A stretch of 63,135 bases of DNA, counting the filler, from Globobulimina sp. (taxonomy: Eukaryota): assembly GCA_003354225.1 (NCBI GenBank). It is 30 parts of 30 records of this genome, joined end to end, with 100 filler letters (N's around TTAATTAATTAA, not from the genome) between each part and the next. Parts side by side here need not be neighbours in the genome. Positions count along the whole stretch, not along the records: positions 35,850 to 37,856 come from PIVH01009797.1; 29 more parts are not named here. The stretch is one strand, 5' to 3'. The position numbers were made by a program, and so were the translations under genes. Shown here piece by piece: positions 1 through 63,135 of the stretch (within the stretch, counting starts at the first letter, position 1; every line of letters begins with the position of its first letter). A model generated the notes under the pieces. It ran no database searches. It was not told the origin of the DNA and saw only the letters and a program-made list of their open reading frames with translations.

Positions 1-454
1 AGTTTGAAATTGATTTTTTTGAGTTTGAAACTAGTTCTTATATTTTGACATTGCGCAAATTCGCATAATTTAAGAGTTAGTTTCAAACTGAAACTAAAAC
101 AGCCAGCGAAGCATTAAAAGTGGTCGCCGGGACCTCGCAAGCAAAGGAAAACAAGAAAATATTATCAAAAGCATCGTGGAATTGTAAAAACTCGCAAATA
201 TCACAAATATTAAGTTTGGTTCATTCGTCATTGAAAAATGACAATAAAAAGCAATTACCGCCGCCAATCGATCATCATTTCGGATTTATTGGCTCAAATA
301 ATAATAATTCAACAATGCGTCAAATTCCTTGGCCGCAACCATTACAATTAAACAATAACAATTCGAATAACATGGAAACGGATGATATCGCATTTAAATT
401 CATATTAATATTCAAAACAGTTTCAAACTAAATTTTAAATTCAATTTCAAACTC
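1..454. repeat. Imperfect inverted repeat pair (1-33 vs ~418-454), MITE-like
   Basis: AGTTTGAAATTGAtttttttgAGTTTGAAACT at 1-32; the reverse complement of 418-453 is AGTTTGAAATTGAatttaaaatttAGTTTGAAACTg. Confidence 0.5.
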
Positions 455-473
455 AAATCCAATAAAATCAAAC

Positions 474-1323
474 CTTCATAACGCCAAATCCCATCACACA
501 TCACCCAATGACCCAAATTCATCGCCACATACAATCCAATATTTGCTCCAAATTCACTGCGCCTCAATAATTCAATATCATTAATACGGCCTGGCTCACC
601 ACCATGACAAAAATGACATTTCCCAAATCCAGAATGCACTGTCAAAAAATTGACAGTATGTTCCTTGCTGCGACCGTTATAATATTCCCTTTGTTGATGC
701 GGCGGCTTTTGGACTGTGACCTGTAATGTTTATATATTAAAATATAGTTTCAAAGTGAATATAAACTCAACATTATGGCCATCCATCATCCATACGGCCC
801 GATCGAATTTATCCGCAAATGCGCCAGCTCCAACCAATGCGTTATATGCCATGGATCCAACCAATGGCAATGTGAGCTCATCACCTCTTAATTTCAGGAA
901 TATAGACAGAATTAAATAAGAATCCATATAAATCATACTCTTACACATTCCCCACGTAATTTCCAGCATTTTCACATTATAATCCTTTAAAACCATAAAT
1001 GCCATCAATCCACGGTCATTGCCGGATAATCTGAACGGCCGTCCATTCGATGATAACCGTAATACACCGCCTTGCAACCACTCCTTAATACTATCTCTTG
1101 TAAACCTTAAAATTGGCCGAATGACGTCGAAATATCTACGCTTTAAAAAGTCGAAGGGAAATCCTGTTAAGCTAATAAATTGTGTGGCATTATTTAATGA
1201 TAATGCCGCTGTTGAAATTAACGGTTTCCTGCGTTTGTATTTTGCAGCAAATAGCCGTGGTTCGATTAAATATAATGATACTAACAATAATAGCATCAAT
1301 ATATTACGCTGAGAGACTGGCAT
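474..1323 (-). mobile_element. PIF/Harbinger-ISL2EU superfamily (DDE_Tnp_4-type) transposase, intron 721-771, C-terminus not found
   Basis: N-terminal FISLTG...GRPFRLSGND helix-turn-helix-type region. Removing GTTGAG...TTACAG (771-721) gives MMDGHNVTVQKPPHQQREYYNGRSKEHTVNFLTVHSGFGKCHFCHGGEPGRINDIELLRRSEF...VMCDGIW, matching the DG..RP..YNGxKxxH..GxPGxxND..D pattern. No region with the final catalytic E is seen. Confidence 0.8.
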
Positions 1324-2010
1324 AGTGCCGCTTTGCAAGGTGTTTGATAAGATCAGTACTTTAAAAAAAAACCTTTTCAAACGCAATAAAAATTCAGTAC
1401 ATATCGGACACCCCTATTGTCGTTTTTTAGGAATTCCAGGACTTTTAGAACTTTGCGTCTGTACAGAAATGAATTGCTGGCTGACAAAAACGTTATAAGG
1501 TAACAAATGCGTTGCTGATTGACAGAAAAACCTGTTCAAAACCTTGAGAAACGTTTCTATCTGCAGCGGGGCAGAAGAATCGCAAAGTTCCAAAATCCCA
1601 AAAGCCTATGGATCCTATGATTATGAAAATATGTATAAGCTGTTTTTAATCTAAAGAATTCTTTCATTCACTCGACTTCTCTACTAAGTTTCGGTTGCAC
1701 AGTATCGCTACTTTCCAAAACATTGCCCAGTACAGGCCAGTGGCCAGCTGCAGAATCTCATGCTCGAACGAAGAAATGGATAGGGCTTTGTTAAGGCTGC
1801 TGTTAGCTGCAACCTTTTATCTTCCTACAGAGCTGGTAGCACCCGCCATCCATTAGGCCCTATCTCCCCAGCACCTAGACTATGCCATTGCATTGGCATT
1901 GAAAGCAAAAGCACCGATTTTTGTTGCGCCATCGGTATTCACCGAAGCGGGAATGCGTGGAGAAATTGCCGCAATTGATCCTGTTGCTTCTACATTACTT
2001 ACTGAATTTT

Positions 2011-2110
2011 NNNNNNNNNNNNNNNNNNNNNNNNNNNNNNNNNNNNNNNNNNNNTTAATTAATTAANNNNNNNNNNNNNNNNNNNNNNNNNNNNNNNNNN
2101 NNNNNNNNNN
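2011..2110. other. Artificial contig spacer N44-TTAATTAATTAA-N44 (first of 29; last at 61030-61129)
   Basis: Identical 100-nt spacer about every 2.1 kb with a six-frame stop linker; contig lengths fall monotonically from 2010 to 2006 bp. Confidence 0.99.
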
Positions 2111-2923
2111 GGATTTACTATTTTGACCGGTGCCTTTACCCTCAATTGTTAATAATTCTTTTTTGGAGAGTTGTACCGCTGTATACGAGTACTTTCTCTT
2201 TCTATCTCTTATTTGTTTGGATTTGTATAAATAGCGACATAAAACAATTAATAGTATCAGCAATATGACACAAACTATAATAATGGTTACGAGTGTTGCG
2301 GTATTCCCTGTTTCTACGGAATCAATAGTACGGTCTGTAGCTAGTAATGTAAATATAATATCTGTAACAAGCCAATATCTGTCTGGTTGGTCGTTGTCAT
2401 ATTTGAATGAGGATATAAATGATATGTTATTTATGGGAATATTGGCTTTATATCGGGATGATTTTATGGATGATTTGATACTCCATACACTATCGTTGCA
2501 GAATGAGGGTAAAATATTATCAATGTTTGAATATTTGCGGATGGTGAAGCCCGCAGTTGTTGTGTATGGATAATCGGTTATATTATCAACGCGATAGTAT
2601 TCATTGGATGTAGTACCAATGTTTACTGTTATTTTATCAGTATTTGCAGTTATTTGACACGCAAATATTAATGTAAAATTCATGATTAATTCGCCAGCTA
2701 CACTTAGTTGAATATCAGTTCGTGATAAAGTAGTTTCTCCTTCATCGCCGTCAAATATTCCATGGTACTTTTTATTATTTGTTGATGTGCTATATATTGT
2801 TGTGATATTGTCATTTCCCCATCCATTCCAATCATCATTTGTGGTGCCGATGCGTAGTATTGTTTGACCAAATGCTATATGCATACAATTGATGTAAAAG
2901 CAGGCTAACAAAACAGCAGACAT
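2111..2923 (-). CDS. Type I single-pass membrane protein, 3' partial
   Basis: Signal-peptide-like N-terminus; TM segment LVTIIIVCVILLILLIVLC followed by a basic stop-transfer stretch; runs into the spacer. Confidence 0.6.
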
Positions 2924-3006
2924 TGTTCAGAAAGCAGTATTTTTAAACTAGGTTTTTGTTTAGAAACATTACCGTTTGCTTTCGTTTGTGACGAGCGTCT
3001 TCCAAA

Positions 3007-3405
3007 ATGACAGCGAGGACAGGATTTGAAATTGTCCAAACAAATGAACGAGCTGCAGAAGAGAATAAAGAGAATAAAGAAATGCAGGAAACGCGTGTAT
3101 TTGACGGATCCACGCACCAATTCCTGGTTTATTTTTTGGACGAAGGAGATAATAAACTTGACGTTTTCGGCTTGATTGTGGCCATTATTGTAGCTGTTTT
3201 ACAATACATGTTGTATTTTCATGTCATATTTGCTGATGATATGAAAAATTCATTTGAAGTCCCCGTCACAGTGAATCAATCCGTGTGTGAAGAATTTGCC
3301 AGGGAACCTGGCACGTTTCTACCATCATCAACTTTAAACTGTGATCCTGGCACACCTCCGGCGGATAGTTGGTACACGGTATTACTTACTGTGTCTTTAA
3401 TTTAA
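3007..3405 (+). pseudogene. Membrane protein fragment, probably frameshifted
   Basis: Hydrophobic segments; the ORF stops inside a hydrophobic stretch and coding-like sequence continues in another frame. Confidence 0.35.
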
Positions 3406-4220
3406 TTTACAACCTGATTTTTTTGCCTGTGCTCATGTATTATATTATGGTGGAAGTTCATGCAAAATATTTTGTTGGAAACTGTTTTTGTGCGCAAATA
3501 TTTGCGTCATCGCATCATTGGCTGTATATTGTGCGGCTTTGTATGTGATGATGGCGATAAGATTATTCGAAAAATTTTACGCGTTTCTTGCCACTAGGAG
3601 ACTTTTACCCACTTATTGTGTAGAAGTCGTATCTCGAATGATAACATTTCTCCTGCATTAATACACAATTTTGGTTGACAGTTATTTTACATTTGAGAGT
3701 TCTCCGCTGCATCTAAGATCGGAGCAAGTCATTTGTGTAGATATTGTTGAATTTGATTGTAAATATCCTCTTCCTTTAATTGTTATGGTTGAAGATGAAC
3801 GTATCGGAGAGTTACGTGTTGTATTATTATTGCCACATTCTTCTAGTTCTTTGCTTACTTTTCGTTTCTGATATGCATGATAATAGATTTTGGCAATCAT
3901 CGCTGCGATAACACCAATAATAAACGCAATAAATAACACTGTTCCTGATGTGGATGCTGGTGGATCATATATTGCCTGCTCAATTCAATCAGATCACACA
4001 TATGCAGTTTAAATAAGATATCATGCATACTCTAGGACAATTGATTGGTTTCATAATAAAATATTTAGAATTTATGGAAGAAAACGTGTGATCCATACAT
4101 TGTCTATTATCAATATGCCANNNNNNNNNNNNNNNNNNNNNNNNNNNNNNNNNNNNNNNNNNNNTTAATTAATTAANNNNNNNNNNNNNNNNNNNNNNNN
4201 NNNNNNNNNNNNNNNNNNNN

Positions 4221-5948
4221 GGCATTCAAGGCAGAATAACCTCCGGTTATAGTTTAGCTTTAATACAATACGAAATTGAGCTGAAAGTCAAAGAAAAATG
4301 CAAATCATATTTAAATAATTATAAAATAAATGGTCGATCGTATTACATTGATGATAATGGACAATTAGCGAAGAATATATTCAATTTAATTTATTTAAGA
4401 GTATACAATAAAATCGCTTTACAATTTGGATTAAATTTAAAAGACAATAAAACTCAATTAATAATTGGCAAAACATTGGAGGAATTATATGATTCTATAA
4501 TGTCGGACATTGAGTTTGTTAATACACTCAATATTGCGGGTGCCGACAAAATTGACTTCTCCAATTTGAAAATTCTGGAAAAAGGATCATTTGAAGTAAT
4601 GGGCGTACGCATTGGTAGTAAGAAAGACGTCGACAATTTTATGTTTGATAAAATCACAAAGTGGCTGAAAAACCTTAAAATGATTCAAAAACTCAAATCG
4701 ATTCATCATCAATACATTTTAATATCAAATTTTTATAATATTAATAAAATCAATTATTTAGCCAGGAACTTATCGTATTATGGCGTTAGTAAATGGCAAT
4801 TAAAATTCGATGAAATCTTCATTGGAATTCATAACAAAATCGTAGGTGAAAACATGTCAAATATCAATATAAAACATGCGAGTATTTCGTCTAAACGAGG
4901 TGGCCTAAGCATGCGCACAATTACACAAATTCAAAGCGCGGCATTCTTATCTTGCAATTCGAGCATCAATACTGTTTTAAAACGATTATTGGACAATGAT
5001 CTAATCCTATTTACAAATAAAAAGATGCAAAATATGAGAGATTTAGCTGTAAACAATTTTAATTCAAAAGTATTACCGCAATATCAAATCATTGAAGAAG
5101 GCAAATTAACGCAATCGGAGTTGATAGACCGTATCGATAAATCATATCTGAGTGAGTTGTATACTGTGTATGATTCGCGAGGAAAAGCAGCATTAAAATC
5201 AATCTCAAATTGGAAATGCGATTCGTGGTTGAAAGTAAATCCTGCAGTCGGTTATGGTGTCGATTATGATAATGTACAATTCAGATTATTGATGAAGCGA
5301 AGGCTAAATATGCCTATAATGAAAGAGGAAGCCGACTGCTTGCTATGTACAGCTAAATTAGATGTATACGGCGACCATGGTCTAAACTGCTCCTTTGGAC
5401 ATGGTAGAATCGGTAGACATAATTCTATGGCATGCGCGGTAATGGAAATCTGTAAAGGTGCCGGATTCAAATGTGAGTTAGAACTCAATGGCTTAGTTGA
5501 GGACTCAAGTAAGAAACCGGCAGACATTATGGTTTATAATTTATTCCCACAACACCACGGGGCCTTAGATGTTGGCATAACTAATATTGTCAGCGACAGT
5601 GGATCAAGAAACAGAGAAATTAAATTAATTAAAAGTGCGGAAAATAGGCTGGTTTGTGCCGACTTATATTACGCAACAAAAACAAGAAAATATGAAGCGA
5701 TTATTAATAATTCGGAGCTGAATTATAAATATAAACCACTCATTTTTGAATCAATGGGAGGTATTAACTATGAAAGTAAACAAACATTGAATTATATCAT
5801 TGGTGCAAAGTGTGTAGACAAAAACTTAGATCCTGATCAACAAAAATGTTTCATTTATCGGAAATTATTAGGTAAATTGCAAAAGGAGAATGCCGTTGCT
5901 ATATTGGAACATTATGCCCAATATTTTTATTTCAACGATCATCATTAA
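4221..5948 (+). mobile_element. Non-LTR retrotransposon ORF (RT C-terminal half, CCHC knuckle, restriction-like endonuclease), CRE-like, 5' partial
   Basis: Frame is open from the contig start: GIQG...YIDD (4344-4355)...FGLNLKDNKT, GGLSMR, CLLC...DVYGDHGLNC...RHN...E...KKPADI...ALDVGIT...K..KY...PLIFESMGG. Confidence 0.9.
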
Positions 5949-6330
5949 TTTATTAATCAATCAATCAAACATTTAATAACTTTGCTCGTTTGTTACATTG
6001 ACTTGGGTTACTTTTGCTGTTTGTTGTTTTTTTTTTGTTGTTTGTACGCCGTAATATAACAATCTTGTGATTTGTGTTATATGCGACAATCTTTTGATTA
6101 TTTATTAAGTCAATGTTCGAGCACTGGTAGTGCCTTTTTGGGAAAAAACGCCAGTAAAACTGTTTTATTTTTAACGAACGTGAGCTTACAAAAGCCCTAG
6201 AGGTAGTAAAATAGAAACGAAAAACACAACNNNNNNNNNNNNNNNNNNNNNNNNNNNNNNNNNNNNNNNNNNNNTTAATTAATTAANNNNNNNNNNNNNN
6301 NNNNNNNNNNNNNNNNNNNNNNNNNNNNNN

Positions 6331-7025
6331 TGTCTGGCATCGCCGGGCTCCCTTATCATCGATGAATGGCCACTCGATCTCGGCGCTGCTTGGTTTCGTA
6401 GCGGACTTCTTTGGACCTGCCGTTGTGGCCGTTGTTGGGGTATGGTATCCACAGATAATTGAGGCATATTAGGCACGTTATCCATTTCGTCGATGATATC
6501 GTTGTCGCTGTCATGCGAACTGTGCGGTGTTTGCGGCGGTAATGGCGGTGTGACAGTTTGTATATCTTGCACGAAAATAGAATTATTGGGAGTGGTGGAA
6601 TACTCATTGAGTGGGTTTACGATATTTTGCTGAACATATTCCACTCTCTTTGAGCGTGCTGGACTTGATATGGTTGACATATTTGATAGATTTGCAGATG
6701 GCGATGGTGATGGCGATGAGTGCGTATTTGGTGTTATCGGGTTTATGGTGGAAAATGTACTCCGATTTCCTGAGGAAATGTGGGTTGACGGAGTGATTGC
6801 GTTTGTTCTATGTAAGCTGTTATTGATTTGAAATGTCTCTGCTCCGCAGATTGAATTTGAATTTGACACTGTTTGCGCTCTTTGTGATTGGTGATTTTTA
6901 TTGAATGCATTCGGAGTGGAATTGATATGATTCATTGTTGGAAACGAACTGGATTGGAACTGCGGTTGTGTTATGCGAATAGATTGAGGGTGCGTATTTT
7001 TCTTGAATCGCCACATAAAATGCAT
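6331..7025 (-). CDS. Low-complexity S/P/T/N/Q-rich protein N-terminus, 3' partial, function unknown
   Basis: About 230 open codons running into the spacer; no recognisable domain. Confidence 0.45.
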
Positions 7026-8440
7026 TATTTTGTAAACATAGTCTCTTCAAAAAGGAATGATTATTAATAATATTGGTTTTAAACATTTTTTAGAAATAAT
7101 TCCACGATGTCAGCGATTCCAGGCAAATTCTGAAGACATTTTGATACATTAAATTCGGCGCTATTTATAAATATATATATTCGGTGCACTGCATGCTGAC
7201 ATTAAGACTTTAGTCAACAGACTGAAAAAAAGAAAAAAACTATCTTTTCATTTCAAAAACATTTAAAGGATTTGGATTATAAGCAAATGAATTAAACAAA
7301 CCATTAAATTCGATCGATAAGCAAATAGTAACGAGCGGCACATGCATGATTTCTTTTTCTTTATTTAGCTGATTGTGCGAATGGAATTAATTCACTGTAT
7401 ATTTTGTTATATAAATTTAATTTAGTTTTGTTTTGAATTTGAAACACACGCTGAAATAGACCAAATAGCATCAAATGTCCCACAAAAAGTGCCCTTTAAC
7501 TATATCCACAACATAGGCAGCGCTTGGCCGTAAATAATGCTGAACCTATTTTAGGAGTTGGCCAATGGACGTATTAGATCGCGACAGGCGGGTCAACAAC
7601 GTTGCTTCCTCTATAGCGGCACTTTTTGTGTTTATTTTCTCCAAAATCCAAATATCCATTTTAAATACAAACATTAAAATTTGAGAGAAAGAAAGTTTTT
7701 GTTTTGTTACTTTTGTAAGTTTCAAAAATAATGATTCGATCTAATTTAAGAACTGTTAATAATATTTATCATGAATTGAAATTGAATACTAAATTATTTT
7801 CACAGCACCCACATCTCAACAATGAATGGAAAATTTGCCACTTGAATTAAGAAATAAAATAAATATCAACAATCAATATCATGTTTTTGCGAATTTGTGT
7901 GTTTGAACTGGAAGGATCCCAGTAATTAGAAAGTGTGAAAGATACAAAAGTCATTAATTCAATAAAACGAATTCCCACTCACCTCGCTGCGCTCGGTTTA
8001 GTTGAAAATAGTTTAGTATTGAAAGCGGAGACAACTTATTTATTACAAATTATGATAAAATTTTATTGACTTAAAAACATTATTGGTATAAATGTAGAGT
8101 TGAGATAAAAAAAAAGGGATAAATAAATCTGTTCAGTTCAGTTCAGTTCTATCATTGCTGAGCGAGTTGAATTGTTTCCTTCAATGCCAAAATAATATCA
8201 ATTATTTGTTGTTTTTGTAAATGTTGATTTGCTCTGATTACTTCCGTATGTTCTTTCATAATAATCGCATTTTCCAAATCAGATTGAGGCAAATTACTCG
8301 GCTCAATATTAAGAGATTTGATTTCATTTAACACCACTTTNNNNNNNNNNNNNNNNNNNNNNNNNNNNNNNNNNNNNNNNNNNNTTAATTAATTAANNNN
8401 NNNNNNNNNNNNNNNNNNNNNNNNNNNNNNNNNNNNNNNN

Positions 8441-9577
8441 TTTTTTCACAAACGACGGTAATATATACCCATTACATAACACATAAACACATTTTAAAAT
8501 TCTTTTTCCAATCAAATATTCTCCATTCATATAACATGTATCGCTCAAAGCCTTTAATGACAACACTCTCCGATATAAATCATTTGTAACACAAGCAGCA
8601 ATCACCAAATATTGGTTTGCTACATCATATTTGTGATAAATTAAACTGTATACTTTCCCAAAAACATGAAAAAATCTCCCATGCGGATAACCGCCAATGT
8701 TAATAATTGTGGCATTATTTTCTTCTGCATATTTCTTACAATACCAATCAAATACAAATGTTATTTTATTTTTACCTTTTACTAACATTGCATTATCGTT
8801 CCATTTTTTCATTGATTTTGCATAATATTTCATTTTCAAACGAGAGTGACTAAAAAAAATTTGATTATAACAACGCCGTTTATAACAACCAAGCATATAC
8901 TTTTCTAATTTCATTAGCGATGTGCATCTTAATTCTGTTAATATAATCTTGGAGAAAAACAGCATCATATAACCCAAATATAATTCAGTCATTGCGTCCA
9001 TCAGTGCACAAGTCTCACATTTTTTATTTTTTATATAATGATCACAGCGTTTATTTGCAACATATTGTGAGTGCAGAACAGACAACATTTCAACCGTAAT
9101 ATAACGGAGTAAAAATTGATGGAATATAAATTTTGAATGACGCTGTCTATCGGAATTAGGCATATTTTCTAATGTTATTGGAGCCCATGGCCATAGTGCT
9201 GTATTTTTGTGACATGCAAAAATATGGTATTTCTCGAGTGCACCAATTGCGTTCGCTGAATCAAATAAATCAATCAGCTTTGTATCGTCAGCTTTGGTGC
9301 ATAATGATAGTATTTCATCATAATAACCATATTCAGACAGCATATCGATGAAATCATTACAATCGAGCAATTTCGATGCATCCTTTTTAGATGATTCCTT
9401 AACACGATTGGTTATTGAAGCACGTGTTGAAGATTTTTGTGTATTTTGAGAATGTCGTCGATGTAAGTAATTGGATTTCATTGGTACAAAATAATTCAGA
9501 TGGAAGTGTTTGCCAGTAACAGTTGAATCGAAATATATCGTAGCATGGTCAGGGCAGTGAAAAAATATATCATCCAT
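8441..9577 (-). CDS. Hypothetical protein, 3' partial
   Basis: About 379 open codons in AT-rich DNA; no domain recognised. Confidence 0.55.
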
Positions 9578-9643
9578 TTGCTGAAAAGAGAAATATGAAG
9601 ATGTTTATTAAATTAACATCAAAAAACCTCTATAAACTTTACT

Positions 9644-10243
9644 TTGGGTGCAATCATGTCTTTTGTTTACAAAAATAACAAGGTGCATGTAATAGAATGG
9701 ATAGGTGATACAGTAATATCGGTTACATTCCCCGAATTTAAACCAAAAGGGCATCACATTCGAATGGCATTCGAAATGGCAGAGGTCAATGATCTTAGAA
9801 CATTTCTTAAAAATAAGCCAATGTGGTGGGTTGCGATGAGATATAATTTAGTATTGAAAGAGGCAAAGCAACGTTGGTGTATGGAGACGTCCCAAAAAAC
9901 AATGCTAATGACAGCGGACTCGACGACCTGTTTTTTGGACCTAATTGTTATTAAAGAGGTTTTATTTGGGACTAAAATTGATATGATGAGTATGGCGGAA
10001 TTTCAATGGAATTTGGAATTAAAGAGAATGAAAGAGAATGAATGCAGAGTATGTGGGGTTGCTAAACATACACAAAAATTATACAAATGCAAATCTTGCA
10101 AAGCAATAAAATATTGTTGCAGAAAATGTCAAAAAATTGATTGGAAATTCAGACATCGACATTTTTGCAAGTTCTTAAAAAACAAACATATCCCACAATC
10201 ATTCAAACAAAAAGATATTTTTATGTTTGAAGGGGTCTTCTAA
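9644..10243 (+). CDS. MYND zinc-finger protein
   Basis: CRVC...CKSCKAIKYCCRKCQKIDWKFRHRHFC matches the zf-MYND pattern. Confidence 0.8.
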   Translation: MGAIMSFVYKNNKVHVIEWIGDTVISVTFPEFKPKGHHIRMAFEMAEVNDLRTFLKNKPMWWVAMRYNLVLKEAKQRWCMETSQKTMLMTADSTTCFLDLIVIKEVLFGTKIDMMSMAEFQWNLELKRMKENECRVCGVAKHTQKLYKCKSCKAIKYCCRKCQKIDWKFRHRHFCKFLKNKHIPQSFKQKDIFMFEGVF

Positions 10244-10551
10244 ACTTTGAATTGCAAACTACTTTATTATCAACGATATATTTCGTATTTTTTTGCATAT
10301 TTTTTATGATTGGTTGTTTGTAAACAAATGAATGACTAACAAACATAATGAAGAGATAGAAATAAATGATAACTCAACAAGGACATGGATTTAGTCTTCA
10401 AAACAGTATTGAAATCAATTTTTAACGACGTAATTGATAAGAATTCAAATNNNNNNNNNNNNNNNNNNNNNNNNNNNNNNNNNNNNNNNNNNNNTTAATT
10501 AATTAANNNNNNNNNNNNNNNNNNNNNNNNNNNNNNNNNNNNNNNNNNNNT

Positions 10552-11799
10552 TTCAACCGCAACGAAACTATTCGCACTCTGCGCTTTGCCAAAACGGCCA
10601 AATCTGTCAAAAATAAAGCAAAGGTCAACAAGGAATTAAGTAAAGCGCAGCTCATGGCATTGGTGAAAAAGCTGCACTCTGAAAACAAGAAATTGAAAGC
10701 AAAATTGGCATTGGCTGCCACCCAAACTATTAAAACCAAGAAAGACAATGCAATGAAAGTAGAAGCAGTGGCAGACGCAGACTCAGCTTCATTCAGTTCC
10801 TGTTCTCGACAGTTAACAAACACCAATGTCGAGTTACAGCTGTCACTGCAAATACAATTAAAGAACCGGTACGAGTCAAGAATCGATAATATAACATTGT
10901 CCAACCAAGAGCTGACCGTAAAAGTGAATGAATTGCAGCAACAAATCAAGCATATTAATAAATGCACCGAGGGAGAGAGTGATAAATGTAATAATTACAA
11001 AGCAAACGAGATATTGAGTAAATATTTTACAGTCTCAGATACAAAATGCATTGATTTGAGCGACAAACAATTGGATGAGATCGAGAGCAAAATTCAACGC
11101 TTATCGCGAAATATTTTTAATACAACATTCGCATTTGAAGAGTTTGCCGGTTTGAACAGTGCCACTCCCAAAGAAGGACAAAGAAACTTCGTATTTGACA
11201 CTCAGCGATTAACGCATTACTTAAACAACGCTATGCATACTATCGAGAAACAAAAAACGTTGTTGGCATTACGGAGCCAAGAATTAGAGACTCAAATCAA
11301 CAAAAAAAATATAGTTATTACTAATTTAGAGGATGCGATGGATATATTGATAATTTTGTTATTGAAGATTCATCAGAAAATCAAACAAATGGAAATCCAA
11401 TTACAAAAGTTGACTTTGGCGAAAATAATTTTATTATTCATGATTTTGCACTATAGGATAGTTTCGGTGATGCATAATAACTGCAAATTAAATTATTCGC
11501 ATCCAAATCCAAAATCTTGCAGACTACATAACAACTTGTTTTATATCGCGCAGAATGAAAGCATGAAGGACCGCATATGCAATGAGGAAACCGATGAGGA
11601 TTCGTTTGGTTTTGACGATCAGATTGCATATTTGTCCAATATTGAGGATATTGACAGTGATGGATACCGCTATGACGGTTTCGAGGCGCGGTGGGACGAA
11701 TGGGTGGATATTGTGATGAAGAATATATCTCACGTAAAGTCTTCGATTCCCAAGTCATGTTTGAACAATTCCATTTTGAACGACCTTGTTATGTTTTAA
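10552..11799 (+). CDS. Kinesin: end of motor domain, neck and coiled coil; 5' partial, possibly degenerate
   Basis: Frame from 10552 reads FNRNETIRTLRFAKTAKSVKNKAKVNKEL (ETxxTLRFAxxAKxIKN motif), followed by heptad-rich sequence. Confidence 0.8.
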   Translation, partial: FNRNETIRTLRFAKTAKSVKNKAKVNKELSKAQLMALVKKLHSENKKLKAKLALAATQTIKTKKDNAMKVEAVADADSASFSSCSRQLTNTNVELQLSLQIQLKNRYESRIDNITLSNQELTVKVNELQQQIKHINKCTEGESDKCNNYKANEILSKYFTVSDTKCIDLSDKQLDEIESKIQRLSRNIFNTTFAFEEFAGLNSATPKEGQRNFVFDTQRLTHYLNNAMHTIEKQKTLLALRSQELETQINKKNIVITNLEDAMDILIILLLKIHQKIKQMEIQLQKLTLAKIILLFMILHYRIVSVMHNNCKLNYSHPNPKSCRLHNNLFYIAQNESMKDRICNEETDEDSFGFDDQIAYLSNIEDIDSDGYRYDGFEARWDEWVDIVMKNISHVKSSIPKSCLNNSILNDLVMF

Positions 11800-12234
11800 A
11801 CAATGGCTTGGAATCATTGTTGAGAATATGAATGTTATATTTTGTGCAAAACACTAATTGATATTATATAATCATATGATTTCAGGTAAATCTATGCCAA
11901 GATGTTAGTGTCATATATTGGTATAGATCTCAGCCAGCACTGTATTATGAACTCCTGAGTCCTGAAACCATACAGTTTCCAAGCTATAAAAATTAGTGTT
12001 TTTTTTTCAAGTTACTTTGTGATTCAATTAATTTTAAAAAATGGTATTATATATTTTTTTTGAACGTTTTGTTGCAAATATTAATTTATTTTATATTTTT
12101 TTAGAATGTTAGAATTTCCAAATTGCAAAAGTAGCAGACGTAGCAGTAAAATAAGTAGATTTCCCTTAAAATAAGTAACTCCTAAAAACAGCTTAATTTT
12201 ACGCTTACTCCGCGAAAACTCCAATATCACAGAT

Positions 12235-12559
12235 ATGGGCACTTCATGTTCAAATTGCAGAAGACGCCAAGATAAAAGCAACAAAAGCAAGTCTGGTATG
12301 GCTGACAATAATAATAAAGACACTCGAGTCGCCATGAAAGCTTATTGGGATAAACATGCTCAAAAACCAGCAACCAATTCATTAATGTTATTAATGAAAG
12401 ACGATGCCAAATTTGCGTTGCGCGAAAAAGAAGAAATCTTATCATATTTGCCAGATTATAATCAGTTATCAGTGGTTGAATTGGGAGCAGGAATTGGTCG
12501 ATTTACCGGCGACTTGGCAAGCAAAGCAACAACGGTTTTAGCTGTTGAGTTTGTGGATA
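12235..12559 (+). CDS. Phosphoethanolamine N-methyltransferase (PEAMT-like), 3' partial
   Basis: YWDKH...EKEEILSYLPDY...VVELGAGIGRFTGDLASKA..VLAVEFVD closely resembles the first SAM domain of plant/nematode PEAMTs. Confidence 0.85.
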
Positions 12560-12894
12560 NNNNNNNNNNNNNNNNNNNNNNNNNNNNNNNNNNNNNNNNN
12601 NNNTTAATTAATTAANNNNNNNNNNNNNNNNNNNNNNNNNNNNNNNNNNNNNNNNNNNNATTATTATAGCACATCTTCACATAGTTATAAAGGAAAATAT
12701 TGTCTTGCAATAAATCGATATGGATCAATTATTAGTGTGACTATCGGCATAGTTTTGATTCCGTTTTGTTTGACTGTAGTTTTGATTCCTTTTTTGTAGA
12801 TAGGGTAGGGTTTTACTGAAAACTTTTCAACAAAGTTGAATTTCAACTCGCTAATCGTTCAAACGAAGACTTTATTTATTTTGCATCATGTAAT

Positions 12895-14544
12895 TCATGT
12901 TGTTTCTCTTGAATCGTTCCAATACCAATCCTTTGACGGATTCATCAACTTTTGCATGGCGTAATTGTTTTTATCATTCAAATACGGCACCAATTCCTCT
13001 TTACCAATCCGCAGTATTCCCTTATTCTGCAGGTCTTCCTTACATTGAATAGGCGGTTCGTAGGTTAACAACTCCTTAATCACAAATTGCTTAATATTGC
13101 CTTTGTTATTCCGGTCACTTAAGTTATGTTTCCCTGCGCCAACAATCAATATCAAATCACGATCATTGCACTCAATATTACCAATAACATATCTCAGTAT
13201 AAACTGAACTTGCAACAGCTCAAACAAATGCAGGTCGATTACATTGCCATTCTCATTCTCTACATATGCGATGTATCCCTTTTTCACCAAATCCTCAAAT
13301 ACGTTGACAATCTCTGCTGGCTCATTGTCATGAAACATTATAATCGATGCATACAGCAACGTCTTTGCATGAAAAAACGCGAAATTAGCTTTGTATCCGG
13401 CAGTCATTAACTTATTTATTATACACTTTATCTCCTCATAAATGGCAAATTTCTTATCCAAATCCATACTCATATTCCCATCACCTCTCATTATATGTGA
13501 TAATGCCACACATTTCAATTCAAACATTGGTTCCTTGCCTTTCATATCACACTCACTCTCATCATTGACATGGATATGAACCAAAGAATTGAATGTATCA
13601 ATGGCTCGCTTTGGTTTCCTGCCTCTGATGTATCCGTTCATTATCTCAGTCACAAACAATTTGTTCAACTCAATGTTGAATTCTTTCATCATCGCCAATG
13701 CCTTCTCCATGCCTTCAATATCCCCGTTTTGCGCAAATATGCTCAGAAATGCGTGAAATGTGGTCACATCGAATCTGATTTGTTTCTCTATTAATTTGTC
13801 GCAATATTGCTTGAATAGCTTTGTTCCCTTTTTTATTTGGTTGGCTTTGCCGTAAACGGATATCATTTCGGTGTATAGCCACGACGACGGAGCAATTTTA
13901 TACGTGATTTGCATTGAGATCCAGTACGATTCCGCCAATTCGTACATGCATTCTTTGCGGCAGCCTTTGATTAAGATGGAAAAGATAAATTTATCCGGAG
14001 TTATGCCAAAATCGTTGCACATTCTCTTAAAATATTGATCCGATATTTTGGGTGAAATAGCAGACAGCGCCATGGCATTAAAAAATTGAGTGAACTCAAA
14101 TATGGTCGGAACCACATTGGAATAAATCAATAAATCCATGATTTGACGAATGATTGCCCAGTCTCGCAATTTTATACATCGTTTCATTGCAATGCTATAA
14201 AGTCCGGGAACTTTGATAGAAGTCCAATGCTTTTGGATGATTGAAAATATTTCATCGGAGGTCTTTGCCTGCAATAAAGCTATTTGTATGTTGTAATCAT
14301 TGTCTTTCGGCTTACTTGCTGTTCTTTTATCAAATTCGACGGCTGGCTTAGATTGGTTAAGCACCTTTTTTCTGTCTGCTGCGATGTCCAACAACGCATT
14401 GTGCCAACGAGCTGTGTTGTTATCAATTTCAGGAAATTTTTGTTTTTTCTTTGATTTGCTGCTATAATATCGGATAAATTGTATTGTTTGATAGAGACTG
14501 GGTTTCTGATTGATTGCAGAACATGAACAACGGACAAGTGACAT
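12895..14544 (-). CDS. PPR-SMR protein (pentatricopeptide repeats plus C-terminal Smr domain), likely mitochondrion-targeted
   Basis: PPR-like units (GITPDKFIFSILIKGC, PSSWLYTEMISVYGKA, DVTTFHAFLSIFAQNGD); Smr motifs IDLH...LIVGAGKH...NKGILRI; basic/hydroxylated N-terminus (IRYYSSKSKK). Confidence 0.85.
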   Translation of the reverse strand: MSLVRCSCSAINQKPSLYQTIQFIRYYSSKSKKKQKFPEIDNNTARWHNALLDIAADRKKVLNQSKPAVEFDKRTASKPKDNDYNIQIALLQAKTSDEIFSIIQKHWTSIKVPGLYSIAMKRCIKLRDWAIIRQIMDLLIYSNVVPTIFEFTQFFNAMALSAISPKISDQYFKRMCNDFGITPDKFIFSILIKGCRKECMYELAESYWISMQITYKIAPSSWLYTEMISVYGKANQIKKGTKLFKQYCDKLIEKQIRFDVTTFHAFLSIFAQNGDIEGMEKALAMMKEFNIELNKLFVTEIMNGYIRGRKPKRAIDTFNSLVHIHVNDESECDMKGKEPMFELKCVALSHIMRGDGNMSMDLDKKFAIYEEIKCIINKLMTAGYKANFAFFHAKTLLYASIIMFHDNEPAEIVNVFEDLVKKGYIAYVENENGNVIDLHLFELLQVQFILRYVIGNIECNDRDLILIVGAGKHNLSDRNNKGNIKQFVIKELLTYEPPIQCKEDLQNKGILRIGKEELVPYLNDKNNYAMQKLMNPSKDWYWNDSRETT

Positions 14545-14768
14545 GAAGTGTCTTTTTGGTTTTTTAAATGCAAAGAACAAAACAATAACTTTGTGTAATC
14601 AGTGCAATCCCACAAATTTTAAACTGTTTTAAAAACACCATTAAATATATGATTATAATCAGAAACAANNNNNNNNNNNNNNNNNNNNNNNNNNNNNNNN
14701 NNNNNNNNNNNNTTAATTAATTAANNNNNNNNNNNNNNNNNNNNNNNNNNNNNNNNNNNNNNNNNNNN

Positions 14769-16777
14769 ATGAGTGATAGTGTGGTGGAAATGTGTGCGTT
14801 CGGATATTATGGCACTTATAACATCGGTTATTGTTTAGCGGATCAATCAATTGGTGGTTGGTTGCACGGCTGTCATAAAATATCATTTAGTGATGAATTG
14901 TTGGATTTTTATGGCCAGCAATGGACTGTTTATTCTCCAGCCAATATTTCTGGTGATGCTGCAGTAGCACTTGATGGCAGCGACTCGTTTCAATTTATAC
15001 CAAATGAGCCAACTTCTGTAAGCATTATCAAATCAACAGAGAAAATATCATGGCCGTTGCGAGTGCGGCTTGAAGTGCAAAAAAGGTTCGTTTCTTTCAT
15101 GTTTCTTTTTTTTATCAAATCGTCCATGAAAAACACACCAACAAAAAAAAGAATGGGTGAATGCAATTTATGGAGCATTTCATTGGGACAACAATGGAAT
15201 TCACGCAGTCCTTATTCATCTCGATTGGATTGGGGCTGTTTAGCTGGTTGGAAGCAGTTTAGTTTGTATAATGCAACATTTCGGTTATACGACAGTCTGT
15301 GTTGGGATAATGGCGATGTGGATGGCACAATGGAGGTGGTGTACACCTTAGTAAATAGTACCATTGCCCCCGCAGCAAAGGTTACGACCTCATCCACTGA
15401 CTGTGCCGCATTAAATTTATATATGTTGGATATTTTGAGTCAAAATCCGTGGCCAGATGCATATCTATGGTTTGGTACGAATGATAATTGGGAATATGCG
15501 GCACAAACAAATCAAAGCATTGTTGGTAGATTTGATTGGATTTCGTATACGAAATTTTTCACAGATTTTAATGGTTTGATGGCGAATGTATGGAATGGGA
15601 ATGAACTGTCAATAATGAGTAAAGGAGACAAAATAAGTTCGAATGGTGAATTGTATCAATTTGTTATACCGTTTAGTATTCGATTAGGGATTAAAAAACC
15701 TGCTTTGAATGGAGTATTTGCACACTTTTTATCATTGGGCGGCAGGTCGTATGTGAGTGGAATAACAAATGACAGTGTTCAGATTGTCTGGAGAGACGAT
15801 TCAAAGATACGATTAGCGCATACTTCGACAAATATATTTGAAACAGGACTCGGCAATGCTGCAGATTGTGAATGGGAGCGAGTGGATACAGTTTTTGATG
15901 TTGTCATTAAAGTTGACACTGAAAAAATAATGGTCTCTGATACATTTTGTAATGGCACATTAGTTGGCAGACATAATTTGAATATGAGTCAAACAGTTGT
16001 TTCGCTCGGATTTATTGATGATGATGCATATAATTCCAGTGATTTAATACAATTTACATATTTCGAAGTGTATCAATTGCCATTGTCATATGCTGGCAAT
16101 GTAACAAATCAAGAGGTTTTATCAGATATTGTCACCGCGTCACCCACTTATTCGCCAACAGTTGAAACTACAAATCCTACACAGCAGCCAACTACATCAG
16201 CTCCAACCTATTCCCCATCAAAAAACCCATCATTTAGCCCCACACATAATCCATCTGCAAATCCTACCGATAATCCAACATATTCTCCATCAAAAAACCC
16301 AACATTTAACCCTTCATATAATCCATCTACAAATCCGACAGACAATCCAACAAAATTACCAACATTTAGCCCTACATATAATCCAACTACAAATCCTACC
16401 GATAATCCAACATATTCCCCATCAAAAAAACCAACATTTAGCCCTACACATAATCCATCTGCAAATCCTACCGATAATCCAACGAATTCTCCATCAAAAA
16501 ACCCAACATATAATCCAACAAAATTACCAACAATGTTACCAACTACAGATCCAACAAATGATCCATCAAATGACCCAACTACAAATCCTACCGGCAATCC
16601 AACGAATTACCCATCTAAAAAACCAACATTTAGTCCTACACATAACCCCATTACATCAGATCCAACGAACGATACAAATATTGATCAAGCTACACATCCT
16701 AGCTTTGATCCGACGGTGCAACATACAAATGATCCAACATCGACGTTAGATACAAAATCTCAAAAAGACTTTTATTT
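14769..16777 (+). CDS. Extracellular protein with Pro/Thr-rich (PT-repeat) mucin-like stalk, partial
   Basis: About 670 open codons; Trp/Cys-rich N-terminal part, then NPT/SPT/NPS tetrapeptide repeats; a possible small intron near 15085-15150. Confidence 0.75.
16131..16740 (+). repeat. Coding 12-nt-period PT repeat
   Basis: Recurrent AATCCA/TCTCCA...ACA units encoding xNPT/xSPS. Confidence 0.9.
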
Positions 16778-18111
16778 NNNNNNNNNNNNNNNNNNNNNNN
16801 NNNNNNNNNNNNNNNNNNNNNTTAATTAATTAANNNNNNNNNNNNNNNNNNNNNNNNNNNNNNNNNNNNNNNNNNNNGTAGGTGCTGTACTCATACCATA
16901 CTCAAAGCGAACCAGGTTTTCAGCTTGGTTACATATTCTTGTTATTTTAGTATTCTTGAAAGAGTTGAAGCAGATTTTTCACATTGTAACAAATTGCAAC
17001 AATGTAGGACCTAGGACCTAGGGTCAAATTTTAATTATGTAATTTACCAACATTCCCTTATACAATATAGAAAATAATTCAAACCTAGTTTTATTAGGAT
17101 TTAGCATATTAATATGGCATCATATCCAGGTAATATCACAGACCATTGATTAATAACGGGATTTGATTGGTAAATTTGCATTGTATTATGAGCAAAATTT
17201 GTTAATTTGTAATTTATTTGGATGCGTTTATAATGTGATCCATATTTATACACTGCGCTTTAATTAAATTTATATACTGCACTTAAATTGATACACTTTA
17301 ATTGATACATATTCTATATAGCAAATCATCGATATCAAATAAAACATGTTTGTGTTTGAAATGACAAACAACACATCCGCAACCAAAAGATTATGATTTA
17401 TGATAATAATAATATTTGTAAATTATTTGGTTGGTTGACAGCAAAGTATTTTGTATTTGGCACACCAATCAAAGATAAAACAAAAAAAAATGGAAATAAT
17501 GTAAAAGTATCACACAATAATTAGCAGCATCTTATTTTTATTTTAAAGAAGTTGTCGAACCGCAATAAGATAGATATCTATTTATCTCATTTGCTTATTA
17601 TAATTCAAATAATTACAAAGCTGGTATTAAACGCATTTAGCAATTATTAAATGGATAATAATAAATAATTCTTATCAATTTTTACTATTTTACCAGTTTA
17701 AAAATATTACCACATCAACAATTTTTCCTATTATATTAGTTATAACATATATAGACGGGGCAACACAGTAGCATTGCGGGTCGATAGACCCGAGGCAAGA
17801 AGCCGGGATGCTAGAACCCCGGAGGCAAGAAGTCTGAAGGAAAGAGGCTTATTTGTTATGTTTGAATTTTTTGGACCTAGAGGTTTTTGAGTAACTCAGA
17901 AGTTTCCTATACTTACCAAGTTATCATATTTTTTTTGTCATTTAATTTTTTTGCTGACTAATCAAAATATTTTTTGTTCTACACAAATCATTAAGTAAAT
18001 TCCTTTAGGAAAAAAATTGCGTAAGTATTTTTTTGCGAAATTGCGTAAAGCAATTCAAGGGCGTATTTAAAATTATAAAAATATAAGGTCATTATATATA
18101 TGATTTAAATT

Positions 18112-18886
18112 TTATGATTCTGTATCAGTCATTGAATCAACATTAACAGCTTCAAATGCATATCTTTTTTTATTTTCTTTACAACAAATCCACTGAAATA
18201 CTTTTCGAATAACACAAAATGCCACCATTCCAATAACAGCTAATAATGAAATTGCAATAACCACGAAAAATATTTTTTTATCAATATAAATATAACCATT
18301 CTTATAATTGAACATATCAATATTTGTACTAATGGATTGTGCGTAAGCAAGGGAGGTTGAAAATATTTTTTTACATAATTTATCCTCATCATAGCGTATT
18401 AAGCTAATCACAACACCATCTTCAGAAAATACATATTCTTTCTCAAATTTATTGTTGTTAACAGCACCATGCCCAAATCCAATAACATCGATTGTATCTT
18501 CAATATCACCATTTATAACACCAGTGACTTTAAACGAATAATCAGATTGCACTTCAATGTCAAAACTGACATCATTCCAATCAATCAATGATGCAAGAAA
18601 ATTAATTTGTGCTGATACAGCAGGCGATTTGAAAAAATAACAGTCACCGTCCATGCACAATTCTGAATTCTCATCATAAGCACCCGCATAAATTTCTTGT
18701 GCTGATACAGCAGTACCATCGGGATGTGTTGCTTCATTCAACACTGACATGACACACATGCTTTCTATACTTACCCATGCTCTCGCTGTGTCTTTGCTAA
18801 ATGGTATATATGGCGCAGCACTTGGAATTCTAAAACCTGTCTCTGAACATAAACCTGCATCGTTGGCATAATCGACACTAAATTCG
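18112..18886 (-). CDS. Membrane-anchored secreted-type protein, 5' partial
   Basis: Frame open to the contig edge; C-terminal TM segment IFFVVIAISLLAVIGMVAFCVI. Confidence 0.6.
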
Positions 18887-19253
18887 NNNNNNNNNNNNNN
18901 NNNNNNNNNNNNNNNNNNNNNNNNNNNNNNTTAATTAATTAANNNNNNNNNNNNNNNNNNNNNNNNNNNNNNNNNNNNNNNNNNNNTTGGAACGAAAACC
19001 GCTGAAAATTTGGCATCGATATTTCTCGCCGAGCCAACGTCACACAGCCCTCAAAAATTGCAGAGGGAAATAGGAGCAAGAGCCCATAAAAACACTAAGG
19101 ATGCGGACGATAGGTTGGGTTGGATTACATTTGAATTCTGCAATGAATACAGATGGTTTCTCGTTGTCTTGGTCTTCTGTTGTTGGCAATGTTATTATTG
19201 ACATTTAAATAACGTTTTTTCACTTCATTTTTCATCAAACTCTGCAATATCAT

Positions 19254-20696
19254 ATGGAATATACAACTTTGGTACAAAGTAAACATTGGGCAGTTTTGTC
19301 GAAGAGTTTATTGGATCGATTACAAAATGAGAAACACACAGATTGTATATTTATTATCGGTAAAAAGCAAACCGAATTTAAAGTAAATAGATTTATTTTG
19401 TCGTTGGTTAGCAAAGTGTTTGAAGGTATTTGTCCATATTTAGGCCCACTCCGTTATTTTGTTTACAATATTAATTATTAATTAATAGCAATGTTATATG
19501 GAAATATGAGAGAGAGTGAGAATAATTCCACCGTAATTATCACCGATGTGGACGTCGAAGCATTTCGATGTGTGATAAATTTTTCATATGGCAATGATCC
19601 ACGAATTAATTTAAATAATGTCAGTTCGTTGTTAATGATTTGTGACAAATATCAAATAATAGAATTATTAAAAATAACCAAACAATTCTTCAAAAAAAGC
19701 CTAAATGCAAAGAATTTTTGTATATTATTTAATAAATCAATAACATCCAAATCTGATTATTGCATTAATGTTTGTATTGACTTTATCAAGAAATCGTATC
19801 TTAAATTTGATACAAAGTCACATTCCGAAATCATGAAATCTTCATTTATTTTGAATGCAAATACAATGAAAACATTGTTAGGATCTGATTATTTATTAGT
19901 TACTGAAGAGGTGCTATGGGAAACATATATAAATTGGCACAAATATCAAGCACAGAGAAACCATGCACACTCACTGGAATTGGATGAGAATGAAAGTAAA
20001 ATAAACGACACGCATAAATTATATAAATTGATTAGATTCGGTTTAATGGATAGTCTGTATTTCGTTAAATGTGTTATCCCAAAGCAAATATTGTCAGATG
20101 CGGAATTAGTTAAAATCATGAAATATAATATATGTTCAGACGAAGGCTGTGGTGAATTCAAAACAACGCAGCGAGGCAAAGATTGTTGGTCGAGCTGTCT
20201 CGGTGACAATTTAGAGGTTTCTGAGAATTGCTTGATTCATCGGGGAAAGGACAGGAAGAGTCAGACAGCATTATTGGCCATGGCATTTGATGCAGGAATT
20301 CATAAATGGGCCTTTAAAATTTGCCAATTAAAAAGTGACATTGAGGACGGCAGTGATTGGACTTCGTGCTTCGGGATTTACAAAATACATTCTTCCAAAA
20401 TGCCACCCATTAATAACCACTTTATTTGGGATCAAACGAATACGGGATATGCATTTTGCGCACATTCCGCCAAATTAAAAGACTTTGACGATGTGAATGA
20501 TTACTGTGTGAGTCATGATTATGGCAAAGAATGCAAAAGTGGCGATATTATTGAAATGATTGTTGATATGAATAAGTTAGAATTAAAATATATTATTAAT
20601 GGAGTGGATTATGGGAAAGCATTTGATATTCAACGAACAACGTACAGAGCAGCCGTAAATTTGGATATTCCCAATGACGCGATACAATTATTATAG
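19254..20696 (+). CDS. BTB/POZ-BACK-SPRY-like protein; intron 19426-19488
   Basis: TDCIFIIG...FKVNRFILSLVSKVFE|AMLYG after splicing GTATTT...TAATAG; BACK-like EEVLWE...IRFGLM; SPRY-like GIHKWAFKI...GDIIEMIVDM..LELKYIINGVDYG. Confidence 0.85.
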
Positions 20697-21168
20697 ATCG
20701 ACAGTGCATCATCTTAATGTTCATAATAATAATAATATGATTGTGTTTATTAGCTAGTCCAAGGAATAAATCCGACAACAAAAGGATGTTTGTGATTATA
20801 ATTTTGATATCCTACATCCTTTAAATTGTCAGGATTTCTTAATTGGAAAACAAGATTTATTTATTTAAGTTGTTTTACTTTTAATCTAAACTAAGTTTTT
20901 CTTTTTTGGAAACTGGAGTCGAGTTAAACCTAAATGCTTTGTAAATATTTGGATTCTGATCATGCATGAGATCCTGTTACATATTTGTGAGATTANNNNN
21001 NNNNNNNNNNNNNNNNNNNNNNNNNNNNNNNNNNNNNNNTTAATTAATTAANNNNNNNNNNNNNNNNNNNNNNNNNNNNNNNNNNNNNNNNNNNNGTTTT
21101 ATTGGCGTTTTTTTTGATAAAAAAACGAAAAAAAAAAACGAAAAAAAAAAACAAACAAAAAAAAAAAA

Positions 21169-21228
21169 TGTTCTGCACTGGATACTGAAGGGTTCGACTC
21201 CCTTTCAGAACAATATACAGGTTTTTTT
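21169..21228 (+). other. tRNA-like minihelix (acceptor stem and T-arm only) with downstream oligo-T
   Basis: TGTTCTG/CAGAACA pairing, T-arm AAGGG-TTCGACT-CCCTT, B-box GGTTCGACTCC, T7 at 21222-21228; no D or anticodon arm. Confidence 0.45.
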
Positions 21229-21324
21229 GTCCAAAAATGGAAACATGACGTGTTTAGAATATCTCAATATCAATGAAAAAAACTTGTATGTTGAGTAAAA
21301 AAAAAAACTTTTGTGTTGATCATC

Positions 21325-22908
21325 ATGTACATGTTATTCCTTTGTTTGGCAACAGTTGTTTTGGGATTTTTATTGATGTGGTTCTTTAGGAAATCTCCTA
21401 ACACCATTTATAAAGCTACAATCCCGTTATCGCAAAGAGATTTTATTGAATATTCAGATTTAATGGATCCAGACATTAGACAGAATCCGCATGCATTCAA
21501 CAAACATTTACAACGAATAATCACCACTTCAAAGGCGCCAACAGTTCAAAAAGGAATTCTTGCAGTACGCGGTGAGAAGAACACATTTTTAATTTGCAAT
21601 TATTCGCTGATCAAACAAATTTTAGCCAATGATGAAGTTTTCGCAAGCAATCCATTCAAAGACGAACCATTAATCGCACCACATGCCATCGATGATGACC
21701 GCCATACCAAAATATTTAAATATGTTAAAAAATACTATTCCACCTCGGTTATAACCAAACAAATCCCGCAGATACAATATATAATTAATAAAATCACGAC
21801 AGATTTGATTGAGAATCAAAAAAACAAAGTGAATGATGTGATGCTTCCATACTGTCGGCGTATTGTAATGCAAACATCCTTATTTATGATGGGTTTACCA
21901 ACAGAGATTTACACAAATAACAAAATCGTGAATAAATTGATCCAATTTAACGATGAAATGGTTATTTTAGTGGCGCCCGTTGGTGGTATTGGACATAAGA
22001 TCGATTTTTCATTTCGAGCTTTGTTCAATTTGCTGATTGGTTTATTTTTTGCGACATTGGCAACCTTAAAATTGCTGCGAAAGATCGGAATATCGGAAGC
22101 ATGGCAGCTATTAAGGCCCGATTTGAATGTATTGAAGCTACCAAACAGTAAAAAAGATGATGGATTGCCCAGATTACAAATATGGATTTACCCACAATTA
22201 TTGCACAATGTTCCTAAATATTTTTTGTATTTGAACGAATTGTATGAGACCTATGGGATTGGCGCAAAATATCCGAATCCCAGCAAGCAAACAAATATAT
22301 TGAATGGGAGAAATGTGTTACAGTCAATGCACGAAGCCGAGCAAAAAGGCGATATGAAGCGAGCAGAGGTCATTGTGACCATTGTTCAGTTGATGGTTAA
22401 TATGACCACAGCCAATATGATCGCAAATGTTTTATATCGGATATCTGAAAAAGATGTGGCTTTAACGGAATATGTGTGCGATGCAAATGGGAAATATGAT
22501 GATAGCAAAGCATTGAGGTTAATTGAAGAGATATGTCGCTACGAATCGTCAATGCAACGCTTACCTCGACGTTGTAGAGTGGCGGTGAATGATTTTTATG
22601 GGCAAAAATTTCCAGAAAATTCAATTTTATTAAATATGATTGGCTATGCAAATTGTGAAGGTTATGAACGTGGCTTTGAATTTATTCCAGATCGACACAA
22701 AAATATGGATATTAAGAAAATATTGACTTTTGGTTACGGATTGCATTTGTGTTTGGGATATTGGTTGGTCAAAAGGGAAATGAATTTGGCGTTGAGATCA
22801 TTGGTTGAACATAAAATCAATAAAATAGAATGTGTCTCAGCAAAAAGAATGAAAAATATTGATGTTGGCAATTATGGATTCAATGAACTTGTCCTTGCAT
22901 TCAAATGA
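21325..22908 (+). CDS. Cytochrome P450 with N-terminal membrane anchor
   Basis: Heme motif FGYGLHLCLG, ExxR (EICR), PxR (FIPDRH), N-terminal hydrophobic helix. Confidence 0.9.
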   Translation: MYMLFLCLATVVLGFLLMWFFRKSPNTIYKATIPLSQRDFIEYSDLMDPDIRQNPHAFNKHLQRIITTSKAPTVQKGILAVRGEKNTFLICNYSLIKQILANDEVFASNPFKDEPLIAPHAIDDDRHTKIFKYVKKYYSTSVITKQIPQIQYIINKITTDLIENQKNKVNDVMLPYCRRIVMQTSLFMMGLPTEIYTNNKIVNKLIQFNDEMVILVAPVGGIGHKIDFSFRALFNLLIGLFFATLATLKLLRKIGISEAWQLLRPDLNVLKLPNSKKDDGLPRLQIWIYPQLLHNVPKYFLYLNELYETYGIGAKYPNPSKQTNILNGRNVLQSMHEAEQKGDMKRAEVIVTIVQLMVNMTTANMIANVLYRISEKDVALTEYVCDANGKYDDSKALRLIEEICRYESSMQRLPRRCRVAVNDFYGQKFPENSILLNMIGYANCEGYERGFEFIPDRHKNMDIKKILTFGYGLHLCLGYWLVKREMNLALRSLVEHKINKIECVSAKRMKNIDVGNYGFNELVLAFK

Positions 22909-23335
22909 CTGACTGACTGACATTAAATAAAACAGACATTTTACTATCTTGATCATGTCACAAAACCAACAGGAATTTTTCTCAACAGATTCATATAACA
23001 TGCAGTTTGACACTTTTAACAATGGCATCTGAAAATTGAGCCGATGGCCTAGTTTTTGACAATATTACTACGAGTAACACCCCCTTTATATAGCTATATG
23101 ATGNNNNNNNNNNNNNNNNNNNNNNNNNNNNNNNNNNNNNNNNNNNNTTAATTAATTAANNNNNNNNNNNNNNNNNNNNNNNNNNNNNNNNNNNNNNNNN
23201 NNNAACACTTTGATAATGGCTTCTTTACGTAAGCCGAAAGCTCAGTGATTTTAAATCCTTAGAGATTCAACTAATTCACACTATAATCTCGTCCCTATAT
23301 TTCATCTTATTAGTAAATGTGATATTTGTTGCAAT

Positions 23336-24885
23336 TTGACCACGCAGAGATTCAGTGGTTGCAAAGTTTTATATTATTGCTGTGAAGGCTGCCAACGGAA
23401 TGGCTGGAAAACACATAAGAAATATTGTAAATTATTGAGGTACGTATTTGTGCAATTATTGAGGCATACAACTTTCATATTATTTGAATATTCCATAACT
23501 ATAAGAAATAAGCCAGCTGACATTGCCAAAAAAGTAAAGAATACATTGCAGAGATTTGATATGGATTTGACAGACATAGCGACTGATTCTATCGAGAGAG
23601 CATTCAAAATTTATGAAACAAAGTATGGAAATAATCATGTTAAAGTTTTGCAAGATATTATTTTAATTTTAGAGAACTGTGAATATTCAGTTGAAGAGAT
23701 GAAAAAATTGAAAATAAATATTGTATTGGTGATAAGTTGCAAATATTGGAGCTACTTGCCCCATTTACAACAAATTGGGAAGTTGCAACAGTTATTCTGG
23801 TGGATGCAAACTGGATTGTTGTCCATATGGATAAGCTAACAATATCCGAATGTTCCACAGTGGAATGTATTGAGGCATTGCATGTTTCTGAGGACAGCGA
23901 CAGAATCAATGCACCGCCTGAATGGATTGTGGTTGTTATGGATGAGTTAAAATTAAATAATTGCAGCTTGCAAGAAATACATAATGATAAGGCAATTTTT
24001 GCATGTTTTGCTCAGGAAATATATGGGGCAGCAAATAAATACACACAGATTGAAACGAAATACATTGAATATATCAGAAACAATCCGAATGTATTTGAAG
24101 GTATGGTTGGAACAAATAAAATGATTTCAACGTTAGCCAAAATATTTACTGTTAAAGTAACAGTTATTGAATATGATGATTTTTATTATAATGATTTGTA
24201 TCTATTGTTTGAGTGTGGCGGAGATGGTGATATTCCATCGATATTGTTAATGAAATATGGATTGAAATATTGTGTAATAAAAGATTTACAACAAAGATTT
24301 GAAAGACCATTAAACTCTGCAACATATACAAAGAATGCAGCAAATCAATTAGAAAAAAAATTGAGTTTTAAAAAAAATAGATTCAGTCAAGTGCTAAAAA
24401 ACATGAATCAATTGAATCAAAAGTATGAAAAATTAATGGAATTAAATCAATGCATTGTTCGGGAATTGGATGGTAAAATATTGCAAATGAATGAAATGAA
24501 ACAAAAACATGAAGAATTGTTGGGGAAAATGCATGATTTAAATGGTGAAATGAATGAATATGTTGTCGCAAATTGTGCGTTAAAAAATAGATTGGATTAT
24601 TTGAATGGCACAGCTTCGGTGAGTAAGTTTAATGGATTGAATTTAAAAGAATTGAATGCATTGGAAATAAAATTACAAGTTGGAATGAATAAGATTCAAA
24701 AGGCAAGAATTAGATTAATGGAACAAAGATTTAATTGTATTGCTTGTTTAGAAAATCCAAAAAATATTTTAATTGATGGATGTTTGCATGTGTCGTTATG
24801 CCAAGAATGCGAATCAAAATTACAATCAAAAATATGCCCACTCTGTCAAATGCCATACAAAACGGCTAAAAAAATCCATATCTAA
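23336..24885 (+). CDS. MYND fragment, coiled coil and C-terminal RING (C3HC4) protein; multi-exon or degenerate
   Basis: YYCCEGCQRNGWKTHKKYC in the first ORF; CIACLENPKNILIDGCLHVSLCQECE...ICPLCQ at the end of 23737-24885. Confidence 0.7.
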
Positions 24886-24900
24886 TCATTTTATTTAGAG

Positions 24901-25065
24901 TTTTCCTATTTAACCTTGATTTTGCTCATGATTTGTTAGAGAAAAAGCTTAAGTGAATGTTCTTCTAATCCTTATTTATAATACAATATGATCTTTATTT
25001 ACAGTTTGTAATCGAGACGAATATTGAAAGTTGATCATGAGCAAAATCAAGGTTAAATAGGAAAA
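24901..25065. mobile_element. MITE-like element with perfect 32-bp inverted repeats
   Basis: TTTTCCTATTTAACCTTGATTTTGCTCATGAT (24901-24932) is the exact reverse complement of 25034-25065. Confidence 0.75.
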
Positions 25066-25311
25066 TGTAAACATATTTCGCCTTTGAATATTTGCCTGTA
25101 CTTTTGTTTTAGTATTACATCAAGTTCTACGGAGATCATTTTATTCCTATTTTGATCGATTCAATTTGTCACATTTTTTGAGTTTTGGCGAAGAAGTCAG
25201 GTTTTTGGGTTNNNNNNNNNNNNNNNNNNNNNNNNNNNNNNNNNNNNNNNNNNNNTTAATTAATTAANNNNNNNNNNNNNNNNNNNNNNNNNNNNNNNNN
25301 NNNNNNNNNNN

Positions 25312-27319
25312 CGCATCGCTTATGAACCCAAGAGCTGATGGACTATCGAGAGGAAAGCCATACGCATTGGAAACATGTGATCGAAGTTGGAAACTCAGAA
25401 ATAAATCTAGAGAGTCATTGAAATATGCAAATGAAGCTTTAACAGTATACAAAGAAGCAAGGAAACGGATGGCAAACTTGAAAGGGAAAAAGAAGGAATG
25501 TACATGTGATAACCTATTCGCATGCGAGCAACAGAAAGTATATCCAAAATGGAGAGCAAATTCATAAACTTGTATTGTTAAATTTTTTTCTTTTGCCAAA
25601 AGTCGTTTGTTTTATCTATTTAAAAGTTACACTTTATTCGTAAGTAAAGTCCTTAACCTTACTAACTCAAAAAAACTGCTTGAACATACAACTAAAGGTA
25701 CGACAAACGAAACGGTTCAAACCTAAAAGAATGACAACGCAGCAATTCCAGAAAAAAAGACAAGAAAATTGGCAATATAGACATGCGCCAAACACTAACG
25801 AGCAATATGGATCAATAGAAAAGTATTGGATGATATTTAGTAAGATCCACGAAAGACCGATGGATGATTTCAGCGAAAATAACATCATAGATTATATGAT
25901 ATGGAATAAGGAATGTAAGAAAGCATTCGGATGGACAGCAATCCATTCACATCAATATGGATTAAAAGACATTGCCCTCAAATACAATATGAATATAAAA
26001 GTAGCAAAGGAGCATATGCCAAACCTGCACAATCATAAAATAGCAGAAAAAAAGGCAAAACCCTGACAAGGGTGGATCGAAACCGATCGATGAAACAATG
26101 ATCGAGGAATGGATCCAAATAATAAAAAGAGATGAAACTATGGATAATATAATACGGAGTTATATGCGAAGTGATATAACTCCAGTTATACCATAAGATA
26201 CCATCCAATATAATACTGAATCCATAATCCGAATATATGGATGATGTCATATGGATTCATAATGCGAGCGAATCAGAGAAACGAAATACTCGCTCCTTTC
26301 ATATAATAATTTTTTCTTTTAAAACCCTCTGTTGACTTACGACACCTTCGGGTAGTCAGACTAGTACAGGATGAGGTATATAAAGCGTTTCTGGCATAAT
26401 CCTTACCCCAGAAACACTTTGTAACCTGTCTAGTTATTACCATTCGTCCTACCCCCAATATCAAAGGTATCCATAAGTATAACAAAATTATCATGGATAA
26501 CAACGATAAGCATCGCATTTACAGAGATTAAGCGAATCAGCGAATATGCCTTCAATATGAATATCGCAAATAATTTATGTTACGACAATTTACAATTTGA
26601 ATATGACATTGGATCAAAGGATTGGAGCAAATCAACCTATATAATATGGCAAAGAAAGACTGGCAAAACACACCAATATGATTTTGCCAACAAACGATTA
26701 GAGTCAGCAATAATATGCCAATGCACAACAGCATCCAAAATATGTACTAAATGTGCTATAATGGAGCTGACAAAGGAAAGAAAACGAATTGAGAACAAGA
26801 ATAGAATCAATACACAACAGCAAATCTTAACTGATAATGGGAAGCCAATAAATAAATATATGATTGGAAGAAAAGTAAAAGAGCTATGTAGGAAGACCGG
26901 GCATGACCCGGCAAGACATACACCGCACGGATTTAGAAAAGGCGGTACACAAAAAGCCATTGCCGATGGAGTACCACTCCCTCAAATACAAAAGCAAGCC
27001 GATTGGAATGGGCCCGCTATGATATTTCGATATAATAATAATGTAAGTATTGAAAAGCAAATAAAAATAATGAAACAAACATATAATAAATTGTAAACAA
27101 GTGATTGAAACTATTTAAAATGATTATCTTGAAACAAACTAAAGAAACAGACTGGAAACGGATGGTATTATATGAAACTAAGGATAACGAGTTGTATATG
27201 AAGTGTTTCTGGGACCCAATACATACACAAACAAGTCCTAGAAACACCGAGTACCCTTCCTAGTAATTACCATACGTCCTAACAACACTATCTAGGTATC
27301 GCCGAATATAATTCGGAGT
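25312..27319 (+). mobile_element. DIRS-order (tyrosine-recombinase) retrotransposon 3' region: RNase H tail, disrupted YR gene, 3' repeat region
   Basis: NPRADGLSRG is the N..ADxLSR RNase H end. YR motifs KRISEY (R at 26533), GKTHQ, HGFRKGG, ADW...FRY. The YR N-terminal part is 25680-26145 with a +1 shift at an A7 run. Confidence 0.8.
26146..26471. mobile_element. ~325-nt non-coding, hairpin-rich insertion inside the YR gene
   Basis: Contains stops between in-frame YR segments (...KRDETMD / SISITKLSW...KRISEY); at least 5 stems; its ends match 27305-27319 and 27194-27300. Confidence 0.65.
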
Positions 27320-27804
27320 NNNNNNNNNNNNNNNNNNNNNNNNNNNNNNNNNNNNNNNNNNNNTTAATTAATTAANNNNNNNNNNNNNNNNNNNNNNNNN
27401 NNNNNNNNNNNNNNNNNNNGAACCAACAACTACACACCATTTTAATCAAAGACATTTTTTTTATTGATTATGTTCAATATATATATATAAAAATATTATC
27501 TCTCCTTTCGCTGCTTATTTGTTTTGTGTAATAAGCATTATATAATATTATCGATATCGTTTTAATTTTTTGTGTGTTGACATTTTTCAAAACACTAAGA
27601 AATCAATTGCCATTCGACTGTGTATTTTCCGTTCGACTGATCATATTAATATATGAGCAGAGCAAATAATATAACCAGATCGATGAAACACATTAATATC
27701 TTAACTCACACACAAATTATAGCACAGAGTTATACCAAACTGGTTGTTTGTACATGTCAAAACAAATCCGAGTTGATATTAAATTATACAATTATACTGC
27801 ATGG

Positions 27805-29169
27805 TTATTGTTTAACTTTCCCATTTGCAATAATCTCCTTCCAATTGCCCTGTGTATACATTTTTATTTTATATCTCAACGCATCAATCTCTGTCGATGT
27901 CGACGTAATTAATTTATATTTTGATTCCAGTATATCCTCAATTTGCTGCTTATATTTATTCTCATTCTCCTGCAAAATGCCAATCCTTCCTTTCAAACTA
28001 TTAATATCCCGCTCATACATTGCTTTCTCCTCTTTCCTCTCTGCTTTTAATGTAGCAATCTCTCGTTTCAGTTGATCCGCATTCAAATCCCCATCACCGC
28101 CATCACTCAGATACAATTTCTGCACTTCAGACTTAGTCGGCCGATTTCCAAACGCTTCATTCATTTGCTGTTTCACTGAATTCCTCTGCTGCTTTATTTT
28201 GTGCTTTGCCACTTGGACATCTTCATTCAAATATTCTTTCTGAACAATGCCACGAAACACAATCTCGTCCTTAGCCGACCTCTGATTTAATGAATGTTCC
28301 ATCTTTGATTTCAACTCTTTCTGTGCTGCTTTTTGATCCTTTCTATGTTGCTCATAATCCTTATTCGAGAACAATTCATCTTTATTTATAATGGCTCTCT
28401 GATCCGCTTCGTGCGGATCCATTCGTTGCGCCAATTTCATAGATAATGATTTAATATTTTTCGCTTTGTTCTCTTTTAAAATATTGGGATTATCCCAATC
28501 AGGCACAATGCCGCGATCCTGTAAATCTTGCCGAGTCGGTCGAAATTTGCTGTCAATCTTATTTCTGATCTTCGCCACTGGCTCTTTTCGATATTGCTGC
28601 CAATCTTTTTGTGCTTCTTCCAATGACTTGTTGCCATGAACTACGTCGGCGAATGATTCTGGAATAATGCCTCGAATCGTTAAGTCTGTGGCGGAGGATC
28701 GTTGGCCAAATTTCCAGTTTAAATTAGAAGCCAGCGGGTTATGATTATGCATACTTTTGATTTCTTCATCCTTTTCATTCTGTATATAATTATATTACAA
28801 TAAAAGCACGGTCAAATATATAGGAAAGCACGTAGGTATTAGGTATGAGGCAACTTTTTGATCAATGTCGTGGTGGGCATCTCTGTATTGGTATAATTTA
28901 TAATATTCTGTATCTGCTTTTTTTAAATCTGGAGGTAAGTCATCATCGTGTGCTATGTCAACGGGTTGCGGTCGATGTGATAGTTTGCGATTTAACTGTA
29001 ATATCCTTTTTGCTTCTTCCATTGGTTTTTTTTCACGCAATTCGTCAGTTAATCCATTGTGAATATTGTGACTTATTAAGGATTTAAACGGCAGTCTCTG
29101 TTTATGTGATAGTCTTTTTTTAATTAATTCTCTATTTTCCTTAAAAGTGGCATCGGCCATGTTCAACAA
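27805..29169 (-). CDS. RPEL-repeat (G-actin-binding) protein with C-terminal coiled coil; intron 28780-28854
   Basis: LNRKLSHRPQPVDI, FGQRSSATDLTIRGII, FRPTRQDLQDRGIV, LNQRSAKDEIVFRGIV, FGNRPTKSEV; splicing joins IDQK|NEKDEE. Confidence 0.8.
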
Positions 29170-29556
29170 TTACACTCTTTTTTTTAAAAGGATTGAAAAG
29201 AAGTTTATATCCTGATTCTGTAAATGATGTAGTAACCCTAGCTACTATTTTGAGTATTTCAACTGAAAGCATGGCAAATAGGTATCTTTCTTAAAGTCAA
29301 TGCTCTTATTCCATTCATTTAACAGTTACAGACTTTTCCGCAAAAGCATACCATTTACCGTTCCTTTATCAACGTTGATTTGGATTAATCATTCCCAAAA
29401 TAATTGCTTTTTAAATCATTTCAATGTNNNNNNNNNNNNNNNNNNNNNNNNNNNNNNNNNNNNNNNNNNNNTTAATTAATTAANNNNNNNNNNNNNNNNN
29501 NNNNNNNNNNNNNNNNNNNNNNNNNNNTCTGTTGCTTTGTAGTGTTACTTTTTTTT

Positions 29557-29660
29557 ACCAATATAAAATCACCAATATAAAATCACCAATATAAAATCAC
29601 CAATATAAAATTGCAAAAATCACCAATATAAAGCACCAATATAAAATCACCAGTGTAAAA
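29557..29660. repeat. 14-bp minisatellite (ACCAATATAAAATC)n
   Basis: About 6 partly degenerate copies; CACTGGTG twice at ~29698-29719 is complementary to the last copy. Confidence 0.85.
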
Positions 29661-29940
29661 TGGCGAATAGAAATGTACTTTTTATATTGAAGACTTACAC
29701 TGGTGCTATTACACTGGTGCTTTTCGAAATTCCATTAACTCATGTTTATGAGTATAATAATTTAATGCAAGAGGTAATTTTGTAATGAATTTTGAATCTA
29801 TATATAGTGATAGAGGTTTCAAAGGGACAAGAAAAAAACAGCACTCAAAAAAAAATATTTTGCATTAATATAGCATTTATATAGTATTATTATATGAATA
29901 TCTTTAATATGAATACTGATCAAAATCTGCTAAAAAAAAT

Positions 29941-30879
29941 TTAAGATTGTTCATCTTTGTTTTTTTTATCTTTGATAATGGATCCAGTGGCTTTATCTAA
30001 ATACGAAAACCACTTTTGATAATTTCCAGTATTTCGTGTGTGATGTTTATAGTGATGATCAGGACCGGCAATAAAACGTTTACCGATAACTTTTGGAATA
30101 ATATTATGTAATCTCCACGGCATATCATAAGCAGAATGTTCTTCAACTAACCAAAATACCGTAATAATATCATAAATACACCTTGATATTGGATGAAATT
30201 TATACCTTCCATTTGTAATAAATTTTGCTGAATTTACAGTAAATATTGATGTAAATAAATTTGTCCAGGTTTGACCAAATGACAAACTGAAAGTCCCCCA
30301 ATGATTACATTGCTTGATAGAACTTCCTGGCTCATGATGCTTATCATGAAAATTAACGTATAACCAACGATTTTTATGCATAAAAAAATGACACCAAAAA
30401 AATATAAAATCGTATACAAATAACATTATTATTATTTCTAAGATACATACAGAAATTGTTGGTATTGTATCAGGAATATCTCTTCGAGGAAATAAATAAT
30501 CAAATGCAAAAATTGGAGCATAATAATATAATGTTGGCAGCAACGCCACGTTTTCTACTCCAGCCACGTTTAATATGGAAAATAATGATTTTTTATTTGG
30601 TTCATAGCATTTATTTTTTGCTTCATCCAACATCCATAAAGAAATTGTATTAAAATGATATCTTTCTAAATAATCATATAACATTAATACTAATCGAAAA
30701 CCTAAAAACGAGAAAACAGGCTCTAAACTTTCTAAATGAATAATTTGTGAATCCCTTACATAATTTTTCCATAAGTCTTTCCATACTTTGTCGCAGTCTT
30801 TTTTATACACAAAATAAAATATTGAAAGTCCTATAATCATCAATCGAATAACATTTGTAATTTGTTGTTTCTTCATCAT
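29941..30879 (-). CDS. Fatty acid hydroxylase/sterol desaturase superfamily (CH25H/ERG25-like)
   Basis: His boxes HFFMH, HDKHH, HHYKHH; EEHSAYDMPW; GNYQKWFSYLDK. Confidence 0.9.
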   Translation of the reverse strand: MMKKQQITNVIRLMIIGLSIFYFVYKKDCDKVWKDLWKNYVRDSQIIHLESLEPVFSFLGFRLVLMLYDYLERYHFNTISLWMLDEAKNKCYEPNKKSLFSILNVAGVENVALLPTLYYYAPIFAFDYLFPRRDIPDTIPTISVCILEIIIMLFVYDFIFFWCHFFMHKNRWLYVNFHDKHHEPGSSIKQCNHWGTFSLSFGQTWTNLFTSIFTVNSAKFITNGRYKFHPISRCIYDIITVFWLVEEHSAYDMPWRLHNIIPKVIGKRFIAGPDHHYKHHTRNTGNYQKWFSYLDKATGSIIKDKKNKDEQS

Positions 30880-31635
30880 ACGTCAATGCTTATTTGTGGT
30901 TGAATCTAGCTTGCTTTTTTGTTGAAATGACCCTTAGAGTTAAAGTAAGAAAGGAGTGCTAATTATATTTATAGAGCGGTGATCATAAAAATAGTTCATA
31001 ATTGATACCATTACAATACATTTTAACATTTGAAACTATCATATAAATGTTGTTGTACTCTATCTGTTGATGCTTGTATTGTGTATTGATTCCATGATCA
31101 AATATTAGTGGATTATCTACAAATTTTGGAGCAGCGAAAAATATTAATGCATATTTTATTGCCGATGTTCAATTTAAAGAGAACATCATCATTATGAGCA
31201 GCTGCAGAGAATGAAGCAGTGCTTACAATTGGTATCATGCCAACCTGTTGTTGTTGATCATCATCACAACTTAGCGATTTCATCACAACTTGCAAGAAAT
31301 GGATTTAATTGGCAATTGGTATGATAATAAAAAGGATTATTCGTTGGTGGATTTGAGTAAATATTCATCTTTTAAAACGTTGCAGATTAAACTGAAAGAT
31401 TTTGATAAATTCCGTTTGCCGAAAGATGGCAAATTAATTTTGAATAATTTAACAAATATACGCTTAGCAAGTAATTGGGTCGATAGACCCTTATTCGATG
31501 TTAATTTCAATTTTGATCAAAATTGTATGTAGTACNNNNNNNNNNNNNNNNNNNNNNNNNNNNNNNNNNNNNNNNNNNNTTAATTAATTAANNNNNNNNN
31601 NNNNNNNNNNNNNNNNNNNNNNNNNNNNNNNNNNN

Positions 31636-32345
31636 AAGGCTTTTGCTTCTTTTTCGTGCAATGGTACGCCTGTAATGCACTCGAATAATGAGATGATTGC
31701 CAACAGAAATAATATTATATTAACCAGCCACGGTTTGAGTGGTGACTGGATTTTAATATATTTTATTTTGTGTTTGAATAATACATTGTGGATAATTGAG
31801 ATGAATGATAATATTAAGTTGGTGATGAATATTATAAATAAGGACCTACGCATTTGAGAGAGGTCGTGGAATAGTAAGAATAATAAAAATACCCATCCGA
31901 AAAATAGAGTGAATGATAAGGATAATATTCGTAAAACCATATTGATCTCAGATATCTGTCGTTGTTCCTGGATGTACCAAACTAATAATATTTGCAATTG
32001 GATCAAGGTCAAAGCCCATGTGATTCCGTCTGTTAATATCAAATTCAATATGTCTTGCAGTAAAAATACAAATTCAATGACGAATATAAGTAATAAAATG
32101 ACATATTCACGAGACCGAAATCGTACATTGATTTCATGATTTTTTATCACAATATTTGGTTCATCATCATTTGATTTGGAGGATTTAGATTTGAGATATC
32201 GATTGAGACAAAATACACATAATATGGTCAACAATGTCAATATACTGAATGCGATTCTTACGTTTAGAAAAGCACTCATGATCTCAGATTCATAAGTGTT
32301 TTTTTTTTGTAAAAACTCTTTTTTTATATAATGGCAACCTTGCAT
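31636..32345 (-). CDS. Multi-pass membrane protein, 3' partial
   Basis: About 6 hydrophobic segments; family not recognised. Confidence 0.6.
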
Positions 32346-32368
32346 AGAACCTAATAGTTTTACAAACT

Positions 32369-33642
32369 ATGCAACTATTTCTTCGCAACCAACCACGAAT
32401 TGAATCATTTCTAAACAAAGATACATCGCTATCAATCGAACTGCGATCGAACCAACTAAACCAAGCTATAATCGACTATTTGGATGTTGAATTGCTATTT
32501 GGTTTAATAAAAATAATAATTTCCTTCGAAAACAACGAGAATGTAATCCACCATCAATATCAACAATACATAGCGCCCAAATTGTTGTTAGATCATTACC
32601 CCCGAAAACTATTACACTTTTTCAAAATATTAAACTATACCTCCTCCATAATCGCCATCACCACTTCTTTTTACCATCTCCACCGTTGGCTAAAACAAGC
32701 CGCGTGCATCAACTCCGACACCTTACCCTCGACAGCCACCATAACCACCATCAACAATTACAACACAGTGCAACAGTCCCAACGTGACGCATTACCACGC
32801 TTTTTAACCTTATTTCCCATTCCCGGCTCATTGTTGATATTCAAACATATCACACCGAATTTATTCGCCTCCTCCACGTATTACAACTCGTTATATCCGT
32901 CGCTATATACTACCATACCTTTATTCGCGTTATGGACCGGTTTTGAGTTCATGAAAAATATTATATTCTTCAATACACATCGCAATATTTCCAAATTGTC
33001 CTATTTCATGCCAGTGGACCGGGTCACAGAGTCCATTACAAATTCATTGTTCAACGATTGGAGCGAGTTACTGTTCACAGACAATTATGGTTTATCGCCA
33101 AAGCGATTTATAATGTCGTACACCAATGACATGCATACTGTGTTCAGTGGCTATGACGAACATAACCGTCTAATTCGAGTGGATGAGAATGATGACCAAC
33201 GGAGGAATATCAATTTTGATCAGGAATATGGACCGCAACCAGTCACAGATACAGATACATTGGATAGGTACGACTACGATGAGTATGATGAGTATGACCA
33301 TGACGCAGCGCGGAGGAATAACATAATAGTCCCCAATCCGAAATATTATCATCGCAACAACAGATTACCTCTACCCTCTTATAAACATTTCTTGCTTCAA
33401 AATAATACGCTTTTCACCATCATTATGCTGCACAGCACTCTCTTGCCAGTGAGCAGAGCGTTATTGCATTGGAACCATTTCTTTTTACCAAATTCGAAGC
33501 TCATGGTTGTAAAAAATAAGTCAACCACCTCATATACGCAGAATACACTGATGAAACTGACAAATATTGTACTAAGTCACACGTATTGTTTGTCGGATGT
33601 TGTATCGACCTCAATTGTGCCTATTTTGGGGTTACGAGCTGT
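32369..33642 (+). CDS. Hypothetical, probably membrane-associated protein, 3' partial
   Basis: About 424 open codons with hydrophobic stretches and an acidic DEY repeat. Confidence 0.55.
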
Positions 33643-34183
33643 NNNNNNNNNNNNNNNNNNNNNNNNNNNNNNNNNNNNNNNNNNNNTTAATTAATTAANN
33701 NNNNNNNNNNNNNNNNNNNNNNNNNNNNNNNNNNNNNNNNNNCAAATTCGCAATCACACATAATACATAAAGTGAGTAGTATATATCTAACAACAGTAAA
33801 GAGGTCCCTTTTTAAATTGGTAATTGGTAGTCGGGAACTGAAGCATTGACACATCTTTTCGACACACCTTTTCGACACACCTTTTCGACACAGTTTTTTC
33901 TCGACACAGTTTTTTTAATCGATTATGAGACAATCCGTTCAGCTGCATCTCTGACAGAAAAATTCTGACATTTCTGTCAGAAAAAAGCTGTCAGAGATTT
34001 CATAATTGGTACATCATCATAATTCATAATCAACTCATAAATTATTAAAACAAAACATCTTTTATCTTTTATATTTTTATTATGGAATCTGCCAAAATAG
34101 AACAATATGTTAAAGACATTAATGAAACAGGTAAATTGATTACGACAGGTAAATTAGTATCATGTTTTAAATTATTATTTTCT

Positions 34184-34300
34184 GTCAATCCGTTTTTCAT
34201 CAATCCGTTTTTCATCAATCTGTTTTTCATCAATCCGTTTTTTATCAATCTGTTTTTTATCAATCTGTTTTTTTTGTCAATCCGTTTTTCATCAATCTGT
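34184..34300. repeat. 15-bp tandem repeat TCAATC(C/T)GTTTTT(C/T)A
   Basis: About 7-8 copies visible. Confidence 0.85.
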
Positions 34301-34535
34301 TTATTTTTTTTCGGATTGTTATTAACTTTTTTGATATTTTTACTTCAAAACAAAACCTCAAAACCAACTTACTTCACTCCAACCATCCTCGAGGGACTTC
34401 GCAAAATCGCACATCAAATTAATTGCCATTGCACCACAAGAAATTATTATTGCCATTGCACCACAAGAAATTCGCATCGCCATCAATTCGCCGTCATTCA
34501 CATACTGATCCATCATTATCGTCGCCAAAATTCAT

Positions 34536-35387
34536 TTGATTCGTCAGCAAAATTCATTATTATTGTCCACGCAAATTCGCAATTTCATTATGTCAGGACG
34601 CAATGATAGCCAGGGTTTATGCCAAATTTCGCCAGACAATTATTCCGTTCGATCTCGTCAGGGTATATCTCGTAATGATGGACCATATCCCAGTCAAGGT
34701 TTATATGCACCACGAACCAATTTTCACCAAATACAGAACAATAATAACAACAACAATCAATCACCATCGGTTATTTCATTAACATCAACATTTTTGATGC
34801 CACCATTTCAACAATCATTACCATCAACATTTGTATGGATGGATGAAAAAAAACCAACCAAAAAAGCAATCATATCAAACAAACACCGATCAAATATGGT
34901 TTACGCAATTGATACAAAAGCGGAATTAAATAATATTTTAAATTATGCTGTTCCCGGAAATAAATTAAGAATTGACGCGGATATTTTTGATTTTGAAATC
35001 GTTGAATATTTTGGTACGATTGTTTTTAAATTAATATCGATTGAAAAACAATATTTAAAATTCGAATGCCATTGGGTCGATTTGCTTTTTTTTCATTATG
35101 CAGTGGTGATTGATATTGGAAGATTGGATTGGTTCGATCATTTAAATCATGATTTGATGAATCAGATTAAAAGTGCAATTGCATCAAAACAAAAAATGCG
35201 ATGTGGATGTTGCCTTAAACAATTGGTTAGATGGAGCTCGGTGTTTGTGACGAATAGTGATGAATTAATGATTCGGGGATTTGGTCATTATAAATGGCCC
35301 AACAAATACAATTTAATTAATAAAAAATGTTATGATGAAGTAAATGATATTGCAATGATGATTAATGAAATGAAGAATACGGAATGA
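34536..35387 (+). CDS. Hypothetical protein
   Basis: 283-codon ORF with a low-complexity N-terminus and CGCC near the C-terminus; no family recognised. Confidence 0.5.
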   Translation: MIRQQNSLLLSTQIRNFIMSGRNDSQGLCQISPDNYSVRSRQGISRNDGPYPSQGLYAPRTNFHQIQNNNNNNNQSPSVISLTSTFLMPPFQQSLPSTFVWMDEKKPTKKAIISNKHRSNMVYAIDTKAELNNILNYAVPGNKLRIDADIFDFEIVEYFGTIVFKLISIEKQYLKFECHWVDLLFFHYAVVIDIGRLDWFDHLNHDLMNQIKSAIASKQKMRCGCCLKQLVRWSSVFVTNSDELMIRGFGHYKWPNKYNLINKKCYDEVNDIAMMINEMKNTE

Positions 35388-35638
35388 CTGACTGACTATT
35401 TTTTTGATGACTGACTATTTTATTGTTCTCATTGACTAACTGACTCTTCTATTTTTAGCGATTATAAATCTCATAATCCGTGTTCACCTTTTCGTGTTCA
35501 CACCTTGAACAAAATAATATGAACAATCTCATAATCAGAAATATTCAGCTACATCTCCGTTTTTTCATTACCTTGCTACATAAGAAGGTGATATTTTTTC
35601 ACAACTTTTTCATTACCTTGCTACAAAAGAAGGTGACA

Positions 35639-35749
35639 TTTTTATCTGACCCCTTCCCGACTAGGAAGAGTACTTTTTATCTGACCCCTTCCCGACTAGG
35701 AAGAGTACTTTTTATTTTGATCCCTTCCCGAGTAGGAAGAGTACTTTTT
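35639..35749. repeat. 35-bp tandem repeat with internal hairpin (at least 3 copies, cut by contig end)
   Basis: TTTTTATCTGACCCCTTCCCGACTAGGAAGAGTAC twice plus one variant; CTTCC-N6-GGAAG stem in each. Confidence 0.9.
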
Positions 35750-35849
35750 NNNNNNNNNNNNNNNNNNNNNNNNNNNNNNNNNNNNNNNNNNNNTTAATTA
35801 ATTAANNNNNNNNNNNNNNNNNNNNNNNNNNNNNNNNNNNNNNNNNNNN

Positions 35850-37086
35850 TCAGGAGAAGTATCAAATGCATACAAAGTATGGCCAGCATCATATTCTTCA
35901 TACGTAACTGGTCCTAGTTCGGAGCCACCTGTAGTTTGTCCAAATTCTTTGAACAGTCCATAATATGCGTCCATGTAAATATTTTTTCTATAATCCATTA
36001 CATATCCGCCTCGGTATGGTTTGTCAACAGAGTTTACACGGACAACAATGTTATCAACATTATAAGGAATAAAGTTTAATCTGTTTTCCTTATAGTCTCC
36101 ATTATATGCTGTTTCTGTCAACAGTCCAACTACTACTCTTTTTGGTAGAACTCCACTTGCTATAGTTACAGGTCCAAAATAACTAAGTGTTTTTTCATGT
36201 ATCATGTGTAACAAATCTCTGTGAATGTATGGATACACAGAATTTGATACTGCTGTTTGTTTTGGTCTTATCCTACCTACTTCCAATTTGGCATCTTCAA
36301 TTTCAATAATATATTCACGTTTTGGGTTGGCTGCAGGCCAATTAGCAAGGATGCATGCTTTTGGATCATGAATAAAAAAATTTAGACCGATATCGACACC
36401 ATCAAGAATTGGTTTGTAGACCTTTAGACAATCGATTAAGATTTGTCCTTTCAATTCACAGGTTGATGATTTATCTGTTCGATTGGCTCTTTTGTAAGAA
36501 CCAGGGTTAAGTGTAGCGTTGCCCATATTAACTAAATTAAAACCTCCAGGTTTGTCTCCATACCAAAGCGCTGATGTGGATAGTGTATCCTTTGTTGAAT
36601 GAGGAACATGGAGCAGTAGCGATAAATATGCAAGATGTTGATACTGTTGATGGGTTGTGTAAACTGTTACACCATTAAAATCAACACTTATGTCCTAGAA
36701 ATATTACGATTTACTCTGCAATATTATCATCTCATAGAACCAAACCTTAAACATTGTGTAAAGGAAACCATTGTAAGGTGCAACATTTTCGCCTTCCTCC
36801 AGTCGTTTCAGCTCTCCTCCATCTCCTTTTCTCCAAATTTTAAATTGTAAGTAAAGGACGATATTATTAGTATCAATAAATTCTCCTTTTATTGACCTTA
36901 TTAAATATTTGAAAGGTGCATCAGATCCTCGCAACGGTAGTTTTGTTATGCATGGCACCAATTCTATTGTATAATTTTCTATCATATCCTTGCGTATTTT
37001 TTCATTAGGGATCTAAAAAATAAATCTATTTTTGCGGATATGTTTGATTAATTCAAACCTACCAGATTATTTGTCTTTACAACCAT
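35850..37086 (-). CDS. Polinton/adintovirus-type major capsid protein (double jelly-roll), introns 37013-37062 and 36695-36745, 3' partial
   Basis: Spliced product MVVKTNNL|IPNEKIRKDMIE...EFIDTNNIVLYLQFKI...VAPYNGFLYTMFK|DISVDFNG...LAYLSLLL...LWYGDKPG...ELKGQILIDCL...LPKRVVVGL...AYNGDYKENRLNF...AYYGLF...EYDAGHTLYAFDTSP follows the Maverick/Polinton MCP motif order. Confidence 0.85.
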
Positions 37087-37437
37087 TTTGTAGATTGAAC
37101 TATTTCTTAATTTTCTTTGTCGGTGGTTTATATGAACTTTTATCTGAACCTTCACTTGATTTGGGATATTTTCGCCTTTTAAAGTTTGTTTTATTTAGTA
37201 ATGTTATAAAATAAACAAAGTGTGACAATCTATATTTTAGCAGATCATCACCGCGTGGTAGTAGCATGAAGTAAATTAACAATGATCATCATGTGATTGC
37301 TAGGCTACAGTTGCATCATCATTTTTCATCACAAAACTACGATGAATGATGATTGCTCATCATTTTGTTATAATGAATTTCTTTTATTAATACTTCATAC
37401 TGAGGTATTTGCGGTAGGATAGACTGATGTTTTTAAA

Positions 37438-37856
37438 ATGACTGATTCGGTTTACATGTACTTATCAAATTCTAATGATGTCAACAATACGAATAAAGCT
37501 TCTGCTGTTAATTTTATCCCATTTTATTCACCGCTACTTAACCAAGGTCAATGGAAAGTTGCAGCTTTGCATGGTAAAATATCTAAAACATGGAACACCG
37601 TTATAAATGCTAGCTGTAAACTTGAACAGATAACAAAGGATGGTGAAATAATAACTATTGATCTTAACATAAATGATCAAAGGTTAGTAAAAGTGTCAGA
37701 AATGACTGCAAAATTGCGGGAAGATTTGTCGAATAAATTAAAGGATATTGATCAAGAAACTGATGAGTGGGTAAAATTTGGAGGGTCTGGGCCTGCTTCC
37801 CGGAAGATTGCAGTGCAACCAGGAATCAAAATTATATTCTCTAATTCTTTACAGAA
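37438..37856 (+). CDS. Polinton/adintovirus-type minor capsid (penton-like) protein, 3' partial
   Basis: VYMYLSNSN...N...NF...PLLNQGQWKVAAL...KTWNTV resembles the FYxTLPSNS..N..F..LxGxWEVAL..PxTWxN penton N-terminus; divergent from the MCP gene on the same contig. Confidence 0.65.
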
Positions 37857-38487
37857 NNNNNNNNNNNNNNNNNNNNNNNNNNNNNNNNNNNNNNNNNNNN
37901 TTAATTAATTAANNNNNNNNNNNNNNNNNNNNNNNNNNNNNNNNNNNNNNNNNNNNATCAAAATAAACAATATTGTCTTTTTCGGTACAAATATCGGGAA
38001 AACCATAGAAACTATCAAAGCCATAAACACGCTTGTCAGAGCCGAGTTCCTTTAGTAGCAATGCAGTTGATAAAAGAGATTTACCATTAAGAGTTGAATT
38101 AGTTGCTCAGGATATCCTGAGTAGTAATAAGGCTGAAGCAAAGTAGTATGTAATGAGGATACAGTTCTTAGTAACGCTATATCCTGGCACCTAAAGCGAA
38201 TATGCGTGCAGCAAAGGTAATAATAAAAAGCATTATAATTTATGAATAATTAGGTAAAAAAAGAATCATCACACAAAGAGAGAATGAAATCAATGAATAG
38301 AAATATATACTATATACTATGTAGAAAAGCACAAAAAAATTTAAAAATTTAGATGGTAAATGCCTGAAACAAACAGATGATCGAATACTATTTTACTATA
38401 TAAAAAAAACAACGTAAGAAAAAAATTTAATAATTTTTATTTAATATATTAACAAATTTATTTTAATTTAATTTAACGTAATTTAAT

Positions 38488-39963
38488 TTACTGCGACCAT
38501 TGTGGAGTATGGGCGTAATTATAATAATTTTCCTCCCAAACACCGCCTTGATCGTTTTTATTGATGCGTTCATTGTCCATGTCGCCGTTATGCGGTTTCC
38601 ACGGAATCCAAAATTTGCCGCCAGTCGGTTTGTTGCGGAATCGGTCCATTTTATCCTGTTTGGTGTTGCGAATAATTTCACCTAATCGCATTTTGGGATC
38701 AGCCACAACGGGAACTCGGTAATAATGATTGATTTGAATGCCGCGCGCATTGTACACTGGCTCGGGATGTTCGGGCTGCACATTGTAATCAGCAGACACG
38801 CCCTTCGATAAGATCTCGAATTTATGCTTCTTGCCAGCTCGCAATTTGGCTCTGATGGCTTCGGGAATGGGCACTTTGGCGCTGAAGTGATACCAGCCCC
38901 ATTGGCACATTCGGCGCTCTTTTTTGCGTAAATCGGCCGGTTTATACAACTCTGAGCCAACGAAGGAGTCGCCGCCATCTATGCTCACATCCACGCGATG
39001 CACATTGCGGCCGCCGCCACTCCACGCCACGCCTTTCACCTCCACGAACTCCATGTTCTTGCCGCCGATGGTCGCGTTTGGCGGCGGGTTGCAGACAATG
39101 GATTGGATCGGCTGTTCCAGGGCAATGGGCGCGATATTTGGCTGCAAACCCGATTTGGGGTCGTGTCGCAAGTGCACTTTGTCCGCCTTCTCCCATAAAT
39201 ACAAGTCATCCTCGAACGAGATATCGGGCGAAAAGCCTCGGTACGCGTTCTCGTGCCATGGCTTCATCGAAGTGTTGTACTCCAACGACACCTCCTTGAT
39301 CCATTTGCAGTTTCTGGCGCCGGCAAAGCCAGGAACTAAGGCTCGAACTGGATAGCCATGGTCCCGCGGCAGAGGGAGTCCGTTCATCTCGTACGCCAAT
39401 AATACGTCGCCGCGCCCATCCACCGCCTTATCCAAAGGGATCGAGACCCCGTACTCCAAGCCAGTTTCGTCCGTATCCGTGCCCGTAAAATGAAAATGAG
39501 CGCCAAACCCAGTTCCCTCGCCATACGGCGTGTTGCCCAAAGCCAAGTTATCGACATCCAAACCGCAGTCCGCCAACACGTCTCGCAATCGACAGCCGCC
39601 CCATTTCGCGCACGATATGGCGCCGACCACCCAATGCGGCCCAATAAATATCTGATTGATGCCGGAGCCGTCGCGTTTGGGTAAACCATGGAAGTCTTCT
39701 CGCCGATTACCAGCACATTGCAACGGAGACACAACTTCGTGTTTTTTGAATTTCGTTTTCAACTCTTTTAATGAGTACGTTTTGCTTCTTTTGATGCCTT
39801 GGCCTGTTATTATATTGTATGTAGTTATTTTATTATAATTTTATATTTATTTAGACATTCTTTACCTGCATGCACTTCAAACTCATACTCGTCCGCATCG
39901 ATGCGTGGCACTGGTAAATGGTTGCGAGTATAATGTAAATGGTTCGGCGTATAATATTTCTCA
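38488..39963 (-). CDS. SUOX: Sulfite oxidase (Moco and dimerisation domains), 5' partial; intron 39804-39865
   Basis: YTPNHLHYTRNHLPVP, LQCAGNRR (Mo-ligating Cys), LAYEMNGLPLPRDHGYPVR, GARNCKW, KGVAWSGGGRNVHRVDVSIDGG. Confidence 0.9.
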
Positions 39964-40786
39964 NNNNNNNNNNNNNNNNNNNNNNNNNNNNNNNNNNNNN
40001 NNNNNNNTTAATTAATTAANNNNNNNNNNNNNNNNNNNNNNNNNNNNNNNNNNNNNNNNNNNNTACGTCGGAAAAACACATTTTAAAATTCAATTGGAAT
40101 GTTCATTCGACTGTAAGTTCTAATAATTATAAATCAATTATTATTTATCAACATTTGTTTATGGTAATTCGTGGAGGAATGATAAGTTTTTATGATGTAA
40201 ATATAGATAAATACTTTGAATGTAATAACATTTTGCCTGGTTCGCCAACTGCTATATTTTGTGATATTGTAGACACAAAAGATAATTATATACATTTTTT
40301 GGGTGGGAAAGCAAATGAATCTGAAGTGTATCACATTAAATTCAATTTATCCCATTTATTACCAAAAGAATTGATTAATTGTTATAAATATAAATTAGTG
40401 TATCGCTATGTAAATGGATTAATTACAGAGTTTAAATTGAATGAGAAATATCCACAACATTTATCACAGATTATATGGTCATATTGTCAGTTATTGTGCT
40501 ATTGATTTTTTTATAAAATTGTTTGTGTGACATTTCCCATTATCTTTTAAAGTTTTTTTCACTTAATCTGCAAAATTACTCAAGTGATCATGACACCCAA
40601 AAACGGGGTCTCACGAATATAAATAATTTAAGATGGATGGAAAAGATGAAAATAAAGAAGAGAAAAAAGAGGAAGAAAACAAACAAAAAGATATTCATAT
40701 TTCCGAGAAACGGCAACAACGCAAGTATACGTCTAACATAACTATAATCATTCCAACATAACAAAAACATATACAAAATATATAGC

Positions 40787-42070
40787 AAAAAAAAAAACAA
40801 TAACAACGTTTCAAATACCAACCCCTAACCCATCAATATCCGATCCATCCGTCAAACCAAAAAGGCTCAAATACCAAGTCGCGCAAAATAAGGGAGAGAT
40901 TTTCGAACTATTCACATGGTTAAAACCGACAAAAATATTAGGTCGAGGTGCCTATGCCACCATTTGCGAGGTAATCGATCAACGCACAAATAAGAAATAT
41001 GCGATTAAAAAGAGTTGCAATGTATTCAGTGCCGATATCGATGCGCGCAGAATATTGAGGTATGCTTTGAACGTACAAAAAACATCTGTTTATCAAACAT
41101 TTATCAAACCTCTGTTTTATATTTGTATGAACTGTTTTTATAAGTATCTGACTATTAAAATGACTATTTTTTATACGGAACTCAGGGAAATTAAACTGAT
41201 GATACATTTCAATCATCCAAATGTAATGAGTATATGCGGCGTAATACCCCCTACGCCGCAGGAAAGAGATACGTTCGATGAGTGCTATTTGATTATGCCT
41301 AAAATGGACACGACATTATCAAAAGTCATTAAATCGCCACAGAAATTATCTGAGAAACATATCCAATATTTTGTGTATCAAATTGCGCGCGGATTGGAAT
41401 ATATGCATTCCGGAGGCATCATTCACAGAGACTTAAAGGTATAGCATTACTTACATTCATTTGTGTTACTTACATCACTGTCATACCCAACCAATATAAG
41501 CCCGACAATATATTAGTAAATACTGCAAATTGTAAGGTGAAAATAACAGGTTTGCGCCTATACATTTTCGTATAGCATTTCCATCATATTTCCCCAACAG
41601 ATTTTGGATTGGCGCGTGGGGTCTTAATCGATGTAGATTCGCCGCAAAAACTGACAGAATACGTAGTAACGCGATGGTATCGTGCACCGGAAGTGATGTG
41701 TTGTTCGCAATTATACGACTATCAGATTGATACGTGGGCGTTGGGCTGTATTACCGCAGAATTATATACGCGGAAAGCTATATTTCAGGGAAAAAATCAC
41801 ATCGAACAGTTGCAATATATATTTTATTTCATGGGCACACCCACGGATTTGTCGTGGATTACGAGCGAGGACGCAAAGGAATGGATTGCGAACATAAAAC
41901 CCAAGAAAGCGATGGATTTATGCAACATAATACCCAATGCGGCGCCCATAGCGCAGGATTTCATTGCAAAGCTATTGATTATTAATCCGCATAAAAGGCC
42001 GGATATCAGCACCGCCATCAAACATGTATGGATGAAGGAGTTTGCCATTGATAAGGATTATGTCAAGTTT
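40787..42070 (+). CDS. ERK-type MAP kinase (TEY), partial; introns 41060-41185, 41439-41500, 41550-41600
   Basis: LGRGAYA, YAIKK, RRILR|EIKLM, HRDLK|PDNIL, IT|DFGLARG, LTEYVVTRWYRAPE. Confidence 0.92.
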
Positions 42071-42171
42071 NNNNNNNNNNNNNNNNNNNNNNNNNNNNNN
42101 NNNNNNNNNNNNNNTTAATTAATTAANNNNNNNNNNNNNNNNNNNNNNNNNNNNNNNNNNNNNNNNNNNNT

Positions 42172-44138
42172 GCATTTCCTTTATGTTTATTTATGTTAAT
42201 TATAATCGTATTAAAAACACGTAAAATTAATGATCAATTTAAAATTGGTACAGAATTGAAATATTTATCCATATTCATCATAATATCCATATTATCGTTT
42301 GTTGTAATTTCCGTTTAAAAAGAATTGAAATATAATCTAAATATTGACGTTTTTATTAATATGAACATCGTAATATATATATCAGATATTTTGTATTCAT
42401 ATTGTACTGTTCACATCCAATGTCAATGGGTTATCAATCAATCAATAAAATATCGCAAATCTTTATATATTCGCAAACCTAGTTTACGCAGACAAAGCTC
42501 AAAAACAATAAAATTGATTGATGTCTTAAAATCCGAATATGGCTTCAAAGCGTTTATAAATCATTGTTGCAAAGAATTAAATGTGGAAAATATCTTATTT
42601 CTCATCGAAATCGCACAATATAAAGCTACGTTACTTAGATATCATGTGGGCGAAGAAGCAGTTGCACACAATTTCATCGAGTTCAGTTTCTGTTTTTTTA
42701 AATTTAATTAACGTTTATGTACATAAATAACAGTGTATTCACCGACAATTTACACAAAACAATATTGGATGCAAACCCAATGCAACCAACGCCATTATTT
42801 TCCGGTCATAGACAGAGTTCAAACTCTATGAATAAGTCAGTATCTACATCTGGATTACCAACCAAATTGAAATTAAATTTAATGTCAGAGAGTTTGAGAA
42901 ATCTAACTGGCAGTAAACAAGAAGATATTTTTCAGGAATTCCATGATAATATATTATCACAACAATGGTTACCATGTGCTAAACAATTAAGACCAGGTAT
43001 TTTATTTGTATATGTACAGCGTTTTTGTGTGAATGTAAATATACATACAAACACAAAAAACATGGAAATAATTATGTTACTTTGCATACTGTGTTTCCAC
43101 TCTCTCTGATTATTCAAAAACGTTTTGCTAAACTATAGTCCTCACTTAAAATTAGAAAATGCGGAGAAAGTTAAAAAAGAGAAATCTAATATTTCTATAT
43201 CAATTGCAATGATAAATACAATGAATCTCGATGCAGGAACAACAAAGAAGACGATGAATAATATCAGTAATCCAGATACGCCACACTTGACAGTGAACAA
43301 TGTTTTAAGTTTAAGCAAAGTCTCGCGATCCAATTCTAGAGATAGTGTAACAGGGAAACTATCGCGATCGCGATCACGAAGTAATTCATCCATGACTTCA
43401 ACTGCCCCTCCAGCCATACAATTGGTACGTAGAGATAGCGAATTTGAAGAAGATATTGCAGTCAATGTGAATGCAAACACGAATATGACGAAAATATCAA
43501 AGAAATATAATAAACAATGTACAGTGTCCAATGAGTGGATCTTTATATATTCTATGTATTTATTTAATAAATATATAGCAAGAAATAGTGAATTTTCTGT
43601 CAACTTACCCTATTTTGTTCGGTCACAATTGATACAGTTTTCCAACATGGAAATGGATGACTGTTTTAATAATATTTGGTTGCCAAATAATAAAATGGAT
43701 CAATTGTTGACGGAGAATGAAAGAAATATGTTATTTGCTGATAAGTCATATTTTAAAAATTTATTAATTAAAACATTTTTATATCATATATTTGATATTT
43801 CCTTTAAATACATTTGGTCGTTGATCAGAGATGATACATTTGTGCGCTTTCAAATGACTGAAGAATATAAAAAAATTGAACCAAAAAATAATAAAAATAA
43901 AAAGAAATCGCGGCCATCACCAAATGGTACACCAAGATCAAAATATTCCCGATCCAGATCTGCCAATAATTCACCAAATTTAACGCCAAAAGATTCGCCA
44001 AATTTAACACCACAATATTCACCAAATAATTCACCGAAGTTATCGTATGGATCAACACATCCTTCATTCCAATTGAATAATGTTCAAAGTGGGCATGGCA
44101 AACTTGATGAAATTAATGTTTGTGAAAATAATATATAA
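42172..44138 (+). CDS. Transmembrane-RGS (7TM-RGS-like) protein, 5' partial, multi-exon, in-frame TAA at 42316
   Basis: TM helices with KINDQFKIGTELK; RGS N-part LIDVLKSEYGFKAFINHCCKELNVENILFL; RGS C-part FNKYIARNSEFSVNL...IFD...LIRDDTFVRF. Confidence 0.8.
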
Positions 44139-44616
44139 AGTGTTATATTACATTTTTGTGATATTTCTCATATATTTNNNNNNNNNNNNNNNNNNNNNNN
44201 NNNNNNNNNNNNNNNNNNNNNTTAATTAATTAANNNNNNNNNNNNNNNNNNNNNNNNNNNNNNNNNNNNNNNNNNNNTGGTGATGATGGCACTTGTATGG
44301 ACACCGGCATGGACAAGTTTGTGAATCAATACCGAGAACAATTACAACACGATCCTGATGCTACAAACGTTAACAGCTTTGTATTTCGAACATAAATATT
44401 TAAAAAGTAACTTGATTCATACAGCACTTAAGCAATCAGAACACCACAAAACCAACAAATCAAATATCAAACTATTTTACAATAAAACCGAAACCAACAC
44501 CAAATTCAATATCCATTGATTGTTCATCTGATGAAGATCAAGATGATGACATTCAAATCTGTAATGATGATAAAAACGAAGATATCCAATTATTATCAAA
44601 TAGAAATTCAAAGGAA

Positions 44617-46284
44617 ATGAAGAATTCAAAGAAAATGAAGCAAAAATCATTAACACAATTTTTAAAAAATACGGACGAAATTAGGGAAGAAAAGCAGTTA
44701 TCAGACTATGATGTGAATAATTATTTATCTGTAGCACCATTAATGAATGAAAGACATTTATTGGAATTATCGGAATTATGTGGATTACGAAATAATGGAT
44801 CAGCGCAAAGACTGAATCAAATTTATTTGGCAAAGCGTCATAATATAAATACAGATATATTATATCGAAGACATTTACATTTAATCATAAACAATAACAA
44901 TTTACATCGATTACCAATAAAACATCCATTATCACCTCACTCCGATTATAATCAATCAAATTTCGATTACATTTCCAACATAAAATTCGATAAAATTGGC
45001 AGTCTATTCGCCGCATGTTCGACCAATGGAAAAATTGAAATATTTGATTTTGATAATTTTATATCGAAATGGAACATGAAAATACGAATGAAATACAACA
45101 CTGACATCATAAAACTGAGCACAAAACGACCGGAAATGGAGAATGATGAGAATGTGGAGGAGGATAACAATGAAAATGGCGATATTAATGTTGGCAATGC
45201 GTCGCTAAATAATATCAAAGAGATTGAGATCAACACAGGATTCAAAATTGAAGATCTGGAGTGGAATGCAAATAATATGAATGAAATAGCCGTTTGTGGC
45301 CACAATGGCGGCTCATTAAACATTTACGATCTACGCAGAGTTAATAACAAACCACTTTGCAAATTGAAAAGCAATAAATACCATCCATTGCTTACAAATA
45401 AATTTTCATCGCAAGATAACAAGTTTATAAGTTCAGGGGATCGAATGGGGAATGTTTATTGTTGGGATTTGAGGAAAAATCATAAAAATCATAAAAATAC
45501 GCTAAAGTTCAACCCAATTTCAAGCAAACAAACCTCATTAATCGGCGGCGTACAGAGCAATGCCAATAATATGAATTTGAGCAACTTTGCAGTCAAACAC
45601 TTGCATTTCACGCGTGATGGCAATTTGTTATATATTGTTCGCGAGAATGGCTTCATTCAAATCATTGATTTGCGAAAAAATGGCTATGTTTATAAAAACA
45701 TTGACCTATGGCGGTGCTCGTTGACTCACAGTAAGGACGGAAATAATAACAGCAAATATCGAGCGAGGATCGATGATGGAATCATATTGGAATCGATGAA
45801 CAGCGCAGTGTTGAAGTTGGAGAATAACTCATTGGTCAATATACATTTGGAGAGCGAGACTATTCGTAAAACCTATTCATTCCAGAAAAAAGAAGAGGAA
45901 TTGATAAATGTCTCCTTTTTATCCAAAGTGATGCAACGAAGGATGTGCTCCTTTCGAAATTATGGCATGTCACAGATGATTGTTACCGGCACGTTCAATA
46001 AAGAAATGGCGGCCGTTGACATGTCACCGGAATTTGATATGTATGAATTTGCAAAGGAATGCAAACAAAAAAGACTTGATTTGGGATTAATTGATAAACA
46101 AAATTTGAGCGATGAAAATATATATGAATTGGAACATATGTTCCATACAAAATCATATGGATTGATGGGCAGCACTCAATTAACAGACATGATGACGTGT
46201 TGTAGCTTGCATCCAAAACTGTTGTATACAGTTTGCGGCCCACTCGCCAATTATGTCGAAATTGTTGCTTGTCCTTCTAATCCA
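44617..46284 (+). CDS. WD40-repeat protein, 3' end at contig edge
   Basis: IKFDKIGSLFAACSTNGKIEIFD, LNIYDLR, SSGDRMGNVYCWDLR, GFIQIIDLR. Confidence 0.8.
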
Positions 46285-46658
46285 NNNNNNNNNNNNNNNN
46301 NNNNNNNNNNNNNNNNNNNNNNNNNNNNTTAATTAATTAANNNNNNNNNNNNNNNNNNNNNNNNNNNNNNNNNNNNNNNNNNNNTGTTATATTATCACAA
46401 CATGAATATACACACACAAATGACGAGGAAGATGAAAACTCGCTCAATTCTCTCAATGAACAACAACGACAACGACAACTCAACCATATTGGCAATGATT
46501 CTATTGAATTGGTTGTCGATTCACAAAGATAGTATTAAATTTATTTATTTTTTGTTTTTCAACTTCAAAAACCGAAATACATAATACATTTGATCAGACA
46601 CTGAGCTACATGCTCATATATCTGATCATGATTTGTTTGCTTTATAACGTATAGTTAG

Positions 46659-47559
46659 TTATAAATCCGATGGGCGTTCAAGATTAGGCATTGTCTCCAA
46701 ACAATTATTAATGCTCATTATTTGTAATTGATTCTTGTGATTCTTGTTTGAATTTGAATTTGACTTTGAATTTGAATGTGGACGCCACGCCATTCCATCA
46801 TTGATATTCATATTCATATCATGATCACCTTTAAATTCATCCAATTCCAATGCTTTTTTATTATGTTGAAATAAATTATTTTGAGCATACAATGATAAAT
46901 AAAGTAATTGCTTTTTTTTAATATTTAGTAAAAAATAATCAATGTTCCATAAGCTATGAGGCCTTAAAACTTGCATTACATCGTCGCTTGGTGTGAATGA
47001 ATAAAATTTGCAATTATCTAAATCCATGACAGAATTTATATTTTTCCAAAATGAGTTGATTAGTAAAGGTTTACTTTTTGTTAATGGAGATAACCGCGCA
47101 TTGATTGTCTCATTTATCAGCTGTGGCTTCTCCAAAACAAATTGGTTTGGTTCGCATAGAGTAAAATCAAAATCTGTATAGGTTGTATTTAATGTGGATA
47201 TGAAATATGAGATCAATCGGATTGTTGAGAATTCGTGCAAATTACCAACGGGTACTTGGACCAGCTTATTCAGCTAAGCTTACACATTAATAAAATAAAA
47301 TAAAATATCATTAATAAATTTAGGCAGAAATTTCCATTACCTGTTCTGGATTAACATTGCGGTTTTTGTTTATGTGATGTTGTACCATCTTTTCGTTTGA
47401 ATATTCTCTTTGAAGATGTTTTACCAATTTTTTGTCTTTTTGTACCATTTTTAATGAGTAACAATTCAATCGACCACAAAGGCTGTGATCTCCGAAATTG
47501 ATTCGTTGGAGAGATGCATTCAGACTCTCCAGCGCTGGGATCACTAAGTATTTCACCAT
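46659..47559 (-). CDS. MAF1: Repressor of RNA polymerase III transcription MAF1; intron 47274-47340
   Basis: MVKYL...LNASL...GD...GRLNCYSLKM..KDKKL; YFISTLNTTYTDFDFT; LWNIDYFLLNIKKKQLLY. Confidence 0.88.
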
Positions 47560-47758
47560 TATAAGTAGTAAGCAGAGCTAAGTTTTTAATAAACAGCGGA
47601 AAACGTTTGTAATTATTTTATAATACAATACAACAGACACCACTTTTTGCAGGCAGTGAAGGGGTAGAATTGCCACCAGGTTTTAGGCCATGGCCAGAGC
47701 TCGAGTTTCTCCTCTTTTCTTGCATTAATTCCTCAGCACTTGAATTCATTGCTACATC

Positions 47759-48391
47759 CTATGGTATTGTACATATTATATTTATACTGTATATATTATC
47801 AAAGTACTTAACGTTTTTAACAACAACAGTATCTGTATAACCATGCTCAATTTTGTTTGTTTCCTTAATTTTAGTTTTATGATATTTATTATCATTATTT
47901 GACACAATTTTAGCATTTAAAATGAATTTACCATCATCAATATCAGCAACAGCGTCAATTTTTGTATTTAAATTAATTATTTCATATCCATCTTCGTCAT
48001 AAACTCTACAATGTTTTAATTTTGGTATTTTATTTTTTAAGTATAAAATTGTTGTATGACCGCCAATGCCTTGCAATGTGATGGTGTCTTTTGTCTCATC
48101 GTTATTATTTCCAATGACAATTTGAAGTGTATCAATTTTTTCGGCCTCTTGGTCACTATCAATAGAAAATGTAGCCTTTGTAATGTTTAATTTATTTTGT
48201 GCATCACCAGTATCACCATCCTGTAATTCCGGTTTATAGCTCGTAGTTTGAGTGACAGTGCCACCATCTCCATCATCTTTAATTATAGTCTCCTGAACAG
48301 ATACAACACGCATAACATCTTTATCTGATATTTGTGTTAATTTCGAGTAATCAACTTTTTGCGTTTCCGGTACTGATGCTATTACAATAAA
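47759..48391 (-). CDS. Hypothetical protein fragment
   Basis: Frame open to the contig edge; no clear domain. Confidence 0.4.
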   Translation of the reverse strand, partial: FIVIASVPETQKVDYSKLTQISDKDVMRVVSVQETIIKDDGDGGTVTQTTSYKPELQDGDTGDAQNKLNITKATFSIDSDQEAEKIDTLQIVIGNNNDETKDTITLQGIGGHTTILYLKNKIPKLKHCRVYDEDGYEIINLNTKIDAVADIDDGKFILNAKIVSNNDNKYHKTKIKETNKIEHGYTDTVVVKNVKYFDNIYSINIICTIP

Positions 48392-49441
48392 NNNNNNNNN
48401 NNNNNNNNNNNNNNNNNNNNNNNNNNNNNNNNNNNTTAATTAATTAANNNNNNNNNNNNNNNNNNNNNNNNNNNNNNNNNNNNNNNNNNNNGTTTGCAAT
48501 TTTTTTTATGTAAACCTATACAGACAGCGATCATGAATGCGGATTAAAAGGATATGAACAAAATATATTACAAGAAGAAGAGGAACCGCTCTCACCACAA
48601 AACCAACGAAATAATATCATTGATAGTGAACACATAATAAACAACGAAAAAACATCAGAATCAGCATCCGAATGTGATATAAATATTAACGATATTCCAT
48701 TTAATAAAGAAAATAACATCCCGTCCAATGATATTATCGACAAACAAGAATTGGTCGATATTTTCAAATTAAATGAAGAAGATACAGACACTGGAAATGA
48801 GATTGTAAGTGATCACGAAAACGAATTTAACAAAAAAGCTGAAGACAGGAAAAAGAAAAAAAAGAAGAAGAAAAAAGAGAAAAAGAAAAGAAAAAAAGCT
48901 AAACGCAAAAGAAAAAGCAAAAAAAAATCTAAAAACGCAATAAAAAAAGATGAGATTGAATACGAGCCGGATTTTGTGAATATGGAAGGAACTCACAATC
49001 CGCCACAAATACATGTAATGGGCGTAATACCTCACTTACAACAGTTGGCGGACCAAATTGCAATGGATAAAGATGATGATAAAATAGCCAATGCCATGGA
49101 TGTACAATCGACGGTATCCTCTCATCCTGCGTTCGATGCGAAAAATTTAAAACATTTTATGGAAATGGTCGACGAACAAAATAAAAAAATGCCCTTCATG
49201 ACAGATGGCACTTTAACAGGTCCGATATATATATATTATTATTTTTATTGTGTATGATCAGTGCTGAAATTACATAATTATTTTGCTCATAATTTATTAT
49301 GTGATATACTTATATTTGCATCATCCGATATCTTTGACGACACCTTTCATTACATATTGTCCATTACATACTGCACATCGGCACTGATAAGCAATCACAA
49401 AACAAGCACAGGTCAATGATAGCTGTGCTTGCAGTGTTTGT

Positions 49442-50440
49442 ATGATTTGTTTCTTTGTTTACTATGCATGTTTGGTTGTGTTTGTAGGCGGTCGTGAATA
49501 TAAAGAAGACGACTCCGAGAGTGTGAGTTCAGGGACAAGTAACAGTATGGACGAATATAGCTATTCCACATCGAATGCAGACGAATATATGCCGAATGAC
49601 GCAATGAGTTTAGCCTCAGCCGATCCATACCCTTTGCACAATGCAATAGATGTCAAAGTCCATACTAACATCACGTACATTGCCTCCATCAAAGAGGATG
49701 AAATATTGATGACACCCAATGGCGATAACGACAACGACCACGACCACACACCAAACGGCAGTGGATCCGGAAACGACAATGACGACAAAAATATACATTT
49801 CAACCAGGACATCTATGGATTGCTCATATCATTCATGGGTCGCCACGATCGATGGTTGCATTGTAGATTAGTGTGCAAGTCATGGCATCAATTGGTTTAC
49901 GACAAATGTTGGATATTCCCGCGGTGTTTAAGCATGGCCGAGGCAGATACATTGAAGCCGGGGGATAAGGTGGACCATCGTGACGATGCGGGGAGATACA
50001 TAAAATCGACTATACTCTGCCGAAAGGGCACATTGTTGCACGTGCATTATGATGGATGGAGCAGTAAATGGGATTCGTGGTGCGATTATTGTGTGAATTT
50101 GCATCGGTTCGCAGCGGTGCGCAGCATATCACGTTGTCCGCGGGTACGGGGTAAGCATATTTGCGATAAGATGTTCGTTGATATAAAGCCGAGTTATCGA
50201 CACGGTACGAATTGTAATTGGAGGAAGGGGAAAGTGCGGCGATTGGATGACTATTCTGGGCAAATTGAGGTGATTTATAAGTACAAACAAAAGAAATATT
50301 TGTTGTGGGTGCATTTGGATAATAAGTGCGAGGTTGATCGGGTAGGCAAACATACGCAGTGTTTGAGCAATAATCAGAATGGAACTGTGACAGTGAATAG
50401 ATGTAGTAATTATAGTTTGGCTACGACTGTTCATGAATGA
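49442..50440 (+). CDS. F-box-like plus Tudor/Agenet-like protein (probable last exon; an acidic/Lys-rich exon at ~48525-49219 may belong to the same gene)
   Basis: DIYGLLISFM...CRLVCKSWHQL (F-box-like); GDKVDHRDDAGRYIKSTI...VHYDGWSSKWDSW (Tudor-knot-like). Confidence 0.7.
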   Translation: MICFFVYYACLVVFVGGREYKEDDSESVSSGTSNSMDEYSYSTSNADEYMPNDAMSLASADPYPLHNAIDVKVHTNITYIASIKEDEILMTPNGDNDNDHDHTPNGSGSGNDNDDKNIHFNQDIYGLLISFMGRHDRWLHCRLVCKSWHQLVYDKCWIFPRCLSMAEADTLKPGDKVDHRDDAGRYIKSTILCRKGTLLHVHYDGWSSKWDSWCDYCVNLHRFAAVRSISRCPRVRGKHICDKMFVDIKPSYRHGTNCNWRKGKVRRLDDYSGQIEVIYKYKQKKYLLWVHLDNKCEVDRVGKHTQCLSNNQNGTVTVNRCSNYSLATTVHE

Positions 50441-51084
50441 TTTAATTATATTAAAATTATCATTGTCATGTTTATTAATATTGTTTTTTTTATTTATTNN
50501 NNNNNNNNNNNNNNNNNNNNNNNNNNNNNNNNNNNNNNNNNNTTAATTAATTAANNNNNNNNNNNNNNNNNNNNNNNNNNNNNNNNNNNNNNNNNNNNGG
50601 CGATAAAGTGCATCAAATGATTTGATTTGCGCCCATCCAAATTCCTCATCAAGATACTCTTTGATCAGCTCAGCTTGCGGTGTCCGAATGGTTGCCCTGT
50701 AATAATGGATATAATCCTTTTCTAATTCTATATATAAGTCGGGAGCGCCGTGCTCTTCGATTGAGATTGGAACAATTATTACAGAATATGGAAAAAAATT
50801 ACCATCAAAAGATTCCAACGCATTGGCTATTTGCTCCACGAAATCATTTTCTTTTGATAATTATACATACAAAAAAAGTATATAATACTGTACAAACAAA
50901 AACAAACAAACCATGAATATCATACAAATCTGTTCCTCCGTTACTTTTCCATTTAGTGACAGTTCCAAGGACTACTGTCTCAATTTGATCGTGCGACAGT
51001 GATTGTGATTTTCGATGATGATAGTGCAACATGGTTAATTAATTCTAGATTTGAAAATTGTTATCAGTGAAAAGTGAAAACCTC

Positions 51085-52605
51085 ATGTTACAAGAAAGTT
51101 TATTTGTGTCAGGAATCACTAGAGAGGTTTCAGAAGAAGTACAATCAGAAAATGACAATAATGGAAATGATGGTGAAAATAAGATTGAAAAAACAAATGA
51201 TAGTAAAGACATTAATAAAAACAAATGTTGCGATGTAGTTATTCATGTTTGCGATGAAAGTAGAAATTTAGAAAAAAGTTTTGAATGTAACAGACAATTA
51301 TTAATTGATAAAATGACATATTTCAAACAATATTTAAATAATGAAGATCAAGAAGACGAAGAAGAAGTTGATATAAGTGTTCATTGCGATATTTTAGTAT
51401 TTGAATGGTTGATACAATATATTTCAAATGAAATTAAACCAAAATTAGAAATTCATAATGTTGTATCCATTCTAATATCATCACATTTTTTACAAATGAG
51501 TGTATTAGTAACTGAATGTATAAACTTTATGTGTAATAATTTAGATGGCATCATTCAGCTTCCATTGGATTTGTCATGTTTAAATAGTGAAATAGTCACA
51601 AAAATATCCAATAAATTAAATATATTAACCATTGATTCATTAAATGACCCAACAGATAAAATAACGTCACGATTATATCGATATCATTTAGAAATATTTA
51701 TGGAGAAAAAAGAAAATAAATTATTTTTTTGCGTGTACTGTGGTGAATTGTATACAAAGCAACAACGAAAGAAATTAATTTGTTATAAAGCACCGGTTTA
51801 TATCAGTTTTCATGGTCAAATTATTCGTAAACATTGTGCGCAAAGAGGTTGGTATATTTGTAAATATTTACTAGGTTTGCGGTTACAAAGTTATTCATAT
51901 AAATCGATTTATTGGCATTTATGGTCCATTACAAGACCACCCCTATTCTGTTACAACTGCGATAAATATATTATTATTCCAAAATTATATCATTGTACAT
52001 ATCACACAAAGCAACCAAAAATTGCAAATAATAAACTTATTTATACGTGTTGCCAAACCAAAGAAAATAATTTTGAAATTATACAAACTGAAAAAAAAGG
52101 ATGTTGTCATAAACAACATGAAATTATTTCCGATAATAATTCCGATGATTTAAATTGCGAAATAGAGAAAATATTTTCACTCATTTCAACTCATTCACAA
52201 TTGCAATATATTTTTATACCATTTGAATGTTCAGATCTATGTTCAAATGCAATGACAAGAATAAATAAAAGATTTCTAGAAAGACCACAATCTGCAGATC
52301 ATCGATCGAGATTATTAAAACATTCGCATCACAAAATCAAAAAACGTTTTTCTTTAAATTCACCTTCAAAAACAACAGGTGTTTGGGATAAAAAATATTT
52401 TGTTTTTGGATCACAATCTTCCTCCAAATCACTGCACAGAAACCATTTAAATCAGAATAAAATATTAAATTTTGATATTTATCATAAACCAATGACATTT
52501 TGGTATGACGAATGTGAGGAAGAAAATAAAAATAACAATGATGATATAACTGAAGATTCATTCGAATATTTATCGTATTTGTTAAGTTTTGATAATATTG
52601 ATTAT
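51085..52605 (+). CDS. SANBR: SANBR/KIAA1841 (DUF3342 BTB) family protein, 3' partial
   Basis: VIHVCDE...F.C...LL...M.YF, VDISVHCDILVFEWL, NVVSILISSHFLQM. Confidence 0.85.
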
Positions 52606-52707
52606 NNNNNNNNNNNNNNNNNNNNNNNNNNNNNNNNNNNNNNNNNNNNTTAATTAATTAANNNNNNNNNNNNNNNNNNNNNNNNNNNNNNNNNNNNNNN
52701 NNNNNAG

Positions 52708-54171
52708 TTGAAATATATTTGCGTCAAATTTTCTAGCTTGTCGCGTTCAATGCAGATTATTAACGATTTGAGCGGCTATTTATTGAACAAAATACAGTGT
52801 ATTCCGGCGCCGAGTGAGCAGAGATTACGTAAGAAATTTGAGATCCATAAACAAGAATTAATTAAATCTGCATATAAATTCATAACTAATTGTAAAAAAG
52901 AAGCAAAATCATGTATGGAAAGAGCAGTGAATCGGATGGTATTTCAGTTATTATCTGTGCAAAATGGCGCATATTTTAAGTTAAAATTATATATTTACGG
53001 TCGCATACCATCGACCACCGCAATTAAGATTGGTTTATTTCAACGGATTGCCAATTATTTGAACGTATGTTCGGACTATTTGCGGGAAAAAGATCTACAA
53101 ACTCTTGTACGTGACATTGCCGTCAGATTTTGTAGACATATGAAGGAAATATTGGTCGGATATTCTATGAAACCGCCTCGTGTATTTCGAAAAGAACACG
53201 ATACCAAATATATTGTGCAAGATTTTGAAGAATGTAAGAAATTATTTTGTGATTTCGGACTGCGAGAAATGAATATTTATTTTAAAGCAAACGAACATAA
53301 AACAGAGGAGAAGAAAGAAGAAAAAGTAACTGATTTAGATGAGTATGAGGTTGATGTGGAACATCCCTTTTATCCGTACTTTGAATGCATAGAAAATATG
53401 AAGCGTCCGACGCTAATTTTAATGCAAAAGCATATGATATTAATGGCGAAAAGAAACGAAGAGCAAAAAAATAAAAGATATGAGGAAAAGTTTGCCAATA
53501 AAAATAAAAAAATAGTCAGAAATAACAAGTATAAACAAACAAAATCATTGGCAAAAGTAGCCAAACATCAATCAATTCGCGCAAAAGCAATCATGGATCG
53601 TGCAAAGATAAAAAAAATCTACGATTCCATACTGTTGCATGTATTGACGCATCGCTCCGAAGATGAAGAGGCCTTAAGTTATTGCGAAAATTTTATACAA
53701 TACAGAGATAGGTCCAAGCCGTTAATTATTGATTTATCAAATATCGGCGATACATTACGGATTATCATCCACGAAGGGAAAGAGTTGCCGGCCTTGGATT
53801 TTACGGGCAAATCGGACCCGTACTGCAAAGTTAAAATTATGCCGTTTAAATTGTTTAAGGAGACCAGAGTGGTTCGACAGACATTAAATCCAAAATGGGA
53901 CCAACCATTTGATTTCAATTTAAATGTAAAAAGTAAACATAAGGATCAGAGGTTAAATACACAACATATTATTATAGAGTTTGACTGTTGGGATTGGGAT
54001 ACCATTGGCTCTGATGACCATATTGGGAAACATACGGAACGTATTGAATACGGACAGGAGAATATTCATGAAAAATGGGTGAAATTGTATGCGCATAGTT
54101 ATAATGATGATGACCGAGTGCAGGGCGAATTGCTTATAACTATCGAATGTGAAAATTTATGGAATCAATGA
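52708..54171 (+). CDS. Unc13/PATROL1-like MUN domain C-terminus plus C2 domain, 5' partial
   Basis: PPRVF...IVQDFEECKKLF and LLHVLTHRSEDEEA resemble MUN/DUF810 motifs; C2 with acidic loops (LPALDFTGKSDPYC, WDWDTIGSDDHIG). Confidence 0.7.
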   Translation: MKYICVKFSSLSRSMQIINDLSGYLLNKIQCIPAPSEQRLRKKFEIHKQELIKSAYKFITNCKKEAKSCMERAVNRMVFQLLSVQNGAYFKLKLYIYGRIPSTTAIKIGLFQRIANYLNVCSDYLREKDLQTLVRDIAVRFCRHMKEILVGYSMKPPRVFRKEHDTKYIVQDFEECKKLFCDFGLREMNIYFKANEHKTEEKKEEKVTDLDEYEVDVEHPFYPYFECIENMKRPTLILMQKHMILMAKRNEEQKNKRYEEKFANKNKKIVRNNKYKQTKSLAKVAKHQSIRAKAIMDRAKIKKIYDSILLHVLTHRSEDEEALSYCENFIQYRDRSKPLIIDLSNIGDTLRIIIHEGKELPALDFTGKSDPYCKVKIMPFKLFKETRVVRQTLNPKWDQPFDFNLNVKSKHKDQRLNTQHIIIEFDCWDWDTIGSDDHIGKHTERIEYGQENIHEKWVKLYAHSYNDDDRVQGELLITIECENLWNQ

Positions 54172-54811
54172 CTTTTTTTTTCCAACAAAATTACGTATAA
54201 TATTGAAATTTTTTATTTTAGATTTTATTTATTTTTTCTTGTGAGTTTGTAGGCAATGTTTATATTCATATTCATATGACATTGAAACAAATAAAAACTA
54301 CAATGTTCCCTTTATTGCACAAAAACATCTTTACTAAAAAATTTAAAACTGCCTTTCTCTAAACAATTCATCCTTCCATTTCTCGCAACTGATTAAACTG
54401 TGGTTTCTAAAATCTAAACAATATAAATAATATTAGTAATAAAAGAATTAGCTGTATTTATTGTGAGTTGCAGCTTGCATTGAAACAAAATATTGTGCGA
54501 TTCTCAAGGCATTAAATAAGCACTTAGTTAAGAAATGATTATGCAGCAAATTTTGCAATTTATAAATATATATAATATGCAAATATGCAGAGGAAATAAT
54601 TATATTTATTTGAAATTTAGCAGTGATTGTTACATTGGTTTAGTACCTCGTCCAATGCAACAAATGATAGTGAGGACAGATTGAACATAACAATATCGAT
54701 ATAATTTGTTTNNNNNNNNNNNNNNNNNNNNNNNNNNNNNNNNNNNNNNNNNNNNTTAATTAATTAANNNNNNNNNNNNNNNNNNNNNNNNNNNNNNNNN
54801 NNNNNNNNNNN

Positions 54812-55189
54812 AAAGAATTTGCAATTGCACATTTTGAAATGATTGCAATTATTGTGGGACTACATACGTTTAAGCATTTATTTCGTCCAAAAACGAAATT
54901 ATTGTTAAAAACAGATAATAAGCACGTTCAATATGTATTATTAGAGAAGAATTCGGCGGACGAGTTCTTACAATCTGGTCTACGATGGATCTGTATGTGG
55001 TGTGTAATAAATGAGATGCAAGTTTATGTGAATTATGTCAATACAAAATTAAATAAATTGCCAGATTTGGCATCGAGATTTGATATGAATGAATTTAGTA
55101 AATTGGCTTTGAAAGTATGCAATAAAAATAATTGGCCATTAAATCCATTCTCTGCACCATTTGATTTTCCAGATATTCATCAATGGTAA
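54812..55189 (+). CDS. DIRS-type RNase H domain (pol C-terminus), 5' partial
   Basis: IAHFEMIAI...LLKTDNK...NKLPDLASR. Confidence 0.8.
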   Translation, partial: KEFAIAHFEMIAIIVGLHTFKHLFRPKTKLLLKTDNKHVQYVLLEKNSADEFLQSGLRWICMWCVINEMQVYVNYVNTKLNKLPDLASRFDMNEFSKLALKVCNKNNWPLNPFSAPFDFPDIHQW

Positions 55190-55348
55190 ATTGGCAATAA
55201 TTGAATGAGATTGACATAGCATATGACTTAAATGATTTACTTGATTTGCTGAGTCTATTAAACAGATATCAATATAACAATATATTAAACAGTCAAAGGT
55301 GCCATCCTCTGGCCTTACTAAGGGGGCCTAAGACTTACATGTTTTTTA

Positions 55349-56707
55349 TTGATACTTAAAAAACACAAAGTAAGACAGAAAAAGTGGAAAAGCCCGGTAT
55401 TTGATTTAGTTCCGGCAATATATCGGGATATATTAATATTGACATCGAATGGTGGGGTAAAAGCATCGTCAGAAGGAACATACCAAGATAACTTCTTAGA
55501 ATTTTGGAGAACTATGAGGAGACTAAATATACCGGATAAGTGGGTATGGAATTTCCCGATTGACGATGCGATATTACAAATATATATAATAAACTGTTGT
55601 TTTATTAGAAAACGACCAAATTGTTATAAAACGATCAGAGGTAAGATGAGAGCAATTGATTTTGTGGCGCAATTATGTGGAATAGAATCATCGTGGTCTA
55701 CCAATGCATCATTGGATACAATATTAAAATATGTAAAAAAGACAAATCCTGGCAAAGGATGTGACACTGTGCCGGCAACTGTGGATGTTGTACTAAATAT
55801 AGTCAGATATATATTAGAATTTAAAGTATATTATCGGCTAAACTTTTTGTCGAAATATGAAAGGAAGCTGAAGGAGAATTGGTTATCATTTCCAAAGATT
55901 TGGATTGATAAACAAACACTATATTGGTATTGCTTTGCGATGTCAATATTATTTGTAGGCATCTTAGGATTGAGAGGGGCGGAGTGCTACGAAAACAAAG
56001 ACAAACAATATGAAGGATATGGGATTTACATATCAGATTTAACATTCTTTTGGAAGGAAGAAGCAACAAATAAATTATATGCAAGCAATAGGTACTCATT
56101 GGCGTGGGAACATTTGCATCATCTTCGGATTAGATTAAGACACTCAAAGTCCGCAACCAAAGGACAAGATGTCTTCCTGCGTTTAGGTAGAACGAATCGA
56201 GAGATTGATCCGGTGATAATTATGTATCATATATATAATTTACAGAGATATGATTTGAGGAAGTTATATAAATATAGATTAAGAAAAAGATTTATATTCC
56301 AAACTCCCCAAAGAGATTGGACATTGACAGCAGTGAAAAAGAATTGGGCTGTGATGATTGCGGAGTTAGGCTTTATTGAGGCTGAAAAATATAGATTCCA
56401 TGGATTACGCAAAGGATTTGCGACAACATTAACACAAAAAGGAGTGCTTAGAAGTATCATAGCATTTGCAGGTAGATGGAAGTTGTTGGCAGCTATTGAT
56501 GACTACATTATCCATACACAAAAAGAAATGTTTGGTCTGGCATTTATATACTTGTATGGAAATAAAATAAATAGCGAGGCAATAGATTTAGATTTGGCAG
56601 AATGTAATATGGTGAAGGATTTGCCGAATAATAAATCGTCTGTAATATCGATGCAGTTTCTGAAAGACTATCAGAAACAATTAACAATGGATAGCATTGA
56701 AGAATGA
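55349..56707 (+). CDS. Tyrosine recombinase of a DIRS-order retrotransposon
   Basis: GLRGAEC (R), HSKS (K), HGLRKG (HxxR), AGRW...DDYI (W, Y); immediately downstream of the RNase H. Confidence 0.9.
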   Translation: MILKKHKVRQKKWKSPVFDLVPAIYRDILILTSNGGVKASSEGTYQDNFLEFWRTMRRLNIPDKWVWNFPIDDAILQIYIINCCFIRKRPNCYKTIRGKMRAIDFVAQLCGIESSWSTNASLDTILKYVKKTNPGKGCDTVPATVDVVLNIVRYILEFKVYYRLNFLSKYERKLKENWLSFPKIWIDKQTLYWYCFAMSILFVGILGLRGAECYENKDKQYEGYGIYISDLTFFWKEEATNKLYASNRYSLAWEHLHHLRIRLRHSKSATKGQDVFLRLGRTNREIDPVIIMYHIYNLQRYDLRKLYKYRLRKRFIFQTPQRDWTLTAVKKNWAVMIAELGFIEAEKYRFHGLRKGFATTLTQKGVLRSIIAFAGRWKLLAAIDDYIIHTQKEMFGLAFIYLYGNKINSEAIDLDLAECNMVKDLPNNKSSVISMQFLKDYQKQLTMDSIEE

Positions 56708-56917
56708 AAATGAATTACGAATTGGACAATAGTTGATTAGTTTAATTAGATTATTGTTGGTTTTTACGATTTGGATATAATTCCTGAAATGTATTATTAT
56801 TGTGATGGGATTATTTGNNNNNNNNNNNNNNNNNNNNNNNNNNNNNNNNNNNNNNNNNNNNTTAATTAATTAANNNNNNNNNNNNNNNNNNNNNNNNNNN
56901 NNNNNNNNNNNNNNNNN

Positions 56918-58923
56918 TTCTTTAACCCGACTACAACCAACATATAAACTAGGCATTGTTAATGGAAGAATTCTTGTACAAATATTTGTAGTTGAATTAA
57001 GGGATAAAATTGTTGATTTGACTGTTTTTCCTTGCATTTTATGAAAAGTTACAGCTAAAGCTAACTCACATTCGTGCATTTTACATCCTTTTTCTTTACT
57101 TTTACTTTTACTGTTTTTATCTTTGAAATGTGAAACTTTGGCTTTAATTGCAACAATTTTTTTACCAATTTGAATCACTATGTAATCAGGTTGTGAAACT
57201 TCATGTATTTTACCTGGTTCTAAAGTATCTAAATCAACAGCTTTTGTATTGTCTTCCCAAACAACATCAAGATAAATACCTTCGCTACCTTTACCAACAC
57301 CTAATTTTGTTTCAAGTGATTCATTTAATACACATTTTGCACCACGTGCGAAATATTTAATTAACTCATCATATACACCTTCTAAATCTTGATAATTTAC
57401 ATCAGGTACGGAATATTGTCTAAAACCAACTTTAACTGGACAAATCCAACATATAATTGGTTGTTTTTTTCTGATTCCAAAACTACGAATTTTTTCTGTT
57501 GTAAATCTATAACGTTCAATATTACCAGAAACAACTACTGGTGTATCACTCCAATTTATTTTTTCGTTTTCAAAATCATTTTCTGATAATATTATAAATT
57601 TTGATAACCATTCGTCAGTAATTGGATGGTCCACTTGTAAATTACGTAATTGTGATAACCAATTATCAAATTCTGGAGTAGCTCGCTCTTGTCCTTCTAA
57701 AATAACCATTTGAAATTTGGCAAATAATTGAGCTCCTACATGATACGCTTTATTTGGCATACGTAAACCGAGTGCTAACATGACGGCAGCTTGATATAGT
57801 GCTGGTTTATTCAAATATTCCTCAACGGGCGGAAATTGATACATATCACCAATAAGTAAGACACTTAATCCTCCAAATAACAGTTCATTTTCTAACGCTA
57901 TTTGTAAATATGTATTTATTTTGACTAATGTTACAGGTGTTAGCATGCTTACTTCATCTATAACTAACAATTCAACACCTTCACAAGCTTTTACAATTTT
58001 TGTTTTTGTCCTTGCACTTATCGTTGTTTCTGTAAAATTAGGATAATTTTTTCCCAATCCAAGAATATGGTTAATCGTGTCAGATTTTAATTCTGCAGCT
58101 GCAGAACCTGTTGTCCCAGAAAATATTGCTCTCATTCCTAACAATTCAGCTAATGTTCTAGCTATTGTTGATTTGCCAGCACCAGGTGGACCTTGCATGA
58201 ATACCAAAAATTGTCCATCTTTTCGATCTATTTTTCCGACTGACATCTTTTTGATTTTACTTAATAAAGTTAGCATTTTCTCTTGAGAATCTGACAATTT
58301 AATTTCTTCCTTTTCTTTAAATTCAATAATATCTTCATCATCATCGTCAATTATCATAGGATCAAAATCATATTCCTTTTGCTCCAATTCAACAGTTGAC
58401 TCATCGTCTAAAAAACATTTAATTGCGTTTTTGCAAATTTCAAATGTATATTTCTTGAATTTCATTGGCACCTCTCGTTGTCGTTTGTTTGCTTTCTGTA
58501 AATGGTTATAAATGTCAACTTGTTTATTAACATATACAGTAGCTAGGTGTCTATTTTTTTGTTTTGTTGTTAAAAAATTATCTTTACCAGTGCCATATTT
58601 TTCACGGATTTTATCACATATATTTTCTAATAAATCATATTCATTGGTAATATCTTCAGTTTTTTCAGATTTGTTTTTATTACGGTAAGATGGTTCTGCG
58701 TTAGTGTTATTATCTAATGTATCAGCCTCTAGAAAACGCCATTTAGTTACTAACGTTCTTTCTGACATTTGTTGACGCATATTATCAACCATATTTTGAA
58801 ATACACATGAGATAGTATATTCATAACTATTTGTACTATTTTCAAAATCATTAAAGACTTTCCAAAAATTATCCCAAGATTGTTCTTCGTTCCAAGGTAA
58901 AATATTGTTATATGGTTCTATTG
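56918..58923 (-). CDS. Pif1-family SF1B DNA helicase, partial, probably mobile-element derived
   Basis: GPPGAGKS, VIDEVSM, FGGLSVLLIGDMYQFPPV, QER, AVTFHKMQGKT, LYVGCSRV; no intron seen. Confidence 0.9.
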
Positions 58924-59023
58924 NNNNNNNNNNNNNNNNNNNNNNNNNNNNNNNNNNNNNNNNNNNNTTAATTAATTAANNNNNNNNNNNNNNNNNNNNN
59001 NNNNNNNNNNNNNNNNNNNNNNN

Positions 59024-59248
59024 ATTAAATGTGGAGAAAATCATAATATTATTAAAACAGTGGCTAATAAATATTATTTGTGGGGTGATAATAATTATAA
59101 TCAATGCTTATATGTTCATGATGCCAATCCACCAAACAATATTCAGAAACCATTATTATTTAATTCAAATTATTTTGATAAAGATGAAGAAATACTTGCA
59201 ATGTATCCTGGATGTAATGAGACCCGAATAATAATTTGTAAAATTTAA
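59024..59248 (+). CDS. RCC1-like repeat protein C-terminus
   Basis: KCGENHNIIKT...YLWGDNNYNQC. Confidence 0.6.
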   Translation: MKCGENHNIIKTVANKYYLWGDNNYNQCLYVHDANPPNNIQKPLLFNSNYFDKDEEILAMYPGCNETRIIICKI

Positions 59249-59342
59249 ATGAAGATTAAAACAAAGTGACATTTAAAAGACTCATTTCTGTATTTTAGTT
59301 TGTTGTTGTTTCAATTGTGGGAGAGCAAGTCAACACATTTTA

Positions 59343-59410
59343 AATACTTTAGAATAGGACACCAAGTGGTTCAACGCAGTGTTTCTAAAAACGTCCTATT
59401 CTAAAGTATT
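59343..59410. repeat. 68-bp element with perfect 18-bp inverted repeats
   Basis: AATACTTTAGAATAGGAC (59343-59360) and GTCCTATTCTAAAGTATT (59393-59410). Confidence 0.75.
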
Positions 59411-59625
59411 AAGAATACAATAATATTTTAAAAAACAATGTGTTCAAAAGTATTTGTTGAAAAAGTTTACATTTAACCTTTTTGGCTTCATCGTTGAAAT
59501 TTGAAAAATGATTTTTAAACAGCGAGCAAAAATTATACTTCAAACAAAACAACACACTAAACACAAAATACACTTTACACCTGATCTATAATTAAAATTC
59601 ATAAGACAAATTTTAAAACCCTTAA

Positions 59626-60966
59626 CTATTCAACATCAATTTTGGAGCCATCACTGACTCTCAGCCGCTGAAAAGAATGTTTTTTTTTATTCCATGCTAC
59701 AATTTCATCATTTGCTCGGTTCTCCCAATTTCCATTCAATTCATACAAATATCGACACTTATTACACCGATTTGATTTATTAATAATATTTGCATTGGAC
59801 GACAAACAATACCTTACCTTTATCCACAACACTAAATACATGCAATTGATAATAATCCACAATAGGCAGCAAATAATAAATACAATATCAAGATTGGTAT
59901 TAATATAATTCGACTCAACTTCCATACAATTCAAAACCGACCAAATTATAACCAATCCCTGAACGATATAACCAGTCAAAATGTAATAATGACAGAACAT
60001 CATTTCAGACAATTTGGGGAGATGTGTGCTCATTAAATATTGTGTTGCCGCATAGGTCAATAATACGGTGATGGTATAACTTAGTTTCTCGTCATTGTCG
60101 TCAATAAAAAAAGTGCAAAACGAAGATGAGATGACCAAAAACAATGGAAACAGTAAAGTCCAAACATGATAGCCTTCCTTGGTGATAATCCTCAAACGAA
60201 TACATTGATGTTGTTGATTGAAATAAATCCACGGCGCAATCATTTCGATTTCATTTTCGAGCAACTCACTGGTCGTCACTTTCAAAGCAACGCTCCATAT
60301 TTTATCCATTGAATCACCTCTCGGCAATTCATGAAAGGCACAAATAATATCTGCGTTTTCAGTCTCTCCGTCGCTGTTTGGTTTATACAATGGATATTTT
60401 CTGTACTTCATTGAACATTTAACGTTTAAAAACTGAAAATCAAACGGAAACGCAAAAAGTTCGAGGTTTTCACTCAATTTTGCGGCTTTGAGGTTTATGC
60501 ATAAATGTGAAGCTCCAGTGGTTGTGTTATAATATAAACTCGGTGCTTCTCTGTAATTTATCCCAACTTCATTTTGTTGATCAAATAGCCGGCGACAATC
60601 GATGGGCAACTTATTATTGAATTTGATTGTCTCATGGAGCAAATCTTTGACTTTGATTATCATATCATTGTGATGCTTATTCTTATTACAAAGTTGAAAC
60701 TGTTCCAAGTTATCATTTTCATTCTCATCAAACAAATATTTGTGCATTAAACCTGACACTTTCTGCTTTATTTGATGCTGAGGCGGCCATCGCCAGAAAA
60801 CGTTGATATATCCAGAAATAACGAAATATTCACCACGAATATCAAATTCTTCGAGTTGTAATGAACAGGATAACCAAGATTTTATTGATTTCTTTGATTT
60901 CTTGAAAACATTACTCTTTTCCTCATCATCATTGATGTTTGTTAATATAGGATTTATATCTGCCAT
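59626..60966 (-). CDS. Cys-less (Pro-loop) pentameric ligand-gated ion channel subunit
   Basis: LELFAFPFDFQFL Pro-loop; four TM helices (M1 LLFPLFLV, M2 KLSYTITVLLT, M2-M3 loop LPKLS, M4). Confidence 0.82.
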   Translation of the reverse strand: MADINPILTNINDDEEKSNVFKKSKKSIKSWLSCSLQLEEFDIRGEYFVISGYINVFWRWPPQHQIKQKVSGLMHKYLFDENENDNLEQFQLCNKNKHHNDMIIKVKDLLHETIKFNNKLPIDCRRLFDQQNEVGINYREAPSLYYNTTTGASHLCINLKAAKLSENLELFAFPFDFQFLNVKCSMKYRKYPLYKPNSDGETENADIICAFHELPRGDSMDKIWSVALKVTTSELLENEIEMIAPWIYFNQQHQCIRLRIITKEGYHVWTLLFPLFLVISSSFCTFFIDDNDEKLSYTITVLLTYAATQYLMSTHLPKLSEMMFCHYYILTGYIVQGLVIIWSVLNCMEVESNYINTNLDIVFIICCLLWIIINCMYLVLWIKVRYCLSSNANIINKSNRCNKCRYLYELNGNWENRANDEIVAWNKKKHSFQRLRVSDGSKIDVE

Positions 60967-61129
60967 GATTTCGATTGTGAGTGAGTAGAAACGTTTGAAC
61001 AAACAACAAAAAAAAACACAACAAAAAGCNNNNNNNNNNNNNNNNNNNNNNNNNNNNNNNNNNNNNNNNNNNNTTAATTAATTAANNNNNNNNNNNNNNN
61101 NNNNNNNNNNNNNNNNNNNNNNNNNNNNN

Positions 61130-63135
61130 TTGCCGTCAGCCATCCAACACATTGCCTTAAAATGCAAAGATACCGAAAGCATATCGCATGAAATCAACTT
61201 TAAGAATGATATTACAAATCCGTTGCTATTGAAAGCGCAAAAGATTGCCACCCATAGATCACAGTTACCAGCAAATCATAAGCAGTCCTCATTGCAATCC
61301 AATCCATGTATTTATGACATTAATGTGTCATCGCCATTCAATGTGGCACCAAAACAGTTAAAATTGTCAGATAAAACAGACGAAAATGAGGCAAGTAATG
61401 CCAGTTTAAAGGTAACGTTTAACCCCAAAGGACCGGGCTGTTATCCATGTACAATCACATTGGCATCACATTTTATCGATGATAAAGCAAATAATATGTT
61501 CAATATTGGTGATATTCGGATATATGTTCTTGAAATAACCGCCTGTTCAGAAGGGACACGCGCTGAATTGCAATTTACTGCGCATGCAAATGAGAGAGTG
61601 ATGCAGAAGATCCCCATCGTAAACAGTACATCCAATGACTGGAGGATCACTCAGGAAATCACTGGTGAGGCAGTGCACGATTTTAATACGGAAAAACAAA
61701 AAGAATTTACAGTGCCGAGTGAGACTACAAATTATTACAACTTAATATATGAACCGAAATGGATTTCGCACAACAAAACCGCACAATTAATATTAAATAA
61801 TCACGCAACGGGCGAGAAATATACGTATGATTTAAATTGTACATCTTTGGAACCATTGGCCATCGATCATATTGTACTGCAATGTCAGGCAAAAGCAACC
61901 ATTGAACACGAGTTTGAAATTCCAAATCCATACACAAACAAGCAACAAAGTGTGGAGTATATGATCGAATCGGATCTGTCATCCAAATCGGTTCAATTAC
62001 GTGGCGATGATTCGATTTGTATTGACTCCAAATCCAAATCTGAAACATATAAATTATGCATCACTCCACAATGCGGCGGCACTATACATGGCTCCATCTC
62101 ATTCATTGAGAAAAACAATAAAACCAAGAAATTTATATGGTATGCCATGGAATTAAATTGTTCGTCGCCGGAACCTGAAAAAAGTATTAAAATATCGGCG
62201 TATTTGCGTGAAGTGGTCTGTATTGAGATAAATTTATCCAATCCATTATCAGAAATGATTGAGTTTACTGTCTCGATTGTTGGGGAGGGATTATTTGGCG
62301 CAGAGACCTTAACATTGCGTGCGAAACAGGATAAATATATTTATAAATTGCATTATTCGCCGTTGATAACGGGCGAGGTCAAAGGCAGTATTTCGTTCAG
62401 TAATGATATAAGCGGCGAATTTTGGTATTCTTTAATTTTGATTGGTAAGAAACCGCCGTCGATTCAATTAAAAGATATGATTTGTAGTGTTGGCAATGTG
62501 TGCAATCAGGAAATCAAAATTGAAAACCCATTCAATGAAATGATTACGTTGAGCAATGAAAATATTCTGATATCAAATAAGAAATTCTATTTACAAAATA
62601 AAATGAAAGCAATCCGCATTAACAAATCGAGTGTTACACCAATCTGTTTATGTTACCGTCCCTCATTAATTGGCATAAAACAGGAATGTGACATTATTTT
62701 AAAGCATAATAAATTGGGCGAATGGAATTATAATGTTTTTGGTTTGGGGAAAGAGCCAAATATAGAAAAGAAAACCATTATTTATGCTATGTTACATTCC
62801 AGAATTTCAAAAGTGATTTCTTTTCAAAATCCATTCGATCAGATCTTAAAAATCCAAATCGAGCTGGAATTGCAGGACAATGAGAAAGTGTTTCAAATGT
62901 TTATTAAAAAAAAACAAAAAGGCCTTGTTAGTGTGGCACCGAATTCGTCACTGCAAATTCCTATATTTTTCTCGCCAGATACAATGAAACAATATTCAGC
63001 CAAATTAGTGATTGGAACCAATAATTATACAAAGAATGAACGAGAATTGGTTTGGAATTATCCCATTGTTGGTTTGGCTCAATTTCAGTCCTCGCAATTA
63101 TTAAATGTCAAATGCAATGCAAGGGAGATATTTCA
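61130..63135 (+). CDS. CFAP47: Cilia- and flagella-associated protein 47, C-terminal Ig/ASH-like region; open at both ends and absent from the ORF track
   Basis: Frame from 61130 appears stop-free: DIRIYVLE...AELQF...QKIPIVN..DW, EPLAIDHI, ESDL, GSISF...WY..., GEGLFG, GEFWY. Confidence 0.78.
   Translation, partial: MPSAIQHIALKCKDTESISHEINFKNDITNPLLLKAQKIATHRSQLPANHKQSSLQSNPCIYDINVSSPFNVAPKQLKLSDKTDENEASNASLKVTFNPKGPGCYPCTITLASHFIDDKANNMFNIGDIRIYVLEITACSEGTRAELQFTAHANERVMQKIPIVNSTSNDWRITQEITGEAVHDFNTEKQKEFTVPSETTNYYNLIYEPKWISHNKTAQLILNNHATGEKYTYDLNCTSLEPLAIDHIVLQCQAKATIEHEFEIPNPYTNKQQSVEYMIESDLSSKSVQLRGDDSICIDSKSKSETYKLCITPQCGGTIHGSISFIEKNNKTKKFIWYAMELNCSSPEPEKSIKISAYLREVVCIEINLSNPLSEMIEFTVSIVGEGLFGAETLTLRAKQDKYIYKLHYSPLITGEVKGSISFSNDISGEFWYSLILIGKKPPSIQLKDMICSVGNVCNQEIKIENPFNEMITLSNENILISNKKFYLQNKMKAIRINKSSVTPICLCYRPSLIGIKQECDIILKHNKLGEWNYNVFGLGKEPNIEKKTIIYAMLHSRISKVISFQNPFDQILKIQIELELQDNEKVFQMFIKKKQKGLVSVAPNSSLQIPIFFSPDTMKQYSAKLVIGTNNYTKNERELVWNYPIVGLAQFQSSQLLNVKCNAREIF

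Follow-up and report, generated by a model that had tools for sequence, protein, structure and literature searches.

The double jelly-roll (DJR) major capsid protein (MCP) of Polintons was described by Krupovic, Bamford and Koonin in 2014 (PMC4028283), in the text of which neither "intron" nor "exon" occurs. Core genes of intact Mavericks have been described as intron-less both in vertebrates (PMC8097293, citing Kapitonov and Jurka 2006 for the statement) and in nematodes (10.1101/2022.07.12.499685). As far as the accessible parts of these papers go, this agrees with the premise of an earlier note on the DNA studied here, that Polinton capsid genes are generally intronless; the trait is typical of intact Polintons, if not strictly defining. 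For endogenous protist viruses, genes are called in the accessible text of PMC10120064 on the working assumption that these viruses "do not contain introns".

The late capsid genes of adenoviruses and adomaviruses encode related DJR proteins, and their expression depends on host nuclear splicing. Adomavirus late mRNAs carry a multi-exon leader and splice acceptors, according to the accessible part of the adomavirus study (10.1101/341131). In both groups the acceptors lie directly upstream of the ATG and the capsid coding sequence is uninterrupted. Spliceosomal introns are also present in Maverick-Polinton-like proviruses of dinoflagellates, which contain introners and have kept genes for capsid proteins (PMC11957031 / PMC12166617). 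These introners are repetitive transposons that generate introns; their insertions are recent, and most are no older than the other copies in the host. In the accessible parts of the same papers we found no statement that they interrupt the MCP coding sequence.

The locus described here resembles the Polinton/Maverick MCPs in encoding a DJR protein of ~440 aa that belongs to a large eukaryote-associated family and in having a small, putative minor capsid gene beside it. It differs from them in that the coding sequence is split by two introns of the spliceosomal type, which were found in all three loci for which DNA was available. In contrast to the adenovirus and adomavirus arrangement, the start codon lies in an 8-codon first exon and the second intron falls within the first jelly-roll. 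Unlike the dinoflagellate introners, these introns have unique sequences and occupy fixed positions conserved through deep divergence. We read the locus as a capsid module of a known type, in an intron-bearing form that is new. No report of spliceosomal introns in a Polinton MCP coding sequence was found in the accessible parts of the literature covered (PMC8097293, PMC8502044, 10.1101/2023.08.22.554363, PMC11957031, PMC12220804, 10.64898/2026.07.28.741278, PMC6431247, PMC3671162, PMC10120064, 10.1101/2022.07.12.499685, PMC5718144, 10.1101/341131, and PMC4409740); an earlier report elsewhere is possible.

Exon-intron layout of the capsid gene and its conservation

The window, that is, the whole stretch of 63,135 nt that was analysed (Globobulimina sp., assembly GCA_003354225.1), is a chain of ~30 contigs of ~2 kb each, separated by N...TTAATTAATTAA...N spacers. 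The capsid find occupies a single contig of 2007 nt (35850-37856) with a GC content of 33.7%, the other contigs of the stretch ranging from 28 to 44%. The locus is single in the window, where no other contig matched the MCP or partner queries, a Pfam scan came back empty and no Rfam family was found. Two metagenome contigs, L001 and L002, provided further loci for comparison at the DNA level. Re-reading the sequence returned the exons, introns and divergent open reading frame (ORF) as first described:

35850..36694, minus strand: MCP exon 3, 281 codons (P0001), running off the contig
36695..36745, minus strand: MCP intron 2, 51 nt, GTTTGG...TTCTAG, phase 0, 29% GC
36746..37012, minus strand: MCP exon 2, 89 codons (P0002), 267 nt in all three loci
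37013..37062, minus strand: MCP intron 1, 50 nt, GTAGGT...TTTTAG, phase 0, 24% GC
37063..37086, minus strand: MCP exon 1, ATG plus 7 codons (8 codons), basic N-terminal tip; 8-codon first exons also in L001 and L002
37087..37437, no strand assigned: divergent intergenic region, from the alignment of the window, L001 and L002
37438..37856, plus strand: 5' part of the partner gene (P0003), 139 codons, running off the contig; putative penton or minor capsid protein

The three minus-strand pieces join only when the two phase-0 GT-AG segments of 50 and 51 nt are removed. The length of intron 1 is not a multiple of three and it contains an in-frame TAA; intron 2 contains the in-frame TAA seen earlier and a TAG as well. 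By comparison with L001, ~65 codons before the stop are missing from exon 3. Both segments had been called host-sized, which fits the small sample of host-gene introns that could be placed in the window, four in two genes, all GT-AG and of 51-126 nt (126, 62 and 51 nt in a kinase gene and 62 nt in a sulfite-oxidase-like gene).

The same layout is found in L001 and L002, with an exon 1 of 24 nt, an exon 2 of 267 nt and an exon 3 of ~1040 nt. All six introns of the three loci are GT-AG, 47-53 nt long and at identical phase-0 positions, the counterparts of intron 1 measuring 53 nt (L001) and 47 nt (L002), with diverged sequences, and those of intron 2 measuring 50 and 48 nt. Retention of any of them would break the frame, as four have lengths not divisible by three and the remaining two contain in-frame stops. 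GC content is 19-42% in the introns and 36-39% in the exons. The encoded proteins are 66-70% identical between the window and L001/L002, and 84% between L001 and L002. The exons gave dN/dS values of 0.12-0.15 (0.13-0.15 for exon 2 and 0.12-0.15 for exon 3) at dS values of 0.66-2.2, and the introns could barely be aligned. A start at an internal Met of exon 2, without intron 1, was rejected, because L001 and L002 share the 8-codon exon and the GT-AG intron, and their spliced N-termini match the relative P0011 (...NDM/F..., the slash marking the junction).

P0011, a protein of 443 aa, is uninterrupted across both junctions, reading ...KTNDM/FVAEN... at the first, and exon 2 aligns with its residues ~13-102. 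At the second junction, which splicing had been said to restore to a conserved form, exons 2 and 3 abut exactly (gap of 0 residues) in 31 of the 35 relatives from the database that matched exon 2 significantly. The intron-less P0011 group falls, in a tree built from 28 selected family proteins, inside a 13-row clade (support 100/99) that includes all three verified intron-bearing copies. Nested in this way, the group represents a precise absence of both introns, like a sequence derived from spliced mRNA. The group may stem from transcripts in the environment, in which case it would document splicing directly, or else from a double intron loss mediated by mRNA.

Both segments have the traits of U2-type introns: GT...AG ends, a short AT-rich body and a host-like size, together with a fixed position, a diverging sequence and an exact junction in some relatives that are without the intron. 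The conserved positions in three loci, the purifying selection on the exons and the intron-less relative with exact junctions support the view that they are genuine spliceosomal-type introns, and the MCP pre-mRNA would then be spliced. Judged from these alignments, both introns appear to be old in the lineage, inherited through synonymous-site saturation in a gene whose protein remained under purifying selection. Several more distant family members (P0023, P0073, P0097, and P0109) begin exactly at the second junction, and intron 2 may therefore be far more widespread.

A search for sequencing runs that contain the stretch listed no RNA run. Variants of the contig itself were found in run X1 (a run of unknown kind, with 0.45 of the words of the stretch), where two or more variants with 93-99% identity to the contig cover the same stretches. 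Two of the X1 variants extend through intron 2 with no gap, whereas a third departs from the contig sequence shortly after the donor site of this intron. Two further runs of the same sample, X2 and X3, contained next to none of the words and gave no cover. They could be alleles, nuclei or individuals, not paralogues. There were no joined (spliced) forms among the X1 contigs, which, being of unknown kind, have no bearing on expression.

Fold of the capsid protein and its divergent partner

The protein modelled was P0011, standing in for the spliced product of the window, with which it shares 55% identity over residues 21-382 (362 residues). Its AF2 model (pLDDT 90.8, pTM 0.89) is a double jelly-roll, the fold that the earlier note had expected of the spliced MCP. 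With this model, Foldseek searches against the PDB retrieved the MCP of Sputnik (3j26_A, E 8.2e-17, TMq 0.63), Vp54 of PBCV-1 and the MCP of mavirus (6g44_A, E 1.3e-12). In BFVD the top match was a Cotesia sesamiae bracovirus protein (E 2.4e-24, 23% identity), which we take to be Maverick-derived, and further matches were a protein of Adintovirus sp., LO7 of an adomavirus, among the best fold matches, and virophage MCPs. The virophage proteins (Sputnik V20 and mavirus MV18) are thus the best matches among solved structures, but sequence identity to them is only 9-12% and PDB sequence searches are blank. Virophage genes are expressed in the cytoplasm by the giant-virus machinery, and we know of none with spliceosomal introns. 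Taken through the P0011 model, the evidence supports a DJR MCP of the Polinton/adintovirus/virophage structural class, encoded by a gene with two introns.

Sequence searches with the MCP against Pfam, PHROGs and the PDB gave nothing meaningful. The window exons and P0011 did not reach the gathering threshold of PF21738 (DJR-like_dom) and had no Pfam family even at E <= 1-10; this domain was matched by 4 of 66 more distant family members (best E 1.1e-5), so that the tie to PF21738 runs through relatives only. The family comprises 1459 cluster representatives at E <= 1e-3, typically of 420-460 aa, and no fused (longer) forms were found in the protein search. The nearest Atlas clusters consist of eukaryotic hypothetical proteins, one of them with PF21738 on 24% of its members. 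Contigs of 19 and 22 kb carry P0020 and P0015.

Exon 3 shares 59-86% identity with 11 database proteins. Ten of these 11 close homologues are partial ORF calls of 198-349 aa that start within or at the start of exon 3, and P0011 is the sole full-length protein among them. It had been anticipated that ORF-based screens would call such a gene broken, and these records bear it out: because the capsid gene is readable only after two introns are spliced out, such virus screens obtain only fragments.

The partner ORF begins at 37438 and is read away from the capsid gene, its start lying at a distance of 351 nt from that of the MCP. Both genes do lie on the same contig, with the caveat that it measures just 2007 nt. 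The partial protein (P0003) is 51% identical (72/140) to a full-length ORF of 261 aa that occupies the same divergent position in L001, where the gene is uninterrupted, and eight homologues of 177-265 aa were found in the database. One of them (P0173) and an MCP homologue (P0008) come from the same NCBI contig, 2754 nt long, on which the two genes are therefore probably paired as well. Of the earlier description of a penton-like gene ~350 nt away, the conserved divergent partner is confirmed, and the penton fold is tentative: the model has a mean pLDDT of 55.3, is confident at residues 54-171 only and poor elsewhere, and the fold search gave no match at E <= 0.001. The weak matches, all at E >= 0.015, included a minor capsid protein of a virophage (E 0.26) and penton proteins of adenoviruses (E 0.016, 0.17 and 0.20), and an Atlas feature search placed the Sputnik V18/19 cluster at rank 22. 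The full-length partner had no Pfam match and no meaningful match in PDB sequence searches; we attribute a match of P0003 to PF18003 (E 4.6e-4), which fell short of the cut-off, to chance. Position and these weak leads suggest that the 261-aa partner is probably a penton.

The only strongly conserved non-coding block of the intergenic region (37087-37437) lies at 37231-37252 and, on the minus strand, reads GGTGATGATCTGCTAAAATATA. This motif occurs just once in the window and was matched by none of 100 shuffles. We regard the block as a candidate shared promoter or TATA element.

Readings of the locus

The explanation that we favour, and hold to be likely, is that the contig is the capsid module of an intron-bearing Polinton/Maverick-like (Preplasmiviricota-type) virus-like element, which would be resident in an AT-rich eukaryote whose introns are short, or replicate in its nucleus. 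There, the ~350-nt intergenic region with its one conserved TATA-like block would drive the two divergent genes, one for a ~443-aa DJR MCP and the other for the ~261-aa conserved partner, probably the penton. The host spliceosome would have to process the capsid pre-mRNA, removing intron 1 (50 nt) after the 8-codon first exon, in a presumably disordered N-terminal arm, and intron 2 (51 nt) within the first jelly-roll. The pair would then belong to a complete mobile or viral element instead of being domesticated. More tentatively, and with our judgment leaning slightly against it, a Polinton-like sub-lineage may have kept the two spliceosomal introns of its MCP through long evolution; if true, with both introns kept in the capsid gene, virion production would depend on the host nuclear Pol II and spliceosome.

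Domesticated host genes that are orthologous would equally be expected to show conserved introns, a conserved pairing and strong purifying selection. The MCP and its partner would in that case have been exapted from an ancient Polinton and, because they are vertically inherited, would show host-type introns and purifying selection. Intron positions kept across copies with saturated dS, dN/dS values of 0.12-0.15, and the conservation of the divergent pair and its intergenic motif all fit domestication. The core genes of published intact Mavericks are intron-less in the accessible parts of PMC8097293 and 10.1101/2022.07.12.499685, so the introns hint at host-gene status. None of the three short loci shows a polymerase (pPolB), an integrase, a packaging ATPase, an adenain-like protease, terminal inverted repeats or any element end. 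L001 and L002 extend 114 nt past the partner gene and 200-610 nt past the MCP, and the ~610 nt that follow the MCP stop in L001 are without a long ORF, unlike the interior of a densely packed element; when L001 was scanned for repeats, the only ones were a tandem pair of 60 nt, located downstream of the MCP, and short weak inverted pairs. However, the several variants in X1, together with L001 and L002, whose proteins are 84% identical and whose contigs share a name prefix but have unrelated sequence downstream of the stop, fit a multi-copy family better than a single orthologue, and the intron-less form is nested inside the clade. Every locus is too short to reveal flanking host genes, for or against. 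On balance, we consider domestication unlikely.

Somewhat less probable still is an origin other than an integrated element of the assembled eukaryote, either from a nuclear dsDNA virus that is exogenous (episomal) or from a Polinton-like virus whose host is another organism in the sample. The 2-kb contig has no integration junction and the assembly consists of ~2-kb contigs; close relatives are on short contigs only, metagenome contigs among them, and the nearest structural matches are free viruses. Against this, the GC content of the contig (33.7%) falls within the 28-44% of the other contigs of the window, the introns are like those of host genes in the window in size and GT-AG form, and scans of a viral contig collection with P0020, P0011 and an alignment (A3) returned no relative. 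Nor was any relative found in a metagenome contig collection with P0020 or in a genome contig collection with A3.

A decaying pseudogene into which the two segments were inserted at random, a reading for which their stop codons and the lack of an observed spliced transcript would speak, is very unlikely, given that three loci with differences at most of their synonymous sites, which at 66-84% protein identity are not assembly duplicates, are interrupted at the same two positions, that all six segments are GT-AG and 47-53 nt long, that the exons are free of stops and frameshifts with dN/dS values of 0.12-0.15, and that the junctions exactly match uninterrupted relatives.

Bearing on surveys of Polinton-like viruses

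Surveys of endogenous Polinton-like viruses usually use prokaryotic or viral ORF finders, the stated assumption being that such elements are free of introns (accessible text of PMC10120064). The intron-bearing capsid gene described here is under clear purifying selection and yet would need two splicing events to be read, and the public protein collection, in which all but one of its close homologues are exon-3 fragments, shows the consequence. If intron 2 is indeed widespread, surveys based on ORFs may systematically truncate capsid genes of this kind and count too few of them. A living endogenous virus and a domesticated capsid pair could, moreover, be cleanly told apart in this case. If such lineages are common, capsid-based censuses and calls of "intact versus degraded" elements would be biased, and intron content would become a marker of nuclear expression dependent on host machinery and may also indicate the time over which an element lineage and a single host group have evolved together.

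The capsid contig and its surroundings

About 30 unrelated contigs, each 2006-2010 nt long, make up the window; they are ordered by length, with N...TTAATTAATTAA...N spacers of 100 nt between them. Gene adjacency across spacers is uninformative on synteny. The finding is confined to one contig (35850-37856, 2007 nt), which holds the only locus of the major capsid protein (MCP) gene and its divergent partner in a search of the whole window. Its GC content (33.7%) lies inside the 28-44% range of the window's other contigs, and both genes are incomplete, each running off a contig end. The earlier note had described three minus-strand MCP pieces separated by two phase-0 GT-AG segments of 50 and 51 nt, the second with an in-frame TAA; all its coordinates were correct, and a TAG is also in frame in the second segment.

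Gene structure on the capsid contig
37086-37063, minus strand: MCP exon 1, ATG plus 7 codons
37062-37013, minus strand: MCP intron 1, 50 nt, GTAGGT...TTTTAG, phase 0
37012-36746, minus strand: MCP exon 2, 89 codons
36745-36695, minus strand: MCP intron 2, 51 nt, GTTTGG...TTCTAG, phase 0, in-frame TAA and TAG
36694-35850, minus strand: MCP exon 3, 281 codons, up to the contig end
From 37438, plus strand: partner ORF, 139 codons to the opposite contig end, starting 351 nt from the MCP ATG

Elsewhere in the window, four long ORFs resemble, by eye, mobile-element proteins (55322-56704, 26434-27093, and 4173-5945 on the plus strand; 56873-58975 on the minus strand). Among them we presume two tyrosine-recombinase-like C-termini (...HGLRKG... 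and ...HGFRKGG...), one P-loop helicase resembling PIF1 (...GPPGAGKS...), and one possible reverse-transcriptase-related C-terminus.

Fold and family of the capsid protein

Pfam, PHROGs, and PDB sequence searches recognized no family in the MCP exons. A word-indexed protein search (277 candidates) gave 11 close homologues with 59-86% identity, all from short contigs and none with a Pfam domain. With a cut-off of E <= 1e-3, exhaustive HMMER matched 1459 cluster representatives, of which 263 reached <= 1e-10 and 6 reached <= 1e-30; among the top 150, most are 420-460 aa long. The fold was read from the model of P0011, a 443-aa close homologue with an uninterrupted full-length ORF (55% identity to the window protein across residues 21-382), and not from the window's own spliced product.

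The P0011 model (pLDDT 90.8, pTM 0.89, 66-sequence alignment) had 240 Foldseek matches in the PDB at E <= 0.001 within the top 500 counted, led by the Sputnik virophage MCP (3j26_A, E 8.2e-17, TMq 0.63) and followed by PBCV-1 Vp54 chains and the mavirus MCP (6g44_A, E 1.3e-12). Against BFVD there were 111 matches at E <= 0.001; the leader was an uncharacterized Cotesia sesamiae bracovirus protein (E 2.4e-24, 23% identity, TMq just 0.38), and the other leaders included an Adintovirus sp. protein, adomavirus LO7, and virophage MCPs. The Pfam "double jelly roll-like domain" (PF21738) was matched by 4 of the 66 aligned relatives (best E 1.1e-5), and in a language-model atlas P0011 adjoins clusters of eukaryotic hypothetical proteins, one of them with PF21738 on 24% of its members. 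Taken together, fold matches, PF21738 relatives, and atlas neighbors identify the predicted structure as that of a double jelly-roll MCP family of the Polinton/adintovirus/virophage structural class. The expected double jelly-roll was thus recovered in a model that matches Sputnik, PBCV-1, mavirus, adintovirus, and adomavirus capsids.

Two introns in the capsid gene

Further copies of the MCP gene were sought outside the window. None appeared in viral or prokaryote-genome contig collections, and metagenome contigs gave only two, L001 (3249 nt) and L002 (1839 nt), which are 84% identical to each other in the MCP protein and 66-70% identical to the window copy. Both carry the two introns at phase-0 positions identical to those of the window (53 and 50 nt in L001, 47 and 48 nt in L002), with an exon 1 of 24 nt (ATG plus 7 codons), an exon 2 of 267 nt, and an exon 3 of ca. 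1040-1060 nt. All six introns start with GT and end with AG, and their GC content is 19-42% (36-39% in the exons of the three loci). If retained, they would break the gene, since in four of the six the length is no multiple of three, and the remaining two contain in-frame stops.

Between the three copies, dN/dS was 0.12-0.15 in exons 2 and 3, with dS values of 0.66-2.2 that place synonymous sites at or near saturation; the introns could be aligned over 29-48 positions only, at 47-71% identity. This pattern points to purifying selection on the exons and drift in the introns. P0011 is uninterrupted at both junctions, and its sequence there is exactly that expected from splicing the L002 and window copies: ...KTNDM/FVAEN... 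at the first, where spliced L002 would read MGRKKNDM/FLTEN..., and ...FLYTMFK/DVMVDFNG... at the second, where the window splices to ...LYTMFK/DISVDFNG..., the junction proposed earlier. Across the family, 126 of 163 proteins reach 60 residues or more upstream of junction 2, and among the 35 whose exon-2 match is significant, 31 have a gap of exactly 0 between exon-2 end and exon-3 start. These comparisons make a strong case for reading the two segments as introns.

In X1, the one sequencing run that contains the contig, at least two variants cover the same stretches of 35850-36850 with 93-99% identity to the contig. Two variants cross intron 2 without gaps, and a third contig agrees with exon 2 as far as the GT donor before continuing in unlike sequence, as would a paralogue with a diverged intron. 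Paralogues, alleles, or a mixture of individuals could account for the variants.

The introns had also been called host-sized, a fair description against the four host introns that we placed in the window (51-126 nt, all GT-AG).

Host genes and introns used for comparison, with gene families named by eye
40737-42115, plus strand: MAP-kinase-like gene (HRDLK and DFGLAR motifs) with three short GT-AG introns
41060-41185 (126 nt), 41439-41500 (62 nt), and 41550-41600 (51 nt), plus strand: its introns, placed by conserved motifs and ORF continuity
Contig 37957-39963, minus strand: sulfite-oxidase/molybdopterin oxidoreductase-like long ORF, GC 44%
39865-39804, minus strand: its intron, 62 nt, GT-AG

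We built a maximum-likelihood tree of 28 of 175 proteins (every close-clade member with 200 residues or more, and 15 proteins from farther away), rooted at its midpoint only. Within a 13-row clade (support 100/99), the window copy fell on the opposite side from L001 and L002. The intron-less group of P0011, P0163, and P0165 nested beside P0010, P0012, and P0014, whose ORFs begin one residue past junction 2, and this combined group was sister to L001 and L002 with support that is not strong (84/93). At face value, the clade's ancestor would already have carried the introns, and the P0011 form would lack both, precisely, as would a spliced transcript or a product of cDNA-mediated intron loss.

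Among more distant members (ca. 25-32% identity), the called ORFs of P0023, P0073, P0097, P0109, P0016, and P0024 start within a few residues of the intron 2 position; other lineages may also carry an interruption here, or contig ends may simply have truncated those ORFs.

The partner gene and comparison with known elements

L001 has a complete, uninterrupted ORF of 261 aa at the matching divergent position, with 51% identity (72/140) to the window's 139-codon fragment. The gene has eight database homologues (177-265 aa), one of which, P0173, lies on a 2754-nt NCBI contig, the same length as that of the MCP homologue P0008. MCP and neighbor thus form a conserved module. The earlier note had called the divergent gene penton-like, and a jelly-roll fold was not recovered for it: the neighbor model, built from just 9 sequences, had a pLDDT of 55.3, confident at residues 54-171 and below 50 in the N- and C-terminal thirds expected to form the jelly-roll, and this low-confidence model gave no Foldseek match at E <= 0.001. 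Weak fold matches included three penton proteins of adenoviruses (E 0.016-0.20) and one minor capsid protein of a virophage (E 0.26). Preplasmiviricota clusters appeared in the atlas listing, where rank 22 was a Sputnik V18/19 cluster. A penton-like identity is plausible, if unproven.

Alignment of the three loci revealed a single strongly conserved non-coding block between the two genes, GGTGA(T/C)GAT(C/T)T..TAAAATATA, which is unique within the window and was matched in 0 of 100 shuffles. It is a candidate shared TATA-containing promoter element.

Features in the intergenic region and flanks
Window 37231-37252 (minus strand), L001 ~1073-1094, L002 ~66-87: conserved block, ~110-140 nt ahead of the MCP start codon
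L001 2873-2991: tandem pair of 60-nt units with 85% identity, ~240 nt past the MCP stop

Beyond this stop, L001 continues for ~610 nt without a long ORF, and the 200 nt at the corresponding place in L002 are unrelated to it and turn GC-rich. Host DNA would fit this, and so would element ends that lie in different contexts.

The core of the earlier interpretation, an intron-bearing double jelly-roll capsid gene, is supported: the gene is real, under purifying selection, has two old host-type introns, and lies beside a conserved putative minor capsid gene. We consider it probable that it belongs to a living virus-like element, whether endogenous or nuclear, with an episomal form included; the other reading, a domesticated capsid pair, seems to us unlikely.

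Intact vertebrate Mavericks are reported to have conserved, intronless ORFs (PMC8097293), and in nematode Mavericks the core genes, including both capsid genes, are described as intronless and cargo genes as bearing introns (10.1101/2022.07.12.499685), whereas the MCP described here has two introns in its coding sequence. The spliceosomal introns reported in dinoflagellate Polinton-like proviruses are recent introner insertions (PMC11957031), and adomaviruses are reported to splice their late capsid mRNAs at acceptors lying just before the ATG (10.1101/341131). In the literature passages searched, we found no report of conserved introns within a Polinton-type MCP coding sequence. A large survey of protist endogenous viruses chose a prokaryotic gene finder on the premise that such viruses lack introns (PMC10120064). 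The present case contradicts the working assumption that Polinton-type elements are intron-less. As had been anticipated for ORF-based screens, which would call such genes broken, ORF-based catalogues truncate these capsid genes: 10 of the 11 close database homologues are fragments.
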